Shown: one piece after another, positions 1 through 36,177 of the stretch
Layout: the number at the start of each line of letters is the position of its first letter
How positions within the stretch are numbered: position 1 is the first letter of the stretch
From: a virus
Lineage: Duplodnaviria > Caudoviricetes
DNA length: 36,177 nucleotides
Strand: one strand, 5' to 3'
Virus record (IMG/VR): IMGVR_UViG_3300017766_000457
Location: 1-36,177 of that record
Notes under the pieces: generated by a model
The model's input: the letters and a program-made list of their open reading frames with translations, nothing else
The model's database searches: none
What the model was told of the DNA's origin: nothing
Translations under genes and position numbers: made by a program

Positions 1-123
1 CGCTCGGCAGAGAAACTTAGATCGTCATAAGAAGGTAGCTCATTTACGATGTCTTTGTCGTAGCCCATTGCAATCAATTCTGACCGCTGCATGAGCTTGC
101 GATGAGCTACAAAAGGGGAGTCC
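1..123. repeat. Terminal overlap, copy 1 (identical to 36055-36177); indicates a circular assembly
   Basis: cgctcggcagagaaac...aaaaggggagtcc occurs at both ends; the portal reading frame runs through the junction. Confidence 0.97.
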
Positions 124-782
124 TCGATTGTCCTAGCCGCCTTGGAAATCAGGAACTCCTCCGGAGGTACGTTCTCAATCCTTACAGAACCACTCTTGTT
201 TGTCCGCTTGACCGTAACGTCATACGATGGAGCCTCAATGGGCATACCCATCATATCTACGCCAGCAGGGATCATCTCGACCTTCTGGCTTACGACAGTA
301 AGAGACTCATCAGACAGTAGCATGACCAATTCATCTTCAGTCAAGCTCTGGTATTTCTCTTTAATAACATCTTCTTTGGCATCCCAATACGACTTAACGA
401 TACCAACCTTCTCAAGCAGGGCATCCTTAAACCAGTTATGCAGGATCAGTAGACCTTCGTTCTCACGGTAGAACACCCAGTTACAGTAATCAGTAGCCTG
501 TTTAGCAGACTCCTCATCTTCAGCAGTCTTAGGCTCAAAGTAGACAATATCCTCTGTTGTCGTAAAGACACGAATAAGCTGTGGCAATGCACCATCGATA
601 GCCTCGGCTACCTCGCCAGTGACGATCTGGCTGCGACCTTCTACCTCATTACCATACGGATTGCGGAGATAGTAATCAAGCGCCTTACGACGCTCCTCAA
701 CGGTTTCTGTCTCAATGTATCCGATAGAGTCATCAATCTCAGATTCGACGATGCTCTTGATCTGGCCTTCATCCATCTTCAT
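1..782 (-). CDS. Portal protein, N-terminal part (continues across the junction into 36054..34734; 700 aa in total)
   Basis: Manual translation from ATG at 782 gives MKMDEGQIKSIVESEIDDSIGYIETETVEERRKALDYYLRNPYGNEVEGRSQIV...; in frame with the 470-aa ORF (782-92=690); directly downstream of terL. Confidence 0.9.
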   Translation of the reverse strand, partial: MKMDEGQIKSIVESEIDDSIGYIETETVEERRKALDYYLRNPYGNEVEGRSQIVTGEVAEAIDGALPQLIRVFTTTEDIVYFEPKTAEDEESAKQATDYCNWVFYRENEGLLILHNWFKDALLEKVGIVKSYWDAKEDVIKEKYQSLTEDELVMLLSDESLTVVSQKVEMIPAGVDMMGMPIEAPSYDVTVKRTNKSGSVRIENVPPEEFLISKAARTIEDSPFVAHRKLMQRSELIAMGYDKDIVNELPSYDDLSFSAE

Positions 783-809
783 AGCAAGCCCTTACAGGAA
801 TTTTGCTTA

Positions 810-2084
810 TTATACAACCCATTTTGCGTTAATAGGCAAGTCTGAAGACCACGAACTGTCGCTCTCGTCAAGCCCTATTGCAAGGTATCTGAAGGCATCT
901 GAGTAATGGCTAGACCAGTCGTGGAGAGGCTTATCGTAAAACACCTGTTGCTTCTCGTTATATTCCCTACGGTAATTGCGTATGGCATCAAGTCCAGCCT
1001 TGGTTTTGTGGTCAAACCAGCAACGTGGGAGCAAGCGTCTGACAGCCTGAATACCGTCAGCTACAGACAATCTAGGAGCTACCGTAATCTCAAGACCAGC
1101 CTCGTTAAGAACCTCCTTGCGGCTCTTGCCAGTGCCTAGCTCCCTTACCTCCACATCGTGCGGGAGTATCTGTGCAAAGCCTTCGTACCTGTTTTCCCTG
1201 AGCCATGATACATACCAGTCCAGACCGACTCCGTGGTTCTCGATGCAGTCGATAAGCCGCACTTCTTTGCCAGCCAACTGAGCCACCCATAGACAAGTAG
1301 AGTCACCCATACCAAGATCCCAAGCAACAAAAGACTTGCAAAGGTCATCCCGGTCAATAGTTGTGATCCTAGACTTGGCTTCGAGATCGTTAATAATCTG
1401 ACCATAATAACTACCCTCAACCGCTGCGTTAAAGGAACACTCAAACTCCTGAGCGTACTTGTCTTCGCCCATTTCCTTGCGAGCATCCCAGAGTTCTTTC
1501 TCGTTAAGAATCCTTGTCTCGCTGGCTCTGAACTCAAGTAATGCCCATCCTTCGGCTGTCTGTGCGCGATCCCTAAAGTCAGCAAAGTGGTTCTTACCCT
1601 TAGGCGTACCAATAAAGAGACACCACGTAGGAGCATCGTCAGTGTTGCGGTCTGCTAACGCTGGCCTGATGACTTCGTTCCAGATCTTAGGGTTTTGATC
1701 TCCGATCTCATCCAAGACCACACCATCAAAGTACTGACCACGCAGAGAGTCAGCGTTATCAGAACCATAAAGACTAATCCTTCTTCCCCAGAAGTCAACC
1801 CGTAGCTCCGAGATGTTTGCAGTAGCTCCCAGAGGACGAGTGAACTCCAGCAGATAGTCCCAAGCGACACGCTTAGATTGAGCGTATGTAGGAGCAATAT
1901 ACGCGAACCGAGGATTAGGTTTATTACACTCAATGGCGGCCTTTATCAGATGGTTGATAGCGCTTACAGTCTTGCCCATACGACGATGAGCCACTACAAC
2001 CGTAAACCTGTGGTTATCTACTGCCTCATGGATCTTTAGCTGCTGATCCCTTGGCCTGTAAGCAATCTCGATTACTTCTGCCAT
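810..2084 (-). CDS. terL: Terminase large subunit
   Basis: Walker A HRRMGKT, Walker B LRG..FDGVVLDE, coupling motif IGTPKG, nuclease domain WDLG...HYSDAFRY. Confidence 0.96.
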   Translation of the reverse strand: MAEVIEIAYRPRDQQLKIHEAVDNHRFTVVVAHRRMGKTVSAINHLIKAAIECNKPNPRFAYIAPTYAQSKRVAWDYLLEFTRPLGATANISELRVDFWGRRISLYGSDNADSLRGQYFDGVVLDEIGDQNPKIWNEVIRPALADRNTDDAPTWCLFIGTPKGKNHFADFRDRAQTAEGWALLEFRASETRILNEKELWDARKEMGEDKYAQEFECSFNAAVEGSYYGQIINDLEAKSRITTIDRDDLCKSFVAWDLGMGDSTCLWVAQLAGKEVRLIDCIENHGVGLDWYVSWLRENRYEGFAQILPHDVEVRELGTGKSRKEVLNEAGLEITVAPRLSVADGIQAVRRLLPRCWFDHKTKAGLDAIRNYRREYNEKQQVFYDKPLHDWSSHYSDAFRYLAIGLDESDSSWSSDLPINAKWVV

Positions 2085-2380
2085 GTAACCACGTGCTGCT
2101 GAGGAGCGCCGTCAAGACCTGTTACCTCAGTCCTAGCCAGCTTAGGAATATGGTACTCAGAGAGCTTATTCATCAGGTCTAGCGCCTTATACGGATCGTC
2201 TTGCGCTACCTCATTAAGCCATCTATCCATGTTCGGAGCATTGCGCTCTAATAGATTAGCAATAGCCTCTCGGACTATAGCTGTTGACTTATTAACCGCA
2301 CCTTTAGGCCTCCCCTTACCCATATTAGTAAGGTTTGCTATTCGTGCATCGTCCTCTATTTTACTGATTTCTGTTTCCAT
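2072..2380 (-). CDS. Probable terminase small subunit
   Basis: Overlaps the terL start; GRPKG motif and C-terminal EVTGLDG typical of small terminases. Confidence 0.6.
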   Translation of the reverse strand: METEISKIEDDARIANLTNMGKGRPKGAVNKSTAIVREAIANLLERNAPNMDRWLNEVAQDDPYKALDLMNKLSEYHIPKLARTEVTGLDGAPQQHVVTWQK

Positions 2381-2401
2381 TTTTGCATTACCTCTCAGGT
2401 G

Positions 2402-3112
2402 TCATGCGCCGTAAATACCCTCGTATATATCCGGTCTGTTAGCCTTTATCCACTCTCGTGGTTCTTCATGGCATTTCTCAAAGTCTGTTCCTACTGTCTG
2501 GCTTCCTGCGTGATGAACATAAGCCCTTGATACGAAATGCTCAAACCCTGCTTTTTGCAGGTCATGGCATATTATATTATCGGAATACCAATTCGTGCTT
2601 GGAAACTTAGCTACATCCCATGCCTTACGAGTAACACTAGCAAATATAGGTGCTATGACTCCTGTGGGCTTAATGTAGAATTCACTCTCCCACTTTAATC
2701 CTGTCCGCTGATCTTCCTCTACTGGGAATCTAATGTTCTGGTCAGGCAATACGTAGTCCGATCTAGCACCCAAGAATCCGACATTTACGCCGTTTGATTC
2801 CAGAATCTCCGCATCTTGCTTTAGCAGATCTATAGCACTCGGTGTTATAACAACATCGTCATTAGATAGTATTACTGAGTCGTAACGTCCATGCTCAAAA
2901 GCATAATCTACCGCTGCATTGTAGGCATCGCCGAAGTTATCAGCTAGATTCGGCATCCAGACCAGATTAGGCAATATTGCTTTAGCTCTGTGCCATAAGT
3001 CCAGACTGTTGGATGATAGATATACAGGCATCGTAGGGGCATAAACTCTAATGCTTTCTAGTAATATCGTTACGCCGGGATTCTTTACCGTACAGATAAC
3101 TATAGCTTGCAC
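2402..3112 (-). CDS. GT-A fold (GT2-like) glycosyltransferase
   Basis: N-terminal beta strand, NFGDAYN, ILSNDDVV (DxD-like), YSDN and YVHHAGSQT motifs. Confidence 0.75.
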   Translation of the reverse strand: MQAIVICTVKNPGVTILLESIRVYAPTMPVYLSSNSLDLWHRAKAILPNLVWMPNLADNFGDAYNAAVDYAFEHGRYDSVILSNDDVVITPSAIDLLKQDAEILESNGVNVGFLGARSDYVLPDQNIRFPVEEDQRTGLKWESEFYIKPTGVIAPIFASVTRKAWDVAKFPSTNWYSDNIICHDLQKAGFEHFVSRAYVHHAGSQTVGTDFEKCHEEPREWIKANRPDIYEGIYGA

Positions 3113-3621
3113 AGGGTAACCTTCATAGATTCTACGGCTCGTGGAGTTCTCAGGATTTCCTGATCGTCAGCGCCATTTTCAGACATTTCTGAGCCTAGTT
3201 CCGACAACTTGAACTGAAGCTCTGCCAACCTAAAACCTGAGTCCCAGCCTAAATACCAACTCCACTCGGTATAGTACAGCCAGCTATTCTCATTGAATGC
3301 TCTTACGTGAGTAGGATCCTGCCAAGCGCCTAGACTTAGCTCATACGGTACGGATATAACGAACTCCCCACCGACTTTAAGTAAGTCTCGGCAGTTCCTC
3401 ATGGCGCTTACTAAGTCAGGAATATGCTCAAGAACATCGTTAGCCAGAATAGTGTCAAACATATCTGGTCTAATCTTGATCTGTCCGAATCGGGTATTTA
3501 CTAGCTCACCCCATTTGACTTTAGATATGTCGCAACACCAGTCAGGATTAACCCTTGCCTGAATGTCGGAATTTAGACAATCTTCTCTCCAGTCTTTGCC
3601 GGAGCCTAGATTTAATATCAT
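3100..3621 (-). CDS. Class I SAM-dependent methyltransferase
   Basis: ILNLGSG motif I, DVLEHI, LKVGGEFVISVP, DPTH. Confidence 0.88.
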   Translation of the reverse strand: MILNLGSGKDWREDCLNSDIQARVNPDWCCDISKVKWGELVNTRFGQIKIRPDMFDTILANDVLEHIPDLVSAMRNCRDLLKVGGEFVISVPYELSLGAWQDPTHVRAFNENSWLYYTEWSWYLGWDSGFRLAELQFKLSELGSEMSENGADDQEILRTPRAVESMKVTLCKL

Positions 3622-3914
3622 TTTTTCTTGTTTCTAGCGGAAATAGCTGCTGCTTTTTGCTTGGCATCAGCCTTTGATGAGGCTCCCCATGCTCGTAAAG
3701 ACAGTAGCAAACGAGTAGGCTCACCATCTTTATACTCCGCACCCGGCATATTGCCCATACGGGCTAGGAAACTTGCTCGTCTAGGATTGTCTCCTGACTT
3801 AACGGGAGCCTTCAGGTTAGAACCGGGATTAGCAGCCTCGTAAGACTTACGCCCCTTCTCGTTCAATCCACCTTTAGGATTCTTCCCCGCCTTCTTCGTC
3901 CATGCTGCTGCCAT
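3618..3914 (-). CDS. Small basic conserved phage protein (DUF6321-like)
   Basis: KNPKGGLNEKGRKSY...RRASFLARM...SLRAWG pattern; coupled to neighbours. Confidence 0.65.
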   Translation of the reverse strand: MAAAWTKKAGKNPKGGLNEKGRKSYEAANPGSNLKAPVKSGDNPRRASFLARMGNMPGAEYKDGEPTRLLLSLRAWGASSKADAKQKAAAISARNKKK

Positions 3915-4350
3915 ATTCTTCCTCGCTGTCCAGTTTAGCCATCTTGAGCATATTCTTCTGCTTTTCAGTCATAGGCTTGGTTATTGGGCCACCTACTAAC
4001 CATGCAGAACAAGTACGATCAGCCGCACACTTGAACTCAAAAAGCTCACAATAGCCTAGCTCTGACTCTGCGACTACCTCATTAGCGTAAGTCTCGTTAT
4101 CCGATTCCTCACCCTGAATACCCTTGATAATACAGTCCATCATCTCAGGAGTCTGGATAAATGCAGAACAGTTACCGCAGCGCATTGTCTGTGCATTCTC
4201 AGGAGTCGTAGCCCATTCCTCAGCACGTTTATCCCAGAAGTCTTCAGGTTCCTCTGGGTTAGCTGGGCCATAGCCTACGTTTTTAAATGCCCAATCCCGA
4301 TTCTTTAGGTTGAGCTTGATGTCTGAGCAGACTTTAGGACAGGTTTTCAT
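3874..4350 (-). CDS. Cys-rich hypothetical protein, probably metal-binding
   Basis: RCGNCSAF...GYCELFEFKCAADRTCSAW; acidic tail. Confidence 0.65.
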   Translation of the reverse strand: MKTCPKVCSDIKLNLKNRDWAFKNVGYGPANPEEPEDFWDKRAEEWATTPENAQTMRCGNCSAFIQTPEMMDCIIKGIQGEESDNETYANEVVAESELGYCELFEFKCAADRTCSAWLVGGPITKPMTEKQKNMLKMAKLDSEEEYGSSMDEEGGEES

Positions 4351-4496
4351 TTCTTCTTCTTTGCAGTTTTAGCCGCTTGCTTGAAGTCGGCTTTAGTAGG
4401 AGCGCCCTTAGTTCCCGGCTTCTTCATCTTCTCACCTGAACCCTCAGCTATGCGCTTACGCTTGGCATTAATATTGGCATAGAGACCGGGCTTCAT
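4347..4496 (-). CDS. 49-aa Lys-rich basic peptide (not in ORF track)
   Basis: MKPGLYANINAKRKRIAEGSGEKMKKPGTKGAPTKADFKQAAKTAKKKK; ATGA overlaps at both ends. Confidence 0.8.
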   Translation of the reverse strand: MKPGLYANINAKRKRIAEGSGEKMKKPGTKGAPTKADFKQAAKTAKKKK

Positions 4497-4657
4497 TTCT
4501 TAGCCTTTTTCTTAGCCATACCAGCCTCAGAAAGCGCAATTGCAACAGCTTGTTTCTGAGACTTGACCACTGGGCCACCCTTGCCAGAATGCAATTCGCC
4601 TTTGCCATACTCACGCATAACTTTAGCTACCTTCTTGGCTGCTTTCGTCTTCTTCAT
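4493..4657 (-). CDS. 54-aa Lys-rich basic peptide, DUF6496-like (not in ORF track)
   Basis: MKKTKAAKKVAKVMREYGKGELHSGKGGPVVKSQKQAVAIALSEAGMAKKKAKK; AGGAG upstream; ATGA overlap downstream. Confidence 0.82.
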   Translation of the reverse strand: MKKTKAAKKVAKVMREYGKGELHSGKGGPVVKSQKQAVAIALSEAGMAKKKAKK

Positions 4658-4934
4658 TAAGAATCTCCTGTACCTGCTGTGCTAGCTGCAATTCGGTAAC
4701 TCCGTACCGACGCTCAAAGGCTTTCCTGCCTAGGCCATGATAGCCATCGTTCCCCCTGTGGTGGCGAGGGCAGAGAGGCAAAGTTGCATAATTAGAATTC
4801 CTGACACCCATCCCCAAACCGATACCTCGGATATGGTGAATCTCTGCTGGAGTCCCAATATAGCCAAGCCTGTAACAAATTATACAGCCTATATCAGCTA
4901 CTTTTGACAGGTATTGAGCCTCTTTTTTACGCAT
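4623..4934 (-). CDS. Ref-like (recombination enhancement) HNH/Zn nuclease
   Basis: GCIIC...AEIHH...TLPLCPRHHR...HG...FERRYG. Confidence 0.75.
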   Translation of the reverse strand: MRKKEAQYLSKVADIGCIICYRLGYIGTPAEIHHIRGIGLGMGVRNSNYATLPLCPRHHRGNDGYHGLGRKAFERRYGVTELQLAQQVQEILNEEDESSQEGS

Positions 4935-5241
4935 TTTTCTGCTTTAGTTTGACTTCAATGGCGCGTACAAAACTGCCGGTGTTGTGCGTATTACGAATTA
5001 ACTCTGATATTTCCTCATCCGTCAGCCCCTGCCATTCGCGCTTTGGTGGGGCGGTGAAAGTTACGCTCGGTGGTGTACGTCCTTCTTCCCATCTATAACC
5101 TGCCACCGGCTCCGGTTCAGGCTGCGCTAGTCGGGCGCGAAGGATTTCGATTGTGTCGCTGTAAATTTCTTTAGCATCGCCAACATAAGTCAACGCATCC
5201 AACACCTGCTGCGCTTCCTCGCGGGTTAATGTGATGGTCAT
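4927..5241 (-). CDS. Hypothetical protein
   Basis: Coupled ORF; QPEPEPVA and REWQGLTDEEI...RAIEVKLKQKN modules. Confidence 0.75.
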   Translation of the reverse strand: MTITLTREEAQQVLDALTYVGDAKEIYSDTIEILRARLAQPEPEPVAGYRWEEGRTPPSVTFTAPPKREWQGLTDEEISELIRNTHNTGSFVRAIEVKLKQKNA

Positions 5242-5402
5242 TGAAACCTCTGCGGCAAGTTTTCTCTGGTTATCCGTAATGCTTCCTCTAACGCATATGC
5301 AATTGCCTTTCGATCTTCATCTGCGGTATCTGGGTCAAGGTCTTTTACTACCACTGATATACCGTCCTCGTCGTGATTTACTTCGATTGTGTAGGTTGTC
5401 AT
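5238..5402 (-). CDS. 54-aa hypothetical protein (not in ORF track)
   Basis: MTTYTIEVNHDEDGISVVVKDLDPDTADEDRKAIAYALGSITDNQRNLPQRFQ; AGGAG RBS; ATGA overlaps fill the gap exactly. Confidence 0.7.
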   Translation of the reverse strand: MTTYTIEVNHDEDGISVVVKDLDPDTADEDRKAIAYALEEALRITRENLPQRFQ

Positions 5403-5647
5403 TGTTGTTCTCCTGTAGATTTGGCGATAACGGCTTCAATCAAATCCCATGTCGCATCTTCAATACCGCATTCACACGCAAACCCTTGCTCAAACCGTAT
5501 GCGTTTAAATATTCCCACCAACTCAGCATTCACCTCATGCAAGCGGCGTAGTTCGGCGGCGGCTTGGCGCATCTGTAAAATCGTGCAGTGGTCTAGCTCC
5601 TCAAGACATTCAGCCAGCCGCAGGGCTTCGGGTTGTTTGTCAGTCAT
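5399..5647 (-). CDS. Hypothetical protein
   Basis: QPEALRLA...AAAELRRLHEVN...AVIAKSTGE; AGGA RBS. Confidence 0.75.
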   Translation of the reverse strand: MTDKQPEALRLAECLEELDHCTILQMRQAAAELRRLHEVNAELVGIFKRIRFEQGFACECGIEDATWDLIEAVIAKSTGEQQ

Positions 5648-5648
5648 A

Positions 5649-5837
5649 TTAGTATCCTAGTATTTTTTTGACATCACCTAAGAACTTAGGATCAGTCGGT
5701 CTATTAGCTCGATAAATGCTCGGCGTAGTCCGGTTATAACATCCAGCACAACGCCATCCTCTGAGACTTCCTTCCTTACGATAGCCACCCTCCTCCGGCT
5801 TAGATTGCTGGCAGCTATTGCAAAAACGCATCTTCAT
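5649..5837 (-). CDS. Small Zn-ribbon protein
   Basis: FCNSC...WRCAGC; AAGGA RBS. Confidence 0.7.
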   Translation of the reverse strand: MKMRFCNSCQQSKPEEGGYRKEGSLRGWRCAGCYNRTTPSIYRANRPTDPKFLGDVKKILGY

Positions 5838-6016
5838 TTATTCTTTCCTTGGAGTTTCTTTTGGACATCTAGAATCAGAGCTTTAATCTGGTCTGGATAG
5901 TAATACTTGAGATTACCGAAATGCTTGATACTTAGTTGTTCTATCTCATGCTCGGTTAGATCCCGCAGCTTAATGGGCAATTCCTCGTTCCCGAATAATA
6001 GCCTTTGCCGGATCAT
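5834..6016 (-). CDS. Hypothetical protein (true start may be TTG near 5980)
   Basis: Fills the operon gap; LRDLTEHEI...KLQGKN motif. Confidence 0.55.
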   Translation of the reverse strand: MIRQRLLFGNEELPIKLRDLTEHEIEQLSIKHFGNLKYYYPDQIKALILDVQKKLQGKNK

Positions 6017-6179
6017 AATCGCCTATGCAACCACCGTTATTGCACTCAGGGCAATACTCAAGACCAACCTCACCAGAAAACGGATCTGTGCCAGTAGGTA
6101 CATCGTCATAGTCCATTACGTAACCGCAACATTCGCATTGCGCTAGGTTGCTATCATCTACTATGTTTGTGTCGTTCAT
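5970..6179 (-). CDS. Small Zn-ribbon protein
   Basis: QCECCG...YCPECN; GAGGA RBS. Confidence 0.7.
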   Translation of the reverse strand: MNDTNIVDDSNLAQCECCGYVMDYDDVPTGTDPFSGEVGLEYCPECNNGGCIGDYDPAKAIIRERGIAH

Positions 6180-6188
6180 ATTATCCTC

Positions 6189-6518
6189 TTATTGAGTTGA
6201 TCTATCTATATTCCGGTTACTAGCTTCCTGAGAGCGCCAGACATCGATTCTGGCCTGTGCTGCTACCAACATCCACCGTAGTGTTTCTGCCTTCTCTACG
6301 GCTTCTTTAAGCCCATCCAGTACCGCTAGATACTCTGGATGACTGTACGCAAAATTGTCTTTGTCGGCAATAGTATTGCCAATGGCTCCTGCAAATAGCA
6401 TGGCTTTCTTACTTTTACGGAATTCCTCTAGGTAAGTAACCTGAGCCTTAGCCTGAGCATATTCAGCAGAATGCCGAATCATGTAGTCAATACTTTTATG
6501 TGGGTCTATTTTTTCCAT
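6189..6518 (-). CDS. Conserved helical phage protein (possibly UvsY-like)
   Basis: Start at 6518 overlaps the HNH stop; all-helical; AYSHPEY...IDVWRSQEAS; function is inference. Confidence 0.65.
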   Translation of the reverse strand: MEKIDPHKSIDYMIRHSAEYAQAKAQVTYLEEFRKSKKAMLFAGAIGNTIADKDNFAYSHPEYLAVLDGLKEAVEKAETLRWMLVAAQARIDVWRSQEASNRNIDRSTQ

Positions 6519-7045
6519 TACAACCATCCCCATCTTTCTTTATTAATTATTTTTCTTACGTACTGATATGGAATATTAAATTTTTTAGATAAATTAATAG
6601 TTTTTTCACCATTAGCAAACATTTCTCTAATTTCTAAAATTATTTCAACTGGATATTTATTTTGACCATTTCTCATTCCCCTATTAGAAGTTCCATGCAA
6701 AATTCTGTCATCGTTGTTTGCTTTTATTGTGTCAATTCTTAAATTTTCTAATCTGCAATCTGTTTTAATACCATTGTTATGGCAAACATTCATGCCCCTA
6801 CCGTAATCACCAATAAAAGTTTTTGCTACTAACACATGAACATCATGTGTTTTACATTTATTGTTAGCACAAAGTACAACTACTAAATATCCTCTAGTTG
6901 GATGTATTACATTTTTACGCACTGATCCAGCTTTGGTTCCTCTGCATTGTTTTATTCTTATAATTTCACCATTTTTTGAAATGGCATAATGATTTTCATA
7001 GCCATAAACTGGCATAAATCCATCAGGAATAACAAATTTATCCAT
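6518..7045 (-). CDS. NUMOD4-HNH homing endonuclease-like protein
   Basis: PVYGYENHYAISKNGEI (NUMOD4), VHVLVAKTF...VCHNNGIKTDCRLENL (HNH), C-terminal HTH; visibly AT-rich. Confidence 0.9.
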   Translation of the reverse strand: MDKFVIPDGFMPVYGYENHYAISKNGEIIRIKQCRGTKAGSVRKNVIHPTRGYLVVVLCANNKCKTHDVHVLVAKTFIGDYGRGMNVCHNNGIKTDCRLENLRIDTIKANNDDRILHGTSNRGMRNGQNKYPVEIILEIREMFANGEKTINLSKKFNIPYQYVRKIINKERWGWL

Positions 7046-7150
7046 AAAAAAAGCCCTCTAGGTTTGGCTCTCCGTGTGTCAGGCACGTCCCCACTCAAGG
7101 GGCGAGAACCAAAGCTAAAGGGCTTCAGTTTTTGTCTAAGCCTGACACAA
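7046..7150 (-). ncRNA. Structured leader RNA/attenuator (c4/CI-like architecture), copy A
   Basis: 22-bp stalk 7051-7072/7104-7125 with G-U pairs valid on the minus strand; two inner hairpins; U7 tail; 7075-7084 is perfectly complementary to 7140-7149. Confidence 0.7.
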
Positions 7151-7169
7151 AGACGAGATAATTATAAAC

Positions 7170-7595
7170 CTATTTAGTCGCATATTGGTAAACATAATCA
7201 ATGGCCTGAGCGAATTGCTTTCTTGTTAACGATAGCTGTAAGTTATCAGTAAGCACCAGTCCGTCACCTACTTCCCTCAAGTCACTGCCAGACAATCCCC
7301 ACTTGCCAGACTTATCAAACCTAGTCTGTACCTTTAGCATGGCATCTAGCCCTATTCTGATCTGTTTAGCATCGTCTGCTTTTCCAGCAGTGTTAGCAGC
7401 CACTAACCCGATATTGAGCCTAGCTACTATGGTGTTCCAGCTACCCTCGTCTCCGTAGCCTTCTCTTAGCTTCATTAGCTCAGAATGAGGCGCTAATTGC
7501 ATGGCTGTCTCTGACTCTGCGTTATGCCTGATAGTTAGTGGTAGCGTCTTTGGTATGTACTTTCTGGGCTTTCTTGGCTTCTTATTTACAGGCAT
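7170..7595 (-). CDS. Hypothetical protein with basic N-terminus
   Basis: Likely start MPVNKKPRKPRKY at 7595. Confidence 0.7.
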   Translation of the reverse strand: MPVNKKPRKPRKYIPKTLPLTIRHNAESETAMQLAPHSELMKLREGYGDEGSWNTIVARLNIGLVAANTAGKADDAKQIRIGLDAMLKVQTRFDKSGKWGLSGSDLREVGDGLVLTDNLQLSLTRKQFAQAIDYVYQYATK

Positions 7596-7866
7596 CGTAA
7601 ACCGCAGTAATTGCGTCCTTTGCGTTATTAACCACCGCAACCTGACCTCGCCAACCGGCATGCCAGATAACCTGCTGTGCCGTTAGCTTGCCATCCCCGT
7701 CTTTAAGCTCTAGCAGGACGTTATAACGCTTGCCATTATGACTATGACCTATCAGCAAGTCTGGACAGCCTTCCCCTACCTTATGCAGATGCTGGACAAT
7801 AAACCCTTCTTCTCGTAGTGCAGCAACAATAGCCTTCTGGTTTCCATCTACCCTATAAGCTCTCAC
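7582..7866 (-). CDS. PD-(D/E)XK nuclease, VRR-NUC/resolvase-like
   Basis: RVDGNQKAIVAALR...GCPDLLIG...LLELKD...LTAQQ; GTG start at 7866 with AAGGA RBS. Confidence 0.8.
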   Translation of the reverse strand: MRAYRVDGNQKAIVAALREEGFIVQHLHKVGEGCPDLLIGHSHNGKRYNVLLELKDGDGKLTAQQVIWHAGWRGQVAVVNNAKDAITAVYDACK

Positions 7867-8185
7867 GAATGTTCCTTGTAAATAATTTTTGTCTTTGGAA
7901 TAACCTGCACTTTTGATCCGTGTCAAAGTTCACAATTGCTGCTAATTCATCATCTAATCTTTGGCTAAAGTCACTTATCACGCAATCTAAATAAGAAGCA
8001 AAAGCCATAGCAGCTTTTAAATTCAGCGCGACTTTACCTGTCAAACATTGATGAACATACGCCTGACCTCCAAGATCAAAATCTTTGCCAAATTTTGCTT
8101 GGCTCGTTTTTGCTTTTCTATCCCAAATTTCACGTAACTTTCTGCTTTCTTCCCAATTAACTAAAGTAGTTGGTTTTCTTTTCAT
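7853..8185 (-). CDS. Lambda CI-like N-terminal HTH repressor domain (no peptidase domain)
   Basis: LREIW...SQAKF...QAYVHQCLTGKVALN..AAMAFASYL...SDFS parallels the lambda CI DNA-binding domain. Confidence 0.72.
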   Translation of the reverse strand: MKRKPTTLVNWEESRKLREIWDRKAKTSQAKFGKDFDLGGQAYVHQCLTGKVALNLKAAMAFASYLDCVISDFSQRLDDELAAIVNFDTDQKCRLFQRQKLFTRNIRESL

Positions 8186-8382
8186 CGCCAATCTCCCTTT
8201 ATCCCTCTGTTTCCTTTAGCCCACTGTTCTTTGCAGTCATTGGCTAGTTTATCTGCTACTACATCACCCCTAGCTTTTCTAACCCTAGCTAAGTAATCTA
8301 AAGCCTTATTCCTATCCTCAGCTCTCCAGCGTAGTACCTGAGAAACCTCGCACTTATGCCGGTATTCTTCGGAGTCATCCAC
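8182..8382 (-). CDS. Hypothetical protein
   Basis: GTG start at 8382 overlapping the helicase end; SEEYRHKCEV...EQWAKGNRG. Confidence 0.65.
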   Translation of the reverse strand: MDDSEEYRHKCEVSQVLRWRAEDRNKALDYLARVRKARGDVVADKLANDCKEQWAKGNRGIKGDWR

Positions 8383-9376
8383 TAAATCTTCCCTTATTAT
8401 CAAAGTCCATAGGCATAGCGCCAACCTTCTCTATAAATTGCTGGCTACTACTATGGTAATAAAGACCATACCACTCCTGAGCCTCACCGTTCCTCTGCTT
8501 CTCGCACATTAGGTAAGCGTCTGGCTGCGTCTCGTCTACCATCTCGCCCCTGTTCCTCATGTTCTCTTTCTTTTTGTTCCGCCACATTAAGAAGACGTTA
8601 TCCACCTGATCCGAAATAGATCCAGAACCCTTCAAGTCGTTCTTATTCGGCTGTTGCTCCTCATTGACCAGCTTACGGATGTGGTGAATTAGGTGGATGT
8701 GTACATTGTGATCCCTAGCCAATGCCGTTAGCTCGTCAATAAAGTTCTTCTGCCCGTTAAAGTCATCCTCACCCTTTACGCACTTCATTAAGCTGTCGAT
8801 AAATATATGCTTGATGCCCAGCTCCATAGCGCAATACCTCGCCATCGCTATGACCTTATCGGCAGAAGTCGTACCCTGCTGGTCATACAGATACATCTTG
8901 TCCGCTAAGTACGCATCAAACCTTGTGAATAAGCCGTTGATATATTTCTCACGGTCATTACTTAGCGGGTTATCTATGTACTCCCCAGAAAACTGTCTGA
9001 CCATACGCTCTAAGGTTTTCTCGGGCTTCATCTCAAAGCTGGCTATGCAAACCTTCTGACCTTGGCGGATCAGGTTCAGCGCAATCTGGCCTGTAATCAG
9101 CGACTTACCACCACCGTTACCACCAGCATATACCGTTACCTCACCATCCCTGAACGCAAAACTAGAATGCGTATTAGGCCAAGGCAATACAATTTTCTTA
9201 TCAGTTTTACTATTTAGATAGCTTTCCTTTATAACTTCCGACCATTCCGTAGCCCGTTTGACTTTAATGGTCACATCATTAGCGTGTAGATACTTCTCTA
9301 CATTAATGACTTCTGACTTGATTATTCTGGCTTTTCTAGCCTCGTCTAAATCTATTGCTCTATCTTCTAAGCTCAT
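8375..9376 (-). CDS. Superfamily 4 (DnaB/T7 gp4-like) replicative helicase
   Basis: Walker A AGGNGGGKS, SFEM, IFIDSL, HIHLIHH, DLKGSGSI, KQRNG. Confidence 0.93.
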   Translation of the reverse strand: MSLEDRAIDLDEARKARIIKSEVINVEKYLHANDVTIKVKRATEWSEVIKESYLNSKTDKKIVLPWPNTHSSFAFRDGEVTVYAGGNGGGKSLITGQIALNLIRQGQKVCIASFEMKPEKTLERMVRQFSGEYIDNPLSNDREKYINGLFTRFDAYLADKMYLYDQQGTTSADKVIAMARYCAMELGIKHIFIDSLMKCVKGEDDFNGQKNFIDELTALARDHNVHIHLIHHIRKLVNEEQQPNKNDLKGSGSISDQVDNVFLMWRNKKKENMRNRGEMVDETQPDAYLMCEKQRNGEAQEWYGLYYHSSSQQFIEKVGAMPMDFDNKGRFSG

Positions 9377-9681
9377 TTATCACCCCTTGTGCGGATAGTT
9401 TCTGCCATATCACGCGAAAAAAATATCTGGCTTAAATCTTTGTAGTATCTGGATGGATTGAACGGCTCAGGTGTTTGTCGATAATGCGCTGCCTCCAATT
9501 CTTTGTACCTAATCCATTGCTCCTCAACTATCTTCGCGCAGGACTCTCGCTCTACTTCAATAATTAACTTTGCAAAATGCTCCAACTTAGGCATAAATAA
9601 ATCCTGAGTTCTAATATCAATCGGAGTCGGAATATAAAAGCCAGCTCTTTTTGCAAATTTTATAATTTCATCCGTATTCAT
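9373..9681 (-). CDS. Hypothetical protein
   Basis: GAGGA RBS and ATG at 9681; EIIKFAKRAGF...ERESCAK...AETIRTRG. Confidence 0.7.
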   Translation of the reverse strand: MNTDEIIKFAKRAGFYIPTPIDIRTQDLFMPKLEHFAKLIIEVERESCAKIVEEQWIRYKELEAAHYRQTPEPFNPSRYYKDLSQIFFSRDMAETIRTRGDK

Positions 9682-9688
9682 ATTATCC

Positions 9689-10117
9689 TCAATTAATATA
9701 ATTAGCTGCTTCGTTAATTCGCTCAAAAGCCGTTTTAAGCCGTTTTCTATCGGTGTCTGATATCTGCCTACCTTCTGACAAATCAAACGCCGCTATGCCC
9801 GTTAAAAGTGCCTCAAAATGGATTATTCTGAGTAGGTCTGTGGCATAAAATGGTCTGCGCTCGGATTTCTTGGCCTGTGTATCGCTTGTGTAGCCTAATT
9901 TGTTCTCTTTAGGAAACAAGTCACCGATGTCCATACCGACAGCAGAAACTATTTCGTAAACCGAACATCCACCAAAGCACTTGAGCAGAATGCGACCATC
10001 GTCAAGAGCCGTGATTGCTAGGCTAGGACTACGATCAGCGTGAGCAGGACAGCAAGCAGTCCAGCGACCTTTGGAACCCTTGACCTTCTCCAATCGATTT
10101 AGCAGGTTCCCAATCAT
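9689..10117 (-). CDS. CHC2 zinc-finger (primase Zn-binding domain) protein
   Basis: ACCPAHADRSPSL...LLKCFGGC; start at 10117 coupled to the upstream stop. Confidence 0.85.
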   Translation of the reverse strand: MIGNLLNRLEKVKGSKGRWTACCPAHADRSPSLAITALDDGRILLKCFGGCSVYEIVSAVGMDIGDLFPKENKLGYTSDTQAKKSERRPFYATDLLRIIHFEALLTGIAAFDLSEGRQISDTDRKRLKTAFERINEAANYIN

Positions 10118-10761
10118 TTGATCCTCCTGTCGTTCATCCACCATTCATTGGCGCTACTTGATGTTGTGGCAACTTCATCTTCCCAACGTTTTGCATTAAG
10201 CCACGTCGCAGGATGAGGAACAAATTGAATTTCTTTACTGGAAAGACCTTGCTGATTGATTGCGTCTAACATTTTCTTTAATACAACATCATCAGGCTTA
10301 ATCTTTAGCCAAAACTTTAAGGCATTAGGCTTTGCTACCTTACGAGGATATTGCTTCCAGAAAATATCAAATCGATCTATATATTCTTGGTTATTGTTTA
10401 TTGGTTTATGGTTATTGGTTAGGATCTGATCCGCATCTGATTTCAGAACCTTTTCAGATCCCCATCTAATCTGATTCGCCTTACGTGCGCTATCCGCTTT
10501 GCTGTGATACTTCTGTATTTCAGAGTCGCAACGAGTGTGAATATACCCATCAACAGACAGCTTAAACATATCCTTTAGGACGTTTTCAATCACGTCTTGT
10601 CCGAGTCTAAGTCTGCGAGAAACCCAATCAATATCAAGCGGGATAGGTGTTTCCGTATCGTAATACATATCGAGCAATCTTCTGTAAGCAAGATCCTCAT
10701 CGTTCGTTAAGTGAGCTGTTGCAGCCCTATAATCACCAATATGAAATTGATAATAATGCAT
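10114..10761 (-). CDS. Replication initiator-like protein, DUF1376/YdaU family
   Basis: MHYYQFHIGDY...HL...AYRRLLDMYY; C-terminal FWKQYPRKVAK...PHPATWLNAKRWEDE. Confidence 0.88.
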   Translation of the reverse strand: MHYYQFHIGDYRAATAHLTNDEDLAYRRLLDMYYDTETPIPLDIDWVSRRLRLGQDVIENVLKDMFKLSVDGYIHTRCDSEIQKYHSKADSARKANQIRWGSEKVLKSDADQILTNNHKPINNNQEYIDRFDIFWKQYPRKVAKPNALKFWLKIKPDDVVLKKMLDAINQQGLSSKEIQFVPHPATWLNAKRWEDEVATTSSSANEWWMNDRRIK

Positions 10762-10774
10762 AGCTTTTTCCAAT

Positions 10775-10880
10775 AAAAAAAGCCCTAGGTGAGACTCTCA
10801 CTATTTCTAGTGTTGACGGACTGGTGAGTGACCAGCAGAGTCCCATCTAAGGCTTACTCGTTTAACGCGCCGTCAAGCAC
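10775..10880 (-). ncRNA. Structured leader RNA/attenuator (c4/CI-like architecture), copy B
   Basis: 19-bp stalk 10780-10798/10837-10855; hairpins 10799-10812 (GAAA loop) and 10821-10835; junction 10813-10819 complementary to 10870-10876; U7 tail. Confidence 0.72.
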
Positions 10881-10886
10881 GTAACT

Positions 10887-10915
10887 ACTATACCTTAACG
10901 CCTCTCAAGGTGCAA
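10887..10915 (-). promoter_or_regulatory. Sigma70-type promoter for the leader RNA and replication genes
   Basis: TTGCAC-17 bp-TATAGT on the minus strand. Confidence 0.65.
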
Positions 10916-11121
10916 ATCCTGCATACGTTAGTATCTTTGAACTGAGTAACGGTACGGCTTTTCTTACATCCTCGGCAAAACCTAGTACCGAAATAGCTGC
11001 TTTTCGTTGATTCGACTTGTACAGGTTTTAAAGGTTCGATGCTCAATTGGTTGACCTCTGGGTGACAGTTTGGGCAAGAAGGTTTGCAATGGCTTCCACT
11101 GCAATGATGGCGCTGGCTCAT
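10888..11121 (-). CDS. Cys/His-rich small protein (two Zn-binding clusters)
   Basis: HCSGSHCKPSCPNC and FCRGC...VCRIC; AGGA RBS. Confidence 0.65.
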   Translation of the reverse strand: MSQRHHCSGSHCKPSCPNCHPEVNQLSIEPLKPVQVESTKSSYFGTRFCRGCKKSRTVTQFKDTNVCRICTLRGVKV

Positions 11122-11130
11122 TATCTTCCT

Positions 11131-11313
11131 TCATAATTTGTGGCTCCGTATTATCCGACATTTTTCTCTATCCTCATGGCTAAAGTCAGGGCTAATCTCA
11201 GCTACCTCGCAGGGCAACCTTACCGGCCTATTATGAGCCTTAATACCCCAATAGATAGCCAATCCACCACAAATAAACCAAAACCCAATTATTAACTTCT
11301 CGGCAACTTTCAT
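11131..11313 (-). CDS. Small membrane-anchored protein
   Basis: AGGAGG RBS; N-terminal hydrophobic helix; CEVAEISPDF...KCR. Confidence 0.72.
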   Translation of the reverse strand: MKVAEKLIIGFWFICGGLAIYWGIKAHNRPVRLPCEVAEISPDFSHEDREKCRIIRSHKL

Positions 11314-11343
11314 AATTCCCTCCTGTAGTTAAGCTGCCCATAG

Positions 11344-11372
11344 ATATTGCCCATGTAGAATATTCCTGTCAA
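11344..11372 (-). promoter_or_regulatory. Leftward sigma70-type promoter
   Basis: TTGACA-17 bp-CAATAT on the minus strand (perfect -35, weak -10). Confidence 0.5.
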
Positions 11373-11414
11373 TTGATATTATTTATCGGCAACAGATAAC
11401 TGATAGAAATAATT

Positions 11415-11444
11415 TTGCACACAGTCATCATTTTTAAGTATAGT
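11415..11444 (+). promoter_or_regulatory. Rightward sigma70-type promoter
   Basis: TTGCAC-18 bp-TATAGT preceded by an AT-rich tract. Confidence 0.6.
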
Positions 11445-11480
11445 TCACTCACCGCAACACGCGGCTACTAGGAGACTAAT

Positions 11481-11648
11481 ATGAATATCGATGAAATCAA
11501 AGCAAAGATAGCAGCACTAGAAGAATCTAATGCGTACTGGAAAAAGTGCCAAGACGGTAGTTACGAGATGGCCTTAGATCGCGCTGGTTACTGGAAACTT
11601 AAAAATCAACTTAAGGAGCTGGAAAGTGGAAAACCCAATAATCAGTGA
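11481..11648 (+). CDS. 55-aa hypothetical early protein (not in ORF track)
   Basis: AGGAG RBS; MNIDEIKAKIAALEESNAYWKKCQDGSYEMALDRAGYWKLKNQLKELESGKPNNQ. Confidence 0.72.
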   Translation: MNIDEIKAKIAALEESNAYWKKCQDGSYEMALDRAGYWKLKNQLKELESGKPNNQ

Positions 11649-11808
11649 CGTTCGCACTCAAGCATACAAAGACGGTCTTGCCGAAGGAATGGAAATAGCC
11701 CGTCAGATGTTATGCAAAGCGATAGGCAAAGAATGTGATTCATTTGGCAGAGCAGTAGGTAAATTAGACATTATGCTTATGGAAATGGAAAGGATGAAGC
11801 GTGAATAA
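11626..11808 (+). CDS. Hypothetical protein
   Basis: AAGGAG RBS with GTG start; AYKDGLAEG motif. Confidence 0.7.
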   Translation: MENPIISDVRTQAYKDGLAEGMEIARQMLCKAIGKECDSFGRAVGKLDIMLMEMERMKRE

Positions 11809-11899
11809 GCTGCTATCGACTAACGACTGGTTTGCTAGACATCCAGTTTTCTGTGGTGTAATAATGATCGTTCTTTACATTATCTCTTGTTCAATATGA
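11801..11899 (+). CDS. 32-aa hydrophobic peptide (not in ORF track)
   Basis: AAGGA RBS, GTG start; MNKLLSTNDWFARHPVFCGVIMIVLYIISCSI; ATGA overlap with the next gene. Confidence 0.6.
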   Translation: MNKLLSTNDWFARHPVFCGVIMIVLYIISCSI

Positions 11900-12072
11900 G
11901 TAAATCCATACTAGACCCATCATTCAAATATGTTACTGCGTCTAATACAAACATTGCTAAGACCTTTGCGAAGATTCGTAAGGAGCAGCAAGCTAAGGTT
12001 AAGCCGGTACAGCCTGTTCAGGAAGTTCGGCAATTCAATATTATGCAGTATAAAAAATTCAATAAAGGGTAA
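11896..12072 (+). CDS. Hypothetical protein
   Basis: MSKSILDPSFKYVTASNTNIAKTFAKIR; ATG at 11896. Confidence 0.68.
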   Translation: MSKSILDPSFKYVTASNTNIAKTFAKIRKEQQAKVKPVQPVQEVRQFNIMQYKKFNKG

Positions 12073-12075
12073 ATA

Positions 12076-12690
12076 ATGTCTGTTTATATCAAGCTGCAAA
12101 AAGCTAGGATGATGTTACAAGCAGCACCACTAAAGAAGTCAGGCCACAATAAGTTTGCCGGGTATCAATACTTTGAGTTAGGCGATTTTTTACCAACCAT
12201 TAACTCTATATTCTATGAAGTCGGACTCTGCTCAGTTATCAGCTTTGATAAAGAATTGGCTACTTTACGCATTGTCGATACTGATACTGGTGGGGCTATT
12301 ACATTTACTAGCCCGATGGCTGATGCCAATCTAAAGGGCTGTCATCCGATCCAGAACCTCGGTGCTGTAGAGACGTACTCACGTAGATACCTTTACGTTA
12401 CTGCTCTGGAGATCGTAGAGCATGATGCGCTAGACGCTACAACAGGCAGTGAATCGCCTAAGTCAGCCAAGCCAATTACTAAAGACGTATTTGACAGCAT
12501 GACCAGCGAGGAACAGGAAGCTATCCGCAGCATTGGTGTCAATGTGATTTCATTGCTATCAATGGATGATGTTGCTGGTGCTGTTGAGTATATTGAACAA
12601 TCAGAGTTAGACGCAGATTCTAAAACCGCCCTTTGGAGTCTGTTGGATAGTAAGCAACGGGCAGCAATTAAAAAATACACTACAAGGTAA
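12076..12690 (+). CDS. erf: ERF-family single-strand annealing protein
   Basis: KKSGHNKFAGYQYFELGD and QNLGAVETYSRRYLYVTALEI..D.LD signature. Confidence 0.9.
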   Translation: MSVYIKLQKARMMLQAAPLKKSGHNKFAGYQYFELGDFLPTINSIFYEVGLCSVISFDKELATLRIVDTDTGGAITFTSPMADANLKGCHPIQNLGAVETYSRRYLYVTALEIVEHDALDATTGSESPKSAKPITKDVFDSMTSEEQEAIRSIGVNVISLLSMDDVAGAVEYIEQSELDADSKTALWSLLDSKQRAAIKKYTTR

Positions 12691-12692
12691 AT

Positions 12693-12941
12693 ATGAGCAA
12701 TTTCGATAATACTAATCGCGGCATTCTGTCTAAGAATCTGAACAAGACAGCAGACAATCACCCAGAATACTCTGGCTCACTTAACGTAGACGGTACTGAT
12801 TACTGGTTGTCTGCATGGATTAAAGAATCTAGCAAAGACGGTAAAAAGTTCTTTAGTCTGTCAGTTAAGCCTAAAGATGCAGCAAAGCCTAAAGCTAAAC
12901 CAATGCCGGAAGAAGATTTTAACGATTCTGTTCCGTTCTGA
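12693..12941 (+). CDS. Small SSB-like protein
   Basis: Beta-rich core, Pro/Lys linker, acidic tail ending DFNDSVPF; adjacent to erf. Confidence 0.7.
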   Translation: MSNFDNTNRGILSKNLNKTADNHPEYSGSLNVDGTDYWLSAWIKESSKDGKKFFSLSVKPKDAAKPKAKPMPEEDFNDSVPF

Positions 12942-12946
12942 TCTAC

Positions 12947-13166
12947 GGAGAGAAAGCAAGCGGAGAGCTTTGGTCAGTTCATCTTAGCTTGTGAGTATCT
13001 CCACCTTTACGGCCTAAAAGCGGATGCTGTGAAATGGGTAGCTGGAATCTAATCACTGCCAGCCACAGACGTAGCGAGTAAGGCCACCTTTATGGGGAAA
13101 GCGGATGCTGGTAACACGGGGCTATCGAAATTCAGTTAGCCATACCTCCAGTGTAGCGAGTACCCA
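12947..13166 (+). ncRNA. Three tandem structured RNA units (12947-13002, 13011-13085, 13093-13166)
   Basis: Covarying closing stems GGAGA/TCTCC, GGCCT/AGGCC, TGGG/CCCA; constant RAAAGC...GYGAGTA; each ends in CCACCT. Confidence 0.75.
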
Positions 13167-13173
13167 CCTAATA

Positions 13174-13204
13174 CGCCAAGCCGGTAGTGGCGAGTAACAC
13201 CGGC
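13174..13204 (+). ncRNA. H-type pseudoknot
   Basis: CGCCA 13174-78 pairs with TGGCG 13188-92; GCCGGT 13180-85 pairs with ACCGGC 13199-204. Confidence 0.6.
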
Positions 13205-13238
13205 AGCAGGGGCTAGCCACTTTCTCTAGTGACCCTGC

Positions 13239-13368
13239 ACCAAGACGCATGAGGATTGGAGCCCGAGTCCGCAAGACTTAGTAGGCTTGCCAAAAGATAG
13301 CCAGCAGTCCTAGGAAACTCTGGATGAGACAAGCTAGATAGCCAGTCCTCAGTCGTGTTGGTCAACCA
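13239..13368 (+). ncRNA. Multibranch structured RNA
   Basis: ACCAAgACGcaTGAGGATTGG pairs with CCAGTCCTCAgtCGTgTTGGT; inner GCAA- and GAAA-capped hairpins. Confidence 0.6.
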
Positions 13369-13380
13369 TAGGAGAAATAC

Positions 13381-13572
13381 GTGATTCTTGATGAACTGCA
13401 AAAACGCTTTGACATTAAAAACGACCGCCAGCTATCCATTAAGCTAGGTGTAGCTGCCCCAGTAATTAGCCGACTGCGTAACGGTAAGGCTAAAGTCTCA
13501 GCAGAGATGATGATTGCTATCCATGAAGTATTCGGACTGCCTATTGCTGAGATTAAGGAACTGTCTAAATGA
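13381..13572 (+). CDS. XRE/Cro-like HTH regulator
   Basis: NDRQLSIKLGVAAPVISRLRNG; AGGAG RBS. Confidence 0.85.
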   Translation: MILDELQKRFDIKNDRQLSIKLGVAAPVISRLRNGKAKVSAEMMIAIHEVFGLPIAEIKELSK

Positions 13573-13880
13573 GCTGGAATGGCACAGAATTAGAAGTAAT
13601 TCGATGGGCTGAAGCTAGAGGAATCATCGCTAACTCAGACTCTAAAACACAGATGCTCAAAGCAGTCTCAGAGATGGGGGAGTTAGCAGATGCCATTATT
13701 AAACGGGATAGACCTGCTATTGTTGATGGCATTGGTGATGTGCTTGTTTGTCTTATTGTGGTGGGGGCTTTAGAAGACGTAAATCTTACCCACTGCCTAC
13801 AATCAGCCTATAACGAGATTAAAGACCGTAAGGGCTACCTCAATAAGAATGGAGTCTTCGTAAAAGATGGATCAAATTAA
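13569..13880 (+). CDS. MazG-like NTP pyrophosphohydrolase
   Basis: WAEARG...KAVSEMGELADA...DGIGD...AYNEIKDRKG. Confidence 0.88.
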   Translation: MSWNGTELEVIRWAEARGIIANSDSKTQMLKAVSEMGELADAIIKRDRPAIVDGIGDVLVCLIVVGALEDVNLTHCLQSAYNEIKDRKGYLNKNGVFVKDGSN

Positions 13881-14094
13881 TAATCCAGCACACTATACCG
13901 ATGGTGGTATTGAAACCATTGATTTTATTGAAGCCAAAGGATTAGATTTTCATCTAGGCAATGCAGTTAAATACATATCACGGGCAGGTAAGAAGGAAGA
14001 CAAACTCAAGGATCTGCTAAAAGCCCAGTGGTACATCAATAGAGCTATTAATAATGAACAAAGTAAATCAGGAAACCTACGCTCTAGCGATTAA
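13867..14094 (+). CDS. DUF3310 family (T7 gp1.7 nucleotide kinase-like) protein
   Basis: INNPAHY..GGIETIDFIE...GNAVKYISRAGKK...DLLKAQWY. Confidence 0.88.
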   Translation: MDQINNPAHYTDGGIETIDFIEAKGLDFHLGNAVKYISRAGKKEDKLKDLLKAQWYINRAINNEQSKSGNLRSSD

Positions 14095-14395
14095 ATTCTT
14101 ACTAAGTAATGATGCTACATTTCAGCAAATAGCAGACGAAACCGGCCTACACATAGTAACCATCAGCAAGCTAATCAGGACGTTTAAGAAGCATAAGCTA
14201 GTTCACGTATGCGACTGGCTTCCCGATAGAATGGGGCGTGATGCAACAATGGTAATTAGGTGGGGAGAAGGCAAGGATTTAAAGCGGTTTAGAATGTCCA
14301 ATAAAGAAAGACAAAGGTTACACCGGGCACGTAAGAAAGAACAAATTATTACGCACCCGGTTAGTCTTCTTAGACCTTTATCAACTGGCCTCTAA
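14054..14395 (+). CDS. Winged-HTH DNA-binding protein
   Basis: TFQQIADETGLHIVTISKLI HTH; basic C-terminus. Confidence 0.72.
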   Translation: MNKVNQETYALAIKFLLSNDATFQQIADETGLHIVTISKLIRTFKKHKLVHVCDWLPDRMGRDATMVIRWGEGKDLKRFRMSNKERQRLHRARKKEQIITHPVSLLRPLSTGL

Positions 14396-15326
14396 ACACT
14401 ACGTGGTCATCGTCCCAAACCTGACATAGTTCTGGAGGCAACATCTTCCCATCAACATAGGTTAGAACTGCAAAGCCTGATCGATGGTTCTTAGGGTTGT
14501 CTTCAGAATACTCAAACTGGTTACCGTCAACGTCACACAGCGTACCTGTATCTACACCGTATCTATCCCCACGATAATCAGACCAAGGCGTAACTTTAAG
14601 GCTATGTAAGTGGCCTGTAACTACACTAATGCCAGCCTTCATCGTGTTATTGTAAACAGCATGGATGCCATTATGATAACGATGCTTAATCATTGTGGTG
14701 TCATTGACCATAATGCTGGTTGAGAACTTCCAGCGAGGGAAATGGTCAGTCAGGTTCATGCCTTCTACGCCTCGCCAAGTATCACCTACCTGAGCCGCTA
14801 AACGAGCGTTAAAGCGCATATCGTGGTTACCCCATGTCCAGTTAAGGGAAGCGCCTTTTGCAGCCTTCTCGACCTCCTCTAGACGATCCTGACAGGCTTC
14901 TAGCTCCTGTTTTACGCTAGGAGTAGAGCCCCATCCTGATACTGGGTGACGGGAGATGCTAGCCCCATCGAATACATCGCCATTCATAACGACCATCTTT
15001 GGCTTTAAATCTTTGATGATCTTTACGAATGCACGGTGAGCAGTGCTGATAATGCCCGGCCAGTAATGGCAGTCAGATCCTACGATAATAATGCCATTCT
15101 GTAACTCTACGTTGACCCGTACATTGTTCTCTGGGTACGTTACTTTAAAGTCAGGGCTATTCTTTGCTACGCCTTTAAGGATAATCCCATTTTCTTTTTC
15201 AATTCGTCTTCGTCTTGTATGAGCATTTCTTTCCGTAACGCCTAAGATTTTTGCTACTTCTGTTGCCGATCCGTGTTTATTCCACAAAGCAATAAATTCT
15301 TGCTCTGTGCAAGATGGTTTTCGCAT
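14370..15326 (-). CDS. Calcineurin-like metallophosphoesterase with N-terminal HTH
   Basis: SDCH, NGDVFD, GNHD, KH, GHLH motifs; ATEVAKILGVTER. Confidence 0.9.
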   Translation of the reverse strand: MRKPSCTEQEFIALWNKHGSATEVAKILGVTERNAHTRRRRIEKENGIILKGVAKNSPDFKVTYPENNVRVNVELQNGIIIVGSDCHYWPGIISTAHRAFVKIIKDLKPKMVVMNGDVFDGASISRHPVSGWGSTPSVKQELEACQDRLEEVEKAAKGASLNWTWGNHDMRFNARLAAQVGDTWRGVEGMNLTDHFPRWKFSTSIMVNDTTMIKHRYHNGIHAVYNNTMKAGISVVTGHLHSLKVTPWSDYRGDRYGVDTGTLCDVDGNQFEYSEDNPKNHRSGFAVLTYVDGKMLPPELCQVWDDDHVVFRGQLIKV

Positions 15327-15334
15327 GATCCCCT

Positions 15335-15535
15335 CTAATTAGAAAAACGATGGAATTCGCCGCACCAGTCATCCCTTGCTGCTACTGGAAAGGTGCTATC
15401 AAAATCGCTATCTCCCATGTTGATTAGTACCGGAGGATAACGTCTACATAGCCCAAGGTCTTCTTTAGGCTCAATGTCAAAGAATGAGCAAGACTGACAA
15501 GCTGGCATACAGTCTTCAGGTATTTTATTGGTCAT
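15335..15535 (-). CDS. Small four-Cys protein
   Basis: CQSCSFF...GLCRRYPP...DWCGEF. Confidence 0.75.
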   Translation of the reverse strand: MTNKIPEDCMPACQSCSFFDIEPKEDLGLCRRYPPVLINMGDSDFDSTFPVAARDDWCGEFHRFSN

Positions 15536-15834
15536 TATGGTTTATTGCTTTTGTACTCAGGTTCAGAAGCCAACAATTGAAATGAATCAACCGACCAAGT
15601 TCCGTTTTTACCGTCTTCAAAGACTACTAGAATTGCGTTACTTCTTCGTGTCCAACAAAACCGAACATAAGATTCAGTTCCAAAGGCATAGCCATCGTTC
15701 ATTCCTCTAGCGCCACAATACTGGTCTCTAGTCGTGATTACCGTCCAGCCACCTGCATTGTTCTGGAAACCTGCCGCTTCTTCTGCAAAACTATAACAAC
15801 TAATTAGCGATAAGACAACAGCAAGTTTCTTCAT
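15535..15834 (-). CDS. Exported protein (signal peptide or lipoprotein) next to the endolysin
   Basis: MKKLAVVLSLISCYSFA; AGGAGG RBS. Confidence 0.72.
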   Translation of the reverse strand: MKKLAVVLSLISCYSFAEEAAGFQNNAGGWTVITTRDQYCGARGMNDGYAFGTESYVRFCWTRRSNAILVVFEDGKNGTWSVDSFQLLASEPEYKSNKP

Positions 15835-15835
15835 G

Positions 15836-16312
15836 CTAGCCTCCTAAATAAATGGCTCTTTCATCATTACGCCTCTTTACAAGGCCGGGTAATACCTTTC
15901 CACCGCCTTTTGTGTACTTTAGGAACTCTTGAGCAGCACCTTCGTAATCGCCTCGATTATGCTTCTGTCGTAGCGTACTTCTTTGCAAAGCGCCTAGCCC
16001 TACATTAAAGGCAAAACTGACCAGCGCATCAAACTGGCCTTGACTAGCAACAACAGGACAATACTTGGATACGCCTCGTACAAACCGAGCAAGATCGGCT
16101 TTAAGAATCTCATCGACTTCCTCATTAGAGAATTTGCGAAAATGCTCTATCTTTAGTGGATAAGATAAGCGCTCTGGCATCTTAAGGTTACCCTGCTCTG
16201 GGTACAGAACATGACCTACGCCAATAGTCCACAAAGCAGCAGGGCAGCGGTAAGGCTTATTCCTTACCCCCTCATGATGCTTAATCATCTTTAAGGCTTT
16301 GTCACTAATCAT
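15836..16312 (-). CDS. Endolysin, GH24 lysozyme
   Basis: HEG...PYRC...WTIGVGH (E-x8-C-x5-T), QFDALVSFAFNVG, LPGLVKRR. Confidence 0.95.
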   Translation of the reverse strand: MISDKALKMIKHHEGVRNKPYRCPAALWTIGVGHVLYPEQGNLKMPERLSYPLKIEHFRKFSNEEVDEILKADLARFVRGVSKYCPVVASQGQFDALVSFAFNVGLGALQRSTLRQKHNRGDYEGAAQEFLKYTKGGGKVLPGLVKRRNDERAIYLGG

Positions 16313-16824
16313 TTGCCAAAAGCCCGACCGCCAAAGTGAAACGCTATGATAGAAGCAAACAGAGCCTGAGTCTCATCATCCCAGAGCTGATCCGCCATCT
16401 CTTTAAACGATACGCCAGCCTCAAAGCCCTTATAAGCCAGAACCGCATCCAAAGCACACAGCAGGAAGAAGAAGCCATAAGTAATCACAGGACGTACCGA
16501 AGCCCGTAGATTCTTCATCCATTGGCTAGTGCCTTCATTAAGGCTTATATCGTGAGCATAAATAGCCTGTAATTCAGCCTGTTGAGCGCCAATTAGCGCC
16601 ACTTTCTCATCAGACGCAGACTGTACCTTTATCTCGTCTAGCTTGACTTCCTCGATACGCTGTTGAGCTGCATAACCTTCTTTAGCCAGAGCTAACTCAC
16701 GCTCAATCTGGACTTTAGCCAGTTCTAGTTCGTGTTTCTTATCTGACTTATCCTGAAAGAAGTCGAGTATCTTTGGCAAGCCGCCAATTAAAAACGATGT
16801 AAAAGTAGATAACAGAGTAAGCAT
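16309..16824 (-). CDS. Holin-like membrane protein
   Basis: N-terminal TM, coiled coil, RASVRPVITY TM, IIAFHFGGR end; immediately upstream of the endolysin. Confidence 0.65.
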   Translation of the reverse strand: MLTLLSTFTSFLIGGLPKILDFFQDKSDKKHELELAKVQIERELALAKEGYAAQQRIEEVKLDEIKVQSASDEKVALIGAQQAELQAIYAHDISLNEGTSQWMKNLRASVRPVITYGFFFLLCALDAVLAYKGFEAGVSFKEMADQLWDDETQALFASIIAFHFGGRAFGK

Positions 16825-17381
16825 CAATCCCCCAAAGTAAACATCCAAACAATACCAATTATTATCAGTATAGAAACTATGCCACCAAGTGCTATAGCAA
16901 ACATATCTTGTATAAATTGAACCTTCTTAGCCTTCTCTCGTCTAGCAGCCATCTCCAAAGCCTTGAGATGCAGCCTATGGTCTACTTCTCTCTGCCTACG
17001 ATCTGCCCTAAGTTTCTCTAGCCGACCCATGAACTCGTCGTATAGACCGGGCTCCTGAAACTGGTAGATAAACATCTCTTTAAGGTCTTTATAGAACTGC
17101 TTTAGCTGCCTCTCAGCGACCATCATCTCAATGACTATCTCGTAGTCACTGCGGCTATCTTCTTGGCCTTCTGGTGGGTTCTCTTGGAGTTCTTTAGCAT
17201 GTGCTATGCCTTCTTCTGCCTTACCAGCAGACGAAAAAAAACTGGTAAGCGCTCCTAATGATTCATGAGCAGACTTACCAGCCTCAGCGCATTCTCTGAT
17301 CTCGTCAAACGCTTCTTTAGCGACATCAAAAGCAGCCTTAGCCCCTTTGATGACCATCAGGGCTGTAGCGACTTCTATCAT
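16824..17381 (-). CDS. Coiled-coil protein with C-terminal TM helix
   Basis: Helical body; MFAIALGGIVSILIIIGIVWMF. Confidence 0.72.
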   Translation of the reverse strand: MIEVATALMVIKGAKAAFDVAKEAFDEIRECAEAGKSAHESLGALTSFFSSAGKAEEGIAHAKELQENPPEGQEDSRSDYEIVIEMMVAERQLKQFYKDLKEMFIYQFQEPGLYDEFMGRLEKLRADRRQREVDHRLHLKALEMAARREKAKKVQFIQDMFAIALGGIVSILIIIGIVWMFTLGD

Positions 17382-17563
17382 TTGGGCAGCGTTCCGTTCC
17401 CAGCCATCCAGAACAATAGGCCTAATGCACCAGCACCTACAATCCAGAATATTTTTTTAACGACAGAACGACCAACTTCTTCATAAATCTTCTTGAAAGC
17501 TACTTCAGCAGCACGCTCTGCTATAGCTTCAATTTGATCGTCTGTTAAAGGTAGCTTTTCCAT
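17378..17563 (-). CDS. Small single-TM protein
   Basis: IFWIVGAGALGLLFWMA. Confidence 0.72.
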   Translation of the reverse strand: MEKLPLTDDQIEAIAERAAEVAFKKIYEEVGRSVVKKIFWIVGAGALGLLFWMAGNGTLPK

Positions 17564-17566
17564 ACA

Positions 17567-18097
17567 TTACTCGTAGAGAATGTTAATTGTGCCAGCGTCA
17601 AAGGTGTCTGTGCCGTTGACGGTAGTGATACGAACGCGGTCTAGTGTATCGGAGAGGGTTTTTGAGCCAGCTCCGGTATTTCCAGAATTACTAGCACTAG
17701 GGGAGGATACAAAACTAGTTTGCGCCCAATTATTTGACCCAATAAAAAGTATTGTTGCTGCGCCATTATAAAGACTAGCTGCAATCGTGCTGTCTTGTAC
17801 CAAAAACCCAGCGGTAGAAGTTAAATATGACGAGCTAGACGCGCCTACTCGAACTGCGGAAGATGAATACCCAGTAGTTTCAAATCCGCCGGAATCGCCA
17901 AGTTGTATAAGAATCGGTGAGATTCCGTTCGTACTCACGCCGCTAAACATCACCGTAATGCGTTTTACCCACGATGGTATCGACGTAAAGTCGACCGAAG
18001 TGCCCGATGCAGTAACAGCAGTACCACGCTGGATACCATCATACACAGCACCGCTGTTCGTAGTAACTCCTGCGCTACCGTTAATAACTACTGACAT
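17567..18097 (-). CDS. Short tail-fibre/receptor-binding-like protein
   Basis: Ser/Thr/Gly-rich beta protein; SVDFTSIPSWVKRI...FDAGTINILYE. Confidence 0.65.
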   Translation of the reverse strand: MSVVINGSAGVTTNSGAVYDGIQRGTAVTASGTSVDFTSIPSWVKRITVMFSGVSTNGISPILIQLGDSGGFETTGYSSSAVRVGASSSSYLTSTAGFLVQDSTIAASLYNGAATILFIGSNNWAQTSFVSSPSASNSGNTGAGSKTLSDTLDRVRITTVNGTDTFDAGTINILYE

Positions 18098-18312
18098 GAC
18101 AGCCCCCTCAATTCATCTAAAGTAGTGCAAGTGTCTACTTGGCTAGTTACATCACGTAGACGCTGTTTCTCAGCCACAACCGCAGCCGTATCGCCACCAG
18201 ACTCTAGCGCACGTTGAAATGCCACATCTTGAGCAGCTAGCAGTGGCGCACGTTCAGCACGTAGCCGGTCTTTGGTAATCGCTTGTGCTTTAGCGAAGTC
18301 AATCGTAATCAT
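18088..18312 (-). CDS. Tail-fibre assembly chaperone-like protein
   Basis: LRAERAPLLAAQDV...KQRLRDVT. Confidence 0.6.
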   Translation of the reverse strand: MITIDFAKAQAITKDRLRAERAPLLAAQDVAFQRALESGGDTAAVVAEKQRLRDVTSQVDTCTTLDELRGLSCQ

Positions 18313-18512
18313 TCAGTCACCTCAGTAAAGTCAGCAGTCCAAGCATTACGGAATGTACGGTCAGCAGGAATGTCAGCAGAATCTACAATCTTCCAAGGCT
18401 TGCCAGCAGGTACGTCTTTAGCAGCGATTTCTTCGATAGTCAGACCGCACTCAGGAGCAGGAGTCAGGATGCAAATGCCGTCATTGTTGTTAGGGTAGAT
18501 AATAAGTTTCAT
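18309..18512 (-). CDS. Small tail-fibre-associated protein
   Basis: IAAKDVP...IPADRTFRNAW. Confidence 0.65.
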   Translation of the reverse strand: MKLIIYPNNNDGICILTPAPECGLTIEEIAAKDVPAGKPWKIVDSADIPADRTFRNAWTADFTEVTE

Positions 18513-18520
18513 GGTTGTCC

Positions 18521-18946
18521 TTAACGGAAGATAGCAACAGAAACATAATCGCTGTCGTTAAATACTGGAGTTACTGACGCTGTTCCAACAGTAACTCCGC
18601 TAGTTGTAGGGGCTGCAGCAATGACAGTATATCTTGCTGTTTGAGTACCAAGACCACTAGCCAAAGTAACGCAATAATTAGCGTCTGGCATTGCGTTAGC
18701 AAAATTAACCGTTTGATTGCCAGACCCATTATCTGCAACTGAAGTCACATTAAATGACCCGCGAATCGTACAAAATCCGCCCGTGTTCGTTGTACCGTCA
18801 AAGTTTACCCACGCACGACAGAACGTACCAATTTGCGTACCAGCGCTATCCTGAATCGTTGGTGGCGTATTGGCTACACCGTTCTTTAGCACCAGCGTAC
18901 TAGACGATGCTGCTTGTATGTTATCTGCTACGATAGTTCCAGCCAT
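18521..18946 (-). CDS. Short tail-fibre-like protein
   Basis: CRAWVNFDG...IRGSFNVTSVADNG...VNFANAMPDANY. Confidence 0.68.
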   Translation of the reverse strand: MAGTIVADNIQAASSSTLVLKNGVANTPPTIQDSAGTQIGTFCRAWVNFDGTTNTGGFCTIRGSFNVTSVADNGSGNQTVNFANAMPDANYCVTLASGLGTQTARYTVIAAAPTTSGVTVGTASVTPVFNDSDYVSVAIFR

Positions 18947-18955
18947 GATTACCTC

Positions 18956-19420
18956 TTAAGAAGATACGCCTTTAATTACGATAAAGTTTAAAACTATAGC
19001 CTCAGATAACGAACCTGCGCTTGAATTTGAAACTGTCACCGCGAATGATCCAGAGGCAATGCTATTTGCTGAAACAATATAAGCACCAGCAGTTCCTGTA
19101 TTAGCATGATTGATTACAACGCAATCAGTAGCTTGAACAGTAGAATTTGTTACGGTAAACGTCACCTCAGCAGCAGCAGCCAAAGCCTCATTGCTCAGTG
19201 TTATTTGACCAGTTAGTTTGTTTAAAGTAACGCCAGTTGACTTTGAGGTGGCTTGAGTAACAGTGCCGCCAAGACCACTGTAGTAGCCTATTTTGTCACT
19301 TTGAGTTACAGCAACACCACCAGTAACAGCAGGTAAAGTTAGCGTATTACTGCCAGCAACAGCAGGAACCGATACCGTAACCGAACCGGATGAGCTTCCT
19401 GAGATGACTAAAGATGCCAT
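18956..19420 (-). CDS. Short fibre/virion protein
   Basis: GGTVTQATSKSTGVTLN...FTVTNS...LNFIVIKG. Confidence 0.62.
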   Translation of the reverse strand: MASLVISGSSSGSVTVSVPAVAGSNTLTLPAVTGGVAVTQSDKIGYYSGLGGTVTQATSKSTGVTLNKLTGQITLSNEALAAAAEVTFTVTNSTVQATDCVVINHANTGTAGAYIVSANSIASGSFAVTVSNSSAGSLSEAIVLNFIVIKGVSS

Positions 19421-19430
19421 AAATTACCCC

Positions 19431-20141
19431 TTAAACTATGACCCAACGGCTACCCGTTGGCAAAGTTACTATTACGCCAGTATTAATAGTAATATCACCA
19501 GCAGACATAGCGTTCTTATTAGCCGTTATTGTATAGTCAACAGTAACATTTTGGCTATTTTCTACGAATACGGTATCAGTGCCTCCACCAGTAGCCCCAC
19601 CACCCAAAGCACCCCACGCACCGTTTACATAACCCTCATAACGAGGAATAGTGCTGTTGTAACGAATCTGACCAGCCGTACCAGTAGGACGTTGCGCAGT
19701 AGTACCAGAAGGCAACTTAATTGCACCTGTGCTGCTAATAGATAGTTCTGTAGGAGCAACAATAGTGGCAGAATTAAGGGTTACTGTATTTGTAGTCGCA
19801 GCGCCTAATGTTACGTTAGCAGAAAGAACAGCATTACCGCTTGCGGTTAAAGCACCACCAATACTTAAAGCGCCACCGACATTTAAAGCACCACCAATAG
19901 TAGAAGCACCAGCAATAGCCACAGTGCTAGAAAATACAGCAGCACCAACAGAAGTAAACCCACCACCTACCGTAAAGTTATCTCCATCAGTACCTGCTTG
20001 CTGATCTTTAAGTTGCGCCATTAACTCACGGATAGCGTTATTAATGCCAGACGGAGCGCAACCCTCTGCTATGTTAATACCAGCAATATCAGTATTATTT
20101 GCAGCAGTAGAGCTATATTCGCTAATCTTGTTCTTTGCCAT
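19431..20141 (-). CDS. Tail-fibre anchor-like protein
   Basis: NIAEGCAPSGINNAIRELMA N-terminus; LPSGTTAQRP...IRYN...EGY module. Confidence 0.68.
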   Translation of the reverse strand: MAKNKISEYSSTAANNTDIAGINIAEGCAPSGINNAIRELMAQLKDQQAGTDGDNFTVGGGFTSVGAAVFSSTVAIAGASTIGGALNVGGALSIGGALTASGNAVLSANVTLGAATTNTVTLNSATIVAPTELSISSTGAIKLPSGTTAQRPTGTAGQIRYNSTIPRYEGYVNGAWGALGGGATGGGTDTVFVENSQNVTVDYTITANKNAMSAGDITINTGVIVTLPTGSRWVIV

Positions 20142-20144
20142 GAT

Positions 20145-22196
20145 TTAATCCCTAGTTTCAAACATACCGTAATCAGACATAAGTTGACTTAATCCAGCCC
20201 AATACTTTGCTGATGTCTTAGACATTTGACGAAGTTCTTTCAATCTAGAAATACCGTCAGGGCTTGTAATAATGCTAGCTATTTTATCTGCATTAGCAGC
20301 CGCATCGCGCTTAATAGCCCAGTCAGAAAGCGCCTTTGCTGGTTGATCTAACTGAATCCCACCAATAGCGCGTGCAACACCTGTTGTAATGCTAGTAACA
20401 GGTGGGTTCTTCATTAGTTCTTCAGTAACCAACTGGTTAAATGCAGTATCAGAGCCTAGCTTTCTAACGCTACCAGCAGCCTGTAATACCTCTGCCAAGT
20501 CAGTCAATGCCTTGTACTGAGTTGGGCCTAAAGCAACACGCATAGCTGCTTTTGTCTTTACATCGCCAAGCAGAATATTCTGCCAAGTATTACCAGTGTC
20601 AAACTTCTCACCTTGCTGCGTCTTACTTGGCTTTCTAGCCTGTCCCCAAACATCATCAAGATATGAGCGTACAACAGCATCCCATGCTTCTTGACCACCA
20701 CCTTTGATGATCTGATCTTTGGCATACTTAACAGTTGCAGGACTTGGGTTTTCGAATATTCTGCTTGAGAAATTCTTTAGATTATCCTGAGACATTTGCA
20801 GCAATGACGAGCCAGTGGTTCGCTTATTGAATTCCTCCAATGGCTTAGAAAGTCTTTCAAATTCAGCATTAGCAGAAATGTAGTCTGGGTTATCTTTACC
20901 CATCTGCTGAACCAATGTATTCTTAATCTCTGTTAAATTGCCTTGAATCTTTTTATCAAGTGACTTAAACGCATCTTCATTAAACATCGCGTCAAGCTCA
21001 AACTTAATGTTTTGCAATACAGGAAGCCTATTCTCAATGCCTTTCTTAGTTATTTCCTGACCTGCCTCATCTAATGCTGGTACTTCTCTCTCAAAAAGAC
21101 CTTTCATCTTTTTAAGGTAACTAGCAGCACGACCATTAGCAGGTTGTGTTTTAAGGAAATTATCTATTTTGCTAATTACAGGAGCAGTATTAACAGGAAC
21201 AGATGCAGCAAATGCGCTCTCATAAATAGGCTCTGTAGCAAGTCTACGTTCTTCTATAAGTTGCTGTTTTGTAGCCTGAAGCGCATCAAATCCCATAGAT
21301 CCAGCTTCTGCCTGATCCTGAATCTTTGAAATGCCGCCAAGATAATCATTAACAGCACGTTGAACCTTCTTCTCACGTTCTCTGTAAAACTGCTGCATCT
21401 TTACCTGAGATTCAGGAACATTTGTCAGCACTTTTTGCTGTGATGTCAAAGACGCAAGGCTAGTAAGTTCAGCAGGAGTCAATGGAATATCTAAACGACC
21501 TGCTTTAGCTCTCAATGACTCAACCATAGGCACATTCATTTGTGCAATGTCTCTAGCTGTTCTACGCTCAACAAAACCCTTACGTACAGCAGGAGCGAGT
21601 TCAGCAGCACCACTAAGAACACCAGAAAGAGCAACTTCAGTCGGATTAACTTGCTGACCACCAATTAATCCACCAAGCAGTTGACGGGCATAATTAGTAC
21701 CAGCAGCAACTCCGCCAGTAAATGTTGAAGCAGTTGCTACGCCTAGTGGGCCACCTAATGTAAGTGGAGCAGATACCACACCAGCAAGAATGTCCGGAAC
21801 CATCTCAGCAACGTCAGGAGCATAGTAAGCCGCTGTAGATGCCGGGCCAGCTATCTCTTTGTAATATTTACCGTCATCAGCCTGATACGCTATATCGCCA
21901 TCAACTATCGTGTATCGAGTAACAGGAATACCGCGCTTCTCAGCAAAATACTTAATAGCTGCTTGTTTATCAGTAGGAATACCGCCAACAAGAGAAGTAG
22001 TAAAACCAGCAGCACGAGATGGATCAGAAATAGGCTTTGGCCCTAGCTCTGGAAATTGTCCAGATCCAGCTTGCTGACCAGATGTAGCTCTTTGACCAGA
22101 AAAAAAAGCAGACGCATAATCAAAGTCATCAGTAGTTTCTGGTGACTTCTGCTGCTTATTGGCAAAAAACTGACCTGCATAATCAAATTCAGCCAT
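20145..22196 (-). CDS. Internal virion/DNA ejection protein
   Basis: Large, helical, Gly/Ala hydrophobic patch; podovirus synteny. Confidence 0.6.
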   Translation of the reverse strand: MAEFDYAGQFFANKQQKSPETTDDFDYASAFFSGQRATSGQQAGSGQFPELGPKPISDPSRAAGFTTSLVGGIPTDKQAAIKYFAEKRGIPVTRYTIVDGDIAYQADDGKYYKEIAGPASTAAYYAPDVAEMVPDILAGVVSAPLTLGGPLGVATASTFTGGVAAGTNYARQLLGGLIGGQQVNPTEVALSGVLSGAAELAPAVRKGFVERRTARDIAQMNVPMVESLRAKAGRLDIPLTPAELTSLASLTSQQKVLTNVPESQVKMQQFYREREKKVQRAVNDYLGGISKIQDQAEAGSMGFDALQATKQQLIEERRLATEPIYESAFAASVPVNTAPVISKIDNFLKTQPANGRAASYLKKMKGLFEREVPALDEAGQEITKKGIENRLPVLQNIKFELDAMFNEDAFKSLDKKIQGNLTEIKNTLVQQMGKDNPDYISANAEFERLSKPLEEFNKRTTGSSLLQMSQDNLKNFSSRIFENPSPATVKYAKDQIIKGGGQEAWDAVVRSYLDDVWGQARKPSKTQQGEKFDTGNTWQNILLGDVKTKAAMRVALGPTQYKALTDLAEVLQAAGSVRKLGSDTAFNQLVTEELMKNPPVTSITTGVARAIGGIQLDQPAKALSDWAIKRDAAANADKIASIITSPDGISRLKELRQMSKTSAKYWAGLSQLMSDYGMFETRD

Positions 22197-22204
22197 GATT
22201 CACC

Positions 22205-24022
22205 TTAAAATGATACGCCAAACTCAGCCGCCAACTGACGGTTAATTGTATTTAAATCTGCTGGCTTATTAGGATCAAGATTATATTCCTGTGCAATAGC
22301 TTTACCACGAGCCTGAACTATTGATGGTATTTTATCCAAAGGAGTGTTTTCCCAATTCAAGCCTTTTCTTAATGAATATTGCTTACGAGCAAGAGCGTAT
22401 TTTGTTTGCTGAATAGCATTATTTAATTTTGCTTCAAACTCTGTAGGGCTGTCACCGCCAAATATATCCGATCCAGCATTAGGTAAAGTAGCGATAATTC
22501 GTTCTGCTTCCTGAACTCCCATAGCCGCACCAGTAATGTCTTTAATGGTTTGATTAAGGTTCTGCAAAGCATTTTGACGATATTGCGAATATTCAGCAAG
22601 TTGCCGTTTATCTGTCTCTGGCAAACCAACGTATTTATCTCTAAGCGTATTCCATGCTTGTTTTGTTCTAAACCCAATGTTTTGATATTGTGGCTTATAA
22701 GAAAACTGAATATTATTTAAACGAGTAACAGCGTCAGCAGTAGTAATTACTTGCTTTTCAACTTCTCCAGCCGCTGGTTTGCTGAGTTGACCAGTGTAAA
22801 TTGTGCTAGCACCTGCTTTAGCTTTTGAGATACCTCGTCTTTCAGCTTCTGCATCAACCTTTTTACGTTGATCTGCGCTAAGTTTATTGATGTCTGATGT
22901 GCCATACATTGTATTGGCAAGATTAGCGTAGTCACCAGTAAACTTCTCTTTATCAATCATTGTTCCTTGAACAAGATCAACTTTTCCATTTGCATCAACT
23001 TGATAAACTTGACCTCGATCAGTTGGATAGCCAAGATTCTTAGCTTCATCAGATGTCAATGTTCTTGTAACAGTTGTGGCTGAACCTTGAATTAGGTCAA
23101 TTTTCCCATTTGGATCAATTTGGTAAGTTTTTCCACCAGTTGTATCTAAACCTTGATTTTTAGCTTCTTGAGGTGTCAATATCTTAGTTTTGGATGTTCC
23201 GCTAACCAAAGATGGGATATTGTCTTTCATAGTCCACTTACCACGAGTAGGATCTAACCCAAAGCTCGTAGCTTCTGCATCAGTTAGGATTTTTCCACCA
23301 CCGTAATTAGCAAGTTCACCGCGCTTACTCGATATTAGTCTGCCATCTCTAAAGAATAGTTGCTCTTTGGGATCAAGTCTCTCTGCCTCATTTTGGAAGA
23401 AAGTTGCAGTATCTTTATCTCCAAGAGAAATGGCTAATGCGGCTTTTCTTCTTGCATCATTAGCTTTAGCAACACTAACTTGGTCAACCATTGGCACTGC
23501 CTGTGCTGGCTGCAATTGACCTTGAGGAGCAACTTGAGTTTGATCTTGTGCTGGCATTTGAGCAGGAGCCTGAGTAGTTTCACCACCAAAGCCGTACATC
23601 TTTGCTCTTTCGCGGCTAATGACTTGTTTAGTCGCTTCACCGGGATCAATATCAAATAGAGGAGCCAAGTCTGGATATTTTGCTTTAGCTTCAGCAATAC
23701 TTCTTAGTTTGCTTACAGCTTGACCTTGTGCGAGTTGAGTCTGTGCAATCTGTTGCTGCGTAACGTAATTCTTAATACCCTGATCGTAAGCACCACCAGC
23801 AGCACCAAAACCGCCAGCCAATGCACCTAAGATATTCTCAGCAGCAGAGCGACGTGGGCCAGTACGGCTCATGCCTTGAGCCAGTGCCAGACCAGCACCT
23901 AGCAACCCCTGAACATTAGCTCGATTCTGCAAGTTCTGAGTTTCTTCAGCGCCAAGCAAACCCTGCAAATAGCTAGGAGCCGCTTGACCAAAGACATTAG
24001 GAATGTAATCTGTAAGTGCCAT
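22205..24022 (-). CDS. Internal virion/DNA ejection protein with three internal repeats
   Basis: Ala/Gln/Gly-rich; synteny. Confidence 0.6.
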   Translation of the reverse strand: MALTDYIPNVFGQAAPSYLQGLLGAEETQNLQNRANVQGLLGAGLALAQGMSRTGPRRSAAENILGALAGGFGAAGGAYDQGIKNYVTQQQIAQTQLAQGQAVSKLRSIAEAKAKYPDLAPLFDIDPGEATKQVISRERAKMYGFGGETTQAPAQMPAQDQTQVAPQGQLQPAQAVPMVDQVSVAKANDARRKAALAISLGDKDTATFFQNEAERLDPKEQLFFRDGRLISSKRGELANYGGGKILTDAEATSFGLDPTRGKWTMKDNIPSLVSGTSKTKILTPQEAKNQGLDTTGGKTYQIDPNGKIDLIQGSATTVTRTLTSDEAKNLGYPTDRGQVYQVDANGKVDLVQGTMIDKEKFTGDYANLANTMYGTSDINKLSADQRKKVDAEAERRGISKAKAGASTIYTGQLSKPAAGEVEKQVITTADAVTRLNNIQFSYKPQYQNIGFRTKQAWNTLRDKYVGLPETDKRQLAEYSQYRQNALQNLNQTIKDITGAAMGVQEAERIIATLPNAGSDIFGGDSPTEFEAKLNNAIQQTKYALARKQYSLRKGLNWENTPLDKIPSIVQARGKAIAQEYNLDPNKPADLNTINRQLAAEFGVSF

Positions 24023-24025
24023 ATA

Positions 24026-24712
24026 TCACCCTAATAGGGAAATCGGTTGCGGTCTAAGAACTGTGCTTTCCTGTGGATTTAGCAGACCCATGTAATCCAT
24101 TGGCTGAATCTGACCACGACTTACTTGACCAGCAGGAGCCATGTCAGCCTGTGGTTTTTGCAATGCTTTCTGTGCACTTTGAGCAGCCATTTGCGTAAGA
24201 GATGGGTTTTCTTGAGCAAATTGACCAACTTGACCGAATCTTTCCATAACCGTAGGCGTGCCGCCTTGACCATACTCAACACCCGGCATTCCGTAGGTCA
24301 ATGGTTTTTCAAGTGCGGCAGTCTGACCAGCAGCACTACTTAAAGGCTGGCTTGCATTAACAAGAGATGGAGTGCTAAAAATAGTATTAGGAACAGCAGC
24401 AGAAGTATAACCAGCACCTTGACTAGCACCAATGACAGTGCCGGGATTAACACCAGCAGGAGCCATAAACGCTGTATTAGCAGCAGTAGAAGCACCAGCG
24501 CCAGTTAATGCGCTACCAGTGCCAGCAGTGCCAGCAGCAGTAGTAGTGGCTGCAGTAGTTCCAGAAGAAGCCAAGCCGGGAATATTAGCAACAGTACCGC
24601 CTGTTCCACCAATAGCAGCACCAACCATTGCTCCCTTAACTGGATCTTTACCTCTAGCAGCATTGTAAGTAGCCCCTACAGCCGCACCAATCATTGCTCC
24701 TTTACCAGACAT
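24026..24712 (-). CDS. Gly/Ala-rich internal virion protein
   Basis: Glycine-zipper-like KGAMIGAAVG and KGAMVGAAIG repeats. Confidence 0.55.
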   Translation of the reverse strand: MSGKGAMIGAAVGATYNAARGKDPVKGAMVGAAIGGTGGTVANIPGLASSGTTAATTTAAGTAGTGSALTGAGASTAANTAFMAPAGVNPGTVIGASQGAGYTSAAVPNTIFSTPSLVNASQPLSSAAGQTAALEKPLTYGMPGVEYGQGGTPTVMERFGQVGQFAQENPSLTQMAAQSAQKALQKPQADMAPAGQVSRGQIQPMDYMGLLNPQESTVLRPQPISLLG

Positions 24713-25443
24713 TATTTACCTCCTGATGGAGTAGCTTGCTGGATAGTTTGACCGCCTTGTGGAACGCTACCAAACAAGTTAGCAAATTGGCTAAGTTTCA
24801 TCTGTGGCAAGTTCTGCTCAAAGTTAAAGCGATTAATTGCGTCTTGCAGTTCAGCCGATGAATACTGTTCTTGTGCCTGACCAGTTGTCAGCAACTTCTG
24901 AATATCAGCATAGTCAGCCTGAGCCATTGCTGGAGCAGCCTGACTAGCAGCAATCTGCCTAGCACGTTCAGCTTCAGCGGATCCGTAAGCCAGTTGACCG
25001 CCTTGCTCTGCCAATGCTCTAGCAAATATGTCTTGAGCCTGAGCCTCTTGTTGACCTTGAGCAGCAGACCCGTAACGACCCATAGATGAGGCTTTGGATT
25101 GCAGACCTTGCACACCTTCAGTAAATGCTTCTCTAGCCTGACGATTAACACCAGTCAGAGCACCCTCTAGGAATGGATTAACGCCTCGCCCTTGAATCGT
25201 AGCTAATTGCTCTTGCTGCGCAGCACGAACCAGCGGAGAACCCGCCATAGCCCGTTCCTGAGCCATATTAAGTGCTGATTGAGTAGCTTCAGAAGGAGAA
25301 ACGTAGGTCTGACCGGGAAAGAATGTAGGCGTACCAGACTCGTAAAGGCGCTTGCCTTCTTCTAGACCATATTTAACATACGGTCTAATTGCTGGATCAA
25401 TTCTAGTCGTTGATGTGCTTGTTTGATTGCCACCGCCGCCCAT
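24712..25443 (-). CDS. Gln/Ala-rich internal virion (pilot-like) protein
   Basis: Start MGGGGNQTSTSTT at 25443 with GAGGTG RBS. Confidence 0.6.
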   Translation of the reverse strand: MGGGGNQTSTSTTRIDPAIRPYVKYGLEEGKRLYESGTPTFFPGQTYVSPSEATQSALNMAQERAMAGSPLVRAAQQEQLATIQGRGVNPFLEGALTGVNRQAREAFTEGVQGLQSKASSMGRYGSAAQGQQEAQAQDIFARALAEQGGQLAYGSAEAERARQIAASQAAPAMAQADYADIQKLLTTGQAQEQYSSAELQDAINRFNFEQNLPQMKLSQFANLFGSVPQGGQTIQQATPSGGK

Positions 25444-25444
25444 A

Positions 25445-25846
25445 TTACACCTCGCAAATCCATTGTCTAGGACGGAAACCGAGTTGTTTCGCCCTACGTT
25501 GCCAGCCAACACGATGGCTAGAAAAAGTTAAATATTTGACATTACCTTGACGGCAGATGTCTTTTATGTATTTTAATCCAGATTCAACAATTTGATAATT
25601 ATTTTCTAACGTCCAAGCAGCCCATAGGTGCATAGTTTCGCCCATAGGTTGTAGGATAAAGAAACCTACAAAATGATTATTTTCTAAAGCTACCCACAGC
25701 ATTGCCTTTTGGTTAAAGCAATCTGTGTATACATCTTCAGGTATCCAATTTTCTGGACTAAGTGTCTTAATTTTGTCCAAACCAGTGCGAATACTAGGCC
25801 ACCAGTTTCTTAGTTGGTCTACAGGTATGTATCTAAATTCTGTCAT
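25445..25846 (-). CDS. GNAT-fold-like morphogenesis protein
   Basis: LW....HFVGFFIL...MHLWAAW...RVGWQRRAKQLGF; position after the nozzle genes. Confidence 0.5.
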   Translation of the reverse strand: MTEFRYIPVDQLRNWWPSIRTGLDKIKTLSPENWIPEDVYTDCFNQKAMLWVALENNHFVGFFILQPMGETMHLWAAWTLENNYQIVESGLKYIKDICRQGNVKYLTFSSHRVGWQRRAKQLGFRPRQWICEV

Positions 25847-26631
25847 CCGACGATTATATAACCGTATGTCTTATCCGCAGTGTTATTAGCCCAATGACTT
25901 ATCGTTGCTTGGCCTTGTTGTTGGCTAGAAACATACACATTAGATGTTGCTGAAGGAGCGATATAGCTAACAGTAATAATTGCGCTAGGAATTGAAGGTC
26001 TATCTGGGCTTGAGCTTGTTGGATATTGCTCTAATGAAACACCAGTATCAGTTGTTCTCCACATAACCTCAACGTAATCACCAGTGTTCATTTCCAAAAA
26101 GTAATTCATTGCAGCAACTAAGTGAGATGGATCGCCAGTGCTTTTTCTAGCTACCATGTGAAACCGGCTATTTGAGCCAGTAACATTAGTCCCATTCTTC
26201 TTAAACCAAATATCTACGTCCTGACCGTCATTCGTCGTATTCTTGTATTGCAATGAAAACTGGATGTTATATATGCCGTAATTCCTGACGTTTATTCGGG
26301 AAGTATTGGAAACATAAATACCGTTAGAGTAGTCTGTTGTATTTAATGCAATAGCATAGGCTGCTGTTGTGCTAGCAGCAGTCTGATCTGTAGAGTCCTG
26401 AAACGCTCCATAAGGCGCTGAATCAGCCTCAGCAGCATTAGATACAGGAACCAAGAATATCAGGCTGTCAAAGCCTATACGCTCATCGTAAAGCGTAGTT
26501 GTAGTGGAGTTTCCTGTAGATAACGTAATCCGACCCGTATTATTGGTCTTCCCGTCCATAATCCCACGAACAACCTCAGAAACCTGACGAGCATCTCCTC
26601 CAAATGGCGGTAATGTACGAAATTGAGTCAT
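25843..26631 (-). CDS. Tail-associated virion protein
   Basis: Beta-rich; GIYNIQFSLQ...GDYVEVMW C1q-like core. Confidence 0.6.
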   Translation of the reverse strand: MTQFRTLPPFGGDARQVSEVVRGIMDGKTNNTGRITLSTGNSTTTTLYDERIGFDSLIFLVPVSNAAEADSAPYGAFQDSTDQTAASTTAAYAIALNTTDYSNGIYVSNTSRINVRNYGIYNIQFSLQYKNTTNDGQDVDIWFKKNGTNVTGSNSRFHMVARKSTGDPSHLVAAMNYFLEMNTGDYVEVMWRTTDTGVSLEQYPTSSSPDRPSIPSAIITVSYIAPSATSNVYVSSQQQGQATISHWANNTADKTYGYIIVG

Positions 26632-28052
26632 CGATCACCCTGTTTAACAACATCAAACTCAATGCCAATAGCAGTTTTCCAGTTAGTTCCAGTAGGAGTT
26701 AGTTTTAGTCGATGATATTCACCATTAGACCGCAAGCTCACACGGTTTTCTGCGTCAGGAGTCACACTTGAGCCAAATTCCACTTGTTCAGCAAGATTAT
26801 CCCGGCTGGAAACAGCAATAGAACCACTACCACCGTCTACAATAGGCTTTGCCAAAGTAACAATAGACCTACCAATATCAATATCACCAGTTGATATTCT
26901 CGCAGTCTTAAAAGAATTACCAAATGTGATTATTCTTTGACCAGATGTACCAGCAAGCAACAAATTACCACCAGCCCATTGAGGATCATCAAGAGAAACA
27001 GCTAAAGCATCAATGCTTGCAGAGTAATTATCCAAGTCCTCAAGCGTAGTTGTCGCAGTTAATACAGAAGCAATCGATGTCGCAGTGGTTTCAATGTAAG
27101 ACCATTTGTTTAAAGGAATACTATATAAAAACAATCCAAATCCTCCGGACTGTAGCGGAGTACACCACATAGCCAACTTGCGAATAGGATCAATAGCAGA
27201 TGACATCTTTACCCGCAAATCACTTTTAGACGCAATATCAAAGAAATAGCGATTAACTTTCTCCTCACCAATATTCTTTAGGTTCTGTCCATCGCAAACA
27301 TAGAACCCATCGTCTGCAAGGAAATACGTTAGGTTGCCGTACTGAGCAATAGATCCGTTAGAAATGCAGCCCAAAGACCTAGAAATAGCGTCAAACTGGA
27401 AAAAGAACGGAGAGCCTGTATAGCTCATCCGATATATAGCACGTTCCATAAACACTAAGCCAAACTCACCACCAGCTAGGCCAGTAACATTACCTCCGTC
27501 TGGCAATACTTGGCTATCTGACTGAGATGCAGCGCCGGGAGTCCAGTCTGTCTCGTCGTTAATATCAGACCAATAGACCTTGTTTTCTTCACCATCGACA
27601 TTAGCAGCTACAACAAAATCACGCACAACCGTTACAAACTTAGCCGTAGGAGCAGCAGCAGCTAAGTCTGCAAATGCAGTGCCTACGATAAGATCATAAG
27701 ACTGGAGCTTATCAGCGCCATTAGCCGCAATCATCTTTTGACCAAACTGAGTCACATCCCAAAACTCAATGTTTGAATACCCAGTTGTTGTTAAAGCATC
27801 AAGGTCTAGATCCGATGTACTAAACTTGTAAAGATTAGAACTTGATCCAGCAAACAAGCTAATCGAGTTAGCAAACTTACCAGCGAATGTCAGCAATAAT
27901 TCTGTTCCCGCTTCATCTGATAAGTTAGCCTCTCCTTTAAACGAAGAATATCCATTAGTAACCGGATAGCAATTAGTTGCCTCTGTAACAGCTCCAATAA
28001 CTCCCGGCTGATCTGGCAACCATTCTCCGAATAGAATCTTTTGCATTGCCAT
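26628..28052 (-). CDS. Tail nozzle/packaged DNA stabilisation protein
   Basis: FGEWLPDQP N-terminus, beta-propeller-like repeats, size and synteny. Confidence 0.7.
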   Translation of the reverse strand: MAMQKILFGEWLPDQPGVIGAVTEATNCYPVTNGYSSFKGEANLSDEAGTELLLTFAGKFANSISLFAGSSSNLYKFSTSDLDLDALTTTGYSNIEFWDVTQFGQKMIAANGADKLQSYDLIVGTAFADLAAAAPTAKFVTVVRDFVVAANVDGEENKVYWSDINDETDWTPGAASQSDSQVLPDGGNVTGLAGGEFGLVFMERAIYRMSYTGSPFFFQFDAISRSLGCISNGSIAQYGNLTYFLADDGFYVCDGQNLKNIGEEKVNRYFFDIASKSDLRVKMSSAIDPIRKLAMWCTPLQSGGFGLFLYSIPLNKWSYIETTATSIASVLTATTTLEDLDNYSASIDALAVSLDDPQWAGGNLLLAGTSGQRIITFGNSFKTARISTGDIDIGRSIVTLAKPIVDGGSGSIAVSSRDNLAEQVEFGSSVTPDAENRVSLRSNGEYHRLKLTPTGTNWKTAIGIEFDVVKQGDR

Positions 28053-28060
28053 TAATTACC

Positions 28061-28255
28061 TCATTCTGTAATTACTTCTACAAATTCATCATCAATATAA
28101 AACCACCCCTCGCCGGGAGTAGGCTCAGTTTCGCTAGGCGCTGGTACTTCAACAAGAGTGTAGCCGCTTGGTGGCAAATATTCAGCAACACCATCCCATA
28201 CGATAACGTTATCCACTCTGTTTGTTTCATTGTTTACCATCGCGTAATTACTCAT
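28061..28255 (-). CDS. Small acidic fibre-associated protein
   Basis: YAMVN..NRVDNVIVWDG...GWFY. Confidence 0.65.
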   Translation of the reverse strand: MSNYAMVNNETNRVDNVIVWDGVAEYLPPSGYTLVEVPAPSETEPTPGEGWFYIDDEFVEVITE

Positions 28256-28263
28256 AATCCACC

Positions 28264-29088
28264 TTAGTACGTAGTAATAATTACTTGACCTAAACCGCCA
28301 TTAGTAGCGTTAGTATTGATCGCCGAACTTGCTCCACCACCACCACCGGGTTGTGTTCCAGCACCAGAAGCATTACCTCCAGCGCCGCCAAATATAGAAC
28401 TTCCTCCAGCAGCAACACCACGAGTACCACCGCCGCCACCATAACCACAATTGCCACCAGTATTGTTTGTAGTTGCACCACCACCACCACCGCCATAGCT
28501 ATAGCCATCGCCAGCAGCAACAGTTGAGCTTGCACCACTACTACCAGCGACTGCTGTTGTAGTGAAAACTATGCCGTTAATACCACCAGCGCCGCCCAAA
28601 TTGTTATTTGTGGCTCCTAGTCCACCACTCGCATACACAATTGATCCGCTACCTAAAGTAACAGCAGAGTTACCACCATTAGTACCGACACCAGCAGTTG
28701 CAGTTCTTCCTACGCCAGCAGCACCAACCGTAACCGTAGCAGTAGAACCCATTGACGCTATTGGAACTGTAATTTCAACATAAGCGCCGCCACCACCAGC
28801 ACCAATTTGAGTGGTTGTTGCGGATCGACTTCCACCACCACCGCCGCCCCACATTTGAATGCGAACCCAATTACCAAAACTAGGCTTAGTCCAAGTTCCA
28901 GACGAAGTAAATGGCTGCACATCTTGAGTAACGGTAACGCCACCAGAAAATGTCGAATTCTGTGACGCATCAATCGTCATTGCTATAGCACCAGAACCAG
29001 AACCTGTCTTAACGACGAATGTGCCTGTAGTATCAGGTGTTACTACAAATGCTGTTGTACCATCGGTATTTGTATTGATAGTTGTCAT
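28264..29088 (-). CDS. Glycine-rich fibre protein
   Basis: FTSSGTWTKP...WGGGGGG...GGLGQVIITTY. Confidence 0.78.
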   Translation of the reverse strand: MTTINTNTDGTTAFVVTPDTTGTFVVKTGSGSGAIAMTIDASQNSTFSGGVTVTQDVQPFTSSGTWTKPSFGNWVRIQMWGGGGGGSRSATTTQIGAGGGGAYVEITVPIASMGSTATVTVGAAGVGRTATAGVGTNGGNSAVTLGSGSIVYASGGLGATNNNLGGAGGINGIVFTTTAVAGSSGASSTVAAGDGYSYGGGGGGATTNNTGGNCGYGGGGGTRGVAAGGSSIFGGAGGNASGAGTQPGGGGGASSAINTNATNGGLGQVIITTY

Positions 29089-29097
29089 TTCTTAACC

Positions 29098-29583
29098 TTA
29101 CACAACAACGTGCCTTGCGCCAGATTCAACAGTGAATGTGACACCGCTACTTACAGAAAATGGGCCAGCAGAAATTCCGCTATATCCAGCAGGAATCGTT
29201 GTGCTTACCGTCATGCTTTGCGAGTTAATATATACAGATGCACCGCTACTTATAACGCTTGAATTCTCAACATACAAAGATTTTCCAGCAGGATAAGTTA
29301 CAAATACATCCTTGCTGTTTGAAGCAAAGTTAATTGCTGATGTAGTGCCAGAACTATTAGATAAAATGGTATCCCGCGATAACGTAGTACCGCTAGATGT
29401 GTATGTACCAATACCTACTTCCCAAGTATTAGCAGTGCTATCAACAATAGCGTAGTAGGTTGTATTGCCATTGCCAATGTCAGCAAATGACCTAAAACCA
29501 GATGCAGCACCAGCAAGCGTTAGCGTTCCTGTGCCAGCAGTGGTAGACGTTTCTTTTACTCTATCTTTGACTACAAGCGCCAT
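29098..29583 (-). CDS. Virion fibre-base protein
   Basis: LVVKDRVKETSTTAGTG...WEVGIGTY...KDVFVTYPA. Confidence 0.7.
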   Translation of the reverse strand: MALVVKDRVKETSTTAGTGTLTLAGAASGFRSFADIGNGNTTYYAIVDSTANTWEVGIGTYTSSGTTLSRDTILSNSSGTTSAINFASNSKDVFVTYPAGKSLYVENSSVISSGASVYINSQSMTVSTTIPAGYSGISAGPFSVSSGVTFTVESGARHVVV

Positions 29584-30486
29584 TTATTGCCTCACCCAGA
29601 TGTCTGATCCAGCTACTTTTTTATCCCAGTTGGTTGATGAGCTAGAAACATTTGTCCATTCATCAGAACCCGGGCTAATAGCAGTCCAATCATTTTGACC
29701 TGCAAATTGAGCATCCCAATCATTAGCAGCAGGGACAACATCAACCCATTCAGAACCAATAATTTGCCCATTAACAGCCAATAATGCAATTGCATTAACT
29801 GTAGCGTTAGCAGATAAAACAGTATTTGCAAAACAACTGACGTTAGCATCGGCATTTATTGCAGCGTTACCCTCATAGAGAACACCACCATTTGCCGTAA
29901 CTGCCACATCACAAGAAACACTTGCAATCCCTGTTCTAACTCTTATTGCGTCCGCAGAGACAGTAGCAGCAGCAGAAATTGAGCCATTTCCTAATTGTAC
30001 TCTTATTGCATTTGCGCTAACTACTGCGTTAGCCGTTATGCTTGCATTACCCTGATAAACAATACTGCCGTTTGAGGTTACTACAGCAGCACAGTTAATA
30101 CTTCCTACTGCAGATGCAACCCTTGAGCCGTTAGCTGTGACAGTTGCTGAAGAACTAATCTGAGCATTGCCACTTAGTATTTTTAAGGCATCAGCAGATA
30201 CTGTTGCAGTTGCTGATATTGAGCCAGATCCAGAAAGAATCCTATTGGCATTAGCCGTTACTGTCGCAGCAGCATTGACGCTTGCAGAGGCTAGATAAAC
30301 AATTGAGCCACTAGCCGTAACAGTTGCATTTGCCGATACAGAAGCAGACGCAAGTTTAACTATTTCCGCACTAGCACTTACTGTAGCAGTAGCATTAACA
30401 CTTGCAGAACCATATACAACAACCGCTTGCCCACTTGAGACAAGAGATGAAAATGGCGATTCTGCAAATGAACTAATGCTGAACAT
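29584..30486 (-). CDS. Ala/Ser-rich repetitive virion protein
   Basis: About ten ~21-aa SASVNATATVSA-type repeats plus W-containing 11-aa repeats at the C-terminus. Confidence 0.7.
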   Translation of the reverse strand: MFSISSFAESPFSSLVSSGQAVVVYGSASVNATATVSASAEIVKLASASVSANATVTASGSIVYLASASVNAAATVTANANRILSGSGSISATATVSADALKILSGNAQISSSATVTANGSRVASAVGSINCAAVVTSNGSIVYQGNASITANAVVSANAIRVQLGNGSISAAATVSADAIRVRTGIASVSCDVAVTANGGVLYEGNAAINADANVSCFANTVLSANATVNAIALLAVNGQIIGSEWVDVVPAANDWDAQFAGQNDWTAISPGSDEWTNVSSSSTNWDKKVAGSDIWVRQ

Positions 30487-30495
30487 TAGCTACCT

Positions 30496-30882
30496 TTAGG
30501 CCAATGTAACACTCAGATTGCCAGTTGAAATCTTGAATATATCTCCGCTAGCAATGGTTTTAGAAACATCCAGAGCAGTGTGATAAAGCAAGTTACCACC
30601 AGTAGTGTTATCCAAAATACCGATCCAACCTACGGTTCCCCATGATCCTGTAGCCTGTGGGAACTCAACCGCAGCACTATTGGTACTAACGCCATCACTG
30701 GGCGCACCAAAAGTAACAGAAGTGCGAGCATAAGAACCACCTGAAACTTCTGTACCAGAATTAGCATCGGTAGGATCTGAAGTATAAAGACCAACATAAA
30801 CAGTCGAAGGACTTGTGTAGCTGGTGTTACGGAGAGTAGCGTTAATAAGCGCATTCTCAAGATAGTTCGACATTTCTGCCAT
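30496..30882 (-). CDS. Virion structural protein
   Basis: MSNYLENALIN...YVGLYTSDP...EVSGGSYAR...GNLLY. Confidence 0.72.
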   Translation of the reverse strand: MAEMSNYLENALINATLRNTSYTSPSTVYVGLYTSDPTDANSGTEVSGGSYARTSVTFGAPSDGVSTNSAAVEFPQATGSWGTVGWIGILDNTTGGNLLYHTALDVSKTIASGDIFKISTGNLSVTLA

Positions 30883-30885
30883 GAT

Positions 30886-31506
30886 TTACCTCACGTTATA
30901 AGACATTGACATAGGTTGACCACTGTACTCACTAGACTGGTCAGCAGTAGAAATAGACGCTATAGAACGGTCATACAACGATGCCCAGACCTGCAACCTA
31001 GCATCATTCATTAGATACGGTTCAGCCTCACCTAAAGCTCCATAAAGCAACGCATCAGGAAAGTTAGCCAAGAATACATTACTAGAGTTGGTATCACTCA
31101 ATAGCGGAGGCTTGGCGTAATACAACATCTGAGCCGTGTATACAGCATCAGGAATAGGCGAGAATTGCAACTCTGAAGCTAATACCGTATAAGTTGTAGG
31201 CAAACCAGCTTGAGTAGCTCTAGTGTTAGCGTAGAAAGCGTTAGGCGCTTCGTAAGACAAAGAAGCAATAGGATTAGTGTTTAGGTGAATATCACGCATC
31301 TCTAGGAAGTCTGAAGGCAAACCTACCGTAGAGTCACCAGCAACAGTATCAGCCGTAGCAACGACCAACATCTGACGGGTTCTCAGATCACGACGAAGAC
31401 GCTCCTCAGCCAACCGGATAAAGTCAGGGATAACTGAGGTTAGATCACTACGAGCTAGGTAGTTCGCTATCGTAGTCTTTAGGTCACTGTAGCTCGTAAA
31501 TGCCAT
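30886..31506 (-). CDS. Head-tail adaptor (tail tubular A-like)
   Basis: YSDLKTTIANYLAR.DL...FIRLAE...LPSDFLE...PDALLYGAL.EA. Confidence 0.75.
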   Translation of the reverse strand: MAFTSYSDLKTTIANYLARSDLTSVIPDFIRLAEERLRRDLRTRQMLVVATADTVAGDSTVGLPSDFLEMRDIHLNTNPIASLSYEAPNAFYANTRATQAGLPTTYTVLASELQFSPIPDAVYTAQMLYYAKPPLLSDTNSSNVFLANFPDALLYGALGEAEPYLMNDARLQVWASLYDRSIASISTADQSSEYSGQPMSMSYNVR

Positions 31507-31508
31507 GT

Positions 31509-32189
31509 CTATTTCCCGTTATTATGCGCCTCTATAGCGCCATCTTCTACATCTTCCCATCGATACTCATACGTACCAATGTGACCAATATGCTTAGATA
31601 AACTATGATCTACGTAAGTCTGAATGCCAGCATCCAAGGCTTTGATGCAGAAATGCACATCCTCGCCAATGATGCCCTTAGATCCCCAACCCACATCAAA
31701 CCAAGGCTTAGGAACCTTCTCAAAGACTTCCTTACGAATCATCACCACACCAAAACCAACCGCTGTAACAGGCTCTATGCCCTCTTTATCCATCGAATCT
31801 ATCTTATGCCAAGCATGACGAATAATCTTGCCATTCTCATCCTTCTCAATCTTTAGATTCAACGCAGTCGGCAGTGTCGGCTTACGTCTTGTTACTGCAT
31901 TAACTCCAACAATCGGCACATCACGGCTTAACAAAATATCAATAGTGTCAGACGGAAACCGCATATCAGAGTCAATAAACAGAATCGCATCGCATCCTTC
32001 AGCAAGAGCAGCATCTACTAGCTTCTCTCTCTGATCGAATATCAGCGTTCCTGCCATCGTATAGAGCTTTAGCCCGTTGCCATCCTTAGAGCATCTGTGC
32101 CTTGAATCCCTGCCAACCATCTTGGCGAAATCAAAAGCAAACGATGTGTGAACCTCATCCCTAGCTGGTACGCAAGCACCTACGATCAT
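31509..32189 (-). CDS. GT-A fold glycosyltransferase-like protein in the head module
   Basis: ILFIDSDM (DxD), GFGVVMIRKEVF, GEDVHFC, IGHIG. Confidence 0.8.
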   Translation of the reverse strand: MIVGACVPARDEVHTSFAFDFAKMVGRDSRHRCSKDGNGLKLYTMAGTLIFDQREKLVDAALAEGCDAILFIDSDMRFPSDTIDILLSRDVPIVGVNAVTRRKPTLPTALNLKIEKDENGKIIRHAWHKIDSMDKEGIEPVTAVGFGVVMIRKEVFEKVPKPWFDVGWGSKGIIGEDVHFCIKALDAGIQTYVDHSLSKHIGHIGTYEYRWEDVEDGAIEAHNNGK

Positions 32190-32482
32190 ACTGTCCCCCT
32201 ATAGACTTTCCATTGTGCATTATCGGAACTATTAAGCCAACTCGCAAAAGCCGCATCATCTACTATTGCAAAGCCCTTCATTATCCCCTTCTTGTTCAAG
32301 TCATCAATGACCGTGAAAGGAATACGAGCTATATGGTGCAATTCATTAAGATTTCCGGTTCTTTGCTTGTCTGCCTCCAGAAGTTGCTTGTTACTTTCAA
32401 GTATCTCAGTAACATCCTGTTTAGTCTCGATGATAATACCGCCATCACCGTCCGAATGTACAACCTGTTGTCTATAGTCCAT
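32186..32482 (-). CDS. Conserved hypothetical protein downstream of the capsid gene
   Basis: QDVTEILE.NK...HIARIP...WLN; GAGGA RBS. Confidence 0.75.
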   Translation of the reverse strand: MDYRQQVVHSDGDGGIIIETKQDVTEILESNKQLLEADKQRTGNLNELHHIARIPFTVIDDLNKKGIMKGFAIVDDAAFASWLNSSDNAQWKVYRGTV

Positions 32483-32494
32483 AAATCCTCATAG

Positions 32495-32523
32495 AAAAGC
32501 CCCCAACCATAAGGTCAGGGGCT
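32495..32523 (-). terminator. Rho-independent terminator after the major capsid gene
   Basis: Minus strand AGCCCCTGACC-TTAT-GGTTGGGGGCT followed by TTTCT. Confidence 0.75.
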
Positions 32524-32530
32524 GTTTCAA

Positions 32531-33478
32531 TTACAGCGACATATTCAAGTCAGCAACGATACCATGTGCGGCTTCGTTCTTAACTTCAAGCGTAACTTCG
32601 ACCAGAACCTGAGTCTTGTCAGCATCGCCAGCTTTCGCCAGTTCGATAGTCTGGAAAGGACGCAGATAGGCCAGAGCAGCGTACTCAGGATCAAGCACCA
32701 GAGCATCGCGGGTACGCATGAAGCGGTTAGGAACAACCGACATATTGCCGAAGTCCGACACGTAGATGTCAGCAGCGCCAATGATTGTCGAAGGCTTTGC
32801 ACCTGTAACGTTGAAACGAGTCTCGCCGATACCAGTGAAGCTAGAAACCTTCTGCTTACCAGATGGGCCAACCATCAGAACCTTAGGCGAACCACCCGAA
32901 GTAAACACTTCAGCCACAACTTCCTTCAGCAGGGCTTCGGTAAAGGTACGGGTATTGCCGTCAGTACGAGTCGAAACACCGATAGTCGTAGGATCGCCAC
33001 CGTTAGTCTGAGCCGATGAGTTGGTCTTGATCCAAGACAACAGCGAACCCATCTTACGAGCCGACGAGTTAGACGAACCAGCCGAACGACCCTGATTCGA
33101 CAGCAGGATGGTTTCCAGATCGCGCTTGAGCTCTTGCGAAGCCTTAGCCAACTGGTAAGCCTTTTCCGACTTACGACCAGCTTTGTTCACTGCATCCAGA
33201 GTGCCAGAGACTTTGATAGTCTTTTGCAGGATCTGGGTGTAGTTACCAAGACGGGTAGTAGGTGACAGGGTTGCGTCCGAAGCGTCAGCACCTTCAACCG
33301 CAGCGTTATTGGTAGTAGCAGCAGCAAGGCTGTCGGTCTGCCACTCGTGGTAAACAGCCGTAGCTTTGGTCTTGCCAATCGAGCTCATGAATGGAGTCTC
33401 AGTAGGCGAGATGTCATAGATTACGTCGGTCAAATCTTCGCGCTGACCGATTGCGTCGTAGGCGTTATAAATTGCCAT
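32531..33478 (-). CDS. Major capsid protein (DUF5309/SU10-like)
   Basis: GQREDLTDVIYDISPTETPF...HEWQTDSL...NYTQI...YVSDFG; follows the scaffold gene; strong codon bias. Confidence 0.92.
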   Translation of the reverse strand: MAIYNAYDAIGQREDLTDVIYDISPTETPFMSSIGKTKATAVYHEWQTDSLAAATTNNAAVEGADASDATLSPTTRLGNYTQILQKTIKVSGTLDAVNKAGRKSEKAYQLAKASQELKRDLETILLSNQGRSAGSSNSSARKMGSLLSWIKTNSSAQTNGGDPTTIGVSTRTDGNTRTFTEALLKEVVAEVFTSGGSPKVLMVGPSGKQKVSSFTGIGETRFNVTGAKPSTIIGAADIYVSDFGNMSVVPNRFMRTRDALVLDPEYAALAYLRPFQTIELAKAGDADKTQVLVEVTLEVKNEAAHGIVADLNMSL

Positions 33479-33489
33479 GATTCAATTCC

Positions 33490-34467
33490 TTATAAAAAGC
33501 GTTCAAACACATTAGCTGCATCCCGAATACTTCCACTGGATTTAGCCCGTGACTTAAGTTTCCTAATTTCCTCAGTATTACTATCTTTTGGCTTAGATAC
33601 TCCCGGCTTGATAGCCTTCGGAGCCTCTGCAACCTTCTTAGTAATCCCCGGCTTTGCAGACTGTAACTTGTCGTACTGCATCGCCTTGTATAACGTCAGA
33701 ACGGCTCGTGAATCAAATACGTTAGCCAGTTCTTCATCAGAGAATCCCATTTGCTTACCGTATGTGCGAATGTCCTTACGGATTACTTCGCCCTTAGACG
33801 GATCAGCAAACTCAGGTAACACAGCAACTAGCTTCTCAGATTCAGCGGCTATCATTTGCTTCATCTGTTGTTGCCTGTCGTATTCTTGCTGCTGAGAGAT
33901 CATCTCTCGTTGAGCGCGAACCTGTGCTAACTGCTTTTCCTTCTGAGACAATTCTGCGACCTTTACGGCATAACCGATAGGATCAGTCTCTTTCAGGTAA
34001 TCCAAATTCTCTGTTTCTTGCGGCTGGTTCAACATCTGCTCGATGATCCCCAACTGCTGCGCGTATTGATCGCGCAATGCCTTGGCTTCTTGAACTGCAT
34101 GACGTTCGGCCTCAACCGCCTTGCGTTCCTCAGCTACGGCTTGCGATTTCTTGGTGTAATCCGTGCCAAGTTGATAAGACTTGATAAGCTCATCAAGGGT
34201 TACCTCTTTGTCTTCGCCAGCGGCTTTGACACGATACTTCTGAGGTTCCTCTTGCTCTTCTTCGCCATCATCTTGTTCTACCTCTGACTCGTCCGATTCC
34301 TCGTATTCATCAGATTCGGCCTCGCTTTCGTTAGCTTCTGAAGCGGATTCTGGTTGTTCCTGTTCGGAGCCATCTTCTCGATTCATCATGCTCAAGAAAG
34401 CGTTAGCTGCACCTTCTACCGTCAACTCTCCACTTCCCTCAGGAGTCGTGTTTGGAGTATCGCTCAT
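33490..34467 (-). CDS. Capsid scaffolding protein
   Basis: Acidic N-terminus, EVTLDEL..Y...DYTKKSQ, coiled coil, basic C-terminus. Confidence 0.85.
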   Translation of the reverse strand: MSDTPNTTPEGSGELTVEGAANAFLSMMNREDGSEQEQPESASEANESEAESDEYEESDESEVEQDDGEEEQEEPQKYRVKAAGEDKEVTLDELIKSYQLGTDYTKKSQAVAEERKAVEAERHAVQEAKALRDQYAQQLGIIEQMLNQPQETENLDYLKETDPIGYAVKVAELSQKEKQLAQVRAQREMISQQQEYDRQQQMKQMIAAESEKLVAVLPEFADPSKGEVIRKDIRTYGKQMGFSDEELANVFDSRAVLTLYKAMQYDKLQSAKPGITKKVAEAPKAIKPGVSKPKDSNTEEIRKLKSRAKSSGSIRDAANVFERFL

Positions 34468-34510
34468 GTGTGTTGTTTCCTAAATTATATCGGGAACCGC
34501 CCGATTCGGG

Positions 34511-34741
34511 TTACAAAATCTTAATCCTTTTTTCGTCAATCATCTTCTGAGCAGCAACACTCTCAAGATGAGATTCAATTGATTCTAGTACCATAAGACG
34601 CATATAAGCCTCCTCACGAAGCTCTAACTCACCATAGGTACTATTTATAATTTTGTTAAGCTCATTGCCTCGGAGATCTTCCATCATCTCCTGAAACATT
34701 GGTTCTCTAAGCAAGTTAGAAGCCCACTGTGCTTTATCCAC
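34511..34741 (-). CDS. Conserved small protein between portal and scaffold
   Basis: Overlaps the portal stop; helical. Confidence 0.75.
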   Translation of the reverse strand: MDKAQWASNLLREPMFQEMMEDLRGNELNKIINSTYGELELREEAYMRLMVLESIESHLESVAAQKMIDEKRIKIL

Positions 34742-36177
34742 CTGTCAGACTCCCTAGATCTTTAATAGCCTTTAAGACAATCTCAGCCTGTTTGTTACGG
34801 CTATTTTCATCAGCCAGATCCATTGCTAAGACCGCTTGCAATTGCTGGACTGCTAACTGCGCTTCTTTAATGCGGATCTCAGCCTGATCCTTCTGGTTCT
34901 TCATCTGCATCTCAATGCCCTTGCGGGTGAAGTCAGCCTCTAGCGTCTGACGCTCCAGATCCAACTTAGCAGCATCAATCTGTGCCTTAGCCTGTGTCTT
35001 CTCACGCTCTACCTGCGCCAACATCTGCGCCACTTCTGCCTGTGCATCAGGAGTAGGTGGTTGTGGCTGCGACAATTGAGCATCCATCTCAGGCGTAATC
35101 TCGTTCATGAAAGCATTAGCATCCTTGAAACCAGCCGCCTCAATGAACTTTGCTAACGTGTTACGGTATTGACCAATAGAAACAAGCGGATTAGATGGGC
35201 CATAAGCCTGAATAATCTGTTCCTGCTTGGCAAGAACCATCTGAAGCATCGTGAGCTTCTGATCCCGATCGCCTGAACCCAGACCAACATTAACGGATAC
35301 ATCGTATTCATTAGCCCATGTGCGAGGATCAAACTGCACGTACTTGCCACGCATACGGACAATCTTAGGCTTATCCTGATACTTGCCTAACAGATGCAGA
35401 ATGCCTCTAAACAAGCTCTTAACGCCAGTCTCAGCAAAGATACGGGCAATCAACTCCAGCTTGCCAGAGTTAGACTTCATCATCGCAGCAACCGCAGCCG
35501 CTGTTACGTTAGACAGAATGTCTGGATCAAGACCTTGTTGTGCATCACTAACACCAGTACGCTTGGCCTGTACTGCATCCATGTACTCCAGCATTGGCAT
35601 AGCCTGACCAAAGGTAGACTGAACCTGAAGCGGAACCAGAGCGTTAGGATTCTTCAGACGGACAATACCGCCGGGAGTAGCGTTAAGCAGGTCATCCAAG
35701 TTCACCTGACCGTCAACAGCGCCAACCCGGTTGTTATTCGTTAGGTAGAGATTATCGAGAGACTGACGAGTAATGGTGGACTTGATGAGCTGGATGTCCA
35801 TAGTCCTATCTGCCAGAGACTGACCGAAGAACTTGTGCGGAATTGGGATAGGGCAGATGCTATGGAACGGAACATAGTCACATTCTTCATCTTCTAGTAT
35901 TTCCGATCCGCAATAAACAATACGACGCAACTCAGCGATACCGTCATCATTCTCGTCAATACGGATATAGCACTCATATACCTCAACCGTCTGCATAGAA
36001 TGGTCAAGGGATTGCGTTTGATCTGGCTGTTCTCCGTTATCAAAACGAGCAACTCGCTCGGCAGAGAAACTTAGATCGTCATAAGAAGGTAGCTCATTTA
36101 CGATGTCTTTGTCGTAGCCCATTGCAATCAATTCTGACCGCTGCATGAGCTTGCGATGAGCTACAAAAGGGGAGTCC
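34734..36177 (-). CDS. Portal protein, C-terminal part
   Basis: YECY...DGIAELRR...PIPHKFFGQS...DIQLIKSTI.RQ.LDN; C-terminal coiled coil. Confidence 0.9.
   Translation of the reverse strand, partial: DSPFVAHRKLMQRSELIAMGYDKDIVNELPSYDDLSFSAERVARFDNGEQPDQTQSLDHSMQTVEVYECYIRIDENDDGIAELRRIVYCGSEILEDEECDYVPFHSICPIPIPHKFFGQSLADRTMDIQLIKSTITRQSLDNLYLTNNNRVGAVDGQVNLDDLLNATPGGIVRLKNPNALVPLQVQSTFGQAMPMLEYMDAVQAKRTGVSDAQQGLDPDILSNVTAAAVAAMMKSNSGKLELIARIFAETGVKSLFRGILHLLGKYQDKPKIVRMRGKYVQFDPRTWANEYDVSVNVGLGSGDRDQKLTMLQMVLAKQEQIIQAYGPSNPLVSIGQYRNTLAKFIEAAGFKDANAFMNEITPEMDAQLSQPQPPTPDAQAEVAQMLAQVEREKTQAKAQIDAAKLDLERQTLEADFTRKGIEMQMKNQKDQAEIRIKEAQLAVQQLQAVLAMDLADENSRNKQAEIVLKAIKDLGSLTGG
36055..36177. repeat. 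Terminal overlap, copy 2
   Basis: Identical to 1-123. Confidence 0.97.

Follow-up and report, generated by a model that had tools for sequence, protein, structure and literature searches.

A tandem array of candidate small RNAs in a tailed-phage genome, built on a recurrent carrier with variable cargos and RNase P-type ends

Introduction

The RNAs C4 of phages P1 and P7, CI of phage P4 and M3 of phage phi80, like host 4.5S RNA, are non-tRNA hairpins with paired ends and an RCC tail that arise from longer transcripts; according to the consulted part of PMC5499578, Escherichia coli RNase P cleaves hairpins that lack a T loop, as seen with 4.5S RNA and its CCC end, and cleavage of M3, CI and C4 by this enzyme is suggested. 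The sections of PMC10731613 consulted describe pairing between L15 of RNase P RNA and the 3' RCC and identify pairing of the leader with RCCA as an anti-determinant. In contrast with these RNAs, the locus described here contains many tandem modules on a shared carrier with exchangeable middles, and has neither an icd/ant operon nor a cis target.

Phage T4 provides a further comparison in species 1 and 2 of its tRNA cluster (RNA C and RNA D). These are stable non-tRNA RNAs that are co-transcribed and matured with the phage tRNAs and whose function is unknown. They are fixed RNAs, whereas the present array is based on a carrier with more than 200 cargos. In engineered tRNA-scaffold RNA display, a foreign RNA domain is borne by a stable tRNA-like end; the carrier, in contrast, is natural, based on loop E and not a cloverleaf, and the likeness is an analogy only.

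Two orphan RNA motifs, Proteo-phage-1 and Methylophilales-1, are listed as single motifs in the consulted part of Weinberg 2017 (PMC5737381), and DicF, as described in the portion of PMC5069750 consulted, is processed from a polycistronic prophage transcript.

Results

The window, i.e., the whole stretch of 36,177 nt that was analysed, is a complete circular tailed-phage genome of about 36 kb with a 123-nt terminal repeat. Matches to PHROGs were obtained for terminase, portal, scaffold, capsid, tail, lysis, primase/helicase, Erf, SSB and MazG. The portal gene spans the ends of the linear window (1-809 and 34734-36146, minus strand), and a small ORF at 3100-3621 (minus strand) of this phage, which has no tRNA genes, weakly matched phrog_4752, a family of tRNA methyltransferases (E 1e-5). 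The gap at 12942-13380 measured 439 nt and was the largest between the 67 ORFs retained as likely genes, the runner-up being 167 nt, in agreement with a preliminary description of the locus as the longest non-coding stretch. The order of genes in this short rightward operon was erf, ssb, the 439-nt gap, an HTH gene and a MazG-like gene, with the following features.

12076..12690, plus strand: Erf-like ssDNA annealing protein gene, upstream in the same operon (phrog_155, E 2e-23)
12693..12941, plus strand: SSB gene, stop codon 5 nt before the start of the array (phrog_7364, E 2e-16)
12947-13002, ACC at 13003-13005, plus strand: module 1, a variant of the carrier in which the closing stem has 5 bp and the inner arms are short, with a loop-E-type motif and a hairpin as cargo
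13011-13085, ACC at 13086-13088, plus strand: module 2, a full carrier holding a cargo of C0, the family seen most often
13094-13165, ACC at 13166-13168, plus strand: module 3, a full carrier with a 3-bp closing stem and a rare cargo
13174-13204, plus strand: module 4, a compact H-type pseudoknot without an ACC tail, distant kin of Proteo-phage-1
13206-13238, ACCA at 13239-13242, plus strand: module 5, a bulged hairpin with a loop shortened relative to the anti-Shine-Dalgarno-like loop of relatives
13245-13356, plus strand: module 6, a second carrier type with covarying outer stems and an 80-nt cargo of uncertain fold
13357-13368, plus strand: collapsed remnant of a seventh module, cargo lost (full module in relatives)
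13381..13572, plus strand: HTH protein gene, downstream, with its RBS at 13370 (phrog_4441, E 2e-8)
13569-13880: MazG-like gene, after the HTH gene (phrog_1992, E 3e-31)

Promoter-like sites were noted upstream of the array at 11416 and 11836, both of them consensus matches only and no more frequent than in shuffled sequence. No terminator-like site was found on the plus strand between 10800 and 14600.

The array is genuine and not a chance product. The six modules and the remnant tile 12947-13368 with spacers of 1-5 nt. Since z-scores for single-sequence folding were weak to modest (-2.8, -1.5, -1.4, -1.8 and -0.8), decisions about structure were based on homologues. In homologues, where the preliminary description had proposed to look for covariation, the closing stems covary. 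Borders could be given for six modules, the number that it had proposed, and four have a stem plus ACC. The outer 7-bp stem of module 6 covaries whereas its multibranched interior is unsupported (z -0.8, centroid mostly open), and TTGGT-CAACCA, previously read as a closing stem, would require a 2-nt loop and is a collapsed module remnant. Similarly, the ACC/CCA tails claimed for most modules are present on modules 1, 2, 3 and 5 but not on the pseudoknot or module 6, and the resemblance to CCA is partial, three of the four genuine tails being ACC-T and one ACCA.

Searches of IMG/VR with exact arm patterns gave approximately 240, 640 and 1500 stored stretches (estimates for overlapping sets of stretches, not genomes), and about 120 loci were fetched from each. 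These loci and 80 ssb-relative loci provided 327 unique modules with 25-nt flanks, a set that includes close relatives and in which, because fixed arm patterns were used for searching, conservation of the arms is partly built in. Closing-stem positions 1 to 3 were paired in 323, 322 and 320 of the 327 modules, with five or six pair types, and 85 closing-stem types were distinguished. Closing stems of at least 4 bp were present in 296/327 modules as opposed to 71 +/- 6 with shuffled partners, and sliding the register by one reduced this number from 296 to 126 or 49. The interior of the carrier begins with an NAAA/GAGUA loop that conforms to the bulged-G pattern of loop E. Two G-C pairs and a GGA/YA loop follow, and then an inner stem that covaries, with its pairs kept in 306, 305, 289 and 244 of 307 modules. 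An excess of G.U over A.C (92 versus 21) fixed the sense strand. A looser rule (stem, loop E and ACC) identified 251 unique modules, including module 1, in 558 viral loci and none in 120 shuffled loci. From comparison of these sequences, the carrier is a short closing stem, a loop-E-type motif, fixed inner arms and a variable cargo, followed by ACC, and is widespread in phages.

The ends of the modules resembled those of RNase P substrates. ACC followed directly after the stem in 236 of the 296 modules with at least 4 bp, compared with 13.6 for shuffled tails; in the window, modules 1, 2, 3 and 5 have such a tail. Position +1 was G in 220 and position -1 a pyrimidine in 204 of these 236 modules, the leader was A/U-rich from -2 to -5 and could pair with the tail (GG or GT) in only 5, and the closing stem measured 4-5 bp in 186, the length that a ruler would presumably demand. 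The known features of non-tRNA substrates, namely an unpaired RCC 3' of the terminal stem, G+1, a pyrimidine at -1 and a leader that does not pair with the tail, were thus all found. The fourth tail base was mostly T (144, versus 61 C and 31 A), which argues for selection on RCC rather than on an encoded CCA. Counted against cleavage were the absence of the ACC tail from 60/296 stems, the prevalence of C at -1 (152/236) although U is preferred, and carrier copies in IFTN6, PHB04 and an Achromobacter prophage whose short stems lie within longer RNAs. The earlier proposal of a processed small-RNA array was strengthened with respect to these predicted RNase P-type ends, which are well supported by covariation and by tail and leader statistics.

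Cargos of the 327 modules formed 211 clusters, and 28 of the 48 clusters with more than one member occurred in at least two different stems; cargo families keep their sequence across different stems and phages. Thirteen unique cargo variants of module 1 were noted among relatives, while the cargo of module 3 was found in one IMG/VR contig and that of module 6 in two, too few for covariation. Nearly empty carriers (cargo of at most 15 nt) accounted for 18/327 modules, and the cargos of IFTN6 and PHB04 were fully paired with a tetraloop. Overall, cargos were only mildly structured (mean z -0.85), a point counted against decoy action. At the ssb loci of relatives, the number of modules varied between zero and seven or eight, and their order varied too; among the 80 such loci, the pseudoknot was present in 49 and the module 6 carrier in 30.

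Four of 190 cargos scored 26 or more against 44 host tRNAs, compared with 0.2 for shuffled cargos and 0 for the antisense strand. The cargos at L428 and L380 comprise the core of a tRNA, D-arm through T-arm, and the carrier takes the place of the acceptor stem, the L428 module being called tRNA-Thr by ARAGORN; the finding of such cores as cargos indicates that carriers capture folded RNA domains. No likeness to tRNA was seen among cargos of the window. Mimicry of rRNA fragments (5S-, 23S- or sarcin-ricin-like cargos) was rejected, as 12/190 cargos scored at least 22 against E. coli rRNA versus 11.5 expected, and an origin of the arms or pseudoknot from tmRNA was rejected in comparisons with four host tmRNAs (no p below 0.1). 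Thus, cargos that are not tRNA-like showed no excess over shuffles against rRNA or tmRNA, and these comparisons provided no decoy partner for any cargo of the window.

The second stem (P2) of the module 4 pseudoknot, which has an A-rich loop 3, was fully paired in 82/85 candidates with changes on both sides. The stem of module 5 covaries among relatives, and an anti-Shine-Dalgarno motif occurred within 50 nt after the pseudoknot in 43/75 unique copies, as opposed to 10.2 +/- 3.0 in shuffled sequence, and in the loop of module 5 where that hairpin exists. The shortened loop of module 5 in the window lacks CUCC and thus the motif. Loops of relatives paired with RBS regions at -9.5 kcal/mol compared with -8.2 for shuffled loops. 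Pairing in cis with the RBS immediately downstream was rejected since it was no better than with permuted partners (-9.5 vs -10.4) and did not covary with that RBS. The pseudoknot-hairpin unit also occurs alone, for example in phages DU_RP_II and JK004. In Ralstonia phage DU_RP_II (L216, 2500-2600), the two elements lie in a low-complexity stretch within an annotated hypothetical gene, and this phage gave a weak match to CcsR1 (23 bits, cut-off 65). In Cronobacter phage JK004 (L217, 2359-2482) and in L500, an unannotated tRNA-like gene with an insert of about 60 nt in the anticodon arm lies immediately upstream of the pseudoknot.

The outer 7-bp stem of module 6 was fully paired in 55/58 unique copies. 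An identical module 6 was found near a different gene in the 51.8-kb phage contig L622, which carries the same dataset prefix and could reflect misassembly. At the site of the remnant, relatives have a stem, a cargo and a stem, with an AACC end in 23/45 unique copies, and the collapsed form of this seventh module is common to 12 loci. Another type of carrier, in which the arms are likewise fixed and the cargo varies, partially matched 111 cultured phage records, including the HK620 late leader, and had no Rfam match; it was noted at L151, L161, L231, L243, L330, L399, L613 1140-1230 and L614 1505-1610, one cargo being a T-arm. In L012, an array that contains a carrier also has, immediately upstream of it, a module with an ACC tail that resembles Methylophilales-1 (RF03011; 52.1 bits against a cut-off of 79.9). 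In some arrays, RNA modules are interleaved with a 48-aa ORF that has a signal-like N-terminus and about eight cysteines (L003/L123, L008, L022, L121, L128 and others; 18 loci and 10 variants in all); this ORF is absent from the window. Another side observation was a hairpin-rich, non-coding stretch of about 830 nt in an Achromobacter prophage (L208, 1260-2090), with three loop-E modules and no Rfam match.

Carriers elsewhere begin a median of 17 nt after the upstream stop, and single modules usually occupy the space from 13-17 nt past the stop of an SSB-type gene to shortly before the next RBS. Sixty of the 192 upstream frames found were tested, and 41 matched PHROGs, on the same strand as the modules; 18 of the 41 were SSB-type (best or secondary match), the commonest kind, and 7 were phrog_27714. 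The suggestion that the array occupies a slot where a tRNA cluster might be expected held for a minority only: just 6/323 carrier loci had a tRNA called within 600 nt, in each case on the strand of the module, whereas the usual slot is directly behind an SSB-type gene. All 10 of 10 tRNA contacts were on the strand of the modules, and modules in L013 and L311 were 13-15 nt from genuine tRNA genes. In the cultured phages IFTN6, PHB04, QDWS595 and CASP1, the last two of which infect Alcaligenes faecalis, modules share long non-coding islands with genes for tRNA or tmRNA.

Several observations concerned tmRNA. A permuted tmRNA (104.5 bits) missing from the annotated features of Bordetella phage PHB04 (L220, 460-797) lies about 600 nt upstream of a carrier module. 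Short frames in the P1 ban leader (L612, 1440-1470) and the HK620 late leader (L613, 925-957) resembled tmRNA tag peptides, and the ban-leader stretch scored 24 bits against permuted tmRNA.

Copies of the carrier in a Fluviibacter MAG contig, an Achromobacter prophage and Bordetella and Alcaligenes phages point to Betaproteobacteria as the probable hosts of carrier phages. A housekeeping RNA of the host was rejected as an explanation, as just 4/16 pattern matches in GTDB were true modules, all in phage-like DNA, and, for another variant, 1/301 genomes of the order Burkholderiales matched.

Comparison of the array with described RNA classes gave no complete identity. The statement that no module folds as a cloverleaf was borne out, as ARAGORN found 0 genes in the window and there was no match to RF00005; in place of a 7-bp acceptor stem with NCCA, stems were 5, 5, 3 and 6 bp with tails of ACCT (three) and ACCA (one). 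An Rfam search of the whole window, of the kind proposed in the earlier account, gave no family at its own cut-off and nothing at E<=1. On 12900-13420, the C4 and c4-2 covariance models had no match at E<=10, and the best match was that of module 4 to Proteo-phage-1 (RF03044; 16.7 bits, E 1.9, cut-off 42), where the second pseudoknot stem is common to the 3' half of the motif but the 5' hairpin does not align. Target boxes complementary in the manner of icd/ant or kil were absent from the operon, where the neighbours are ssb, HTH and MazG, although very short boxes could escape detection.

Relatives of module 5 share a C/U-rich anti-Shine-Dalgarno loop with Cuckoo/CcsR and DicF-type anti-RBS small RNAs. 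DicF, however, is cut by RNase E/III, whereas these relatives have a single loop on a bulged stem behind a pseudoknot and a tRNA-like end. The tandem hairpins of Cuckoo/CcsR with CCUCCUCCC loops were absent, the window having a single loop without CUCC and its relatives shorter anti-Shine-Dalgarno motifs. Family models of self-cleaving ribozymes (twister, pistol, HDV/theta, hammerhead) had no match, and only one pseudoknot was found in the cassette as opposed to the tandem pseudoknot repeats of type III antitoxins and their mimics. Readings as twister, pistol, hammerhead, group II domain V, SRP helix 8, K-turn or CsrA site were dropped on consensus features, with no Rfam match.

Neither the carrier nor the array is described in the literature found, and arm motifs were absent from six supplements of PMC10690425. 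Individual pieces may nevertheless figure among the 10,006 candidate viral RNAs modelled and tabulated in that study or in the supplement of PMC5737381. The array had been put forward as an undescribed system. This now applies to the carrier-plus-cargo design, which is in no family or paper found, but not to two of the module types, which are distantly akin to the orphan motifs Proteo-phage-1 and Methylophilales-1. Judged by these comparisons, the ends would work like those of C4, CI and 4.5S RNA, yet membership fails for C4, tRNA, Proteo-phage-1, cuckoo and ribozyme families, and the design appears new among the families and papers found.

Discussion

The reading that we prefer, with a confidence that stops a little short of even, is that of an accessory array in which carriers with interchangeable cargo are co-transcribed with erf and ssb, released by RNase P and active in trans, where their main role would be that of structural decoys for RNA-binding factors of the host. 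Co-transcription would very probably proceed from early rightward promoters, with no plus-strand terminator-like site in the way. Processing of tRNA transcripts by RNase P, RNase E and exonucleases, with CCA repair, is an established pathway. The modules would probably be matured in this tRNA style, RNase P cutting before the first G of the closing stem by way of the unpaired ACC, while RNase E and exonucleases would open and trim the A/U-rich spacers, and CCA repair may take part. A stem of 4-5 bp, loop E and two G-C pairs would set the inner loop about 12 steps from the cut, the position of the tRNA elbow.

The stable carrier might then display folded cargos to host proteins whose targets are tRNA or other RNAs, such as defence nucleases, tRNA-end toxins or regulators, a step for which our confidence is lower still. 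The acceptor-like end of the carrier may itself serve as bait, and a slot behind the strongly expressed ssb would supply the copy number that decoys need. Modules 4 and 5 would be more likely to act by pairing with ribosome-binding sites. Cargos could be swapped by recombination between short identical arms, plausibly aided by the adjacent Erf. Decoy action is preferred because no target emerged from three tests, some cargos are empty or fully paired, the only identifiable cargos are parts of tRNA, cargos are highly diverse and the array follows a gene whose product is required in large amounts. Counted against it is the low number of tRNA-like cargos, about 5/190 overall.

The same release by RNase P could instead yield cargos that pair as antisense seeds with mRNAs of the host or of rival phages and prevent their translation, as with C4, CI and DicF. 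This we consider unlikely for the array as a whole and most likely for modules 4 and 5, where its chances are about even. The anti-Shine-Dalgarno motif in copies after the pseudoknot, the better than shuffled pairing of module 5 loops with RBS regions, the weak CcsR1 match in DU_RP_II and an annotated dicF-like region in the comparable P1 leader speak for such a role, as does the existence of C4 and CI, given as RNase P-cut phage RNAs in the consulted part of PMC5499578. However, the antisense or guide function proposed earlier found no target in the phage genome, its start regions or genomes of the order Burkholderiales. None of six array parts had a complement in its own genome above shuffles, 66 start regions of the phage gave one nominal p of 0.017 in 24 tests, and the module 1 seed was matched in 27/201 genomes of that order, much like the reversed control. 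These tests are weak because the true host may lie outside the genomes compared, but empty carriers and the fully paired tetraloop cargos of IFTN6 and PHB04 offer no seed, and the module 5 loop of the window is without CUCC.

If the modules were instead cis-acting sites, RNase P cuts would uncouple ssb mRNA from HTH-mazG mRNA or tune stability, and cargos would be neutral passengers. The position of single modules between an SSB-type stop and the next RBS would fit, empty carriers exist, and RNase P cleaves some mRNAs, T4 gene 32 among them (consulted part of PMC11143913). We nevertheless regard this as improbable, since one site would do whereas as many as seven or eight different modules follow one another in relatives, some of which have no module in the slot, cargo families preserve their sequence across stems and phages, and the RBS that follows a module 5 loop is no better a pairing partner for it than other RBSs. 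A role as DNA-level cassettes, with arms as recombination handles or ssDNA hairpins (integron-attC-like or boundary elements) and no RNA function, would suit the proximity to erf and ssb, the exact exchange of module 6 with L622, the small gene interleaved in some arrays and the better folding of one strand, which is also seen with DNA energies. A loop-E-type motif and an ACC tail outside the stem are RNA features, and in attC AAC precedes GTT. The modules have both of these RNA features and the reverse order, GTT before AAC; they lie on the coding strand, as judged from the PHROG-matched upstream frames and tRNA contacts, and cargos are non-coding, which together make cassettes of this kind very unlikely. 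Less credible still are self-cleaving ribozymes or, for the pseudoknot, type III antitoxin mimics that separate or define units. Phages do carry pseudo-ToxI repeats, and the pseudoknot is a compact H-type with an A-rich loop 3, but no ribozyme or ToxI family matched 12900-13420 at E<=10, the pseudoknot is a single copy without tandem 36-nt repeats, no toxin is found among the neighbours, and there is no sequence likeness to host tmRNA pk1.

Returning to decoy action, a broader and rather doubtful proposition is that phages of Proteobacteria possess a natural RNA-display system, in which hundreds of domains, captured tRNA cores among them, would be plugged into an RNase P-matured carrier and reshuffled, as an RNA counterpart of small-protein anti-defence islands. 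RNase P-matured phage RNAs have so far been known singly (C4, CI, M3), whereas here a reusable carrier, missed by gene callers and Rfam, occurs in roughly two thousand stored viral stretches with more than 200 cargos, and its presence in cultured phages makes the system testable. If the cargos are decoys or regulators, they would amount to an extensive and as yet unexplored form of host takeover or counter-defence based on RNA. Several orphan Rfam motifs, and the long non-coding stretches next to phage tRNA genes that have lacked an explanation, would then gain a context, and the carrier would be available as a small, naturally occurring scaffold for expressing stable RNAs in bacteria.

Follow-up and report, generated by a model that had tools for sequence, protein, structure and literature searches.

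Three tandem hairpins in the window (the whole stretch analyzed, a whole virus record of 36,177 bases whose genes include those for terminase, portal, capsid, tail, and lysis) are members of a widely distributed, uncatalogued family of phage RNAs. Each unit has the form stem-RAAAGC…GYGAGUA-stem-ACC, and the insert enclosed by this constant scaffold is exchangeable. It is quite probable that the scaffold is a chassis released from a longer transcript; for the inserts, we tentatively favor, at a little under an even chance, the reading in which they act as folded decoys or ligands for host factors on a host-matured RNA.

The hairpin array and its operon

The array lies on the plus strand of an early operon that comprises erf, ssb, a 440-nt non-coding gap, a helix-turn-helix (HTH) gene, and a MazG-like gene:

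12076..12690, + strand: gene for an Erf single-stranded DNA-annealing protein, early recombination operon (PF04404, E=1e-12; phrog_155)
12693..12941, + strand: small SSB gene (phrog_7364, E=1.6e-16), stop codon 5 nt ahead of unit 1
12947..13005, + strand: unit 1, continuous-helix subtype; stem 12947-51/12998-13002, GAAA 12952-55, GAGTA 12993-97, ACC 13003-05
13011..13088, + strand: unit 2; stem 13011-15/13081-85, GCGGATGC/GTAGC neck, folded insert, ACC 13086-88
13094..13168, + strand: unit 3; 3-bp stem plus a possible U-A pair, neck as in unit 2, ACC 13166-68
13174..13204, + strand: predicted H-type pseudoknot module, often behind units (near 53 of 348); 24 variants with compensatory changes
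13206..13242, + strand: second hairpin carrier, predicted from 21 variants and its fold; ends in ACCA, variable loop
13240..13361, + strand: third carrier, predicted from 31 variants and its fold (z -2.8); a long constant clamp round an 82-nt insert
13381-13572, + strand: HTH gene of the same operon (PF01381)
13569-13880, + strand: MazG-like gene of the same operon (PF03819)

The three units, their sequences, and both ACCTTTA linkers (13003-13009 and 13086-13092) are present as originally predicted. Each unit alone folds into the described hairpin (z -3.6, -2.1, and -1.5 for units 1, 2, and 3) under an energy model that gives no score to the non-canonical loop, and the entire 256-nt region is no stabler than shuffled sequences (z 0.03). 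The apical regions were described as unrelated to one another, and the three inserts were indeed assigned to different sequence families. The family of the unit-1 insert comprises 31 viral stretches. That of unit 2 comprises 21, on several different closing stems; this insert is predicted to form a small pseudoknot, and its helices are kept, with one compensatory pair. The unit-3 insert, whose large internal loop is two-sided, was found in one other contig only, where the array is identical. Two features go beyond the original prediction: a conserved ACC closes each unit (ends 13005, 13088, and 13168), and three further RNA modules follow the array, up to 13361. Two other readings of unit 2, as a copied MazG start or a short open reading frame, were discarded: covariation was absent, and relatives carry frameshifts.

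The clamp of the third carrier is unrelated to the unit scaffold and holds unrelated inserts elsewhere. A GAAAGC…GAGTA unit lies inside this clamp in one or two variants; thus, the modules nest. In relatives (loci L170-L221), the loop of the second carrier holds CCUCCUU and CUCCAA, an anti-Shine-Dalgarno-like pair, and the copy in the window is shorter; a search for conserved own-gene targets of this carrier found none. The window contains no tRNA genes, and a promoter scan gave four sites where 6.7 were expected, that is, no evidence of a promoter. Elsewhere in the window (around 10775-10860, minus strand), the leader of a DUF1376 replication gene forms a very stable branched hairpin (z -4.2), and similar sequence occurs in two relatives (G025 and G026).

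Spread, structure, and ends of the scaffold

Sequence databases were searched with a 21-base two-part pattern taken from units 2 and 3, with the flanks left unspecified. Five of 64 parts of a viral collection yielded 119 stretches (about 1,700 estimated overall), far beyond chance, and 6 of 64 parts of a metagenome collection yielded 120 (about 1,300 estimated). Among bacterial genomes, the pattern matched 50 times, with all four closing pairs in 17 copies. Twelve of these 17 are labelled Betaproteobacteria (Cupriavidus, Polaromonas, Comamonas, Limnohabitans, Fluviibacter, and others, Burkholderiales genomes included) and one is from a gammaproteobacterium; the four in other metagenome bins may be misassigned, and many of the other 33 matches look like chance. 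No Rfam family was matched at cut-off by the window or 33 related loci, and 14 loci whose inserts are long or unusual gave a single weak match, to nuoG, outside the insert. The scaffold is undescribed in the full-text literature searched, and its strings do not occur in four supplements of PMC10690425; the alignment supplements of PMC10690425 and PMC5737381 may bear the motif.

The closing stem together with the constant loop is a real structure. Among 304 unique units collected by sequence pattern alone, closing pairs 1 to 4 are paired in 98, 97, 97, and 92% of units, compared to 48, 59, 74, and 63% after shuffling, whereas pairs 6 to 8 are at background level; these counts are inflated by shared ancestry, yet several pair types occur at each position. 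The inner stem also covaries. As a check that the invariance of the scaffold is not forced by the pattern, each half was used alone as the query. The search with the 3' half recovered RAAAG upstream in 107 of 112 unique matches (exact RAAAGCGGATGC in 84), and that with the 5' half recovered GYAGCGAGTA downstream in 104 of 114 matches, so that RAAA/GAGUA is near-invariant with either query. We take this loop, by its consensus, to be a loop E motif. In the loop E, or sarcin-ricin bulged-G, motif, GAA and AGUA strands are opposed between helices.

The RNase P-type ends of the units were overlooked in the original prediction. In 216 of 301 pattern-only units, RCC comes straight after the stem; the opposite strand has 6 of 301, and the background rate is 0.026 per position. 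In these 216 units, the +1 base is G in 199 and the base at -1 is a pyrimidine in 180, and the trailer after RCC is U/A-rich. The strict stem+RCC rule is failed by the other 85 units; within the array, the stem of unit 3 has only 3 bp, which counts against release by RNase P. At the level of sequence, the features of a hairpin-type RNase P substrate, namely a paired 5' G, a pyrimidine at -1, and a 3' RCC, are thus present. RNase P RNA pairs with RCC, and its non-tRNA substrates include pre-4.5S, C4, and M3 RNAs, according to PMC11143913. The SRP RNAs of the hosts have a stem+ACC end in three of four genomes. In 6 of 328 loci, tRNA genes occur at most 300 nt from a unit; there are seven in total, and each is on the strand of the unit. 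From the stem+RCC ends, the SRP likeness, and the same-strand tRNA genes, we infer with good reason that the units would be released by host RNase P. RNA-library contigs cover the operon of one relative plus its late genes and therefore give no sign of expression or processing of the units. In Bordetella phage vB_BaM-IFTN6 (OM293955.1), a unit has the inner scaffold without the RCC end, and an unannotated tRNA-Arg(UCU) gene was found about 100 nt behind it (locus L592, 3164-3240).

The units occupy a preferred position behind genes for single-stranded DNA-binding proteins. In 44 of 79 insert families, the unit starts 7-18 nt after a same-strand stop codon, and a Shine-Dalgarno sequence with a start codon follows within 120 nt in 178 of 288 cases. 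Among 40 upstream proteins, hand-picked from the close ones, 16 match SSB or gp2.5-like families, in four PHROG groups. In seven more upstream genes (L309, L315, L310, L301, L031, L008, and L023), the place of ssb is taken by phrog_27714, a family annotated without a function whose members have an acidic C-terminal tail and which is probably an SSB family; phrog_862 and phrog_2300 may be SSB families as well. Of 13 scanned loci with copies in bacterial genomes, 7 have a RecT, RecE, Erf, Sak, Sak4, or Gam gene beside the unit. The placement behind ssb-type genes would make use of an abundant early transcript.

Inserts and the search for partners and targets

Single-linkage clustering sorts the 310 unique inserts into 134 families and average-linkage clustering into 142; 30 of the 31 families with at least three members sit on two or more closing stems. 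Insert length ranges from 8 to 102 nt, the shortest being an empty form in which the scaffold is capped by a GNRA tetraloop alone (L596, L714, L717, and L808), a natural negative control. Close relatives carry one to four units at the same site in varying combinations; when contigs were compared, unit 3 was absent in some, and a 159-nt block was exchanged for 74 other bases. Arrays are the minority form: of 36 genomes examined, units were detected in 34, and 27 of these have a single one.

Insert families are conserved across host genera. An 18-nt open loop is common to Cupriavidus, Paraburkholderia, and one viral contig; long conserved open loops of this kind, present in some inserts, suit antisense pairing equally. 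The unpaired segments of inserts are short and A-rich (538 of 1,354 nt are A) and enriched for GAAA (17 versus 6.0) and GAAAU, with no clear enrichment of anti-Shine-Dalgarno or anti-AUG words; folded ligands fit this composition better than seeds. CCATA is enriched in unpaired segments (4 versus 0.4), but CCAT is not over whole inserts (35 versus 40.6). One insert (L651, minus strand, and L756) takes the form of a degenerate tRNA-Gln(UUG) body, its anticodon loop enlarged, mounted at the place of the acceptor stem: 19 of 20 bases match the T-arm of host tRNA-Gln, and ARAGORN calls it under relaxed settings. This insert is not called by Rfam, and its fold is no better than that of shuffled sequences. 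Of 406 inserts, just one has a tRNA T-arm; ARAGORN under relaxed settings made a second call, at L771, and the overall similarity of inserts to host stable RNAs is at control level. Two groups of inserts, among families 1/3 and 7/14, carry mutually complementary sequences, GUUCAUCC in one group and GGAYGAAC in the other, which might reflect RNA-versus-RNA interference between phages.

In a check for co-occurring genes at BLAST sensitivity, at most 13 genomes shared a protein family in a set of 19, and at most 23 in a set of 36, which suits a host partner. The most widely shared family (23 of 36) is a membrane-type protein encoded beside the endolysin gene; its member in the window (16824-17381, minus strand), unannotated and 185 aa long, has a hydrophobic stretch at the C terminus and is likely a lysis accessory. 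A protein cluster spanning 28 genomes proved to be an artefact of tail-fibre chaining.

The search for targets of the apical segments likewise yielded none above controls in the phages' own genomes or in host stable RNAs. Both complementarity and sense matching are at control level for host rRNA, for 32 host tRNAs, and for host SRP, RNase P, tmRNA, and 6S RNAs. A candidate lead is a 10-12-nt complement to one stretch of tmRNA, present in two insert families; the hot spot, of four to five families, did not exceed shuffles (maxima 4 to 8). The flanks within 300 nt of 288 inserts contain no local target. Complementarity over whole own genomes is at control level, with a mean rank of 0.41 (neutral, 0.5), as it is over own start regions, where a similar shift appears in the sense and complement controls and no insert among the 42 came out at the best attainable p. 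No conserved own-gene target was found for units 1 and 2. The 18-nt loop has no convincing match above control in two hosts that carry it. The unit-1 insert has scattered one-mismatch matches in at least 186 of 301 Burkholderiaceae genomes, with no common site among the matches listed, and a 20-nt sense match in one genome (G009) was judged to be chance. Two-armed, bipartite pockets are limited to 8 of 142 families and give no signal. Host mRNAs were probed with these two patterns only, the 18-nt loop and the unit-1 insert, which therefore leaves room for short split seeds of 6-7 nt.

Proposed mechanism, alternatives, and relation to known RNAs

In the mechanism that we favor, a unit is likely transcribed together with the early ssb/recombination operon. 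RNase P would cut ahead of the +1 G and free a small tRNA-ended RNA, the U/A-rich trailer would be trimmed as in tRNA 3' maturation, and tandem units would be separated like a polycistronic tRNA transcript. The loop-E neck would maintain stacking between the insert and the short, acceptor-like stem, while phage recombinases could swap inserts through the short homology offered by the constant halves. The least certain step is the last one, in which the insert would act in trans, each kind of insert binding its own host protein, such as an anti-phage nuclease or an RNA-binding regulator; different inserts may also work in different ways. This decoy step rests largely on the failed antisense tests, which are blind to 6-7-nt split seeds on host mRNAs.

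The same chassis and release are compatible with a rather less likely, yet still credible, function of the inserts as short-seed antisense RNAs resembling C4, in which one or two 6-8-nt stretches would act on mRNAs of the host or a competitor phage or on the phage's own ribosome-binding sites. C4 itself, as described in PMC5320573, sets a precedent with RNase P release and two target loops. Within the window, the 3' strand of unit 3 can pair with the Shine-Dalgarno sequence and AUG of a tail-fibre gene (13 pairs, top rank), the window genome has the most GAGGTA start regions among 36 (five), and the CCUCCUU in the neighboring hairpin loop of relatives is like the 3' end of host 16S rRNA. However, unit 3 does no better than its own shuffles (p=0.67), and the control-level results for start regions, own genomes, flanks, units 1 and 2, the 18-nt loop, and tmRNA all speak against this function. 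The position between a stop codon and a downstream start, together with the existence of the empty form, would also suit a cis-acting hairpin that splits the ssb mRNA from the downstream message as a processing or stability site, the insert being tolerated filler. This we consider doubtful: arrays of up to four units, the other carriers, and the cross-genus insert families argue against it, and the 3' RCC would be superfluous for a single cut.

The original prediction combined a constant scaffold carrying exchangeable cargo with a guide function resembling a repeat-spacer array. The scaffold, the exchange, the covarying stems, and the loop-E-type loop all stand, but the guide array does not. 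A protein bound to the scaffold and programmed by the insert would account for the constant handle, the variable part, the occasional arrays, and the steady linkage to SSB and annealing genes. Nevertheless, most genomes have a single unit, no phage protein is shared at BLAST sensitivity, the upstream SSBs span four PHROG groups, and the inserts, folded, family-conserved, and free in length, have neither spacer-like matches nor targets above controls, nor a signal from two-armed pockets, which makes such a system very improbable. Still more remote is mimicry of the sarcin-ricin loop by the scaffold itself, as a decoy for elongation factors or, as proposed originally, for ribotoxins. The near-invariant bulged-G-type loop and the empty GNRA-capped scaffold would agree with such mimicry. 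In the ribosomal sarcin-ricin loop, the GNRA tetraloop lies on the UA/GA side of the bulged-G motif. Relative to this ribosomal geometry, the motif of the units is reversed with respect to the apical loop, the closing stem and ACC lying on its GNRA-facing side, and the conserved inserts would be left unexplained.

A decoy role broader than sarcin-ricin mimicry is tentatively the best reading. More speculative, and rather unlikely as a whole, is the extension that betaproteobacterial phages deliver a large, exchangeable library of aptamers and decoys against host defense and regulatory proteins, on a host-matured tRNA-ended chassis and swapped by recombination between the constant arms; if true, this library would be the RNA counterpart of anti-CRISPR and other anti-defense proteins. 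If units are released as predicted, lake and soil phages of Betaproteobacteria would carry a large, unrecognized repertoire of small RNAs in one common frame. This single frame and the natural empty control would make it testable what each insert binds, and the copies in cultured Cupriavidus and Comamonas strains offer laboratory systems. A natural host-matured scaffold for RNA display could also find use as a tool.

Several known systems share parts of this design. CRISPR repeat-spacer arrays and TIGR box C/D guide arrays combine a constant handle with a variable middle, sometimes in tandem. In contrast to these, the units are mostly single-copy, with no cognate protein found, folded inserts of free length, and no protospacer-like matches. 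Unlike in the sarcin-ricin loop, the motif forms a neck beside an acceptor-like stem rather than lying beneath a GNRA tetraloop. The 3' half of Rfam Proteo-phage-1 (RF03044) is resembled by the pseudoknot at 13174-13204, well below cut-off (E=1.9; 16.7 bits versus 42), and is not matched by units 1-3. The CI RNA of P4 is a C4-like phage antisense RNA. The Rfam C4 models are matched neither in the window nor in 33 related loci, the three units of the window fold as single hairpins rather than as three-stem RNAs, and loop targets in the phage's own transcript are at control level in a test that does not reach 6-7-nt split seeds. The units follow C4, CI, and M3 RNAs in predicted maturation but depart from C4 in fold, Rfam match, and target. 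C4 of P1/P7, as presented in PMC5320573, is a small phage RNA in an early transcript with a +1 G, predicted RNase P release, and a conserved frame with variable parts; it is about 77 nt long and has three stems and two short target loops, whereas each unit is one irregular hairpin with a loop-E neck that carries whole folded domains of 8-102 nt. Pre-4.5S (SRP) RNA and phage M3 RNA, as depicted in PMC11143913, share with the units a long irregular hairpin with a short closing stem followed by ACC; unlike these RNAs, the units have no Rfam SRP match, occur in tandem, and have an exchangeable interior.
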